NCBI RefSeq assembly: GCF_006345805.1
Contig: NC_042997.1
Location: 132,060,001-132,124,000 of the forward strand
Direction of reading: 5' to 3'
DNA from: Octopus sinensis
Taxonomy: Eukaryota
DNA length: 64,000 bases
Shown in pieces: positions 1 to 64,000 of this stretch. The stretch's first letter is position 1. Every line of letters begins with the position of its first letter. The notes beneath the pieces are model-generated. The model did not search any database, had not been told where the DNA came from, and worked only from the letters and a program-made list of their open reading frames with translations. A program made the translations under genes and the position numbers.

Positions 1-200
1 TATACTTCTGACATTGTTTTATATAGCCACATCTAAATTCTCTAATTTAGCTTTCATAAACCAGACTTTCAATATCAAATACTTTACAATCAATAGACTG
101 GTGCTGATCTGCAGACATGTTGTCTCTTCTGCTACAGTGGTCTTTGTACTTCAGAGCTGATTGGTCTATTACCACCTTCACTCAAGCACTCCTGATTCAT

Positions 201-418
201 TCATCTCTTTTCTATGTATTGCCCAGGCCCTGCATAAAACATTTTTCTCAGGTCTTTCTTCCTTCTCAAAACATTGGTCTTCTGGAATTCCTTCCATGCA
301 CATATTTTTTCTACAATTGTGGTCCTGTAAGTGTTGAAGTAGAATGTTAATGGTGTCAGTCTCACAAATTTCAATGGGTCTGCATAGGCCATGTATAATC
401 CCCTTTCTATAGTCCAAA
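201..418 (-). CDS. Candidate terminal exon of an unidentified gene
   Basis: Strong acceptor tttttctttctattag at 419-420. Phase-1 frame reads WTIERGLYMAYADPLKFVRLTPLTFYFNTYRT...AGPGQYIEKR*; a second frame is open to 178. Non-repetitive sequence. Confidence 0.4.
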
Positions 419-484
419 CTAATAGAAAGAAAAACCAAACATTTTGTAATTCTTTCTTGTAATGTTATTTTTTTCCCAAATCCT

Positions 485-885
485 TGTGGCTCCCATGTTG
501 GTGGCATGTAAAAAGCACTATCCAAATGTGATCGATGCCAGGGCCGCCTGACTGGTTCCCATGCCAGTGGCACATAAAAAGCACCATTTGAATGTGGCTG
601 ATGCCAGTGCCCTCTGACTGGCTCCCGTGCCAGTGGCACATATAAAGCACTATCCAAACACAATTGATGCCAGTTACCCCTGACTGACTCCTGTGCTGGT
701 GGCATGTAAAAAGCATCCACTACACTCTCAGAGTGGTTGGCGTTTGGAAGGGCATCCAGCTGTAGAAACATTGCCAGATCAGATTGGAGCCTGGTGCAGC
801 CAATGGCTTTCCAGATCTCAGTCAAACCATCCAACTCATATCAGCATGGAAAATGGATGTTAAACGACTACGATGATGATGATCC
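485..885 (+). mobile_element. RTE 3'-tail element with ~66-bp tandem units (other short copies at ~8425-8607, 20010-20175, 33240-33510, 45308-45500, 45777-45920, 50505-50690)
   Basis: Same unit and tail motifs as 9445-9888. Confidence 0.85.
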
Positions 886-1312
886 CACCATAAATGATAA
901 AATAAAATACCAGTTTAGCACTGAGGTCAATGGTACTGACCAGCACCTCCCTTCAAAACGGCTGACCTTGTGTCTGAAACTGACACTTTTTTTCTCATAC
1001 TAGCACCAAGTTCTGAAATTTTGTCAGAAAAGGTTTGTCCATTAAAATTGTTTTTGTCTGGTACTCTATTTTATCAACCTCCAAAAGAATGAAAGGCAAA
1101 ATTGACCTTAGCAAGATTTGAACACTGAATGTAAGAAGCCTAAAGAAATATTAGCAGTAAAATAAATTACCAGTCAAGACATGGGGGCAGTTTTAGTCAA
1201 CTAACCCCACCCACCAGAAATTATTATCACCTCCATCTGAGACAGTACTACTATCACTACCATGGTCATTATCAATGCTGGTATCAGCATTTGTGGCAAC
1301 ATCAACAGCAGT

Positions 1313-1782
1313 GGAGGTGCAATGGCCCAGTGGTTAGGGTAGCGGACTTGCGGTCATAAGAACGTGGTTTTGATTCCCAGACTGGGCATTGTAAGTGTTT
1401 ATTGAGCTCCAGGGGTGGGGAGCGAACCCCGCTCTACTCTTTCACCACAACTTTCTCTCACTCTTTCTTCCTACTTCTGCCACAAAGCAGAGAAACCATG
1501 GTGTAACCTACTATAGTGTGGTAAACTTTCAGACCCTAGTCTAGATTGCGAATCCTCTGTACCCCAGGATGGTTCAGCTCTCCACCCGTTAAAGGTCACC
1601 ATTTACGGAATGAGGATGACAATGTAGCTCTCGCGCCCATGCAACTGCCAGTTTATCGCGTGTGGTGGGTGGGTCTTCAAGTTGCCACACGCATTCTTAG
1701 TAGCTTAGAGCAGGCTCGAATTAGAGATTATTCTTTGTGGCTAATGGAGTGAGTCCTGATTGGAAGAAGAAGAAAAAGAAAG
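1313..1782 (+). mobile_element. tRNA-headed SINE family C, tail type 1
   Basis: A box tggcccagtgg; 14-bp TSD acatcaacagcagt (1299-1312, 1783-1796); (AAG)n end. Confidence 0.8.
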
Positions 1783-2155
1783 ACATCAACAGCAGTAGAA
1801 AGGCAAACAAGAGCAATAGAAAAGAAGCAGCAGCAGCAGCAATATCAGCATTTAAGGATGTTGCTGGAGACTGATTTGATCTTGATTCATCAAAGTTCCT
1901 GAAAATGAAGTGAAATAGCAGGATACATCACTAAGGACCATGTTGCACCACCAATGGAGTTTGTGGAAGGAAAACACAGAAGATCAGAAGACATATATTT
2001 GCTTCCCAAGAAACAAATATAAGATTTCAATTTCCTCACAAAGGCAGATTTCTAAGAGTTCCTTTCCAATGTGTAGCTGGAGGTCTGTTATATTGAACGG
2101 GTCCAGAGTATGGAACAGTAAACCTGGTACTGAAAACAAAGGAGGAGCCAACATA

Positions 2156-2406
2156 TTGGGCTGGTGCATAATTATTGCGCCTTTTTTCCAACAAATTTTA
2201 TTCAACAAAAACAATGACAACATGTAACAAAAACATCTTTAAATGATTATTCCAAAGCATATTCACCATCTACTTCAATTGCTGCTTCCTATTTGCTTGG
2301 CAGACAGTCAGGCCATCATTGAAAGACGTTTTTGTTAAATATTGTTATTGTTTTTGTTGAATAAAATTTGTTGAAAAAAAGCCGCAATAATTATGCACCA
2401 ACCCAA
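2156..2406. mobile_element. Mariner-derived MITE
   Basis: ~65-bp TIRs (ttgggctggtgcataattattgcg... / ...cgcaataattatgcaccaacccaa) flanked by TA. Confidence 0.88.
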
Positions 2407-2559
2407 TATATTGTTCATGTAATATAGATTGACTTATAGACTGGTACTTGGTATAAGTGGCAAAGAAACATGTGACAGTCATGGGGAGAGAATGAAGAAA
2501 CATGAATGGTCATAATGTTTCCAAAGTAGTACATAGAAGTCATGAAGTGATGAGAAATT

Positions 2560-3480
2560 CAGACAAAAAAGTATTGGTTAGGAGTTGGTAAGGACCTCCA
2601 AATAATTTTTTATAAGTCTTAAGTATAATAAAGCTATTCTTGAGATATATCCCATCAAAGGTTCAGTGAAATTATTTGATTGGACTGGTGGTACAGAGCA
2701 GAAAACCAAAGTGCTACATGTGAGGCACCAAAACCCACCAAAGGGCTTTCTGCCCTTAAGAAGAAGACAAAAAATCAGGATAACAGACATCTGCAAAAGC
2801 AACAATAACCTAATCCTTCAGGGTAAAGCACAGGTGTATAAGACAAGGCTATTGCTGCTGGATACTAAAGACTAAAACACCACCAGTTCCCACTTCATGG
2901 ATAACTAAAAAAACAAAAATAGGGAAGTCACTTCATCAACAGCACCTGTAGCTACAGAGGTGGCGACCCAAGGCTTGGAAACATATCTCCCTCCAGCACA
3001 GAGCCAGTAAGAAGTCTTAGTTAATATTCCTAATTTGTCTTGGAAAAATGGGGAGGAAAAGAAACCTGAGGATAATTGAAAACCAGGTAGGATGGTTAAT
3101 GTATTGTGAAATAAAAAATAGCTATATCATGATAGAATGATGTTTGGGGTCTCTGATGGGAGACAGGTGGCTCTAGATGTGAATAACAGTATATGTCACA
3201 CCGTAAGGCTGGTGGCCATCTATGCCCCACTGAGGGGAAGTTGGTTAGATTTCTTCAAGTATCAGGAGACTTTTTTAATGATCTACTTGAAGGAGGAATG
3301 GCAGTCCCTAATTTTTTTAGGGCCTCTAAAACCAGTGTGAGGAAAGCAAAAAGTTGCTTGAGGAAAGCAAAAAATTGCTTGAAACAATGGATTCTGCTGA
3401 AGATGCCAAAGATATTCAAGAACCAGTAGGTGGCATTTTTCCAGTAGAGGGACTAAGTCTTCGACCTAAGAATAGAAACA
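2560..3480 (+). mobile_element. Possible very old L1/Tx1-like LINE fragment
   Basis: DGRQVALDV...VRLVAIYAP resembles APE endonuclease strands; otherwise heavily degenerate. Confidence 0.3.
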
Positions 3481-4005
3481 GTTGATTTGATAGGCTTCCA
3501 CAGTTTCTGTTTATCAAGTTTCACTCACAAGGCTTTGATGGTTGATCTGAAACTGTGGTAGAAGACACTTGCCCAAAGTACTGCCTTGTAAGATGGGATT
3601 GAACTCAAGACAACATTGTTGCAAAGCAAACTTCATTGCCACTCAGCCACACCTGCACCCTAAATCTTAGTCTAAGAAAAGAGGAATTAAATAGCTAAAA
3701 TATTTTATACGGAAATTATTAAACCATATTCATGTGTATTTTCTTGTATTTATTTATTTTGCTTAATTATTATTTTTTGAATTCTCTGTCTGTCCTGCAA
3801 CAATTTTCTTTTGATATGAAAATAGTACTACTGACCCTGAAAAGAGGAATAATAAAAAAAAATAAAGATTATATTGTCAAATTTTTTATTACTGTGATGA
3901 ACACATGTGACATGCATTGTATAAGAATATTTGATTCATATAAATCAAGCAACAACTATTTAATATGGTATTAAATCTAGTGCAGTATATTTTATAACAA
4001 CACTG

Positions 4006-4193
4006 TATTTTTTGCTGTGTCTGGGGAGAGTAATTTTCTTTTTGTGCCTTATAATTTAACACACTCACCAGTAAAATTTCAACTTATTTCTTATTTTTAT
4101 TTTCCTAAAATTTATCGTGAAAATTTTACCGGTGAGTGTGTTAAATTATAAGGCACAAAAAGAAAATGATTCTCCTCAGACACAACAGAATAT
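4006..4193. repeat. ~75-bp inverted repeat with 38-bp spacer
   Basis: 4006-4080 vs 4119-4193 are near-perfect reverse complements. Confidence 0.85.
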
Positions 4194-6152
4194 GCTTCAA
4201 CACACGAACTTATATAAAGAATCTTGCAAACCAAATCCAAAAACGAAATACTGTATTTTTTATTTAACCAATATATATAATAAATGAAAATGCCAAAATA
4301 CAATAGACTTTTAACATAGTTTCCACCAATTAGTTGTTGTTTTTTTTACAAGAGTTTAACTGTGGTGATATTTTATTTATTTTACTTTTGACATTTCCAG
4401 AATATTCTGTTCAATTCAAAGATATATGTCTTGAATAAATGAGTGAGATAGTTAGATAATGTTCAATAAAATTTGTCAGTCTGACCTTATCCACTCACAG
4501 TCAAAGTGAAAACCTCTACATGGTCAACCAATTTGCCAGAAATAGCAATCAAATTTCTCAGAAATAAGCACCCTGATGTCTTAAAAGTGAAATGGCACAT
4601 TACATAATGTAATCATAGATAAATAAGAGATTATTATGACTGGAATGCTTTCTTATCATAGGTCTGAATGATCAGCGCTGAATTAGGGCTATACAACAAT
4701 AACAACAACAGCAATAATTATTTAGATCTTTTGAGTACATTTTGTTCATTAGTATTAGTAGGGGTAGTAGAATGGCATCTAAATACTGACCACACCAACT
4801 GGGGCTGGGTAGATAAGCATTTAGAATGGAGGGTTGCAAAAGTCACTGAAATCTACTCAGATATTTTCAGGTGCATCGACAGAGAATGAATGGATTATCT
4901 TCATGTACTTCAGTGCACGGACTTTGGAAAATCAGAATAGGCCATCCAGATTGTACTTAGAATGTTTGTTAGTACAGCTGACCGAGTTAGTATAAGTAGT
5001 ATACTTATTTTATGTATTTGATTGCACAAAACAAGAGTTTATGATATGTATACTCAATGTAGATTGGAGTTTTTGAAAAGGAAGCAGTTACTAAAAGCTG
5101 AACATGCCATTTAAAGCATGGAGAGTATATATTTATTGGATTAGAGTATTAACTGAATGGTCATTGACAAGCATAATTATAACTAATGGATGATGGGTAG
5201 GCCTGAAAAGGAAAATTAAGAATCTATTAAGAAACTGAAGTGCTGACAGGCAGCTACACCTGGGGCCAATTACAACCCCTTACCAAAGAATGAGACATAT
5301 GGTGATCTCTTACTGATGTCATATGCTCCACAAAGAGTTATAGGATTAAGAAGAATCAGTGAAAAGCATTACATGCGGTGAGGTACTAGCTTATTTAACA
5401 GGAGCTGATAGGAAGGATCTTATAGTCCAAGTGGTAATGGTCAGAATGGCACTTGATCATGTCTTCAATGCTAAACACAAAGCTGTGCTGTCCAAGATAA
5501 AGTGAAACTATACAAAAGGTGTTCAGTGAGTCAGAGTGAAACAATCATGTCATGACAACTGAGCCATGATATGCCTGTGTCATTAAGGTATCATGACATA
5601 CCTATGTCACCATTATATGGTGTTTAACAGACCATAGAGGTATGTGATATCTGATTGCAAGTAGATTTGTGCAGTTTTATCTGCAATATTTTGATAAGTT
5701 GTTTGAGAAGGGTGATGAACTACAAGGAGTAGGCTTTGATGTCTATTTCAACAGCCTTCCACAAATCATGGTAAAAAATGATAAAGTGAGAAAATCTGAT
5801 TTCAGTAACTATTTCTGGTTGTGCAAGAGACAAGTCACCAAGATTGGATGGTCCATTTTCTCTACAAATTCTGTTCAGCATATGAGATTTGTTGGTCCAG
5901 GGAACAGGGTTGTCTGTATTGTACAGTGGTAGCTGATTGGTAATAGTGGTAAATAGCCACCATCCTTGACTGTTTTGTATCTCATACTCAGTCAAATAGT
6001 GCCGCTTTCATTGCTTTTGTATGTTCTAGCTCTTGAGTTCAATTCCTGTGGTGACAAAAGCAACTAGCATCCTGGGGCAGAATTATCTCTCATCTGAGTT
6101 ATAGGAACCAAAGACAGTCACAAGTAACCTTGTGATTTGGGTAACACGAGAA

Positions 6153-7260
6153 TCTTACTATAATGTCCATCTGTCTGTCTGTTCCCTCTTCACAGTCAAA
6201 CAGCTGGATCAATGGTCACAAAGATTTTGAGACAAAGAAGGAGGTAATCAGGAATTTTGCTAGCAAAAGAAAGAGAAAAATGCAAAAAAGTATGATTATT
6301 TAGTGGATATTGAGTTTTGTATTAATAAATCACCTTTGATTTTTTTTTTTTAATTCTGGTGATGAGAATTAACTCTGTATACTTTGTGAATTTAGAGGGT
6401 TTAGATTTGTGACACTGTCCCTTTATTTCCCATCATAGATGGGCAGATTTGCTATCTTACTATAATGAGCATTATGTCTGTCTGCCCATCTCTTTGTCTG
6501 TTTCCTCTTCACAGCCAAATGGTATTTTTCGGGATTACAAAAACAGTTGTCAGGAAGGTTTTTAGCATTAAAAAATCAGAAAATATGATTATTTCATGGA
6601 TATCGGTTTTTGAATCGATAAACCACCTTCGCATTTTTATTAAAAATTCACCGACCACTAGTAACTCTTGAGTTTCATCGTATAGTTCGTGGCCCCATCA
6701 TAGATATGAAGGGGTTCATGAGGATTGTTAATAGTGAAAATAAAATGGAAAAAATGTGTGTCAGTATACAGTGTGTGCGATTATTTAGTGGTTATTGAAG
6801 TGTGTCAGTCTTAAGCAGGATTCGAAATGGCTAATTGAAGTGGCTGTTGTTTACATCTCAGTTTTGTCAATCAAAATAACCCATAGTACCAGAACATCCA
6901 GACATTATTCACACAGAACAGTGAGAGGTAAGTCTTAGTTTGATTTTTTGCAACACTAAAGATTCCGCTCATGTATTCACAGCAAACAAGGCACAGGGCC
7001 AGACTTTAGATCGTGTAGGTGTATTTTTATCCACTTTTACACATGGCTAGTTATACGTCACTATGAGTAGAGCAATGGACTCCAGTAATTTGAAAATTAG
7101 TGTCTACCAAACAGAAAATATCATCTACAAAGAAGTTTTGTAATCATATTGATATTATCGAAAGGAATATGATTCATAATTTAAACAAGAAAATTTGTGA
7201 ACTTTCAATGTATAAGAGTATAAACAAGCTTAAAATAATATAAACAACTAAAATAAAAGT
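6153..7260 (+). mobile_element. Helitron remnant(s) with PIF1 helicase C-terminal fragment
   Basis: Two 5'-like starts tcttactataatg + (ctgt)n at 6153 and 6455. 6967-7143 reads TANKAQGQTLDRVGVFL..FTHG*LYVTMSR...TENIIYKEVL*. Confidence 0.8.
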
Positions 7261-8030
7261 ATATCTAAATAATATTTTTTTCTTAATACTTTTTATGTAG
7301 TGGTCGAAAGAAACTCTGACCTTTATTAGGAGGGGTCCACATAACCATTCATGATACAGAGGATGGGAGCCTATTTCAGTTCGAGAGTGAATCGTCATCA
7401 CATATCACTTAGTTGCAATAGAATGCTGTATCACCAACAATAATGTGATTTCTCTAAGACATCACCCAGTAATCTATCAAGTCCATTTACACATTTTTCA
7501 GTACTTCCCTCTCTCATTTTATGCCTCCATTGTAGATGAGTAGATTTGCTAGTTCAGAGAATTTTCATATTTAATTTTACTCTTCAAAATTGCGACAAAT
7601 TATTGAACATCAAAATTAGTCATCATCATTGTTGTAATCATTCCAGTAATAATCTAGATCAGACCAAACACTGTGGATGCAGACATGGTGGTGTTGTTGA
7701 GATGTTCACTTCACAATCACCTTATGATACACTGTGTCTTCTACTAAATCTTTGAGCAGCCCAAACCATGTGACAGAAATTTGGTAGACAGAAACTTTTG
7801 TGGAATTTTATCAGATGGCTATCACTGCATCATTCTGTCATTCTGTAGTAGCAAGTTTGATATCCTTGCTCTGTTGTATGACCCAGCCCAGTGGTATGGC
7901 TCATTATATTTAGTAAGACTGGTAATGAGGTATTCAACTGAAGACCTGAACAAGGTAGTTGAAAAAGGTAACTGAAATGGTACTCCCTGATATCCTTTTA
8001 ATGATTTATTGCACAAGCCATGCAGAATCA

Positions 8031-8172
8031 CACAAGCTAAATATAGTCTCAAACCCAGTGTGATCATACTGACCAAATGTAATCGCACTAAGTAAATATT
8101 GCACAAGCTAAATATAGTCTCAAACCCAGTGTGATCATACTGACCAAATGTAATCGCACTAAGTAAATATTG
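8031..8172. repeat. Perfect 71-bp tandem duplication
   Basis: 8031-8101 is identical to 8102-8172. Confidence 0.95.
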
Positions 8173-8953
8173 TTTTTCAATTTTGGTGCAATGCCAGTAA
8201 GTTTGGGGAAGGGAATGTATCTATTACATCAACCCCAATGTTAACTGGTACTTACTTTATTGACCCCGAAAAGATGAAAGGCAAAGCCAACCTCGGCAGA
8301 ATTTGAACTCAGAATTTAAAGACAGACGACATACCACTAAGCATTTTGCTTATCATGCTAATGATTCTGCTACCTTACTGCCTCAGGAATAAGGCAAATA
8401 TTGACAGGAACCAAATAGGATACCATCATCATCATCATTATCATCGTTTAACGTCTGCTTTCCGTGCTAGCATGGGTTGGACGATTTGACTGAGGTCTGG
8501 TGAACCAGATGGCTGCACCAGACTCCAATCTGATCTGGCAGAGTTTCTACAGCTGGATGCCCTTCCTAATGCTAACCACTTCGAGAGGAAGGGCATCCAG
8601 CTGTAGACAATATGGATTAACTATAGAAACTATAGACACTGACTTAATGTAGTTAGACAGACTAAACATAGTCACCTTGAAAAGTGCTTATCTATTCAAA
8701 ACAACACCTAGGTCGCAAGAGCCATTTTTTTTCAAAAATTTGCAAAAATTATTTCTAAGCAATTAAAGCCAAAACAATGAAGTAAGCAAGAAGTATGTAA
8801 ACAATACAGGAAATATATCTTTGTTTAGAAACAAAATTCTTGTGATCGTGCCAAAAATGTTATTCTTTCTTCCTTTTCAAATATTCTTAAATGATTTAAA
8901 ACAATTTAAAAAAACAATAACTTGATTAAAAATAGCAAGACACCTGCCTGACT

Positions 8954-9150
8954 GTATGTATGTATGTATGTATGTATGTATGTATGTATGTATGTATGTA
9001 TGTATGTATGTATGTATGTATTTATGTATGTATGTATGTATATATGTATGTATGTATGTATGCATGTGTATGTATGTATGTATGCATGTATGTATGTATG
9101 TATGTATGTATGTATGTATGTATGTATGTATGTATGTATGTATGTATGTA
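8954..9150. repeat. (TATG)n microsatellite
   Basis: Direct reading. Confidence 0.98.
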
Positions 9151-9363
9151 CATACATATGGGTGCTGTGCTTGTATGTGTGCATGTGTATGTATTTAAAC
9201 CTAAGCTGTTTATATATATATATACAAATTGAGATAGGGGTTGTGAGTGCAACCCACCATGGGATAACATATATCCAATATACTGCCAGTAAAGCACCCA
9301 ACAAAGTTAATACATAAATGTTAAAAATTGCGATGCAATTAATTCATTTTGTATTATATATTT

Positions 9364-9420
<57 letters not shown>

Positions 9421-9444
9421 ACCTATATATATATATATATATAT

Positions 9445-9888
9445 GCTGTGGGCACGTAACAATCACCATCCGATCGTGGCCGATCGCCAGCCTAATCTGG
9501 CTCCTGTGTCGGTGGAACATAAAAAAAACACCATCCGAGCGTGGTCGTCTGCTAGCCTTGTCTGGCACCTGTGTCGGTGGCACATAAAAACACCATCTGA
9601 GCGTGGCCGTTCGCCAGCCTCGTCTGGCACCTGTGTCGGTGGCACATAAAAACACCATCCGAGCGTGGCCGTTTGCCAGCCTCGTCTGGCACCTGTGTCG
9701 GTGGCACATAAAATCACCCACTACACTCTCGGAGTGGTTGGCGTTAGGAAGGGCATCCAGCTGTAGAAACACTGCCAGATCTGACTGGCCTGGTGCAGCC
9801 TTCGGGCTCCCCAGACCCCAGTTGAACCGTCCAACCCATGCTAGCATGGAAAGCGGACGTTAAATGATGATGATGATGATGATGATAT
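9445..9888 (+). mobile_element. RTE 3'-tail element with 62-bp tandem units
   Basis: Units at 9505, 9570, 9632, 9694, then the conserved gagtggttggcgttaggaagggcatccagc...catgctagcatgg...(GAT)n end shared with the RTE LINE. Confidence 0.88.
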
Positions 9889-10287
9889 CATATATATATA
9901 TATAATGTTTATAAGTATGTATGCGCATGTGTATGTTTAGGTTTCTCGTTCTGTTGGGGATAAGTTTGGGCAACTGATGTGCTGATGATATTTATTGTGG
10001 CAGAAGCACTTGTCTACAGGTGTCCTGTTGTTGAAAGTCAATCAGACTGTTCTTTTTCCTTAACAGCATATCAGTTTTGGAGACTTTTTGATTCTTGAGA
10101 GCAAATCTCTTTCTCATTTGGAGTTGGTCCCAGCTGCTAATGAGTGATTGCTGTAGCTTAATTGGAAGTAGAGATAATTTCAATGACTCAAGCATGTATC
10201 CAATGACAACAATATTTAAACAAAATTGGTCACAGAAAGCTTTCAAGTACATCGTTGTCATCATGATTGTTGCCAATGCCATCATCG

Positions 10288-10333
<46 letters not shown>

Positions 10334-10477
10334 TGTCATCATCATCATCATCTTTTAATGTCTATTTTCCATGGTGGCATGGGTTGGATGGTTTGACAGG
10401 AACTGACAATGCCCTCCATATCTATAAAGCACCTGCTGGGCTAATGCCACATAAAAAGCACCCAGTACACTCTATAA

Positions 10478-10802
10478 GTGGAGGTGCAATGGCCCAGTGG
10501 TTAGGGTAGTGGGCTTGTAGTCGGAGGATCGCGGTTTCGATTCCCAGATCAGGCGTTGTGCGTGTTTATTGAGCAAAAACATATAAAGCTCCACGAGGCT
10601 CTGGCAGGGAGTGGTGGCGACCCCTGTTGTATACTTTCACCCCAACTTTCTCTCTTTCTCTCTCTCTTCCTGGATTTTGAGTAACGCTGCAATCGACTGG
10701 TGTCCCGTCCAGCTGGGAGGGAACACATATGCCACAGAAACCAGGAAACCGGGCCCATAAGCCTGGCTAGGCTTGAAAAGAGTGCATAAATAAATAAATA
10801 AA
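10478..10802 (+). mobile_element. SINE family C, tail type 2
   Basis: A box and B box (gtttcgattcc); TSD acactctataa (10467-10477, 10803-10813); inserted into an RTE-tail element. Confidence 0.88.
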
Positions 10803-11227
10803 ACACTCTATAAAGTGGTTGGCATTAGGAAAGGCATCCAGCCATAGAAACCATGATAAAACAGACAATTGGAGCCTGGTGCATCTCTCGGCTGGCCAGC
10901 TCCGGTCAAACCGTCCAACCTGTGCCAGAATGGAAAATAGATGTTAAATGGTGATAATGGTAATGATAATGATGACGTATGTGTGTATGTGTATGCATGT
11001 GTGCATGCGGTGGGGGATGCGGAGGCAGTACTCTTGTCTTAACATCATGTCATTGCAAATAAGCATCACCTCCATACAAGAAACGTTTGTTTCCTGGTTT
11101 CCATGGAAAATATGTCTGGCCAGGGGAAATAGGTGAGGGCTGATGACAGGAAGAGTATCTAACTGCAGAAAATCTGCCTCAACAAATTTTGTGTGACCCA
11201 TGCAAGCATAGAAAAGTGGACATTAAA

Positions 11228-11277
11228 TGATGATGATGATGATGATGATGATGATGGTGGTGGTGATGACGATGATA

Positions 11278-11322
<45 letters not shown>

Positions 11323-11343
11323 GTGATGGTGATGATGATGATG
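11228..11343. repeat. (GAT)n microsatellite at an RTE-tail end
   Basis: Direct reading; follows gaaaagtggacattaaa. Confidence 0.95.
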
Positions 11344-12126
11344 AAATTGCTCATTTGAAGGTAGAGGCTTTTGGATTTTCACAAGCATCTTATCATTTCT
11401 TACTAAGTTTCTCCACAAACACTTCAACAGATCTTTCATGTTTAGGCAATTATCAAAGCTTAGTTATTCTGTTATTTGAATTCTACATTCTCTGTGGTTT
11501 AGACCCAAGGCTCTTACTTGCGTTCTGATTTTACCTTATCTTATTTCCTATCCTTTCATAACCAATATGTGCAGTGTTTACTAATTCAGTCAGCCTGTTC
11601 AACTGCCAAGTTCAGCAAAGTGTCACTGGCTTTTATAACAAGTGCAGTTGGCTTTTACAGGTGTGGCTGATGTCTACAGCATGTGAAACTGGCGTTTACC
11701 GCAAGAGCAAATGGTTAACAGGAGCCAATAGTTAAATGCTGACCAAAAAAGAAGGGAAACATGTGAGAATTATGTTGCAGCAAATCTGACATATTTATTG
11801 TGTCATGTGACCTTGCCCAGTGGTCACATGATCCATGCTCTTTGATGAGGTTGTCAATTTGATGGAGGAGATGAACTCAGTAGTTAAATATAGCAATTGA
11901 AGCAAGTACACAAAGAGCTTATTACAATGACCATTTGACCATTGGATACCTTTAGTAGAATTCAACATAGCTATAAGCAGTCAGACTGAGTCTCTGGTTA
12001 GAAGATAACTTATGAGTTGCAATTCCTTTCTACCTCTTCTTGAGCAGTGTTAGAGATGCTGCAACAGAAATAGATAACGAATACTGCCCTTCCACCCTTG
12101 ACTAAGCTGTAAAATGTAATTAAAAG

Positions 12127-12299
12127 CAGGCATAGGAGTGGCTGTGTGGTAAGTAGCTTGTTTACAAACCACATGGTTCCGGGTTCAGTCCCACTGCATG
12201 GCACCTTGGGCAAGTGTCTTCTACTATAGCCTCGGGCTGACCAAAGCCTTGTAAGTGGATTTGGTAGATGGAAACTGAAAGAAGCCCATCGTATATATG

Positions 12300-12346
<47 letters not shown>

Positions 12347-12560
12347 ATATGTTTGTGTGTCTGTGTTTGTCCCCCCAACATCGCTTGACAATGATGCTGG
12401 TGTGTTTACGTCCCCGTAACTTAGCGGTTCGGCAAAAGTGACCAATAGAATAAGTACTAGGCTTACAAAGAATAAGTCCTGGAGTCTATTTGCTCGACTA
12501 AAGGCGCTGCTCCAGCATGGCCGAAGTCAAATGACTGAAACAAGTAAAAGAGTAAAAGAG
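12127..12560 (+). mobile_element. tRNA-headed SINE family A (~430 bp, internal TA/TG microsatellite)
   Basis: A box (tggctgtgtgg), B-box-like ggttcagtccc, tail ...gactgaaacaagtaaaagag; more than 10 copies in the window. Confidence 0.85.
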
Positions 12561-13337
12561 TAATATGAACACCTTGGGCAACCTGGGCTGACCAACACCT
12601 TGTGAATACATTTGATAGAAGCTGTGTGAAACCCATCGTATATGTGTGTGCGTGTGTGTGTGTTTGTTTGTCTCTTCCACCACTTAGCAGCCAATGTTTG
12701 TTTGTTTTCATCCTTGTAACTTATCAGTTTGGTGAAAGAGGCCAATAGAATTAGCACATGACTTTAAAAATTAGTCCTGGGGTGGATTTGTTTAATTAAG
12801 CATTTCAAGGTGGTGCCCTAGCTTGGCCATGGTCCAATAGATGAAACAAGTACAAGATCAAAGATAATAAGAGTGCTAACAAAATAAAAGAAACAATAAC
12901 AAAAACAAACAAAAAGAAAACGAGATTAAATAATGATCGCTAAGTATGGACCAATGTAGTGTAGAGAGTTACATCAATGTTCAATCAAATTGTAATTATA
13001 TTCATAATAATAAGAAAAATCGTTAGCATTAATGGCGTTTCCTGATAAGTGGGATAAGGGAGGGAACACCAAATTATAAATTGATGAAAACTTAAAAAGA
13101 GATGCACAGCTGGGAGTGAGTCTGTTATTTGCAAGGTACAGAACAAGTTAGGAAATTGATTGGTTGAGAGATAACAATATTTAATTGACTCAGAATATCA
13201 TGATAGAAGACAAAAATAGACAAAAACATTTATTCTTTGCTTGGATATTGTGGACAGTAAAATTGATGAAGCACTGGGCTAAATATCATACAGTACAGTA
13301 GTACCTTGGAATTTTGAACGACTCTGATTGTGAATAA

Positions 13338-13373
<36 letters not shown>

Positions 13374-13384
13374 TATAGATATAT

Positions 13385-16300
13385 CATCATCATCATTTAA
13401 TGTCCGCTTTCCATGCTAGCATGGGTTGGACGGTTTGACTGGGGTCTGGGAAGCCATGGAGGCTGCAGCAGACTCCAGTCTGGCTTGGCAGTGCTTCTAC
13501 AGCTGGATGCCCTTCCTAATACCAACCACTCCATGAGTGTAGTGGGTGCTTTTTACGTGCCACCAGACAAGGCTGGCAAATGGCCACGATCGGTTGGTGC
13601 TTTTATGTGTCACCGACACGGATGCCAGTCAGGCGGCACTGGCATCTGCCACGTTCGGACAGTGCTTTTAACGTGTCACCAGCACAGGTGTCTTAACTAC
13701 AATTCCCATTTGATTTTCATTTTGATGTTGGTGTTGACGTACTTGACTTAATAGGTCTTCTCGAGAACAGCGGGTCACTCTACGATCCATGTTTAGCACA
13801 GCAGGCCGTCCTGCAAGCTATGAACTCACTTAATTTGTCAGATCTTCACAGTCACAGCATATCTCAGGTATCTCGGTCTTCGTCATTTCCTCTGTGAGGC
13901 CTGACATGCCACCAGCACGGGTATCACAACTACAATATCCATATGATTTTTATTTTGATGTTGATGAACTTGACACAATAGGTCTCTTCAAGAGCAGCAG
14001 GCCGTCCTGCAAGCTATGAACTCACTTCATATGTCGGGTCTTCAAAGTCACAGCATATCCCCAGAGGTCTTGGTCTTTCATCATAGCCTCTATGAGGCTC
14101 AACGTACGAAGGTCATGCTTGACCACCTCATCCCATGGGTCTACCTCTACCCCGGATTCCTTCAACAGTTTTGGAGTGTCACTTCTTCACACATCTCTCC
14201 TCATCCATCCATAGTACATGACAATACCAATGCAATCATCTCTCTTGCATGCTGCATTCGATGCTTCTAATGCCCAACATTTCTCTCAGGGCGCTTACAC
14301 TCTGTCGTGCATGGACACTGACATTACACATCCAGCGGATCATGCTAGCTTCATTTCTTTCGTGCCTACGCATGTCCGCCACAGTCACAGTCTATGTTTC
14401 ACTGCCGTGAAGCATGGCAGTTCGCATACATGCGTCGTACAATCTACCTTTCACTCTGAGCGAGAGACCCTTTGTCGCCAGTAGGGGAAGAAGCTTCCTA
14501 AACTTTGACATGGTTATTCTTATTATAGTGGTAACGCTCTCTGAGCATCCACCCCTGCTACTAACTTGGTCACCTAGGTAGCAGAAACTATCAACTACTT
14601 CTAGTTTCTCCCCCAGGAGTGTAATGGAATCTGTTTTCTGAGTATCAATGGTGTCTATTGTCCCTGTGCATCTGTTGCACATGAAAGCTATCTTCTTGGT
14701 TAATTTTCCTTTGATGTTGCTACACCTCTTATGTGTCCATAGCTTACACTGGGTACATGTTATGGAGTTTTTACCTACACCTTTTCTACAGATCGAGCCA
14801 GGCCACCTACCTGAAGGTGTGTGTGGTGAGTTTGCCTTCCTACTTACTAGAACTTTGGACTTTGCTACATTGACTCTAAGGCCTTTTGATTCTAAACCAC
14901 ACACGAAATTTCTTCTCTAGTTCCGGTAGTGATTCTGCTATGAGGGCTAAGTCATCAGCATAGAGGAGCTCCCAGGGACAACTCATCTTAAATTCCTCTG
15001 TTATTGCCTGGAGGACTATGATGAATAGAATGTACTGAGGGCTGAGCCTTGGTGGATGCCAACTTCTACCCGGAATTCTTTACTGTACTTATTGCCAATT
15101 CTAACCTTACTAACAGCCTCTCTGTAAAGGGCCAGTACAGCCCTTATTAACCATTCGTCAATCTCCAGTTTCCACATCGCCCACCAGATAAGGGATCGGG
15201 GGACCCTGTCAAAGGCTTTCTCCAAGTCCACAAAAGCTAAGTATAGGGGTTTATCTTTGGCTAGGTATTTCTCTTGTAGTTATCGAACCATGAATATGGC
15301 ATCAGTGGTACTTCTACCTGGCACAAAACCGAACTGCATCTCATCTAAGCAAACTCTCTCCCTGATGAGATGGGCTATGACCCTCTCCGTGACCTTCATT
15401 ACCTGATCCAGCAGTTTGATATCCCTGTAGTTATTTCTATCTAGAGCATCACCTTTACCCTTGTAGCAGTTGACTATTGTGCTGCTATGCCAGTCATTGG
15501 GTATGACTCCATCATGAACTACCTGGTTTACAATGCGGGTGACTAGGCCATAGCCCACACCAGATGTTTTAAGCATCTCGGCAGTGATTCCTGATGGGCC
15601 AAGGACTTTTCCTGACTACATACCCTTAATTGCCTTAACTACTAGGGAGCTATCTATACGGATAGCTGGTCCTTCTAGATCAACGTTTGGCAGGCTCTCC
15701 TCCTCCCATTCATTCTTCACATTCAGCAGTCTTTCATAGTGGCTTCTCCAAGCCTCTTTCTTTTCAGAATCACTAAAAGCAAGTGCACCATCATCCATTC
15801 GAACACATTTCTCTCCTGTGACATCACAATTTTCTCTCACACACTGCCTTGCAATCCAAAATACCTCAGTTCTTTGGTCCTCACATCTCTGGACATTGGC
15901 AAACTTCTTCTTTTCTGCTTCGCTCTTGGCTATGTATACCTGCCACCCAGCCTCCCTTCTGGCTACTTGGTACAGTTCCCTGCTACCCCCATCCTTCCAG
16001 GCTTTCCAGGCCTGTTTCTTTGCTCTAATGGCTTTGTCTACCGTACTATTCCACCACCACGTAACTCTAGGTCTGGAAGGGACTTTGCACCAGCCACAGA
16101 CTTGGTCTGTGGCACTCAGTAAGCTGTCCCATAGGAATTTCCAGCTACCTTCTATGTCTGATGTCTGTAGCTCCTCCTCCCTCTCCTCAAATTTCTTGAT
16201 GAGGATGTCCCTAAATCTCAGATCATGTGAAGGGTTCTTTAGCCTCCAAATCCTTCTTTTTTGGATTGGTTTGCGTCTTGGTATCCTTCTGGTCTCGAGA

Positions 16301-17120
16301 CTAAAGTCACTAATAACTAGCCTGTGCTGGGGAGGGAGGTACATTCTTCACCCAGGAGGGTCTTTGTATTTAAGAGTAACCCTGCATCCCGCTGTCTGGT
16401 GAGGATGAAATCAATCTGGCTAGCGAAGTCCCCCGATTGATAGGTTATAAGGTGGCTGTCTGGCTTCCTGAAGTTAGTGTTGCAGAATAAAAGATTACAT
16501 GCATCACAACTCCAGTAGCCTGGTTCCCTCATCATTTCGGGTGCCAATTCCATGGCCACCGTGTACCTCAGTGAAGATACCTGCTTCCTGCCCGACATTC
16601 CCATTAAAGTTTCCAGCCACAAAGACGAGGTCATTGCCACTCGTCTTTGAGGTAGCCTGTAGAAGGGTGTCATAAAAGTGGTCCTTCTGATCATTTGGTA
16701 GCCCCGCATGTGGGGTGTAGGCAGAGATGATAGTAGCTGTGCTATTCTGCAGGAGTAGTCTAAGCTTAAGTACTCTATCACATACCCTAACAACCTCTAT
16801 AACCTTATCCACCCACTTCTCTGAGAGGAGAATGCCTACACCCTCTATACCATCCATGTTACCTTGCCAGAAGAATTTGTACCTATGTGCTTAGCCTGTG
16901 AAGCTCCTCTCCATCTTACCTCTTGTATGCAGCATACATCAACCCGTCTCCTTTCAAGCATCTGTACAATCTCACTAGACCTACCTTTCATTGTGCCAAC
17001 ATTGACAGTGCTAACTCTAAAAACTGGGAAGGGAATGTGGGGTGAGGTTTGGGTGGGAGGGATGTTATTCAGCACCTGAAAAGAAAAAGGTTGTTGTGGT
17101 GGTGTTCGTTTGTTTGGCAT
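13385..17120 (-). mobile_element. RTE-clade LINE, near full length, frameshifted
   Basis: APE motifs (NVGTM, CIQEVRW, GVGILL, GNFNG, QIDFIL) and RT motifs (QFGF, DLEKAFDRVPR, GIHQGSALS, LLYADD near 14951-14968). C-terminal LHGSET, PHD-like finger, 3'UTR ending in (GAT)n. Confidence 0.95.
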
Positions 17121-17937
17121 GCTTCATCCTTTCTTTTTCTTTTCTTCCTCTCTTCCAACCTGACAACATTCAAGCATGTTAAGGATGTTGGCCCTACCGG
17201 AGGTAGAAGCTGGTGTTAGTAGCATTGTAAGCATAAGCATTATGGTCATGAATGATGCAGATTCAAGCAGGGTAGCAAATTGGAAAATATGGATACTCCA
17301 ATGTTAGGTTACGAGGGTGTCAGCTGAAATGGTTGCATTGCCTAGGCAGAGGGGGATTGCAGGGATAAAGAAGGGTACCACCAACGAGGAGGGTTCAGAC
17401 AGATGGAGGAAACAAGCTCATTCCTATATATACACAAGCACACCCACACTCAGAAATAGGTACACATGGGCAGCCGAACAGCTTTCTGGTTCACTTCACT
17501 TCATAGGGCCAAAGCATAATTTATTCATGAGCAGAGGCATTTGTAAACCAAGGTACTAATGTATTGAATGAATATGAGAAAGACTGGAGATAAAATATGA
17601 TTTATTTGTGATCAGAGTTGTTTGAAAACCAAGGTTTTACAGTATTTGGTTTAGTTCTTTACATTCTGTTTATAAATTGTGATGGAGTCAACTTTTGTCT
17701 TTCATCTTTCAGAGGTCAATATCAGGCAAGTATTTGGGTTACATGACAGGTTATACTTTTTCTAAAAAAATTTCTAGTCTTGTGTCTATGTTGAACAAAT
17801 TATTTGTTTTCAAAACAGCTTTGCTTTGCCCAACTCCTGCATTTTTTTAATTCTTAGAAGCATGCACATGCATACACATACACACAAGGCTCAGCACACT
17901 TAGAAGTAAAACTCAAAATAGCAAAACACCGACTCAC

Positions 17938-18007
17938 CCAGAATAAAAATATGAAAAATATTATAAATCTCTATGTTATCAAGTACCCTTTCTTCAGGTG
18001 GCAAATA
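17938..18007 (-). CDS. Candidate exon of an unidentified gene
   Basis: catttag acceptor, G|gtgagt donor; 70 nt with only one open frame: YLPPEERVLDNIEIYNIFHIFIL+G. No homology recognised. Confidence 0.35.
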
Positions 18008-18477
18008 CTAAATGTTGTGGTTAAATGGGGGTCCACATAGTCACCAGATGCTGGTTGGGTGAGCACCATATTGGGCTAAAACATCCAATGAATGACGCAA
18101 ACCCCAAGTCCTACTTCAACCTCCTCATGGTACCACCTGGATGTAAACCAACAAGAGAGGATGACTGCAGGTGCCTGGTGCAGTATAACCAAGCTGCTCT
18201 GAGCAGATGGGACTCTTTAGCCATAATCAGCAGCCTATCTAGAAGGACACTGATATAAAACCTATGACCTGAGGACCTCTCTGTCATTGTCCCAGCTTGC
18301 TGGGCCATGGCAGATGAACTCCAGGTGTAAAGGGTGGGCTAGTTTTGCACAGGCTGCACTTCACCTTAAAACTCCATTACACTGTCTGAAGGATCTGTCC
18401 ATGTCCACAATCACGATTGACTGTGCAGATGATGTGGACAGCAGCCTTCCTAATCTTCATCAGCGAAGCCAAGCCAA

Positions 18478-18590
18478 GATAATAATAATGATAATGGAAT
18501 TATTGTGTATAGTGCTCATGTGCACCACAAGTCATCAAAGGTGCATATACAGTACATAGAATTATGTACAAAAGTCAGAAAGGTTAACAG
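18478..18590 (-). mobile_element. CR1-type LINE extreme 3' tail
   Basis: Matches the tail at 51168-51240 (agtgctca..tgcac..caa.tc.tc). Confidence 0.65.
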
Positions 18591-18591
18591 T

Positions 18592-19635
18592 ATCATCATC
18601 ATCGTTTAGCGTCCGTTCTCCATGCTAGCATGGGTTGGACGGTTCGACCGGGGATCTGGGAAGCCAGAAGGCTGCACCAGGCTCCAGTCTTATCTGGCAA
18701 TGTTTCTACAGCTGGATGCCTTTCCTAACGCCAACCACTCCGTGAGTGTAGTGGGTGCTTTTTTACGTGCCACCTGCGCAGGTGCCAGGCGAGGCTGGCA
18801 TCGGCCACAGTCGGATTGGTGCATTTTACATGCCACCGGCACGGAAGCCAGTTGAAGCGGCACTGGCTTCAGCCACAATTCGGATGGTGCTTTTTACGTG
18901 CCACCGGCACGGAAGCCAGTCGAGGCGGCACTGGCATCGGCCACGATTCGGATAGTGCTTTTTACATACCACCAGTCCAGGGTCCTGGCATCTGCCGGGT
19001 GCCAGTCATAGGATTGGTTCAATTTCGATTCCGATTTTGATTTCAATTTCACTTGCCCCAACAGGTCTTCGCAAGCAAAGGGGGGTTGGCATGGGTGCCT
19101 GTCGTCGGATGAGGTTCAATATCGACTTCGCTTGCCTCAACAGGCCTTTGTGTGTCCAAGGGAGGAAAGGCATGCATAAGTGGGCTGGACTCACTTGTCC
19201 TGCCTGGTCTTCTCACTTACAGCATATTTCCAAAGGTCTTGGTTGCTGGTCATTTCCTCTGTGAGGCCTAAAGTTCGAAGGTCGTGCTTCACCACCTTGT
19301 TCCAGGTTTTCCTGGGTCTACCTCTTCCACGGGTTCCCTCAACTGCTAGGGATTGGCACTTTTTCACACACCTATCTTCATCCATTCTTGCCACATGACT
19401 ATACCAGCGCAATCGTCTCTCTTGCACACCACAACTGATGCTTCTTAGGTCCAACATTTCTCTCAGGGTACTAACGCTCTGTCGAGTATGCACACTGACA
19501 TTACACATCCATCGGAGCATACTGGCTTCATTCCTCGTGAGCTTACGCATGTCCTCAGCAGTCACGGCCCATGTTTCACTGCCATGTAGCATGGCTGTTC
19601 ATACACATGCATCATACATCTGCCTTTTACTCTGA
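18592..19635 (-). mobile_element. RTE LINE 3' fragment (5'-truncated)
   Basis: ORF 19191-19592 (MLHGSETW...RRLRWYSHVARM...RGRGRPRKTW), then a 3'UTR with ~65-bp repeats and a (GAT)n tail. Confidence 0.92.
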
Positions 19636-20391
19636 AAACATATACCTGGGAGTATATGAGTTATAATATACATACCTGTATCAGATACATATACTTATAT
19701 CTGTGTGTGTGCGTATGTGTGGGCATGTGGGTGTGTTTATGCATGTATGTGTGTGTGCTTGTGTGTGTTGTGCATGTGCATGCATGTATGTGTACTTGTG
19801 TGTGTTGTGTGTATACATGCATGTATGCATGTGTGTGTGTGTGCTTGTGTGTTGTGCGTATAAGTGCATGTATGTGTGTGTGTGTACATGTGTGTTGTCT
19901 GCATGTATGTCTGTGTGTGTGTACATTCTTTAATTAGTTACAGGGTCTCAGTCATTTGACTGTGGCCATGTGGAGCACTCTACTTGAAAAGTTTTAACCA
20001 ATTACATTTCCGGCTGAGTGGTTGGTGCTACGAAGGGCATCCAGAGGCAAAAACCATGCCAAAACAGACACAGAAGTCTGGTGCAGGCTCCTGCCAAGCC
20101 AACTCCTGTCAAACTGTTCAACCCATGCCAGCATGGAAGGCAAACAATTAAATGATGACGACGATGATGATGAGGATTCTTATACCTGTTAAGTAATTTT
20201 CTGAGCTTTGTAAGGCAAATCCACTCTAGAAATAAGGGGGTGTAATTAACTGTAACTGGACAGAATACTACAGAAATATTCGATCAGAGAATGGAAAAAA
20301 GACTATCTTGGAAAAGTTCAATAAGGTTGATCACCTATTGATAAATATCTCTAATCAAGAAAGTTCAAGAATTTTGAGTTTATCCAAATGT

Positions 20392-20823
20392 ATAGGCGCA
20401 GGAGTGGTTGTGTGGTAAGTAGCTTGCTAACCAACCACATGGTTCCGGGTTCAGTCCCACAGCGTGGCATCTTGGGCAAGTGTCTTCTGCTATAGCCCCG
20501 GGCCGACCAATGCCTTGTGAGTGGATTTGGTAGACGGAAACTGAAAGAAGCCTGTCGTATATATGTATATATATATATGTGTGTGTATGTGTTTGTGTGT
20601 CTGTGTTTGTCCCCCTAGCATTGCTTGACAACCGATGCTGGTGTGTTTACGTCCCCGTCACTTAGCGGTTCGGCAAAAGAGACCGATAGAATAAGTACTG
20701 GGCTTACAAAGAATAAGTCCCGGGGTTGATTTGCTTGACTAAAGGCGGTGCTCCAGCATGGCCGCAGTCAAATGACTGAAACAAGTAAAAGAGTAAGAGA
20801 GAAACAAGTAAAGAGTAAAGAGT
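20392..20823 (+). mobile_element. SINE family A
   Basis: Full-length copy. Confidence 0.85.
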
Positions 20824-20970
20824 ATCATTCAATTACTTATTTTTATCACTTTAGCTCAGTTTCTTTTCTCACTCACTCCAGTAGAATTTAATGTCACTAT
20901 TAATGGCAAAAATATGAAACAGACATTGTCATTATATTTATTGATGTGGTATATCTATTCTTTCTTCCAT

Positions 20971-21168
20971 TCTTTTACTTGTTTCAGTCATTTGACTGCA
21001 GCCATGCTGGAGCACCACCTTTAGTCGAGCAAATCGACCCCAGGACTTATTCTTTTTTTTCTTAGCCTAGTACTTATTCTATCGGTCTCTTTTGCCGAAC
21101 AGCTAAGTTATGGGGGATGTAAACATACCAGCATCAGTTGTCAAGCGATGTTGGGGGGACAAACACAG

Positions 21169-21240
<72 letters not shown>

Positions 21241-21407
21241 TATGATGGGCTTCTTTCAGTTTCCATCTACCAAATCCACTCACAAGGCTTTGGTCGGCTC
21301 GAGGTTATAGTAGAAGACACTTGCCCAAGATGCCATGCAGTGAGACTGAATCCGGAACCATGTGGTTTGTAAGCAAGCTACTTACCACACAGCCACTCCT
21401 GCACCTA
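20971..21407 (-). mobile_element. SINE family A
   Basis: Full-length inverted copy. Confidence 0.85.
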
Positions 21408-21839
21408 TATATATCTATATATATTTTTTTGTTGTTAAACATAGTTGAGACTAACTACTATACATGTCGTGTTAGACGAAAGCTCTCAGGTTTTACTTAG
21501 CTCAGGTTGCTGTCATCATTCTCCAGGATTGCTCAGGTTTATCCTTTCGGAGCAAAAAATGCCTTGAACTTAAGCTATGCACTGTAATCTTCTACTATGA
21601 AACTTGAGGCAGTTTGTCTCAAGATACTTTATACAAAATATCAACAACTCTCAAATATGTATTGAATACTTAATGTTGCTGATGTTGTCAACAAATGAAC
21701 AGTAAACCACACACACACACATCACATTCACATATATACACATATACCCATGCACACATATACATATATACATATGTGTGTACACACACACACACACACA
21801 CTTGGCTGATTCAGGCCATCTTAGTTGGCGTTTGTCAGA

Positions 21840-21847
21840 TGACGTCA
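21840..21847. promoter_or_regulatory. Palindromic CRE motif (TGACGTCA) in unique sequence
   Basis: Exact 8-mer lying between the SPAG16 3' end and the candidate downstream exons; function unproven. Confidence 0.25.
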
Positions 21848-22350
21848 AAGATCAAGGGGGAGATAAATGTCATCCGCTTCGATAATTTTACATTGAGATA
21901 AGAACTTGGGAACAAATTGGTCAACAGTTGGAATTCAACTTGGAACTGGAATAATAGAATGATTGCATTACAGAATTAATTCTCATCCGTCCTTAACCTC
22001 TGATTAAATGCCACCAGAGCATATTGTTATTATAGCTGTATTATAGTCACGCTATTTAGTTCTCTTTAGTTTTGGGCCACAGGCCCAATTAACCCTTCGC
22101 AGGAGTGAGCTTAAAAGTCCACACAGAGTGTGGCTTTTAAACTAGTAAAGGTCTAGAAAAACTGGAAAGACCTAGAAAAACAAGTGCTGAAGAGATGAAA
22201 ACCAATCCCAAGTTGTTGCATCTCTCAAAAGTGATAACACGGGACCGTGATGATTAGTAGTATGCTGTATGATGAAAAATCACTGTCTCAAGTAAGCATG
22301 GCAGAGAAATATCTAACCATGAGAATAAGTGGGGTGCACTTGTTGCATCA

Positions 22351-22573
22351 GTGGAGGCACATGGCCTAGTGGTTAGAGCAGCAGACTCGCAGTCAAGGGA
22401 TCGCAGGTTTGAATCTGCGGCTCCGGCAGAAGGTAATGGTGAACTTCTGCTGACTCTTTCACCACAACTTTCTCTCACTCTTTCCTCCTGCATCCCATCC
22501 AGGTGGGGAACCTATATGCCAAGGAAACCGGGAAACTTGCCCTTATGAATCAGGCATGGCCCGAAAAGGAACA
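22351..22573 (+). mobile_element. SINE family C, tail type 2 (deleted variant)
   Basis: TSD acttgttgcatca (22338-22350, 22574-22586). Confidence 0.8.
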
Positions 22574-23029
22574 AACTTGTTGCATCAACACACATCTTCC
22601 TAAATGTCTCCTTCCTTTTGGGGTATCTTGCGTTCATCCTCTACTTTCACCCCCCCCCTCTATGGTTCCCTCCAGCCTTTCTTTTCTTTCACTGTTCTGA
22701 CTGCATTCATCCACTGCTCCCCCAACACTTGCTTCTCTTTCTCTCTCCATTCTCTCCTTATAGCTTCTCTCACCTCAGTACTCTCTCATCTCCCATAAAA
22801 CCTCGCCTAAAAATCATTACCCTTTTCCTTATATTTTTACTTTTTGTCATGATAGTTATTCAGTTTTGCCTGTTACAAGGTAACCCCACTAGAGTTGGTG
22901 CTATGTACATACAATGATAGAAACCATGCCAAACTGAAATGCTGGAACACAATACAGTCCTCTGACTCATCAAAAGGAATACAAAAGTCAATCATCGGGA
23001 TACAGGTACCAGTTGGTGACAGGAAAAGC

Positions 23030-23585
23030 ATCATCATCATCATCGTTTAATGTCCGTTTTCCATGCTAGCAAAGGTTGGACGGTTCGACTGGGGTCTGGG
23101 AAGCCAGGAGGCTGCACCAAACACCAGTCTGATTGGCAGTGTTTCTACAGCTGGATGCCCTTCCTAACACCAACCACTCCATGAGTGTAGTGGGTGCTTT
23201 TTACGTGCCACAGGCACACGGGCCAGACAAGGCTGGCAAATGGCCACGATCGGTTGGTGCTTTTTATATGTCACCAGCACAGGTGTCTTAACTACAATTT
23301 CCATTTGATTTTCATTTTGATGTTGGTGTTAACATACTTGACTCAATAGGTCTCCTCAAGAACAGCGGGTCACTCTACGATCCATGTTTAGCACAGCAGG
23401 CCGTCCTACAAGCCATGAACTCACTTCATTTGTTGGGTCTTGACAGTCACAGCATATCTCAGAGGTCTCGATCTCCGTCATTTCCTCTGTGAGGCCCTGT
23501 GTGCCACCGGCATGGGTATCACAACTACAATATCCATATGATTATTATTTTGATGTTGATGAACTTGACACAATAGATCTCCTCA
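23030..23585 (-). mobile_element. RTE LINE 3'UTR copy
   Basis: Collinear with 13385-13990, including the same internal duplication. Confidence 0.85.
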
Positions 23586-23616
23586 TATATATACATATAC
23601 TTACACATACACATAC

Positions 23617-23649
<33 letters not shown>

Positions 23650-23699
23650 CAGACATGTACATATATACACATATACATATACACATAAATATATATATA

Positions 23700-24089
23700 T
23701 CTATATATATAAAGCTGAAGTTTTCTGTGTGTAGCAGGTTTGGTAGCCTTCAACTAACACTATCTCCTCTGAGACCCTGCAGCGCAAGTTGACCAAAATT
23801 GAGAGTATGATCGAAGAAGGCTTGCTCTTCATTCCGTAGAAAAATAATTCAAATTGGACCATATTAACACCAAAAATTATTTACATCAAAAAGGTTTTTT
23901 TTTTTTCTATGAAAATCTCTATTTTTTACGATTTTTTTACTGCTGTGTCGCCATTTTTCGGTGTATTTCAACTAGAAAAATGTTCACTTAAAGAGAATAA
24001 CAAGCTACATAATGCAAAATTTTTACTTTTCAAAAATTCAATTCTAAAGGGCCGAAACAAACTTGAGCAACACCGGGCAATACTACTAG
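23700..24089 (+). mobile_element. Non-autonomous Helitron
   Basis: 5' TC, 3' CTAG preceded by a weak GC hairpin, inserted between A and T with no TSD. Confidence 0.7.
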
Positions 24090-24102
24090 TATATATATAC
24101 AT

Positions 24103-24426
24103 AATCAAAATAAGCAACAAGGATATCCAGAGGTAATGCAGTACGATCATTTCATACGACTCCATTTAATTGAACAAGGCAATCATTTCATTACATCAAT
24201 TTAAAATGTAGAGCAATCTTCAGCTGTACAAAGACATGGAATTTAATTAAATTAGGACACATTAGTATAATTTTACCTAAAATCTCCAAGAGGATAAGGA
24301 GATAGACAAAGAACATGTTTTACCAACTACATCACAGTTGTAACTGTGCATTGTTCAATTAAATGGAGTTGCATGAAACGATTGTATTGCATTATCTCTG
24401 GATATCCTTGTTGCTTATTTTTGATT
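24103..24426. repeat. ~75-bp inverted repeat (Penelope-like end)
   Basis: 24103-24177 is the reverse complement of 24351-24426. Confidence 0.85.
24137..24228 (-). ncRNA. Hammerhead-like fold downstream of the SPAG16 stop
   Basis: Minus strand reads TACAG-CTGAAGA-(long stem II)-GAA-ATGATCGT-A-CTGCA. The inverted partial copy at 24351-24426 implies consensus ACGATCGT. Confidence 0.45.
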
Positions 24427-24603
24427 TTAATCACCTTATTTAGAAATTGCATGGATAATACCATAGTAAATTCTGGTGTCTCAACTTATGTATAGTTATA
24501 TGTAGATATAGTTATTTGCGTGTATAAATATAGAATTTGTAATTTCCTTAATAAAAAATTGTGAAAATAACTAAAAAGTAAAATGCTAGTTAAAACTATT
24601 CAA

Positions 24604-24714
24604 TTAGCTCCAAAATCTAGCTGTACCGTCACTACCACCAGACACTAGGTATTGTCCACTGCATTCAAATTCCACACATTGGACAGCATCATCATGTCCT
24701 ATAAGAGACACCAG
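24604..24714 (-). CDS. SPAG16: SPAG16 terminal coding exon
   Basis: catttcag acceptor; 111 nt. LVSLIGHDDAVQCVEFECSGQYLVSGGSDGTARFWS* matches the SPAG16 C-terminus (SGGSDGT.R.WS*). Confidence 0.95.
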   Translation of the reverse strand: MVSLIGHDDAVQCVEFECSGQYLVSGGSDGTARFWS

Positions 24715-25162
24715 CTGAAATGAGAAAGAAAATGGTTTTATACATTAATGTCTAAAATATAATAGGCATTAAAATATATTAGATTTCATTCGACATTTAA
24801 ACCTCATACACAGCATACTGCAAATGTGGAATCCCTTAGAGGACAGTTAGTATAAGGGAGATGATCAATTCTCAATAATATTAGATGGGATTAGAAGATT
24901 GAAGTTGAAATTCAAGAATAGGAGAGATGATGCATAGAATTTATGCATTTAATTTTTTTTTATTGCTTACTTATTACAAAGATTTAAAAATTTCTAGTCA
25001 ATGGTAATCAAATACAATACCATTTCATTCTTTTTAGAAATCATCAGCATGAAATAATTGAAGGTAAATACTATTTTACTGTTTCACTTGTTTCAGCCAG
25101 ACCAGGACACCACCTTGTTAATAAAATGGAGCTACAATTAATTTGTTGTCTGCTACAAATTC

Positions 25163-25968
25163 TATTGGGTTGTCCAGAAAGTTTGTGCCGATTTATAGTA
25201 GCTTACCTTTCAACTTATTTTAGAACATGGTTGAGTTCATAAAATAGGATTTGACTACACTTTCAATTAGAGCAAAGTTTAAGCTATCTTTTCGGGGAAG
25301 AAGGTTTATGTTCTTATAACTTGTGTTAATTCTGTAACCCTTTAAAATGCCAGATAAGAAAGTTCATTTTTGGCACTTGATGCTTTGGGAACCAGACAAA
25401 AATTGCTGCAGCTTGGCTGGGATGTATTATCCCATCCTCCATATTCACCAGATATTGCTCCTTCAGATTTCCACTTATTCAGATCTCTGCAGAATAGTCT
25501 TAATGGTAAAAATTTCAATTCCTTGGATGACATAAAAAGATAACTTGATGAATTCTTTGCCATGAAACCACCACAGTTCTGAGAAGAGGGTATTTTCAAG
25601 TTAAAGGAAAGATGGAAACGTATTGCGCAACCAAATGGTTCACATTTCATCATCATCATCATCATCATTTAGCGTCCGTTCTCCATGCTAGCATGGGTTG
25701 GACGGTTCAACTGGGGTCTGTGAAGCTGGAAGGCTTCATCAGGCCCAGTCAGATCTGGCAGTGTTTCTACGGCTGGATGCCCTTCCTAACGCCAACCACT
25801 CCGTGAGTGTAGTGGGTGCTTTTTACGTGCCACCTGCACAGGTGCCAGACAGAGCTGGCAAACGGCCACGAACGGATGGTGCTTTTACGTGTCAAATGTA
25901 ATGGCAAGTATTTATTGACCTTTTTCTTTCCTTTAAAAATCGGCACGAACTTTCCGGACAACCTAATA
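25163..25968 (+). mobile_element. Internally deleted mariner with an RTE-tail insertion (25648-25895)
   Basis: TIRs ttgggttgtccagaaagtttgtgccgattt / aaatcggcacgaactttccggacaacctaa; HPPYSPDIAPSDFHLF motif. Confidence 0.88.
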
Positions 25969-26489
25969 TTAGTATGTTCTTTTTGCAGAACTACTAAGTT
26001 ATGGAGATGTAATGAATCCAGCACCAGTTTACAAGTCATATGAAACAAATAATTACATATACACAAATATGAGAATTTTTCTCTCTTGGTAAATAACACA
26101 TTATTTGTGTGTTCTGATGCAACATTTGCTTTTAAGAGGTGAATATATTTTAGGTCTTGGGATTAATATTGCTTCTGCTGTTCTATTTATTTTTTTATTA
26201 AGTCCACTATCTTCTGGCAACATCAGTGCCTGATTTGGCTCTGTATTTCTATGTATGTTGCTAGTGCAGCAGTTTCTGTTATTTCTAGCAGTGAGGTATC
26301 TATCATTGACAAGACCAAAAGAGGCTTAAATCAAGTAATCTAGTAGTCCTGGCAGCAGAATTAGTGGTGATTGCCTGCCACTGGCAATAGCTATGATGTG
26401 CTTTTATGCACCAGAAACCACAAGGGACTTTATCTCCCTTGGTAAATATTGCAGTATTTATGTGTTCTTAATGCAACATCTACTTTTAA

Positions 26490-26527
<38 letters not shown>

Positions 26528-27817
26528 GACATGTTTTGCCACAGCTTCCATTGACCAAATTTACTCACAAGGCATTAGTTGACTTGGAGTTCTAGAAAGA
26601 GACACTTGTTTAAATTGCTGTGCAGTGAGACTGAACTTGAAACCATATGGTTTTCAAATGAAAATCACACAGCCATTCCTGATGATTCCAGAAATAATCA
26701 TTGTTGTCACATGTCTTCATAGTTTAGAAACAGATTAGCTTTATGTGATATATGATTTCATTCAGAGACATTAAGCTTCAGATTTATGCTAGATCTAACA
26801 TTCCTCCTATACAAGTAGGGACAAACAGGCCACACTTTAAGGAAACAAACACCCTGTATTACACATCAGACTCTGATTTGGAACACACGAGGAAAGCAAA
26901 AGACAGGGCACCATAAAAATAGCTGGAGGCAGGATAGTAAGGCAGGTTAACCTTGCTTTTTATCTTGAAGCATTTTAAAGTTTAGTTCCTCTTGCATTGC
27001 TCAGTGCATTGGTCAACAAGCTTCCTCGACTGGATTCAACTGGCTGCTATTCTTGCACATCTATTCCACATAATATTTACTATCTTCATGCAATTTTGAA
27101 ATGTCTATTACCAAATGATCTTCAGCTTACCCATTCTATGCCTATCATTAAGTAGCACCCAAGCCATGGCTGGTTACGAGTGCCATTGATTGGCTAGATG
27201 GAGAATATGGTTAGCCAGGCGGAATTGGTACTCTGCTACAATCTTTTGCAGTGACAATCTTAAAGTTGATAAATAAATTAACCAGTCCAGAAAGGTAGGT
27301 TAGCAGAATTATTAGCAGAGTGTTTCAGACAAGATCCCTTGCATCATATGCTCTAGTTCTTTGCATTTTGAGTTCAAACTGAACCTGGGTACCAATGGCC
27401 AGAATTAATCACACAAACATGGGAGCACTCAGTCTGATCTATAAATGGCTAATATGAGAAAACCAGCAATGAAATGCAGAAGCTTTCATTCAACAATGGT
27501 CCAACAAGTGCCAAATGGTAGATGATGTATAAATGTAATAAACTGTAACAGTCATGTAGAAGACAAATAGTCTCAAGCTCTTCTCTTGTGAAAACTTTGG
27601 GATTAGAAATAAGGAAAGGGTCACAGACTAGATGCAGTTTGCAGTGAACTTACTGCAATACCACAACTTCTATTATACATGTATGCATTCACTCAAACAT
27701 ACATGTATGAATGTACGCATGATCATGAGTGTGCACACACAGGCGTGCGTGCACACACACACACACATTTAGCAGTGAAAGTAGTGTTTATATATTGGTA
27801 TAGAAAGTTTGATTTAC

Positions 27818-27882
27818 CTGTCCTGATGCAATTTCATAGATCTTCACAGTGTGATCATCACAGGCTATAGCAACTACAGAAC
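27818..27882 (-). CDS. SPAG16: SPAG16 exon, WD40 repeat
   Basis: tttttcag acceptor, CAG|gtaaat donor; 65 nt. (S)SVVAIACDDHTVKIYEIASGQ. Confidence 0.93.
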
Positions 27883-28272
27883 CTGAAAAACAGTAAGAAA
27901 ATATTTGGAGAAAAGAATGTAATAGCTGATATATGTGATACCATAGCTGTAAAAAGTAAATACTGAGTCTGAGACATTGCTTTCTGAGGTCACTAAAATA
28001 AGGACTAGTAATTTTGGGGATTGATTTTATTTATTATTCACCTCATTAAATTTATGACCAATTATCAATGTGAAAAAAATCAAAATGTACAATAAACAAC
28101 TGTGATTTAATTATGAGGTAGCTTTTGAGCTCTATCCTTCAAGGGGCTGTTAAATATTGATCACCCAACCAAGCAACCTACAAATGGTCATTATGGACTG
28201 GTAGGCCTACAACCAGCCTATAAAAGCCAGCAATGACTTGCTGAGGCTTTCAGTTAGCAATGGTCTAACAAG

Positions 28273-28563
28273 GTGGAGGTGCAATGTCCCAGTGGTTAGG
28301 GCAGCGGACTCGCGGTCAGAGGATCACAGTTTCGATTCCCAGACCAGGCGTTGTATGTGTTTATTGAGCAAAAACACCTAAAAGCTCTATGAGGCTCCGG
28401 CAGGGGGTGGTGGTGACCCCTGTTGTACTCTTTCTTCCTGTTTCTTGAGTAATGCTGTGATGGACTGGTGTCCCGTCCAACTGGTGGGGAACACATACGC
28501 TAGAGAAACCAGGAAACTGGGCCCATGAGCCTGGCTAGGCTTGAAAAGGGCACATAAATAAAA
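28273..28563 (+). mobile_element. SINE family C, tail type 2
   Basis: TSD aatggtc.aacaag on both sides. Confidence 0.85.
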
Positions 28564-29001
28564 AATGGTCGAACAAGAGTCAAATGGGAATGGAAATATA
28601 GATATTTGTGCTGTAAAATTTAGAGAGAAGTTGCAAAATATAAGTCATCTAAGCAGGTTTTGAAAAAATGAGGAAAAAATTCACTAAAAAGGGAAAAATG
28701 CTGAATTACAACTAAAAGATATTTCTGAACATACAGAAATAGTACACTTGAAGACAATTGCTGATTGCATAAGCAAGAATAGAGAATTAATATAAGAATG
28801 CAAGAGTTGGTTCTATTCATCTAGCTGGATATTTTTTAAAGATAGCTTTGCTGGATATCTGAACTATTTTAAGATAGTTTTCACATATTATTTGTATTAA
28901 TTGTATTTCTGATCAGCTGAGGATTATCCCAAAATATATGCTTACTTTTAAATGAAGCACTACCAAGAATGAATAGATAAATAAATACTAACCTGTGTAT
29001 A

Positions 29002-29040
<39 letters not shown>

Positions 29041-30182
29041 ACATGCATGTATGTGTGTGTGAATGCAAACTGTTGAACTTGAAAGGCAGTAGCTATTGTG
29101 CCTATTTCTGAATAGTAATTTATTTACAATTATACAACACAGACAAGGCACTGAATTAGCATTTTTGTAATGAATTAGTAATATTTTTACAAATTCCTAT
29201 CCAGACAGCATGTCCTTGATTACATGTGAACACATGCACACATGCACACACACACATACACACACACACACACGTGCATCATCATCATCATCATCATCAT
29301 TATCATCATTTAATGTCTCTCTTCCATGATAGCATGGATCATTCAACAGGATCTAATGAATTAGAGAACTGCACTGTGCTCCAGTGTTTGCTTTGCCATG
29401 CTTTTCCATGGTTGGATACATGCTTGAATTCCCCAAAACAGAAAAAAAAATCAGGAATGCAAGTGACAACCTTTGGAGCAATCAGTATCTGGAATTCCAT
29501 AAGAATCCCAATCCTCTTGAGTTGGAGGTGGATTTCCTCCCCTCCACAATCCCCTCATGTTTCTCCAGCATGGCTAAAATTCTTGCTGGATCTCAATGTG
29601 CTAGCACATTCTTGACTTGAATTTGAGTCAACCTCCTGCTCATATAAAAGGGTATCATCATAAAAGTTTGAGAGGTGCATTGCATTGTCATTCTTCAAGC
29701 TTCTTGTTTACGGATGCATATGGCAATTACAGTCCCATACTGTTTGCCTTTGTAGATATGTAAACCTGAGGGCTCACGCCTTTGGGGTATTTTTTAGTTA
29801 CTGCAGACAAATGAAATTTAAGTCTCTTGTTGCTGATATTATGAAGAAAAGGGCCCAGTACACTCTGTAAAGTGGCTGATATTAGGAAGGGCATGCAGTT
29901 TTAAAAATCATGCCAAAGTAGACATCGAAGTGCAATCCTCTGACTTGTCAAACCATTTAACTTAAGCATGGAATATGGATATTAAATAATGATAGAGATA
30001 ATGACAATGATAATTATGATGATGATGATGATGAAGTGAGTGTCCAGCACAAATTTTCTTTTTGTTGTTTATATAATCCAAATGTTCCATGTAATTTTAA
30101 GCATGTTTGTCTCTGAACATGTGACTCGAAAAAATATCAACCAGCATTGACCATTATGATCATTATTAAGGTCGCAACTTAC

Positions 30183-30309
30183 TTGTGTAGTCAAAAGCAA
30201 GTTTATTCGCTGAAAAGCTTCCGGCTTCAAATGTGATCATTGGTGCCACAGTTCTTGTGTCCCAGAGTTTAACAATTCCTTGTGTATCACAAGAGGCAAC
30301 AGTATCACC
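30183..30309 (-). CDS. SPAG16: SPAG16 exon, WD40 repeat
   Basis: attctag acceptor, A|gtaagt donor; 127 nt. GDTVASCDTQGIVKLWDTRTVAPMITFEAGSFSANKLAFDYT. Confidence 0.95.
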
Positions 30310-30769
30310 CTAGAATTTAATGATAAAGCAAAAAGGGAAATAAAAATGTCATAGCATTTCACTTGGACCAACTAATAATAATAATAATAATAATAATTTC
30401 TTAATTAACCATAAAGGGTTTACATTAAAAAACGTTATGGACAAATTCGATGTGGAATTACAAGGAAGTCATGTAAGCAAAGGAAAAAAAAAAACCAATG
30501 AAATATAACAACAAAATTCTCCAAAAGAGGGACACCTCCTAGGGCTGCTTGTGGAAACCCCAGAAGCCCACAACAGTCCTGACCACCAGGGTAAGTGCCC
30601 TCTACACATTGTCTACAGGCACATGCTTAGAGTAGGCCCATTCACTCAAACCATTCTTGCGACATTCATCCACCTTTTGACAAAATTGCAGGAGAGTGGG
30701 GAGGCAGAACTTCCCTCTCCACCCTCACTTGCCTTTTCAAGTGGATCAGGGCAGCCCACTCCACCTTCG

Positions 30770-31460
30770 GTAGACTCAGCCAACGTGTATTCTTCATTCA
30801 CATGCTGACCATCCAGGCAAAGCTCATGGTCTTAAGTTCTATTGTCCTGTCAACTCTTCTCTACACTTGTGAGACTTGGATGCTGTACTGCCATGACTTC
30901 AAATGTCTTGAATGCTTCCAGCAATCCAAGCTACGACAGATCCTCAATATTTGATGGGAAGATCACATTACCAACAATGAGGTTCTTCACTGCACCTCAC
31001 TACCAAATCGCAAAGCCACCATTCTTCATCACTGTCTCTGATGGACAGGTCATGTCTAGCATATGAAGCCCTCTTATCTTCCAAGGATCATGATCTATGG
31101 AGAACTTGCAATCGGAAGAAGACCCAGAGGAGGCCCGAAATTCTGTTTTAAAGACCAGTTCAAATGGACCCTGGCTCAAACTAACATCTAGTCAACCTCA
31201 TGGTAACAGATTGCCATGGATAGGACAGCCTGGAGGATGGCTATCCACAATGGAGCCTGCTCCTTCAAGCAGAATAGGCAACAGAATGAGGAGTTAAAAC
31301 ACAGGAGAAGAAAGGAGCATCTTCAACATTCTCGACCCACACTTACCATTCTCAGTGAATTCTACCCACGACTCTTTCACCACCAACGTGGACTCCAAAG
31401 TCACATTCGGCACAAACATCTGCTAAGGAGACTGGATGGAGACTGACAAACCCAAAGCTC
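30770..31460 (+). mobile_element. Second RTE-like LINE 3' fragment
   Basis: Broken frames read LPRIMIYGELAIGRRPRGGPK..FKD and AMDRTAWR...GLQSHIRHKH, typical of an RTE C-terminus. Confidence 0.75.
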
Positions 31461-31491
31461 GGATACAAGCTAGAGCTGACGATACATATAT

Positions 31492-31547
<56 letters not shown>

Positions 31548-31617
31548 ACACACATACATACATACATACATACATACATACATACATAAGGTTCAGGTGT
31601 GGCTGTAGAGCTGCAGA

Positions 31618-31981
31618 TGTGGGAATGTGGTAAGAAGCTTGCTTCCCAACCACATGGTTCCTGGTTCAGTCCCACTGCGTGGCACCTTGGGCAAGTGTCT
31701 TCTACTATATTCTTGGGCTGACCAACACCTTGTGAGTAGATTTGGTAGTCAGAAACTGAAAGAATCCTATTGTATAGGTGTGTGTGTGTGTGTGTGCTCG
31801 CATGTGTTTGTTTATTTCCCACTACCACTTGAGAACTGGTGTTGGTGTGTTTATGTCCATGTAACTTAGTGGTTTGGCAAAAGAAAATGATAGAATAAGT
31901 ACCAGACTTTAAAAAAATAACAGAAGAAAAGTACTGTGCCCCAGCATGGCCACAGTCTAATGATTGAAACAAATAAAAGAA
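31618..31981 (+). mobile_element. SINE family A (diverged)
   Basis: Collinear with the family consensus. Confidence 0.75.
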
Positions 31982-31987
31982 TAATAT

Positions 31988-32520
31988 ATACAGGGATTGG
32001 ACAAAATAATGGAAACACCTAGCATCATAGCACCATAATTTTGAAATACCTATAAAACTGTCAAAAGTTTGTTTATTTTTATGTTTTTTGATTTATTATT
32101 AGTGTTGCTTAATATGTTTTGCTAATTATCAGAAAAAGATAATTAAAATTCATTAAAATGACAGATCTATCGGACTTTCAAAGAGGTCAAATTGTTGGTG
32201 CTCATATGGCAGGCACTAGCATAATGAAAACAGCTAAAGTGTTTGCTGTTTCAAGAAGTACTGTCTTGAAAGTAATGACAACCTTTGAGAAAGAGGGAAA
32301 AACCTCCTTGTCGAAACAAAACCCTGGAAGAAAACCAAAACTTTAAGAGACTGTCGGACTCTTATGTGCATTGTTAGAAAGGATCACAAAAGTACAGCTC
32401 CCAAAATTACTGCAGAGCTTAATGACCACTTCGAGAACCCAGTTTTCACAAAAACTGTTTGTCGGAAGCTGCACAAAGCCGGATTTCACAGGAGAGCTGC
32501 AATCATAAAACCACTACTAT
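31988..32520 (+). mobile_element. Tc1-like transposon 5' half
   Basis: TA-cagggattggacaaaataatggaaacac TIR; paired-like HTH MTDLSDFQRGQIVG...VSRSTV...GRKPKL. Confidence 0.85.
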
Positions 32521-32801
32521 CAGTATCTTTTGCTGAACCACTAAGTTACGGGGATGTAAACACACCAGCATCGATTGTCAAGAGATGTTGGGTGGGGGGA
32601 CAAAGACAGACACACAAACATATACACACACATATACATATATACGACGGGCTTCTTTCAGTTTCCATCTACCAAATCCACTCACAAGGCTTTGGTCGGC
32701 CTAAGGCTATAGTAGAAGACACTTGCCCAAGGTGCTATGCAGTGGGACTGAACCAGGAACAATGTGGTTGGTAAGAAAGCTACTTACCACACAGCCACTC
32801 C
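32520..32801 (-). mobile_element. SINE family A (partial)
   Basis: Abuts the Tc1 fragment. Confidence 0.8.
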
Positions 32802-32951
32802 GTGATTTGTTACCATTTGGTTTACGTTCCAATGGCTTAGCTCTCAGGGTCACAAGCCACTGCATCATAACAAAGATTAGATTGCGATTGCAATCACACT
32901 TGAGCTGGACCTAAAACAAAAACATTGTGGTTGTTTGAGTATATTTCTCAC

Positions 32952-33017
32952 CTTTTGATTAATCACAGCGTGGTTCACACCTGCTGTATGGCCATAGAAT
33001 GTTTGTCCACAGAGACC
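32952..33017 (-). CDS. SPAG16: SPAG16 exon, WD40 repeat
   Basis: cactgcag acceptor, AAG|gtgaga donor; 66 nt. GLCGQTFYGHTAGVNHAVINQK. Confidence 0.95.
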
Positions 33018-34106
33018 CTGCAGTGAAAGATAAAAACAACACATTGTCATATAAAAGACTTAAAATGACTGAAGAGAATTACAAAAACTTTTAATTAATC
33101 ACATTAACCCTTTGTGATAATATTTTAATGGAATCCTTTCTCATATTTCAATTAATTTTCAAAATAATTAAGAATAGGGAGGGATTTATAAAATCCTCCT
33201 CCTCCTCCTCCTCCTCCTCATCATCATCATCATCATCATCATCACCATCATCATCGTTTAATGTCTGCTTTTCATGCTAGCATGGGTTGGACGGTTTGAC
33301 TGAGGACTGGCAAGCCAGGTGGCTGCACCAGGCTCCAATCTGATCTGACAAGGTTTCTACAGCTGGATGCCCTTTCTAATGCCAACCACTCCGAGAGTGC
33401 AGTGGGTGCTTTTTACGTGCCCCAGCATGGGGACCAGTCAGGCAGTACTGGAAATGACCATGCTTGAATGGTGGTTTTTATGTGCTACTATCATGGGACC
33501 AGTCAGGTGGCATAACTTTATTAATTGATTCCTTACATAGGCGCAAACAAAGCCTCAAATGTAGTGACACTAGCAGTTATTGCAGTAGTTTATCAACTCA
33601 GAAGGTAAAGTTAACCTTGGCAGGATTCGAACTCAGAATTTGAAGTTATGCAACTGAATACTGCAAGGCATTTGTACGTCATGCTACTGATTCTACCAAC
33701 CACTATTTACTTTATTAATTAAGCTGCTGGTCTTGTATAAAATCACTGTGGAGAGAAATGGGTGAGGTATGAGCCATTGGAATATTCCATGTTAATTTGC
33801 ATAATAAATGGTGCATTAGCGAATTAAAAGTGGCTGAGTATCAAAAGACATGAAATGAAAAATGCAAGAGAAATTAAATACACTGGTATGAGCAGTTGAT
33901 GTGAATGGATACTTGGGTGTCAAAAGAAGGTGCTCCTGGTGGATGAAGGCCAAGGAGGAAAAGGAAGGCAGGAGGCAAAGTTATGAAATCTCAGGATCTC
34001 TTATTAAGGTGATGCAGGACTGAGATGACTAATGATAAATGATATGAAAAAGATTGTTGATTGTTGATGTAAGAAGAAAGGTAAGTTAGAATAAAAGTAA
34101 GCTTAC

Positions 34107-34233
34107 TGTCCTGGCATCCCAAAGTGAGACTGTTTTGTCAGTAGAGCTAGTAAGAAGGATATTTGAGTAGTACACAAATTTAATGCTGTTTACTGAATCT
34201 GTGTGGCCTCTCAGAGTGTATCTACAGCGCATA
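34107..34233 (-). CDS. SPAG16: SPAG16 exon, WD40 repeat
   Basis: ttcatcag acceptor, ACA|gtaagc donor; 127 nt. MRCRYTLRGHTDSVNSIKFVYYSNILLTSSTDKTVSLWDART. Confidence 0.95.
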
Positions 34234-34708
34234 CTGATGAAAAACAGAAAGGAAAAGTTAAAAAAGAATAGACTTAATTAATAGATTATGCATTCTTTAA
34301 TTAGCAACAAGACAAAAAAATATATAGAAAGGTAAAAAAAAAAAACAGAAAAAGAACAGATATTTCGCCAGAAAATTAAAAATTCAATTTGAATTTTAAA
34401 TGAATTGTAAAAAATAAATAATTTACAAAATCTATAATAAACCCTTTTGACTTAATTAATTTTTGAAAATAATGACAAATTTAGTGAAATAACTTTGTTA
34501 TTATTAAAGTAGTATTAGGAACATAAATTAACCTAAAATTTTGGGGAAAGGTTCAAATTTAGATCATTTTAAAGAGGAAGCTTATATCATAAAACCAGGG
34601 GCAGTCTGAAGCAGGTTTGTATCAAAAGGGTTCAAGTAAATCTTCAAACGTGAAATAATTCTGAATTCTTTGAATATTCTTTGAAACTCTGGGGTTTTTT
34701 TTGTATAT

Positions 34709-34965
34709 ATTGGGTCATCCCATAAATAATGTATTTTTTTTCAATTATATGAACTAAAAGTCGGAGGGGACGGGATAAACTACCTCCAACAACTTGCTAT
34801 AAAAACAGGTTGTAATTTTACTTTGTACTTATTCTTAGTGCAAGTTCTGAAGAGTGCAGTTCAATTTTAACAGTTATTTTTTTAAAGTTATAAAGGAAGT
34901 GACAAAGGAGCATATTCAGCATATTTTGCTTTATGAGTTCAATAAAGGCAACAATACAATAGAAT
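34709..34965 (+). mobile_element. Mariner 5' fragment (same family as 42228-43497)
   Basis: TA-ttgggtcatcccataaataatg TIR and start of the transposase (HILLYEFNKG). Confidence 0.8.
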
Positions 34966-35136
34966 ATTTGTAGAATTTGACAAAACATCAATCACTTTAC
35001 AGAGTGTACTGGCTACTTTTCATGTGGCACCAGAACCAGTGCTTTTTACATGGAACCAGTGCTTTTTATGTGGTACAAACACCAGCATAGTCACTAAGTA
35101 GTATGTTAACATTGGCTTAGCTTTGTTACAGCTTAC

Positions 35137-35221
35137 CTGTTCAAATCCCATACTTTCCCAGTATTGTCTCTGGAAGATGAAGCTACAAAATCTCCAGTCC
35201 AGTGCCAAGAACAACTCCAAA
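35137..35221 (-). CDS. SPAG16: SPAG16 exon, WD40 repeat
   Basis: tgtttcag acceptor, AG|gtaagc donor; 85 nt. (V)WSCSWHWTGDFVASSSRDNTGKVWDLN. Confidence 0.95.
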
Positions 35222-35354
35222 CTGAAACATAAAAGATGTAGAAAGGATGAAAGATGAAATGAATCTGGTAGGGATTTACAATTGAAGGGGTGCTACAAAA
35301 TATCAAAAGGTATCTTTGACCTACGCTCTGTCAGCTCTACATTCTAATGTGCTA

Positions 35355-35685
35355 TGATGACGGTAGGGATAATGATGATGATGGTGGTGGTGGTGGTGGT
35401 GGTTGTGGTGGCAGTGGTGGTGGTGGTGATGATGATGTAATGATGATGTTGGTGATGATAACAAAGAGGAGGAGGATGATAGTAATAATGATGATGACAA
35501 CAATGATGATGATGACAAAGACAACGATAATGATGATAAAGATGGTGATGGTAATGGTGACCATAGTGGTGGTGGTGGTGGTGGTGGTGGTGGTGGTGGT
35601 GGTGGTGACAGTGATGATGATAGTGATAATAATGATCGCAGTAATGATAATGACGGTGATGATGAAGATGATGGCTATGATGGTC
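35355..35685. repeat. Compound (GAT/GGT)n low-complexity tract
   Basis: Direct reading. Confidence 0.95.
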
Positions 35686-36000
35686 ACAACAGCAACATTT
35701 TTCTAATGGACACCTAACTTCATACAAAAATGGGAAGTTGTAATGCTCATTCTTAAACAAATGCATTTTATCAGTCGTTCATAAGAAACAGTCGTACTAA
35801 AATGGAACTGGGACAGAGGTAATGGACACCAGCCAGCAGGGACATTTTAAATGCCTTTATAGACCCATGGGCAAAGTAATACACGAGGGACCCTACATAC
35901 AAAATCACAGTATTCATAGATGAGTGCTGTACTTCCTAGATTTGTGGTGCACCCCAGGACAACTGCTGAAGGTGTCCACACCTTAAGATGGTACAGTCTG

Positions 36001-36524
36001 GTGGCGAGTTGGCAGAAACGTTAGCACATTAGCAGTATTTTGTTTGCTGTTACATTCTGAGTTCAAATTCCGCCAAGGTTGACTTTGCCTTTCATCCTTT
36101 CAGGGTCGATAAATTAAGTACCAGTTACGCATTGGGGTCGATATAATCGACTTAATCCCTTTGTCTGTCCTTGTTTGTCCTCTCTGTGTTTAGCCCCTTG
36201 TGGGCAATAAAGAAATAAAAAATGTTAGCAGGCTGGTCGAAATGCTTCGTGGTATTTCGTCTATCTTTATGCTTCTATTTCTTTATTTTTAAGGCGGCGA
36301 GCTGGCAAAAACATTAGCATGCCAGGTGAAATGCTTAGCGGTATTTCGCTTGCCATTACGTTCCGAGTTCAAATTCCACCGAGGTCAACTTTGCCTTTCA
36401 TCCTTTCAGGGTCGATAAATTAAGTACCAGTTATGCACTGGGCTCGATGTAATCGACTTAATCCCTTTGTCTGTCCTTGTTCGTCCCCTCTATGTTTAGC
36501 CCCTTGTGGGCAATAAAGAAATAA
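36001..36524 (+). mobile_element. tRNA-headed SINE family B, tandem/nested copies
   Basis: ggcggcgagctggcagaaacgttagc head, B box gagttcaaattcc, central ctttcatcctttc.gggtcgataaattaagtaccag; two full copies and one partial. Confidence 0.85.
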
Positions 36525-37684
36525 GGCGGTACAGTCTGTCAGAATTGATCATAAAGGGAATCAGTCATAGTATTACTAAACCACCACCCACTGCCCACCC
36601 GTCACTACTTCTATAAAAAATACAGAGTTATTAAGTTAATTGCCTTTATATGGCAATAGCAGTAATAATCATAGCAAAGTAAATGAGATCTTTTACTACT
36701 GCTACCATTGCCTCCAGTATTATCAATATGACGACCCCAATTATTACAATTAACATTGCCATAATCATCTTTTTTCCCTGCCTGTATCATCATCAGTATG
36801 ACAACTGCAATCATCATCATTATCATCATCATCATTGTTTAACACCTGTTTTCCATTCTGGCATGGGCTGGAAATTGTCATTATTTTTACTACCATCAAA
36901 ATCTTCACTGGCACCCATCACCAAAACCATCACCATCTGCAGCAGCAGCACTAGCCCCAGCAGCACCAGCACTAGCACCACCACCACCACCACCACCACC
37001 AGCACCACCACAACCACCACCACCACCACCACCACTACTACAACCACCACCACCACCACTAGGGAAAAGTACTATTGTCATTCACCTAATATCTTTAACC
37101 TCATTTTCCTCACCAACCAGAAAGATAACTTGCAGACCTGATCATCAAATGTCAAATGGTCAAGCAATAAATGCCATTTAAATCCATCATAACCCTAAGG
37201 ATGATCTGTCAGCTAGTGGTCACTTAGATGATGCAGTATTCTTTAATTTGAAGCTGGTCAATAGACAACAATTAGCTATTGAAAAGTCTTGAAATGTCAG
37301 AAATCAACAAGAGAACATGGTAAATAGATCTGACAGAAGCAGCTACAAAATCATGCTAAAAAGGGAATGAACCAACAAGGGAGACGTGGACTCTGCAATC
37401 CTCAGTGCAGGCAACCTGTCTAGGAAAACAGTAACTCTGAAAAAAACCGTTGACACAGGGTTACAAAAAACTGTTAACTCCTACAGCAGGGATGCTGAAT
37501 AAGAGATGTTTTGGCACAGCTGTTTGGCACTGTTAATTTGATGCTGGCATTAGGTGTTTTAATGTTTCTCTCATTTAATGTTTTCCTTGTTCTCTTCTTC
37601 CGCTCTCTTTCTTCTTTGCTGTTTATGTGTGTGAAGATATTTCTCTTTGTGCGTCTGAGGAGGGGGAAAATGTTTATGTGGCAT

Positions 37685-37910
37685 AAGCACAGGAGTGGCT
37701 GTGTGGTAAGTAGCTTGCTTACCAACCACATGGGTCTGGGTTCAGTCTGACTGTGTGGCACCTTGGGCAAGTGTCTTCTACTATAGCCTCAGGCTGGTCA
37801 AAGCCTTTGAGTGGATTTGGTAGACAGAAACTGAAAGAAGCCCGTCATATATATGTATATATGTATATACTTACATATATATATATATTATATATATATA
37901 TAATATATAT

Positions 37911-37953
<43 letters not shown>

Positions 37954-37977
37954 TTATATATATATATATGTATGTAG

Positions 37978-38011
<34 letters not shown>

Positions 38012-38028
38012 TATATATATGTGTGTGT

Positions 38029-38067
<39 letters not shown>

Positions 38068-38195
38068 TATGTGTGTGGATATGTTTGTGTGTCTGTGTTT
38101 GACCCCCAGCATCACTTGACAACCGATGCTGGTGTGTTTACATTCCCATAACTTAGCGGTTTGGCAAAAGAGACTGATAGAATAAGTACTAGGCT
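37685..38195 (+). mobile_element. SINE family A with expanded internal microsatellite
   Basis: Head and body collinear with the family; ~230 bp of TA/TG inside. Confidence 0.8.
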
Positions 38196-38561
38196 TTTAA
38201 CATCCATTTTCCATGCTGGCATGGGTTGGATGGTTTGACAAGGTATGGCTTAACAGAAAACTGCACTACACTTCACTGTCTGTTTTGGTATGGTTTTTAC
38301 TGCTGGATGCCCTTCCTAACAGCAAGCACCTTACAGAGTGGACTGTAGGCATGGGTATGGCTGTTTGATTAAGAAACTTGCTTCTCAACTACATGGTTTT
38401 GGGTTCAGTCCCACCATGTGGCACCTTGAGCAAGTATCTTTTGCTAAAGCCCTGTGATTGAATTTGGTAGGCAGAAGTTCCTGTTGTGCCACCTAACAGA
38501 GAGGAAGAAAAGATGTGTTATGTGTTATATATATATATTATATATATATATATATATATAC

Positions 38562-38927
38562 TCTCTTACTTGTTTCAGTCATTTGACTGCCGCCATGCCT
38601 TTAGTCGAGCAAATCGACCCCAGAACTTATTCTTTGTAAGCCTAGTACTTATTCTAATGGTCTCTTTTGCTGAACTGCTAAGCTACAGGGATGTAAACAC
38701 ACCAGCATCGGTTGTCAAGCAATGTTGGAGGAGACAAACACAGACAGACAAACATATACATATATATGACTGGATTCTTTCAGTTTCCATCTACCAAATC
38801 CACTCACAAGGCTTTGGTCGGCCTGAGGCTATAGTAGAAGATACTTGCCCAAGGTGCCATGCAGTGGGACTGAACCCGAAACCATGGGGTTTGTAAGCAA
38901 GCTACTTACCACACAGCCACCCTACGC

Positions 38928-38931
<4 letters not shown>
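38562..38931 (-). mobile_element. SINE family A
   Basis: Full-length inverted copy; its 5' end feeds the fold-back at 38900-39114. Confidence 0.8.
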
Positions 38932-38990
<59 letters not shown>

Positions 38991-39033
38991 TAGGCATAGG
39001 GTGGCTACTTACCACACAGCCACCTTACGCCTA

Positions 39034-39067
<34 letters not shown>

Positions 39068-39114
39068 GAGAGAGAGAGAGAGATAGGTGTAGGGTGGCTG
39101 TGTGGTAAGTAGCT
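38900..39114. repeat. Double fold-back: SINE head-(CT)n-(TA)n-(GA)n-inverted head
   Basis: Two successive hairpins read directly from the sequence. Confidence 0.9.
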
Positions 39115-39348
39115 TTTTTATATATTTAAAAAATTTTTACTCTTTTGAAATTTTTGCTCTTTTACTACCTTTTGCACCCACCACCCTCCCTCTTTGTGAT
39201 CCCCAACTCACTAAAGATTCAACCCCACCAACCCCTTCCCTCTCTATCTCAACATCCAAACTTCCTCATTCTACATCGAGTGAAAGACGAGATGGATGCT
39301 TCATTTTTGTGCTGGTGCCCCACTCTGTCGTACGTGACTGTGAGGATT

Positions 39349-39689
39349 TCCACTGTAACTAGGTAAATAAAATCTTCAAACAGATGGTCAGTAGTGACAC
39401 CTGCTGGTTCTGACTACACTGCATTGATAAAGGGCAACAACCCTGAAACATGTCTGCAGATGTCTGACTAGCAAGGTGAAGCGGCTGACCTCCCCTGTTC
39501 GAAGGTTGTAATGGATGCAGGTTCGTGTGTCATATAGCTAGCTAGAGGCGGTGGCCTCTTGGAGCTAATCAGCAACAGCTTTAGTCTTATATTTAGACTG
39601 CCATATTAGTATGCCGATAACTATTAATATCCAGTAATGCTGCTATAATCTCCTTTAGAGAGACTTAGTAATTTTAATATTTCTATTAT
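39349..39689 (+). mobile_element. Second copy of the ~360-bp hammerhead-containing unit
   Basis: Collinear with 47916-48200 plus 47769-47897. Confidence 0.8.
39419..39459 (+). ncRNA. Type I hammerhead ribozyme candidate (U3:A8 variant)
   Basis: CTGCA-TTGATAA-AGGG(CAACAA)CCCT-GAA-ACATGT-C-TGCAG; predicted cleavage after C39454. Confidence 0.72.
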
Positions 39690-40292
39690 ATATATATATA
39701 TATATACACATATATATATACATATATATACATATATATATATTTATGTATGTATATATATGTATGTGTATATAAAAATTCAAGGTGAATACTTGATAAT
39801 TGTAAGCACCTGTATATACCATTTATTGGTGTAGGTGGTAGAGTATATTAATCAAAATAAAAACATGATGCCAAGGATTCAGCGGCACATATGTTTTGGG
39901 CCTTTATTAGACGGATTTATATATTTACTTACTTATTTATTTATATATTTATATACTTAGATACTCTTTTTATATTCTTATATGTTTTTTTATATTCTTA
40001 TATTTTTTTTATATTCTTATATCTTTTTTATATATTTAAAAAATTTTTACTCTTTTGAAATTTTTGCTCTTTTACTATCTTTGTGATCCCCAATTCACTA
40101 AAGATTCAACCCAACCAACCCCTTCCCTCTCTATCTCAACATCCAAACTTCCCCATTCTACATCGAGTGAAAGACGAGATGGATGTTTCGTTTTTGTGCT
40201 GGTGCCCCACTCTGTCGTACGCGACTGTGAGGATTTGCATCCCCAACGTAAAACTTATAATGTAATACATGTCCTTGAAGTAGTAATTGTAC

Positions 40293-40370
40293 GAGGCTGA
40301 AGAAGGCCATAGACACACATTATGCATTGTTATAAATCCGTCTAATAAAGGCCCGAAACATATGTACCGC
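40293..40370 (+). ncRNA. Hammerhead-like fold
   Basis: CTGAAGA core 40297-40303; stem II GGCC/GGCC extended by TAGAC/GTCTA; GAAA; palindromic ACATATGT; GTA site; weak stem I GAGG/CCGC. Confidence 0.55.
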
Positions 40371-40483
40371 TGAATCCTTGGCATCATGTTTTTATGTATG
40401 TGTATATATATATATATAAATGGCGGTGCCCCAGCATGGCCACAGCTCAAGAGCTGAAACTGGAAAACATAAACATAAACATA

Positions 40484-40532
<49 letters not shown>

Positions 40533-41131
40533 CACACACACACACACATCTATCCATTAAGTTATCTAGTAATATCTGTTGGCACCAGTCTTTCTTTATT
40601 TGTCGACAATGAAGTTACGAAGAAATGTTTATAAATACATGTGTGTGAGTGTGTATGTGTACATGCATTTGTTTCTGCATGTGTGTGTATATACAAAAAA
40701 AGGGCTGCTGTAATAGTATAGCATCTCAGATAAAGTGAACAGGTTCAAAACAGTAACTCTAACTGGGTTATGAGCTGACTTGGTTCATGAAGGGCTAAGC
40801 CACTTGTTCCGCATCACTTGACATCTTCTTTGATCTCTTCACAAGTGAGTAGTATCAGTGTTTTAGTTAGAGAGAGATTAAGAGATGCTAAGTGTCTAGT
40901 AATAAATTTGTCCAATAATTACTTCATGCTTAATGAACGATGTCTGCAAAGTTTCTGAAAATAGTAGCATGTTATGTGATCTAGACAGTAGCAGAAGCAA
41001 AGATCAAATATGAGTATAGAGTAAAGTTTTTCTTTCTTTTCTTTAAAAGTTGCCACTTGTGGTAAAAAGATATAAAAAAGAAAAAAGAAACCCCAGAAAA
41101 TTTTGAGGTAATAGGACTTGCAATGTAATAC

Positions 41132-41232
41132 CTCCGAGCTGATGTTCTTTAAAAGTATGTTGGCATTTGTAGTGTGAAAAGTCCCAGATTTTCACAGTTT
41201 TGTCTCCACCACATGTTGCCAGATGGTTTCCA
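41132..41232 (-). CDS. SPAG16: SPAG16 exon, WD40 repeat
   Basis: tatttcag acceptor, G|gtatta donor; 101 nt. GNHLATCGGDKTVKIWDFSHYKCQHTFKEHQLG. Confidence 0.95.
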
Positions 41233-41312
41233 CTGAAATAAATAAGGGAGATTTTAGAAAGGGAGAAAACTCTAAGAAAAAGTTCTCAAGAAGCCAAAAA
41301 GGATATACCAGT

Positions 41313-41541
41313 TTAACTCTTTAGTGTTCACATTATTCTGCCAAAATTAATCCTTTTTTATCCACATTGTTTTGAACTAATCATACGTTATGTTGTAGCT
41401 TAGAGATTTTGATGAGGTAACTGTTAACTTTTAAAATGATATTGTAGGGTTGGTGTGAGAGACCAAATCTGGCCAGTTTGAACATAAAATAGGCAGAGTA
41501 CTTTTGGCCGGATATGGCCGGTTTAAAAGCTAAAGGGTTAA
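41313..41541. mobile_element. TTAA-flanked MITE (piggyBac-like ends); related copy at ~49890-50125, similar ends at ~34437-34633
   Basis: Ends ttaactctttag ... ctaaagggttaa; reverse-complement homologue near 49890-50125. Confidence 0.6.
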
Positions 41542-42227
41542 AATATCTTGCTTTGGATCCTCAACTCACCTGTTGTAGTGATACTATTCTAACATATCAT
41601 TTGTCTTGGGTGTGTAAACTTGGTCTGACTATAGTGGATTTCTTAACACTTCAGGTTTCACAATAATGGATTTCTTAACATGCAGAAAGAGAATGGGAGA
41701 GGGAGGGAGAGAGAAGAGAAGGAGAAAGAGCGGGAGAGAGGAAAAGAGTGGAAGAGAGTTAGGGGGTAGAGTGACAGAAAGAGAACTAGCCTGTATCAGA
41801 CTATATCTTAAACTTATTTATTGGCCCTGAGAAAGATGAAAGACAAAGATGACCTCAGCGGCATTTGAACTCAAGAATACAGGCAGCTAGAAGGAATACT
41901 GCAAGGCACTCTAACCAATGCTTTAATGCACTAATGGCTGCAAATTTTCCACTTTGAGTATGAAAAGATAAAAAATGTAAAATGTAATGTAAAAATATAA
42001 ATTTATTTTTAAGACCATTCGAGCATGGCTGATGCCAGTGCTGCTTGACCGGCTCCCATCCCGGTGGAACATAAAAAGCACCATTAATATCTGTATACAT
42101 GCAAACAGAGTGGAAGCAAAGACTGAAGACTTTTGGATGATGACTTTTTAAGTATTGTTATATAAATATTTATATTAATTCGAAGATTAGATAATTAGGG
42201 TCTCATTTGTTTACAGTACAGAAATAA

Positions 42228-43497
42228 TTGGTCATCCCATAAATAATGCGATTTTTAAAATTCTTCTTTTATTTTTCAGAATTAAGATAAACAAGGCCCT
42301 TTTTTAATCTAAAATATACTCTCCTTCATTTTCCACAATGCTCTTCCATCTATCTGGTAGACTTGCAAGATCTCTCTACTAAAATTCACTTGCCCATGAC
42401 AAAAAATACTCCTCCAGTATTGTTCTGATCTTGTCTACAGAATTCATATATTTTCGTCGAAATGATTTTGAAGACAGTGAAATAGATGATAATCAGATGG
42501 GGCAATGTCCGGCAAATATGGTGGGTGGGGCATCGTTTCTCATTCAAGCTGCTCCAGCCTTTGGAATGTCATCCTTGCTGTATGTGGTCAAGCATTAACC
42601 TGATGGAAGAACATTTTTCATCTTGAAACCTAAGATGGTAATTTTTCTTCTAGTGCTGACTGAAGCCACTCAAGCTGCTCACAGTAGATCTCTTTTGTTA
42701 TCATTTGATTTGGGTTTAAAAGTTCAAAGGGGACTAAATCTTCCATATACCACCAAACAGATAACAACCTCCTTTAGCCTGGGGTGCTGGTATTTCTCCT
42801 TTCCCTACCCACTGTATTTGGTGCTTGACATTTTATAGAGAACCCATTTCTTGTCACCAGTCACCATTCAGTCCAAAAAAGGTTCATTTGTGAAACATGA
42901 CAGCAAAGTAGAGCACACATTCACTCTCTGCATGCAATTAGACTTGGAATATTTGTGAAGAATCCATTGATTCAATTTGCTGAATTCTCTAATGGCACGC
43001 AGGTGTCGATGGATGGTTGAATTAGCAATCCCAAGCTTCTCTGCTAGTTCTTCAACAGTTATGATGGGATTATATTCCACCAGAGTTAGCAGGATGTCTT
43101 CATCAAACACTAGAGATCTTCTAGGACCAGGCTTGTCTTCTAGGCTGTAGTTTCCAGCTCAGAATTTCTGGAACCATCATTGATACTGTCCTACGCTTAT
43201 TGTCCAATCCCCATATACTGAATTAATATTCCTCACACTTACCATTGCATTGTTACCTTTATTGAATTCATGAAACAAAAGCATACTGAATATGCTCCTT
43301 TGTCACTTCCATTATAACTTTGGGAACAGAACTGTCAAAATCGAACTGCCCTCTTCAAAACTTGCACTAAGAATAAGTACAAGATAAAATTACTACCTGC
43401 TTTTATTGCAAATTAATGCAGGTAGTTTATCCTGTCTCCCTCTCACTTTTAGTTCATTCAATTGAAAAAAGTGCATTATTTATGGGATGACCCAATA
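42228..43497 (-). mobile_element. Mariner transposon, full length, decayed
   Basis: TIRs ttggtcatcccataaataatgc / gcattatttatgggatgacccaa; HTH (ITVEELAEKLG..STI.RHL), VTGDKKW and HPPYLPDIAPSDY remnants. Confidence 0.9.
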
Positions 43498-43911
43498 CAT
43501 TATTATAATTTAAAGTGTGACAAGTGCATGTTGAGGAGGTCAAATACAAGAGAAACATGCCCAGAGTCATCACCATACACGCCAAAGATCAAACTCACTC
43601 CTCACTGGATTCTCCATTCAAATTTAAGCTAACTTTAGTTAAACCAAATTTTGGAGTTGTCTCCTCAACTTCTCTTGACCCAAAGTATTTATTCTGGCTC
43701 ATTGTGTTCTGAGTTCAGATCCCATCAAAGCTGACTTTGGTTTAATACCATTGCTTGATCTTAAGGCGCCTTTAGTGAAGTCCATTCTGTTGTGAAATTT
43801 GTGGCTAGGTCTTCAGTTTGAGGATACTTCCCTCCAACCCTGAAAAGGATCATAGGCACTGTTTTTCTCCTGATTAGGCAATAATCAGGTATTTAAAGGG
43901 AAAAAAATTGG

Positions 43912-44140
43912 CAAGACAGTCAGTCACCCACTGACACTCGTTGACGCTACATTGAAGAGGCCAGGGAACAGAAGAAAGAAGACATGCACACAAAACTAGA
44001 GATGAAGACACCTCTGAAAGGGAAGGGGGCCCACCATGTCAAAACGGTAGAGGAGTAGGGGTTGAAACTGGACGTGGTTCCTCCTGATGATTTCTTGAGC
44101 TGTTGTGGTAGCAGACCACGAAACACGGTTGAAATTCCTT
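43912..44140. repeat. Unclassified dispersed repeat (second copy 54696-54943)
   Basis: aagacagtca..cccactgacactc.ttgacgctac ... ggttgaaattcct shared by both copies. Confidence 0.8.
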
Positions 44141-44208
44141 TAAATAAATGAATAATGAACAACATGCTGATGGCCTTACTAAGGCTGATGATGAACAGGT
44201 GTACTTAC

Positions 44209-44352
44209 TCATCGTTAAATGCACAGTCTGCTACCCATTCAGTATGTCCTTCACCGGTCACTATCAATTCACCTGCTGGCATTGACCATAATTTCCAGGT
44301 CTTATCATCACTGGCTGTAGCGAGGAGCTTCGACTTAGGTTGGAGACACACA
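44209..44352 (-). CDS. SPAG16: SPAG16 exon, WD40 repeat
   Basis: ctctgtag acceptor, GA|gtaagt donor; 144 nt. VCLQPKSKLLATASDDKTWKLWSMPAGELIVTGEGHTEWVADCAFND. Confidence 0.95.
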
Positions 44353-44534
44353 CTACAGAGGAGGAATGGAATGAAACAGAAAGGTTTAGAGAAAAATAAC
44401 CTCAAGCACAGATGTGTGGAAGACAGGTTCACTATCTAGGTTTGGACCCACAGTGTGGCGTCTTGGGTAAATTGTGAGTTGAACAATACTTTATGGGGTG
44501 AAAATATCATAGAGAAAAACTATGTGGAAGCACA

Positions 44535-45181
44535 TTGTGTGTGTGTATTTGGGTGAATGCGTGTGTGTGTATGTGTGTCTGTGTATTTGGGTGCATGTGT
44601 GTACATGTAGGTATGTGTGCATATGTGTGTGTGTGTGTGTGCTTGTGTGTGTGTGTTTGAATGTGTATATCTGTGTGTGTGTGTGTGTATTTGGGTGCAT
44701 GTGTGTACATGTAGGTATGTGTGCATATGTGTGTGTGTGTGCATGTGTGTGTATGTGTTTGAATGTGTATATCTGTGTATGTGTGTGTGTATTTGGGTGC
44801 ATGTGTGTACATGTAGGTATGTGTGCATATGTGTGTGTGTGCATGTGTGTGTATGTGTTTGAATGTGTATATCTGTGTATGTGTGTGTGTATTTGGGTAC
44901 ATGTGTGTGCATGTGAGTATGCGTGCATATGTGTGCATGTGTGCTTGTGTATGTATGTGTTTGAATGTGTATATATGTGTATGTGTGTATGTGTGTATGT
45001 GTATTTGAGTGCATGTGTGTGCATGTGGGTGTGTGTATGTTTGTGTATGCGTTTCAATGTATATATCTGTGTGTGTTTGTGTGTATTTGGGTGCATGCTT
45101 GTACATGTGGGTGTGTATGCATATGTGTGTGTGTGTGCATGTGTGTGTGTATGTGTGAGCATGTGTGTATGTGTGTGTGTG
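44535..45181. repeat. TG-rich minisatellite with ~100-bp higher-order period
   Basis: atttgggt recurs near 44585, 44689, 44791, 44891 and 45085. Confidence 0.85.
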
Positions 45182-45982
45182 AAGAGGAGCTTTTCAGTTA
45201 CAATTTATTAAAGTATATTCTTTTGAATTGAGTCCTGTAATTTAGTGTTCCTGGTCCGTCAACAGAGATACAGGTATACATTTAAATGTATGGTGATATA
45301 TATATTGGCTTCCATGCCGGTAGCACGTAAAAGGCACCCACAACACTCATGGAGTGGTTGGTGTTAGGAAGGGCATCCAGTTGTAGAAACACTGCCAGAT
45401 AAGACAGGAGCCTGGTGCAGCCTCCTAGCTTCCCAGATCAAGGTTGAACTGTCCAACCCATGCTAGCATGGAAAACGGACATTAAACGATGATGATGATG
45501 ATATATATATATATATTTGTATGCTTTTGATGTTCTCATTTGTAAAATGAATAAATAATATAGCATTACAATAACCGTAAGTTGATGAACAAACTGAATT
45601 TGTTACGGTAAAGATATTTCTTTACCTTCACCCATTTAATACAATAAATGAATTAATTGCATTGCTTTAAAAAACATTTGTGTATAAAAGAATCTGGGTA
45701 CTTTACCAACAGTATATTGGATAATTGATATCCCATAGTGAGTTACATCCATAACCCCTATCTTACTTTGTACTATATCATCATCATCATCATTTAACGT
45801 CCGTTTTCCGCGCTAGCACGGGTTGGACGGTTCGACCGGGGTCTGGGGAGCCAAGGGCTGCCCCAGGCTCCAGTCTGATCTGGCAGTGTTTCTACAGCTG
45901 GATGCCCTTCCTAATGCCAAAAAGGAGATGTGGAACACGAGAAAGCATTTTATTTTATTATATTTTTTTCTGCATGTTTTAT

Positions 45983-47532
45983 TGTAGAGGGTGCTCAATT
46001 TGAGCATTTGTTAAGGTTAATTTCAATAATATGTTTTTGAAATCAGAAGGGGTGTATTCTTTTAAAAAACTAGGGTGACAGATGGTTATGTGTTTTATAA
46101 TTTTTATAAGTTGCCAGATCTTTCATCTACAAAGTTTATAAGGAACTAGAGATTGAAGATGGAAATGAATCACCAGTATCAAAGCATAAAAAGCATTCTA
46201 AACACTCTGAAAGCATCAGAATGCCTGAATTTATCCAGCAACTTCAACAGACCATTGATTACAATCTCAGAAGGAACAGTTAGAAATGTTGTCCACGAAA
46301 ACATCAGATATGTCTTTTATGATGAGGAAAGTTCAATTTGTGAGAAAAAGCAAAAGAAAATCACTACACCAGATCTGATGGAAGCACTCCGTCGGTTACG
46401 ACGATGAGGGTTCCGGTTAATCCGATCAACGGAACAGCCTGCTCGTGAAATTAACGTGTAAGTGGCTGAGCATTCCACAGACACGTGTACCCTTAACGTA
46501 GTTCTCAGGGATATTCAGCGTGACACAGAGAGTGACAAGGCCGGCCCTTTGAAATACAGGTACAACAGAAACAGGAAGTAAGAATGAGAGAAAGTTGTGG
46601 TGAAAGAGTACAGCAGGGATCACCACCATCCCTGCCGGAGCCTCATGGAGCTTTAGGTGTTTTCGCTCAATAAACACTCACAACGCCCGGTCTGGGAATC
46701 GAAACTACGATCCTACGACCGTGAGTCCGCTGCCCTAACCACTGGGCCATTGCGCCTCCACCAGATCTAAAAGGCTCTTAAACTGAAAATTCCAGCAGAA
46801 GTAGATATGAGTTGGTTTTTCTCAAGTGAGAAAAACTTCGACCAAGCTCAAAAAGTTAACAGAAGAAATGACAGATGGTTATGAGCAGACCCTTCTGAAG
46901 TTCCAAGTGTTATGCATACAAAATTTCTGCAACTGTCATGGTTTTAGGGGTTGTAAGCAATGAAGGACATGTGATGCCTCCTTACTTCTTTCCACAAGGC
47001 CTTAGAGTTAATTCTGCCACCTACATTGAGGTCCTGAAAATAATTGTTAAGCCCTGGATAGACAGTGTATGCAATAGAAGGCCATATGTGTTTTCGTAAG
47101 ACTCTACACTATCACACATGGCTCTTGTAACACAGGAATGGATGGTTGAAAATTTTCATGATCACATAATCCCTAACATTTGACCTCCTAATTCCCCAGA
47201 TCTCAATCCATAGGACTGTTACATGTGGAGCATTGTTGAGAGGGAGGTCAATGAACATGCCCATAACACCAAAGATTCTTTGAAAGCTGCCATAGTCAGA
47301 GTAATGTCCAAAATGAACCAGGAGCACTTGATTCAAGTATGTAGTTGATTTAGTTCTCATATAGAAGCAGTTGTTGAAGCTATAGGTGGCTTTATTGAAT
47401 GACATTATAAAAAAGAAGGTTTGCTTTTATTCTCATAGCATTTCTTGATAAATAAAGTTATTATCTGTTATTATATATCTATTTTTTTTTGATAAATATA
47501 AATCTGTCCTCAAATATCTTACACACCCTGTA
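45983..47532 (+). mobile_element. Tc1/mariner (maT/DD37D-like) transposon, decayed, interrupted by a SINE
   Basis: FFS.EKNF....NRRNDRW, VMVLGVVS, VKPWI and PPNSPDLNP.D..W motifs; 3' end caccctg-TA; 5' boundary uncertain. Confidence 0.8.
46377..46760 (-). mobile_element. SINE family C, tail type 3
   Basis: TSD caccagatct (46367-46376, 46759-46768) inside the maT transposase. Confidence 0.88.
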
Positions 47533-47543
47533 TATATATATGA

Positions 47544-47578
<35 letters not shown>

Positions 47579-47581
<3 letters not shown>

Positions 47582-48200
47582 AATAGAAATATTAAAATTA
47601 CTAAGTCTCTCTAAAGGAGATTACGGCAGCGTTACTGGAAATTAATAGTTATCGCCATACTTATATGGCAGTCTTATAAATATAAGACTAAAGCTGTCGC
47701 TGATTAGCTCCAAGAGGCCACCGCCTCAAGCTAGCTATTTGACACACAACCTGCGTCCATTATAAACATTGGAGCTAATCAGCGACAGCTTTAGTCTTAT
47801 AAGACTGCCATATAAGTATGGCGATAACTATTAATTCCCAGTAACACTGCCGTAATCTCCTTTAGAGAGACTTAGTAATTTTAATATTTCTATTATTGAA
47901 AACAAGTGGATGTATTCCACTGAAACTAGGTAAATAAATTCTTTGAACAGGGACAGTCAGTAGCGACACCTGCTGGGTCTGACTACGCTGCATTGATAAA
48001 GGGTAAATACCCTGAAACATGTCTGCAGCTGTCTGACTGGCAGGATGAAGCGGCTGACCTCCCCTGTTCGATGGTTTATAATGAACGCAGGTTGTGTGTC
48101 AAATAGCTAGCTTGAGGCGGTGGCCTCTTGGAGCTAATCAGCGACAGCTTTAGTCTTATATTTATAAGACTGCCATATAAGTATGGCGATAACTATTAAT
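47579..48200 (+). mobile_element. Penelope-like pLTR / retrozyme-like repeat (inverted + tandem arrangement)
   Basis: 47579-47767 is the inverted 3' part. 47769-48200 is ~1.2 head-to-tail units with period 359 (ggagctaatc at 47771 and 48130). Contains a hammerhead fold. Confidence 0.75.
47987..48029 (+). ncRNA. Type I hammerhead ribozyme candidate (U3:A8 variant)
   Basis: GCTGCA-TTGATAA-AGGGT(AAAT)ACCCT-GAA-ACATGT-C-TGCAGC; predicted cleavage after C48023. Confidence 0.75.
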
Positions 48201-48800
48201 ATATATATATATATATATAGTATTACCACACATATATATGTACAGCTGAATCTCTGTTGATTCACCAGAAACAATAAATTATATATGTATGTATACATAT
48301 ACATATATGTGTGTGTGTGTGTGTGTGCGTGTGTATGTATACATATGTATATATATATGTGTGTGTGTGTATGTATGAATGTTTGTATGTATTTACATAC
48401 ATGTATATATGGTGGTAATGATAAAGACGATGATGGGATTAATAATGATGATGATGGTGATGATGATGATGATGGGGGTGATGATGATGATGACGACGAC
48501 GACGATGATGGTGATGATGACGAGGAGGATGATGATGGTAATGATGATGATGATGATGATGATGATGGTGATGATGATAATGTCGATGGTGATGATGACA
48601 ATGATTTACTGACAGCTTTTGTGACACTGGAGAGAAAGTTGATTAGTATCCAACAGTGATGAGATAACACCTTCGTCTCTTTGGTCTTTGTCTGAAGCAC
48701 AGACAGACAAACAGGTGTCTTCACTTACTTCTGTCTATGCAACCAACGGAACACCATTTCTCAATCGATGACAAAACTCAATAAGATACTGTTAACAAAC

Positions 48801-48937
48801 CTGCTTATAGCATCTTTATGTCCAATATAGGTTTTGGTCAGTTTGAAACCACCGGCTCGGATAGGGTAGCTGCTCAGAGTCTTATTCATTAGCAAAAGTG
48901 GGTTTATCCTTCTGTCCGATGGAAATTTGGAGTCCTT
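48801..48937 (-). CDS. SPAG16: SPAG16 exon
   Basis: tttacag acceptor, AG|gtttgt donor; 137 nt. KDSKFPSDRRINPLLLMNKTLSSYPIRAGGFKLTKTYIGHKDAIS resembles the SPAG16 KDSEFP...KL....H...S segment. Confidence 0.9.
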
Positions 48938-50205
48938 CTGTAAACAGAAACAACAATCAGGGACACAGTATTAGAGGAGTGGGGCAGGCAGAAGTAATAG
49001 TAGTAGTAGTAACAGCAGTAGTGGTGGTGGTGGTGGTGGTGGTGGCGGTGGTGGTGTTATAGTAGCAGCAGCAGTAGTAGTTTAGCTCCAGGTCAGTCTT
49101 AGTCAAGTAGATCTGTTACTTATCAAAGATTTTCCAACCATAATCTTTCTCATTCATGCTGTTCCTTTTCAATCTTTACACCTACAACCATCATGAGAAT
49201 GTGTCTTTCTTGCTCTCTCTCTCTTTCTATCTTTTCTTCTTTCTCTTTTCTTATTCTTTCCTCTATCAGCTCCTTTAACTCTACTAACTCTCATCCTGGT
49301 TCTCTCTCCCATCCCCACCAACACCTTCTCAGTTGTGTCACTTTTATTCATTCTCCTTACCAATAACCATCACATAGCTGCCTATCACACATACACACAC
49401 ACACACACTCTCTCTCTCTCTCTCATTCTTCCTTTATTCATTCATTCATTATTTTTTTGTATTGGTTCTCTTTTCACCCACTAGTATGGAAAAGAAACAA
49501 ACAAAAGCATTGCACAATGTAAGGATGGAGTGAACATTAATAGTTTTTTCTGGGCAAAGACACTGACCAAATGGAGAGTATGCAGTGTAGAAAGGACTCG
49601 TTAGTCTTTCCAGAGACAAGACAAGCTGTCTAGTGGTGGTACTATGATAAATTGCTCCCAGCAGATTGTGTAAAGTGATTGGCAATGAGAAGAGCATCCA
49701 ATCATAGACGTCACATTAAAAATGCTACATACATGCAATACATAGCCCTTAATCTTTACCTATCTAGGGGGCAATAATTCTAAACAAGGCCTAATTAAGA
49801 CTGCAATGTCCTCTGTAACCCAGGACAGTAAGGGAAAGCAAACAGAAAATGATGATGATGATGGTAGTGGTGACAGTGGTGGTGAGTGATAGGGTCCATT
49901 AGTAAGCATTTAAACTGACCATATCTGGCCAAAATAATTTAGCAGTTTTATTCTTTGAACTGGATAGATTTGGCCTCTCACATTTACCCTACAAAATTAT
50001 TCTACAAATAAACAATCATGTCATTGAAATCTCAAAGCTACAAGGTAAGGCATGACTAATTCATATCAATGTGTATAAATAAGCTTTACATTTTTGACAG
50101 AGTAATTTGAATGCTAAAGGGTTACTGGTTCAAGAAGGAACAAAATCAACATATATGTGTGTGTGTATATTGCTAAAATGTCTTATTGACGAGTTTCGTT
50201 TTTTC

Positions 50206-50291
50206 ACTTTCCTGAAGAGAAGATTGCATTGTTTATACCATTTATTCTTTTGAATAATATCAGTGGAATTTTCGAAACATGTGTTGAAAGT
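50206..50291 (+). ncRNA. Degenerate hammerhead-like fold
   Basis: CTGAAGA 50212-50218; stem II GAAGATT/AATTTTC; GAAACATGT. The cleavage triplet is GTG and stem I is offset, so it is probably inactive. Confidence 0.4.
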
Positions 50292-50503
50292 AAAAATATT
50301 TGATTTATACCTGCATTAAACTCCATTTATTTATTCATATATTATACAAAAAATTCCACGTAAACATGAAGTTTCTACCTTTATAAACAATGAGTTACAA
50401 CCTCTTTACTTGTGAGATTTTTTGCTACCCTGGTAACTATTTATTTATTTTTTCCGTGTTAATTGTTAACAAGGTAAAAATACACTCATCTATTTATATA
50501 TAT

Positions 50504-50542
<39 letters not shown>

Positions 50543-51167
50543 GTTTAACATCTGCTTTCAATGCTAGCATGGGTTGGATGATTTGACTGAGGACTGGCGA
50601 ACCAGATGGCTGCACCAGGCTCCAATCTTGATCTGGCTGAGTTTCTACAGCTGGATGTCCTTCCTAATGCCAACCACTTTGAGAGGAATGGGGGGGGGGG
50701 GTTAAGAGGTAGAGGAAATACCAATGTATTGTAGTAGCTTCCGATTCCTCTACCTTTTACACTATGATACCTTTCTCTCTCTATCCCCACTCCTACTTTC
50801 AAATTATCTCCACTAACCACTGACCAACCTCTATCTTAATTTTTCTTTTATTTTTTTCCTTACTCCCTTTATTCATATCTTCAGGGCTTTTATTCTCTAT
50901 TGTATTTTTTGTTATTTTTACTAATCTTCTTTCTTTTTTCTCTTTCATTCTTTCTTTCTCTCCTCCTTTTTCTCTCTTACTCTCTCTTTTTGTTTCATTC
51001 CTCTCTTCCTGTTTTCAATTTAACCATACTAATAAACACCCTATTTCTAGGTCAGTTTGAATATAAACCTTGAATTTGCTACACTCTATATAAATTCCCT
51101 ACTGGGAATGACCAACTCTATATCTGGATGGACTCATATTAATCTCTGTTGAACTTTTGGATTTTAT

Positions 51168-53827
51168 AATAATAATAATAATAATAATTGTGTACAGTGC
51201 TCAGGTGCACTACAACTCATCTAAAGTGTATATATAATCAGGTGTAGTTTCAGTGGATTTCGGAAAGCATGAGGGCCTTAAAGGATGCAGTGTCATGGCA
51301 GTCAACAACTGACGCAGGCAGTTTATTCCATGCTTCAGCAACTCTGAGCGTGAAAAAATGTTTCCGAAAGTCATGGGAGCTGTGTTGTTTTCTGACTTTG
51401 TAGGCATGTCCACGTGTGTTAGACACATGGAGATCAAAAAGGTGTTCAGTGTTGTTGTTGGTGAGGTGGTTGATAACTTTGTGGGTGTTCACCAAGTCCG
51501 TCGCCAGATGCCGGAGCTTCAGTGAATCCATGCCCAGGGAAACAAGGCGCTCAGAATATGGTAGGTGTCTGATGGAGGGTATGCGTTTGGTTGCACGTCT
51601 CTGGACAGATTCCAGGAGGTCAATGTTCTGAGCAAGATAGGGGTTCCAAACTGATGATGCGAATTCCAAGTGTGGTCGTACCATAGCTGTATACAGTTTT
51701 AAATAGATGGCTGGAGAGCGGCTAACAAAAGTCTTGCTGAGTGATGCCAAGACACCCTTGGCCTTCTTGACAATTTTAGAGATATGCTTTGTCCAACGCA
51801 AATCACTGCTGACAGTGATGCCCAGGTCACGCTCGCAAGAGGATTTCTTGATATCAGTGTTGTGGAGGGAGTATGTGGACGCAGGGTTTTTTCTCCCAAA
51901 ATGCATGGTGGTACACTTGTCCACAGCCAGTTTCAGTTGCCAGTCTGTGATCCATTGCTGCATTGTGTCTAGGTCTGATTGCAGGAAAGAGTTGTAGACA
52001 TCAGGATCTGTCCTCTTGATTTCAAGGTACAGCTTGATGTCGTCTGCATATTTCAATACTGTGGCATTCTTTAAATTGGCATCTATGTCATTAATGTATG
52101 CCACAAACAAGAGGGGACCAAGGACAGATCCCTGTGGTACACCCGATGACATCTCATATGGTGTAGAATGCTGTCCTAGAACTGTGACTACTTCCTTTCA
52201 GCTGAGAATGAAGGGTTTCAACCAGTTAAAAAGGTCATCCCTCACACCCATTGCAGAGAGTTTCACCATAAGCCTTTTGTGTGGCACAGAGTTGAAAGCC
52301 TTAGCAAAGTCAAGGTAGACAACATCCACCCATGAGCCACTGTCAGTGATCTGAGTAATGTCCTCAAGGAACTCGACAAGCTGATCACTGCAGCTGGAGT
52401 TAGGGACAAATCCATATTGTAAGGGTCGGATGAGACTGTGAGAGCTCCAGAAGTTCCAGAGTGTTTCTCTGACACACGATTCCATCAGTTTTGCAATACA
52501 GCTAGTGAGACAGACTGGGCGATAGTTGACAGGTGATGTGCGGTCGCCCTTTTTGAACAGAGGAATGACACTGGCAGTTTTCCACTGCTCCGGAGTAGCA
52601 CCATTGTTGAGACAGTACTGGAAGAAAATAGAAAGCTGGTGTAAAAGGAAGTACCTGCCAAGTTTGAGAAACAGGTATGTAACTCCATCGAGACCAGGGG
52701 AGGCATAGTTGCGCTTATTTTGAAGGTGACGTCGCAGCATTGCAGGTGTAAATTCCATAGTTGTTATGGAATTTTCTGTTAGAGATGGTGAAGATGGTAC
52801 ATTTTGACTTTCAACAGTGAATATGTTTGCATAGCACTCGGCAATGAGTTCTGCGCATTCCTTGGGGTCGTCAGTGATCTGGTTTGTGTGAGGGTTGCAA
52901 AGAGGGCCCAGTGGAGAGTGGTCTCTGCTTCGAATGCACATATTTCCAGAAAACCTTGCTGTCAGGATTGGCTGCTATGCACTGTTCAAATTCAAGCACT
53001 GCTTTTTTTGTCACTTGCTTGAGATGGTTGGAAGATTTATTCCGCTTCTTCCTGTTGGTGTCTGATTTATGCAACTTGTATTCCCGTTCAGCAGTCCGAC
53101 GTTCCTTCCTGGCAAGTCGGACCGCTGAAGTTTCCCAAATTGCCCTTTTGGGGCGGTTCTTCTTTTTCTGTTTACGTGGCACTGATGCTGCACATGCTGC
53201 CCATATTGAGTCCAGGATACTCTGGAGTATAGTATTCACATCTCCAGAGTTGTAGAATTCACGCCAGTTTGGGTGCTGTAGTTCAGTGTGGTACAGGTTC
53301 CAATCTGCTCTCTTCCAATTGAAGGAAGCAGATTGGAGATGGTTCAGGTTTTTGTTGTTGCCCGCAAGAGCCAAATTGGCGATGATCATAGCATGATCAG
53401 AGTCACCTAGAGGTTCCTTCGTAGTGCAATTGATAACCGCTTCAGGAGTTGTGGTGAAGAGCAGGTCCAAGGTGTTGTCGCCTCTTGTTGGAGAGGTGAC
53501 TACTTGTGACCAGTTTGAGTCCAGTACAAGCTCAACAAAATCGTTTGCACTCTGTGGTCAATGGAAGGTTTCCCAATTGATCTCAGGATGATTGAAATTG
53601 CCTGCAATAAAAACATAAGTGGCTGTTTTCCTGGCAGCAGCTCGGAGGATATCGCAAAGCTGTGTGTCTTGATGGTAATTTGGGGGACGATAAACAACAC
53701 CAAGCAGGAGTGTTGACATGGTCATACATACGTCACAGAAAAAAACTTCTTCTTGTGATTTGTTCAAATCGGCACAAGGAATTACCGAAAAATTTGAACG
53801 AACGTAGACCATCATCCTTTTACTCAA
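51168..53827 (-). mobile_element. CR1-type LINE, 5'-truncated, frameshifted ORF2
   Basis: APE motifs (GVVYRPP, GNFNHPEINW, DLLFT, GDSDH) and RT motifs (YRPVCLTS, QYGF, YLDFAKAF, SGVPQGSVLGPLLF, YADD). C-terminal VQRRATK, TRGH, FF..RV...WNKLP; 3' GTGC-N6-GCAC stem-loop and (ATT)n tail. Confidence 0.95.
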
Positions 53828-53985
53828 AGGATATTGGAATATTACACATATATACCATTATGCCTATAAAACGGATTTACGAATTCAATACCAATACATA
53901 TCTTTCATCTATTTTCTTTCCTCCACCTCACTCTCTATTTTGTATCACATCGAAACTAACTATGACTTAATTTTCCTCTCACACC

Positions 53986-54037
53986 GTCTCCAACGAAAGG
54001 ATATTATTAATTAATATCCTAGAAACAGCTGTAAGAC
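53986..54037 (+). ncRNA. Degenerate hammerhead-like fold
   Basis: GTCT-CCAACGA-A-AGGATATT/AATATCCT-A-GAA-ACAGCTGT-A-AGAC; stems intact, core mutated. Confidence 0.5.
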
Positions 54038-55109
54038 CTTCTATCTATAAATGCTCTAATAATTATACAGCCTTCGTTTTTTATCTCATTACACAAAAAA
54101 TGTTTATAAGTACACGCTGACATAGAACCAACGTTGAACCTTTTATTCGCAATATTACCGAATCTGGAACTTAATCTGGAACTTAACTATGGTCTGTCTA
54201 TAGCACTTATTCAGCATTACCTGATACCTTTGGGACTCAATGACACCATTATCTCTTATAACCTCAACTTCTTGCTAATATATATATACATATATATATA
54301 TGACTGGCTTCCTCACACCTTCCATCAACAAAATTCGCTGGGCTTAAGCAAAAGACACTTGTTTGAGGTTCTGCACAGTAAGACTGAACCTGCAACCACA
54401 TGGTTGTGAAGCAAACTTCTTACCCACATAGCCATACCTGTGCCTATATTCATAATACTTATTTGAATGGGATTACATTGCATAAACTCAAACTTAGATC
54501 TGTCATCGGCCCTAAGACTCATGAGTCTCACAAGACTCATAAGACTCACTGGACCCTATTTTCAGGAAATATAAGTAACAGAATACAATATGTCCTACTG
54601 AATGGAATGTTGGTCTGTCACAGGGTCAGTGACCCCAGCTATTGCTGGAACTCAATTTACAGCCAAGTAAACTGAAGTTTAAAGGGAAATTTCACAAGAC
54701 AGTCAATCGCCCACTGACACTCATTGACGCTACATCGAAGAGGCCAGGGAAAGAAGAAAGAAGACATGCACCCAACACCAGAGCTGAAGCCACCTCCAAA
54801 AGGGAGGGCCCCCGCCATGTCAAAACGGTAGAGGAGCAGGGGGCTGAAACTGGATGTGGTTCCTCCTGATGATGTCTTGAACTAACTGGATCCTATAAAG
54901 GAGCTGTTGTGGTAGCAGGCCACGAAACATGGTTGAAATTCCTCCGCAGTGAAGTGTCTTGCTCAAGAACTCAATGCATTAACTGGTGCAGAAATTAAAC
55001 CATGATCTTATGATCATGGGTGCAACGCTCTGACCACTAGGCTATGAACCTTCACCTTTGACATTGCATAGAATTGAAGAAAGATAAGCAAATATGGAAG
55101 TGAACCTAC

Positions 55110-55243
55110 CTTAAGCTCTCTTGTAAAGCTGCGAGTAAAAGACTTCTCCCTTTCTTCTGCCAGTTTTCTTTGTGTTGGCCCCATGCCTTTCTCATCCAAT
55201 ATCACTCTACCTTTACCACAAGGATGTGTAGTTATGTATGGTT
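55110..55243 (-). CDS. SPAG16: SPAG16 exon (most 5' exon found; linker before WD40 repeats)
   Basis: ttttgacag acceptor, AAG|gtaggt donor; 134 nt, phase 1 to 0. Reads (E)PYITTHPCGKGRVILDEKGMGPTQRKLAEEREKSFTRSFTRELK; GPTQ.KL.E.RE resembles the vertebrate SPAG16 linker and joins in frame to the next exon. Confidence 0.75.
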
Positions 55244-55914
55244 CTGTCAAAATATCAAAGCTAAATTAAATATACGTTTAACTATATTTTCTGAATTTTT
55301 CTGTTTTATTATAATTCATCCCACCCACACATACAAACACATATAAACACATACACACATACACATAGATATGCACGCATACACACACATATGCATACAC
55401 ATACGTATGCACACACAAGCAATCACACACATCTCAATATCCATAAACATATGTATGATGAACTTCACTACTGTTTCTATCTACCATTTCCACTTACAAG
55501 GCATTGATTGGCCCAGGGTTAGAAGAGAAGAAAATTACTTAAAGCAATTTGGACCAATTCCAAATGAGAAACGATGTTCTAAAGAATCAAGAATTCTCCA
55601 GAACTGACATGTCGTGAAAGATCAGACACTAAGCATGCATTAAACTTGCAAAAACCAATGAAGTGCAGCAGTCATTTAGTTGTTGCACAGAAACCAGTCT
55701 CCCGAATCTAAGTATTCCATTCTTGTGTTATTTGATAAATTTAGCCATGTATTTCCAATGATATTGAGGTCTACTTCATTAGTTGTTACACATGTGGGAT
55801 AAGGTTGGGCAACTGCTGTGCTGATGATGTCCGCTGAGGCAAAGATGCATCAGCACAACTATTTTATATATGTATGTGTACAGGTACCATCTTCATCATT
55901 ATAATTTAACGTGA

Positions 55915-56130
55915 CTAGCTGGTAGAAATGTTAGCATGCCGGGCAGTATTTCGTCTACCGCTACGTTCTGAGTTCAAATTCCGCCGAGGTTGACTTTGCC
56001 TTTCATCCTTTCGGGGTCGATTAAATAAGTACAAGTTTCACACTGGGGTCGATATAATTGACTTAATCTGTTTGTCTGTCTTTGTTCATCCCCTCTGTGT
56101 TTAGCCCCTTGTGGGTAGTAAACAAATAAA
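55915..56130 (+). mobile_element. SINE family B (further diverged copies at ~8170-8385, 33590-33700, 41820-41950, 58390-58620)
   Basis: Collinear with 36293-36524. Confidence 0.8.
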
Positions 56131-57014
56131 TTTAACGTCTGGCTGGCATGTTGGCATGAGTTGGACAGTTCATGATCCAACATGTTGGAAGACTCTCATG
56201 TTCAAGTGTTTGGCATGGTTTCTAAGGCTGGGTGTTCTTCCTGACACCAACCTACAGAGTGCAATAGATACCTTTTTTCGTGGTACCAGCCCTTGTGGGT
56301 GTCACCATGTAAATCATTTCTTCCTCCACAGACATATATTCATGCATGCATGCATACATGTAAGACTAGTAGAAAGAGGCATATTAAAAATGTGCAAGAA
56401 TGATATTTGTTACACTCAGGTAAGGGAGCAATACAATGAAATGGATGCAAAATGGATAAAGAATAAGTTAAGGAATTTTAAAACGGTGCTATTCTAGCAA
56501 TAAAAAAATAAACTTCAGAATAAAATATTTCAAACACCTTTATCTTTTTTAAATTCTTTCCTTCATCTGATGAAAAGATGATAAAAAAAAAATTATTAAT
56601 TTATAAAATAAGAATTTATACAAATAATAAAAGTATTAGCACATAAATCCATAAAATTATAAAAAATATAATTTTTTAAAAGTGGTCTCAGTAACCAATA
56701 TTGGGTTTAAAAAATGGATTCGAAACAAAACAGGTTAAAAATGGTGAAGGAAAAATAAAACAAAATGGACAAAAAATAAATTTATAAATAATCAAACGTG
56801 AAGTGATAGGAATCAGAATAAAGTAAAAGGAATTGGTGTTGATAGAATATTGATCTGCTAACCAAAATACTATGGAGTAAAGCATGGTGGTGCTGCTAAA
56901 ATGTATGTGCAGTGCATTGGGTGCAACAAAATTTCTTCAGATGAAAAGTGGTAAAAGTTTTTCACAGTGTTTTCATCCAGTCAAAAGCAAAACTGATATT
57001 AGGTTAAGGTGGTT

Positions 57015-57355
57015 CATACAGAGGTAAACGGTATTTTGGTGCATGCTTGCAAGGATTGAATAGCTCTCACCTTAGAATTAAGCTGCTGAAATTTTGTTGC
57101 AAGAAGAGCCATTTTCTCAGTTTGGCATAACTGGCAATAAAGCCGAGATGTGAAGCTTCCTCGGTGATATGACTTTGTGTAGCACAGGATGGACCAAGTA
57201 ATTCTGAACGTGTGTGTTCAGTTGTCTTTCTGATAAGCCATATACACTTTGATAAAGCTGCCCTACAGCATCTTTGAGCATTAATGAAGGAATGCCTATG
57301 TTTGTTGGTCTGCGATTTGAAGCTATTTTTGGTGAATCTGTTATAGGACTTCAGT
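57015..57355 (-). mobile_element. Penelope-like element GIY-YIG C-terminal remnant
   Basis: Frameshifted reading FTKNSFKS..KHRHSF....AALSKCIW / ITWSIL..KSY...CQLCQTEKMALL...LN...PCKH, the typical PLE endonuclease tail. Confidence 0.75.
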
Positions 57356-57464
57356 GAAGAGTTGTCTGTTAGTCTGTCAATTGTCTATTTGTCTATTTAT
57401 CCATCTACATATTCAGTCATCTATCTTGCTGGTTAGAAGCCTATGTCTGTGTACATACTTATCC

Positions 57465-57604
57465 AACTGTCTGTCTATCTGTCTGTTTGTTGATAGGTCT
57501 ATCTGTTTGCCTGTCTGTCTATCTTTCTATCTGTCTGTCTGTCTGTCTGTCTGTTAGTCTATCTATCTGTCTGTCTATCTTTCTATCTGTCTGTCTGTCT
57601 GTTA

Positions 57605-57680
<76 letters not shown>

Positions 57681-57717
57681 GTCTGTCTCTATCTATCTAT
57701 CTATCTGTCTGTCTGTC

Positions 57718-57756
<39 letters not shown>

Positions 57757-57800
57757 CTATCTATCTATCTATCTATCTATCTGTCTGTCTGTCTGTCTAT
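57465..57800. repeat. (TCTG)n/(TCTA)n microsatellite
   Basis: Direct reading. Confidence 0.97.
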
Positions 57801-58767
57801 ATATGCACCTATCCATCTTCCTATCTACATCTCTAACTATCCATCTACAGCCCAACTTATCTCTGTCAATTCATCTATCAACACATTCAAACATTAAGAC
57901 TTAAACTAGAAAAAAGAAAACACACACACAAAAACACCTCTTGCTCTTGTCTTCTCTATTCTAATAGTTTTTGACATTACATAATTTTGTTATATCAGTT
58001 TTTTGCACTGCTATGAACCAAATTTGACATCAAATACACCCTACCCCTATGCTTAAACCTGTTGCTTGAGGTACATCATGCACTGGGGTTTCTTTCAGTC
58101 TTGATAAACATAAAAGAAGTAAAAATGGTTTTAACCAGTAACCGAAGCTGGGTCATACAGGGAGCCTCTATGTGGTCCCTGAGCCTTCTAGAAACAGCAG
58201 CCAAATTTTGCCTAAATTACATTCACTGTCTTAAAAAATGGGAATGACAGATTAGATGATATAGCATTAAATACCCCTAAATAGATGAGGTTGACGTCAT
58301 TAGAATGCTTTTGATCATAAATCAGTTTGATCACGACTGATTTAAGATTAAACAGCATCATAATTATCATTATTATTGTGCCGTAATAAGGCGGTGAATT
58401 GGCAGAATTTTTAACATGCTGGGAAAAATGCTTGGCAGCATTTTGCTTGTGTTTATGTTTTGAGTTCAACTTCCACCGAGTTTGACATTGCCTTTCATCC
58501 TTCTGGGGTTAATGAAATAAGTACCAACTGAGCTCTGGGGTCAATGTAATGTAATTGACTAGTATCCACCTCCCCAACTCCCTCAAAATTTCAGGCTGTG
58601 TGCCCATACAAAAAAGGATTATTGCTGTGTTATAATCCTCCTCCTACTCCTCCTACTCCACCACCACCACCACCCCTCCTCCTCCTCATCATCATCCTCC
58701 TCCTCCTCATCATCATCATTGTCATCATCACTAACACTGGTACCAACAGCAGTGCTACCACCCCTAT

Positions 58768-58968
58768 TGGCCCTGTGCATCTGCTGCACACGAAAGCTAT
58801 CTTCTAGGTTAATCTTCCTTTGATGTTGCTGCACCTCTTATGCATCCATAGCTTACACTGGGTACATCTTATGGAGTTTCTACTTACACCTTTTCTACAG
58901 ATCAAGCAGGGCCACCTACCTGAGGGGGTGTGTGATGAGTTCGCCTTCCTACTTACTATAACTTTGGT
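58768..58968 (-). mobile_element. RTE LINE internal fragment (PHD-like finger)
   Basis: Near-identical to 14660-14860; reads WPCLICRKGV..SIRCTQCKLWMHKRC...FVCSRC. Confidence 0.85.
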
Positions 58969-59041
58969 CTTACACACACATGTATGTATGAGCGTGTGTG
59001 TGTATGTGTGTATGTGTGTGTGTTACTTTTGCTAAATATTA

Positions 59042-59072
<31 letters not shown>

Positions 59073-59379
59073 TACATGCATACATACGTATGCACGTCCG
59101 TACATACATACCTACATACATATATACATACATATTTATAGACATACATGGTATGTATATACACAATAGGTTTCTCTACAGTTTCCATTCCATTCAAGAA
59201 GTATGGGTTAATCTGGGGCAATGATAGAAGACACTTGTCCAAGCTGCTGTGCTGTGGTACCAAACCTAGAACCACATGGTAGCGAACCAAACTTCTTAAC
59301 CACACATCCATATCTTCCCCTCTATTCCAATAAGCTACCCCACCATATCAAATAGACCATACATGCCCCACCTCCGCTC

Positions 59380-60112
59380 CCCATCCAGCTGTTTGAAGAC
59401 TTCCACATTCAGTGCTTATTTCTCACAACTATTGAAACTCCGATGTGTGGCAGCTGATTTGGCAGACACCCATGAAATTATTAACCATCTTACAAATAAT
59501 AACTATGAGCACCTTTTCAAACTCCACCTGTCTAACACCCGTGGACATGTTTACAAAGTCAGAAAACAGCTCCCATGACTTTCGGAAACATTTTTTCACT
59601 CTAAGAGTTGCTGAAGTATGGAACAAACTGCCGACATCAGTTGTTAGTTGTCGGAGCACTGCATCGTTCAAAACTTCCATGCTTCCTGAGATTCGCCAAC
59701 ACTACACCTATTTCTTTATTACCCACAAGGGGCTAAACACAGAGGGGACAAACAAGGACAGACATAGGTATTAAGTCGATTACATCGACCCCAGTGCGTA
59801 ACTGGTACTTAATTTATCGACTCCAAAAGGATGAAAGGCAAAGTCAACCTCGGCGGAATTTGAACTCACAACGTAACGCAGACGAAATACCGCTAAGCAT
59901 TTCGCCCGGCATGCTAACGTTTCTGCCAGCTCGCCGCCAACACTACACCTGATTTTCTTCCCTCCATACGCACGCAAGCATGTATCTGACTCATACACTG
60001 TTCCCTTACCAGACATTTGTACATTACTGCATATGCTTTATATGCACTTTCGACGAGTTGTGGTGCATCTGAGCACTGTATACAATAATTTCATTATTAT
60101 TATTATTATTAT
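59380..60112 (+). mobile_element. CR1-type LINE 3' fragment interrupted by a SINE
   Basis: TRGH and FFTLRVAEVWNKLP homologous to 51250-51520; same 3' stem-loop and (ATT)n tail; SINE inserted at 59710-59938. Confidence 0.9.
59710..59938 (-). mobile_element. SINE family B with TSD
   Basis: Flanked by (cgcc)aacactacacct at 59694-59709 and 59935-59950. Confidence 0.9.
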
Positions 60113-60725
60113 ACAGCATCAAATTTCCCAGGCAAGCTTCATGTTGCTTGCCATTTTCAAATGGAGAGAGAGAGAGACAGAGAGAAAAACACCTTTTGCT
60201 GCCAACAGAGTTAAAAGGCTCCTGAACTTTAACACTTTCCTACTCTAGCTACAATACTTTCGCTATATTTTATAGAAGCTAGTAAATGATATCAGTTATT
60301 ACAATCAGTCATCCCAATAAAAGATGTAAGCTTTATATAATTCATGATGACCATGGGGATAGATTAAATAATTATTAAATCATTAAGACAATGGAAGTAT
60401 AACGAAGTGTCTCATTAGAAATTAGAATAATGTCATACTGATGGTGATAAAATATTTACCTTCTCTCTCTGAAATGAATGCCATGAAATAGTAACATATT
60501 AAATGCAAACATACCATTATTAACCTCACTAACTGTCCCAAAGGTTGCACAGCTCTGTTGATAACATGTTCATATGATCCAACAAGACAGCCTCTTTACA
60601 GTCATTTGATTTGCTAGACATAGCAGCTAAGCAACTATTAAATTACACTCAACTATCTTAAAATGAAGTCCATATTAGATAATGTAATTCAAGTAACCAA
60701 TAAAATAATGGTATCACTCTCTTTT

Positions 60726-61142
60726 CTTTTACTTGTTTTAGTCATTTGACTGTGGCCATGTTGGAGCACAGCCTTTTAGCTGAGCAAATCGACCTCAGGA
60801 CTTATTCTTTGGAAGCCTAGTACTTATTCTATCGGTCTCTTTTGCTGAACTGCTACGTTACGCAGATGTAAGCACACCAGCATCGGTTGTCAAGTGATGT
60901 TGGGGAGGGGTAGGGGTACAAACACAGACACACAAACATATAAACACACACACACACATATATATATATATTCATATATACGATGGGCTTCTTTCAGTTT
61001 CTGTCTACCAAATCCACTCACAAGGCTTTGGTCGGCCCGAGGCTATAGTAGAAGACACTTGCCCAAGATGCCATGCAGTGAGACTGAATCCGGAACCATG
61101 TGGTTGGTAAGCAACCTATTTACCACACAGCCACTCCTGCAC
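60726..61142 (-). mobile_element. SINE family A
   Basis: Full-length copy. Confidence 0.85.
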
Positions 61143-61759
61143 TTGGTCAAAGTTCGAATGTCTTTGATCATAAGTCTTGCTCAATCAGGGCTGACCTAGG
61201 GTTAAACAACAATAGCAACAATATCTTAAGATGCTCTCGGACACCAACATCATTAGTAGAGAAGGTAAGAAGATATTAATGCATGAAACTTATCCTGCTA
61301 TAAAACACAAGAGGTGAGGAAAAGGCCATATTGGAGAATAGAGTCTGAGGTATATTATGTCTGAAACAAAAGATGAGTTGGTTATGGCTGGAATGCTTTT
61401 GATCATAGTTCTGCTCAATCAAGACTTGCCTGGGGCTAAACAACAACAAAACCTAAATTCTAGACAAGCTAATGAGGGAAGCTGTACTTGATTGTCTGAC
61501 CTGCTAGAAATAGAAGCCAGTTCTTTCTCAAATCATATGTTTACTATTTTAAAAAAACAGGAGGATACATTGGTTAATTGGAAAGGACACAATGTTTAAA
61601 AAAAAATTTTAAACTGTTGTGATAGCTGTTACTGGAACACCTTCGATGATAGGTCTCTTCAATGAGGATTTACCTGGGGCTAAAGAACAAAAACAACAGT
61701 CACAACCACAACAACAACAGCAACAAAAATACAACCAGCTACATAGATATTAAAGTATA

Positions 61760-62151
61760 CTCTTTTACTTGTTTCCGTCATTTGACTGTGGCCATGCTGG
61801 AGCACCACTTTTAGTCAAGCAAATCGACCCCAGGACTTATTCTTTGTAAGCCTAGTACTTATTCTATCAGTTTCTTTTACCAAACCGCTAAGTTACCGGG
61901 ATGTAAACACACCAGCATCGGTTGTCAGGCGATGTTGAGGGGACAAACACAGGCACACAAACATATACACACACACACATTCATATATATAAGAAGACAG
62001 GCTTCCTTCAGTTTCTGTCTACCAAATCCACTCACAAAGCTTTGGCTGGCCTGAGGCTATAGTAGAAGACACTTGCCATGCAGTGGGACTGAACCTGGAA
62101 CCATGTAGTTCGTAACCAAGCTACTTACCACACAGCCACTCCTACGCCTAT
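61760..62151 (-). mobile_element. SINE family A
   Basis: Full-length copy. Confidence 0.85.
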
Positions 62152-62532
62152 GTATATACTCAATATAATACCTATATAATTGTAGAAGTTTCCAAAGATC
62201 ATATACAATGATGCCCCATAAAAAAGAACATTAACTACACAACTGAAATAGCCAACATGATAAAACCAGAATTAGCATCAAACAGGATCCACCAACATCA
62301 CACACAGCAGAAATATGAATAACCATAAAACAAAATAAACTTAGAAATAAGAAAATATAGCAAAGGAAAGCATAAAATTATATCAGACATTTGCATCCAA
62401 CAAAAATCACAACACATGTAGAACAATGATATGCAAAGTATGAAGCAACAACGATTAAGCTAACAATGAGCATACTACATTATATAGGCGCATATATAGA
62501 GCATACTACAGATATAGGCATAGGAGTTGCTT

Positions 62533-62927
62533 ATAGGCGCAGGAGTGGCTGTGTGGTAAGTAGCTTGCTTACCAACCACATGGTTCCGGGTTCAGTCCCA
62601 CTGCATGGTACCTTGGGCAAGTGTCTTCTACTATAGCCTCGGGTTGACCAAAGCCTTGTGAGTGAATTTGGTAGACAGAAACTGAAAGCCTGTTGTATAT
62701 ATGTATATATATATGTGTATGTGTGTTTGTGTGTCTGTGTTTCCCCCCCCCCAACATTGCTTGACAACTGATGCTGGTGTGTTTATGTCCCTGTAACTTA
62801 GCAGTTCGGCAAAAGAGACCGATTGAATAAGTACTAGGCTTACAAAGAATAAGTCCTGGTGTCGATTTGCTTGACTAAAGGCGGTGCTCCAGTATGGCCG
62901 CAGTCAAATGACTGAAACAAGTAAAAG
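62533..62927 (+). mobile_element. SINE family A
   Basis: Full-length copy. Confidence 0.85.
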
Positions 62928-63249
62928 TGTGTTGTGAGGGTCTCCGTTATGTTGTTGCTCAGCCTACTAAAACTAGTAGCTAAATTACCTTTAAATCTGA
63001 TCCTACTGTCTTGAAAAAGGAAGGGACACATTAGAGAGTATGGTCCTGAAAAGACGGGAAGGTCATGGCTAGACTACCCTTGATTGTAGGTTAGGTGTGC
63101 TCAATCAAGGTTGATGTGGGGCTAAACAGCAAAAATGACATCATTATCGTTGCCATCATCATCATCAACAGTAACAACAAAGGCACTTACAGCAATATCA
63201 ACAACAACAGCACCAGCAGCAACAAGTGCAGCAGCATAACCACCACCAC

Positions 63250-63859
63250 TTATGAAGCAGCATAAGGAATGGCTTAGCCCTGCTAAACAAGTAACACCAT
63301 GCGTGAAACAAGATCTTCATCCATGTAAAACGATGTTGTGCGTATGGTGGGACTGGGAAGGGATTATCCATTACGAATTGCTTGAATGGAACCAAATGGT
63401 CAACGCAGAACTCTGTACTGAACAGATGGAACACCTCAACACAGCTATTCAAGAGAAAAGACCTAATCAGCAGCATGGAGTTATTCTGCTGCACGACAAC
63501 ACCCGCCCTCTTATCGCCAATATGACCAGGGAAGCCATTCAAACGCATGGCTAGGAAGTGCTGCCGCTCCCGCCGTACTCTCCTGATTTGGCACCAACAG
63601 ATTTCCACCTCTTTCAAATGCTATGTGCAGAGTTTCGTTCCACAATGATGCAGAATTGAGAGCTTGGTTGGATCAATTTTTCAAGTTGAACTCGGGTGAA
63701 TTCTACCAACGAGGTATTGAAAATCTTGTTGAACATTGGGAAGAAGTTGGAAACAACAAGGGTGAATACATTATTGATTAATTAGTTGCCATTTTTTATT
63801 AAACCTTTTGAAAAATTTAAATTTTAAAAAATGGCGGGAACTTAGTTGTCAACCCAATA
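63250..63859 (+). mobile_element. Mariner 3' half
   Basis: MLCVWWDWEGIIHYELL, LLHDN, PPYSPDLAPTDFHLF; ends in gttgtcaacccaa-TA. Confidence 0.9.
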
Positions 63860-64000
63860 CACACATATATATATATCCATGAATGGCTTCATTCAGCTTC
63901 TTTCTACCAGTTTCTGTTACAAGGCTTTGATCAGCTCAGGGTTATAGAAAAAGACACTTGCCCAAAGTGCCATGCTGTGAGACTGAACTCGGAACCATGT

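Follow-up and report, generated by a model that had tools for sequence, protein, structure and literature searches.

How does a short noncoding repeat with a ribozyme motif come to lie, partly doubled and partly inverted, in an octopus genome? The repeat lies in a 64,000-nucleotide stretch of Octopus sinensis DNA (NC_042997.1, positions 132,060,001 to 132,124,000), referred to here as the window; all coordinates are those of the window unless another locus is named. A preliminary description, made from the letters alone, had read the locus as a tandem unit of about 360 nt containing a hammerhead with a U3:A8 core, and had suggested a retrozyme mobilized by Penelope-like elements. We followed the unit through the searched genome (2.72 Gb, 13,516 contigs). 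With a probability of about 0.82, the locus belongs to a dispersed, noncoding 365-base hammerhead unit, probably a non-LTR retrozyme that a Penelope reverse transcriptase-endonuclease copies into TA microsatellites, and one site in the unit is likely the target of an L1-group LINE.

The insertion occupies positions 47580 to 48200, between two (TA)n tracts that form its left (47531 to 47579) and right (48201 to 48219) flanks, and consists of an inverted stub, one forward unit, and a 73-nt overlap. The inverted partial copy reported before the unit is indeed present (47580 to 47767, minus strand; 99% identity to 48074 to 48200); it is 5' truncated, lacks the hammerhead, and ends at 47580 at what we term the family's long 3' end. 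The full unit of 359 nt follows on the plus strand (47769 to 48127), and the terminal overlap (48128 to 48200, plus strand), where a second unit begins, runs to the short 3' end and contains two short hairpins (48151 to 48187). The resulting direct repeat pairs 47769 to 47835 with 48128 to 48200 at 92% identity. The head-to-tail repeat described earlier is thus real, but it extends over only about 1.2 units and the locus holds a single hammerhead; similarly, its period of 359 applies to the window copy and not to the family (362 to 365), owing to a 6-nt deletion private to the window copy. No ORF of at least 100 amino acids lies inside the unit. The second copy, which had been placed at about 39349 to 39689, proved to be an independent 5'-truncated insertion (39348 to 39689, plus strand; 89 to 91% identity to the main unit) of a second subfamily with another loop 2, with an intact U3:A8 core (39424 to 39430, plus strand) and its long 3' end in (TA)n.

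Several other features of the window were recorded in passing. Directly left of the insertion, positions 46800 to 47530 may hold a decayed Tc1/mariner fragment, a reading based on what we take to be a motif of that group. A splice-donor-like AGGTAAAT lies at 47926 to 47936, just past the long end; Penelope elements often have an intron near this position. The sequence left of the second copy (39131 to 39347) recurs about 900 bases downstream (40041 to 40200), and a 315-amino-acid open frame on the minus strand (51250 to 52197) resembles the 3' half of a LINE reverse transcriptase. Positions 18096 to 18160 gave a weak Rfam match to the HDV-like drz-agam-1 (26.4 bits, E value of 0.47, under the cutoff of 37). 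Related 62- to 68-nt tandem repeats at 487 to 715, 9451 to 9718, and 18795 to 18973 probably lie within a common short interspersed element.

Each part of the hammerhead named in the preliminary description was found where it had been placed. The predicted type I ribozyme (47987 to 48029, plus strand) is identified by its motif parts, covariation, and family matches, and comprises helix I (47987 to 47992 with 48024 to 48029; GCTGCA at 47987 to 47992), the core TTGATAA with U3:A8 (47993 to 47999), helix II (AGGG/CCCT, 48000 to 48003 with 48010 to 48013), GAAA (48014 to 48017), and the palindrome ACATGT (48017 to 48022), followed by the predicted cut at 48023/48024. Four base pairs of the AGGGT/ACCCT stem first drawn for helix II stand; the fifth is private to the window copy (1 of 100 among the matches listed), and the family has a 4-bp helix II with a 6-nt loop. 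The geometry is canonical type I (6-bp helix I, 4-bp helix II), not the minimal form proposed earlier. Rfam did not detect the hammerhead in the window, nor that of a relative with a canonical core, and its silence is therefore no evidence either way.

Is the unusual core a shared decay of a few copies? A hammerhead pattern that allowed any base at positions 3 and 8 had at least 338 exact matches genome-wide and none in a reversed control. U3:A8 was present in 332 of these 338 matches and C3:G8 in none; the remaining six deviated at position 3 (three matches) or position 8 (three), never at both. A family consensus with the canonical CTGATGA, which the preliminary description had named as the mark of decay, was thus not found, and with U3:A8 fixed in this way the unusual core is not a product of decay. 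A 21-mer from elsewhere in the unit matched the genome 623 times, so the family, with units of 360 to 365 nt and a GC content of 0.41 to 0.43, numbers hundreds of copies. A sister subfamily (80 to 85% identical; 1,414 matches) forms arrays in which as many as 10 hammerheads follow one another every 363 nt, and the arrays that we read are bounded by long and short ends; within the family itself, L010 and L062 to L065 have at least two units in succession, each with a complete hammerhead. Three more distant repeats also align to the unit, with scores of 60 to 80 compared to shuffle maxima of 27 to 37. The canonical C3-G8 core is absent from the family and is held by related families. Related repeats at L269, L278, L227 to L233, and L146 had further variants, namely U4C, G8 together with U3, and GUU as the cut triplet, and by eye we saw a hammerhead-like motif in another Penelope family (L088, 2065 to 2102; L298, minus strand, 1593 to 1630) whose core, ATGAATA, reads A:U at 3:8.

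Comparison of 22 natural hammerheads from five related families (15 from the family and its sister, 7 from other repeats) argued for maintenance of the structure. Pairing was kept in 96% of cells, against 24 to 52% in slid controls, and 10 of 13 pairs had changed on both sides; none of 500 shuffles reached this result, which is not a probability because the rows are mutually related and the structure was taken from one of them. The 3:8 pair was UA in 16 hammerheads, CG in 4, and UG in 2, and was never unpaired, in agreement with the earlier proposal that U3:A8 is a compensatory change. The surrounding sequence is predicted to fold into a rod in which helix I is extended and the hammerhead forms the tip (47945 to 48069, plus strand); the fold of 47940 to 48070 had a z score of -6.3, with 0 of 200 shuffles as stable. 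Sliding 120-nt folds gave no strong signal (z scores of 0.4 to -2.9), and the whole rod is needed for it. Folded as circles, seven of seven natural monomers had z scores of -3.5 to -8.6 (30 shuffles each). Helix III cannot close in a monomer (a 2-nt loop of forbidden energy), and ACATGT pairs with itself at -6.0 kcal/mol, so we infer from these folds that the ribozyme would act as a dimer. The window copy, with its one hammerhead, is unable to form such a dimer in cis.

To what machinery do the insertions point? We read 58 insertions at 57 loci, leaving out 9 duplicate and 3 composite loci, and then a second sample of 40 further loci taken from successive 21-mer matches and chosen regardless of the hammerhead. 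The 3' ends fall at two preferred sites about 60 nt apart, which bound a tail at 47837 to 47896 (plus strand) in the window: 41 long, 39 short, and 12 other among the 92 readable ends of the first sample, and 30, 25, and 6 among the 61 of the second. TA-rich sequence flanks 73 of 92 and 44 of 61 of these ends, respectively, and within (TA)n the unit's own target duplications are indistinguishable. Inverted copies with two readable ends had one long and one short end in 27 of 34 cases in the first sample, the remaining seven having an unclassed end, and in 17 of 21 in the second. All 44 inverted copies with both ends classed therefore had one of each and two like ends never occurred, although like ends would be expected in about half of them if each end were chosen independently. 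Copies longer than one unit run back into the same unit and never into other shared sequence. Given that the Penelope tail has been traced to two internal reverse transcription start sites (PMC11167929) and that tandem and inverted copies belong to Penelope insertion anatomy (Craig et al. 2021; PMC8557442), the pattern supports a Penelope-type unit whose two preferred 3' ends may be reverse transcription start sites, the latter by analogy with that work.

No ORF with reverse transcriptase and GIY-YIG domains was contiguous with the unit in any of 109 stretches or present within the window, which indicates that the unit is non-autonomous, and hence likely a parasite of Penelope elements that encodes no protein. 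The preliminary description had allowed that units always flanking such ORFs, with no circular RNA, would be ordinary pLTRs (Penelope terminal repeats); in 6 of the 109 stretches a Penelope fragment did lie nearby, with (TA)n or unrelated sequence between fragment and unit in five cases, the sixth being a 37-residue match on the opposite strand. Of the three refuting conditions named in that description, this one and the decay of the core were checked, and neither spoke against its reading. The proposal of a non-autonomous, Penelope-mobilized unit is therefore supported by the fixed core, the covariation, the Penelope-type ends and inversions, and the lack of a contiguous Penelope ORF, and we regard the retrozyme family with its fixed U3:A8 core as real on these sequence grounds.

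A search for the driver covered the best 150 of 5,029 GIY-YIG candidates and recovered intact reverse transcriptase and GIY-YIG ORFs of 775 to 781 amino acids elsewhere in the genome. Several Penelope families end in a U3:A8 hammerhead, one of them with the same ACATGT. A candidate driver is a young Penelope-like family (L101 to L106; e.g., L104, 1721 to 5050) with several intact copies, (TA)n ends, a 479-amino-acid ORF1, a 781-amino-acid reverse transcriptase and GIY-YIG ORF2, and a minimal U3:A8 hammerhead. BLAST of 68 Penelope loci against the unit returned nothing except adjacent unit copies, and in local alignments of 10 Penelope 3' regions with the unit, 9 scored within their shuffles, and the tenth (L218; 30 against a shuffle maximum of 36) did not exceed its shuffles either. 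Among the sampled families, the sequence shared between unit and Penelope is the hammerhead core and palindrome only. A pair of hammerheads 4.4 kb apart at L061, considered as a carrier of a Penelope ORF, turned out to enclose stacked elements of a different kind.

These stacked elements are 1.7 kb long with a single ORF of 450 amino acids, and the pair at L061 was how we found them. Such ORF1-only elements, labeled half-L1, have at least 150 matches, many with open frames. All 35 distinct 3' ends caught by a motif filter precede a hammerhead-repeat target, after which the hammerhead follows directly in 29 and another element in 6. The ends at L118 and L175 lie off the target site, and distant subfamilies (L178 and L281 to L283) had no readable end; L281 to L283 are tandem arrays of these more distant elements with a 1.7-kb period. 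In the window's family we read 20 junctions at 15 places, all at the equivalent of window positions 47957 to 47973 (plus strand), with duplications of 14 to 17 bp in clean cases; the window copy itself is an empty target site. None of the 20 junctions in the window's own subfamily belonged to a full-length LINE, and full LINEs were located in the sister subfamily and in distant families, at the equivalent target site. A full LINE is stacked there with an ORF1-only element, and its ORF1 is 27% identical (E value of 3e-24) to the ORF1-only protein. Pfam matched nothing in one copy of the ORF1-only protein and a weak zinc knuckle in a second, and the Atlas gave no match.

The LINEs themselves were sampled by hand across identity bands (40 of 138 matches, plus the query). 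In one clade (support 100/100), 22 of 24 sampled members sit at the hammerhead target, 18 directly before the core, 3 before another element, and 1 at the target only, with duplications of 17 to 18 bp; its sister clade had 0 of 17 there, two ends being unread and one lying elsewhere in a hammerhead repeat. The 3' flanks of two sister-clade LINEs, L260 and L258, are a Penelope 3' region and another place in a hammerhead repeat, respectively. Overall, LINE and ORF1-only insertions lie 29 to 36 nt upstream of the hammerheads with 14- to 18-bp duplications. Both ORFs of L238 are intact; the first (493 amino acids) has a zinc knuckle and the second (1,132 amino acids) has APE, reverse transcriptase, and zinc domains, and the nearest solved structure is LINE-1 ORF2. 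One of the two off-target members of the targeting clade lies elsewhere, and the other (L224) abuts the beginning of a complete U2 snRNA sequence (L224 positions 6094 to 6287; Rfam, 183.6 bits). This insertion has a 14-bp duplication, and the LINE's own 5' end retains a remnant of the retrozyme target. We propose that the LINE endonuclease would cut the rod's 5' strand 29 to 36 nt upstream of the core, a position that would leave the downstream hammerhead intact. The LINE and its one-gene derivative are thus likely parasites of the parasite.

Other explanations can be weighed against these observations. The LINE association could be hitchhiking, in which the Penelope machinery amplified, as composites, one or a few insertions that had arisen by chance. 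Some composites do appear to have been copied whole, because four loci (L117, L118, L153, and L267) have one common deletion junction between unit and ORF1-only element, and because at L264 and L265 Penelope-type arms directly adjoin a truncated element. As an account of the whole association, however, hitchhiking is unlikely: two kinds of element occupy the same relative site in five diverged host families, different elements are stacked at one duplication, and one copy moved to the look-alike at the U2 start with a 14-bp duplication. In addition, divergence among hosts exceeds that among their LINEs three- to fourfold (2.95 versus 0.77% and 2.21 versus 0.75%); later, separate insertions would give this result, to which coding constraint on the LINE may contribute. 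The physical linkage at many loci might also suggest that the unit serves the L1-group LINE as its SINE, or that it is satellite DNA carrying a decayed look-alike of a hammerhead. We find this scarcely credible, since the LINE insertions make their 14- to 18-bp duplications and avoid (TA)n, whereas the unit shows inversions and terminates within (TA)n at one or other of two fixed sites, and its core is fixed and covarying. Nor is it at all probable that the copies are 5'-truncated pLTRs of an autonomous Penelope element, itself unfound: the insertion anatomy is that of Penelope ends, and the search had the scope given above, but longer-than-unit copies re-enter only the same unit, and the Penelope neighbors are not contiguous with it.

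Returning to the Penelope-copied retrozyme, its cycle might run as follows. Tandem copies would be transcribed, two hammerheads would pair through ACATGT and excise a monomer, and the monomer would close to a circle. The Penelope protein would then nick (TA)n and begin cDNA synthesis at either of the two internal sites, continuing beyond one unit length, and a start at the other site would yield the inverted arm. We lean toward the monomer circle as the template rather than an uncut multimer. The same element could also do without circular RNA, with uncut tandem transcripts as the template and a hammerhead that is otherwise used or protein dependent, a possibility that we hold to be somewhat doubtful but take seriously. 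It would fit the lack of a 5'-end cluster at the predicted cut site (3 of 63 ends within 5 nt), the 1.5% difference among units of one array, and the finding that cleavage is dispensable for a lizard Penelope in vitro (PMC11167929). Against it, compensatory change maintains the helices and the 3:8 pair, the monomers are stable as folded circles, Penelope-type ends bound arrays that reach 10 units, and an absent 5' cluster is also expected from a circle. Units within a locus were about half as diverged as units between loci (1.5 versus 2.7% and 4.1 versus 8.1%), which fits either template. In assembled contigs from four runs presumed to be RNA, family fragments occurred on both strands, without start or end sites.

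Each ingredient of this system (U3:A8 hammerheads, Penelope-derived retrozymes, and transposon-targeting LINEs) has a precedent; what sets this case apart is the combination, the strict end rule, and a LINE system aimed at a ribozyme repeat. The link between retrozymes and Penelope has so far consisted of co-occurrence and end homology, and an ORF-less unit with the two-start-site signature, together with intact Penelope ORFs, opens the trans-mobilization of a small ribozyme RNA to direct test. In the related families, variation of the core amounts to a natural mutant series for the hammerhead. With the LINEs, ribozyme repeats become a target class, and their intact young ORFs, with targets that vary in sequence and not in position, provide a system for changes in APE endonuclease specificity. 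We speculate, with considerable reserve, that three layers are involved: Penelope drives a radiation of circular retrozymes (with C:G, U:A, and U:G swaps at 3:8 and U4C in one), while a LINE lineage and its ORF1-only satellite track it by recognizing a position set by the ribozyme and not a single sequence, and spread by means of host transcription, ribozyme cuts, and Penelope copying.

In the literature searched, we found no earlier account of this hammerhead family, though Repbase or Dfam names are possible, and no paper on LINEs that target hammerhead or retrozyme repeats, most subscription literature and Repbase lying outside this search. The nearest relatives are the animal non-LTR retrozymes and their circles (Cervera and de la Pena 2020; PMC7229834), which include mussel repeats of 350 to 390 bp; cephalopods are unmentioned in the available text. 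The octopus unit shares with them a type I hammerhead, a noncoding unit of 150 to 450 bp, a GC content below 50% (here, 41 to 43%), tandem copies, and a self-paired circular fold, predicted in our case. It differs in its U3:A8 core and in occurring mostly as dispersed insertions of 0.3 to 3 units with Penelope tails and inversions in (TA)n, and circles have been published for the former, while the octopus unit is known from sequence and predicted folds. A preprint on Xenopus (Li, Clavereau, and Pollet; bioRxiv 10.64898/2026.07.22.740005) argues, as we do, that retrozymes depend on Penelope-like elements, of which it considers them non-autonomous derivatives. Its basis, in the part available, is co-occurrence and pLTR homology, with no mollusc samples; our evidence is instead the insertion signature, pLTR homology not having been found in the families sampled. 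Eight of nine Xenopus retrozymes showed no cleavage, a point against the cycle proposed above.

The core covariation and the palindromic helix III are those of the U3-A8 minimal hammerheads of Schistosoma Cercyon, with about 1,300 matches (Cervera and de la Pena 2014; PMC4209133), but the Cercyon motifs are minimal and lie in autonomous pLTRs, whereas ours have canonical helix sizes in an ORF-less unit. As in described Penelope insertions (PMC8557442; Frangieh et al. 2024, PMC11167929), we see partial tandems, an inverted 5'-truncated arm, a tail at one end, AT-rich targets, and two putative internal start sites, and in the latter study hammerhead cleavage was unnecessary for insertion in vitro. 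The octopus unit departs from the Penelope elements of those reports, as far as their available text goes, in its tail of about 60 nt rather than 30 to 40, its lack of an ORF, and the strict one-long-one-short rule counted here. Finally, the LINEs recall Tx1 elements that target transposons, such as Tx1L in Tx1D and Tx1-Mar in Mariner-N4_AMi, a figure of the same paper also listing unnamed "satellite" targets (Kojima 2015; PMC4494074). The comparison is by features, and the L1-group LINE here could belong to clade Tx1 or L1. In both cases an APE-reverse transcriptase LINE occupies a set position within a different mobile element, copies are stacked in tandem about a single duplication, and a non-autonomous rider is present; unlike the Tx1 cases in the text available, the target in the octopus is a hammerhead retrozyme, held across several diverged families, and the rider carries ORF1 only.
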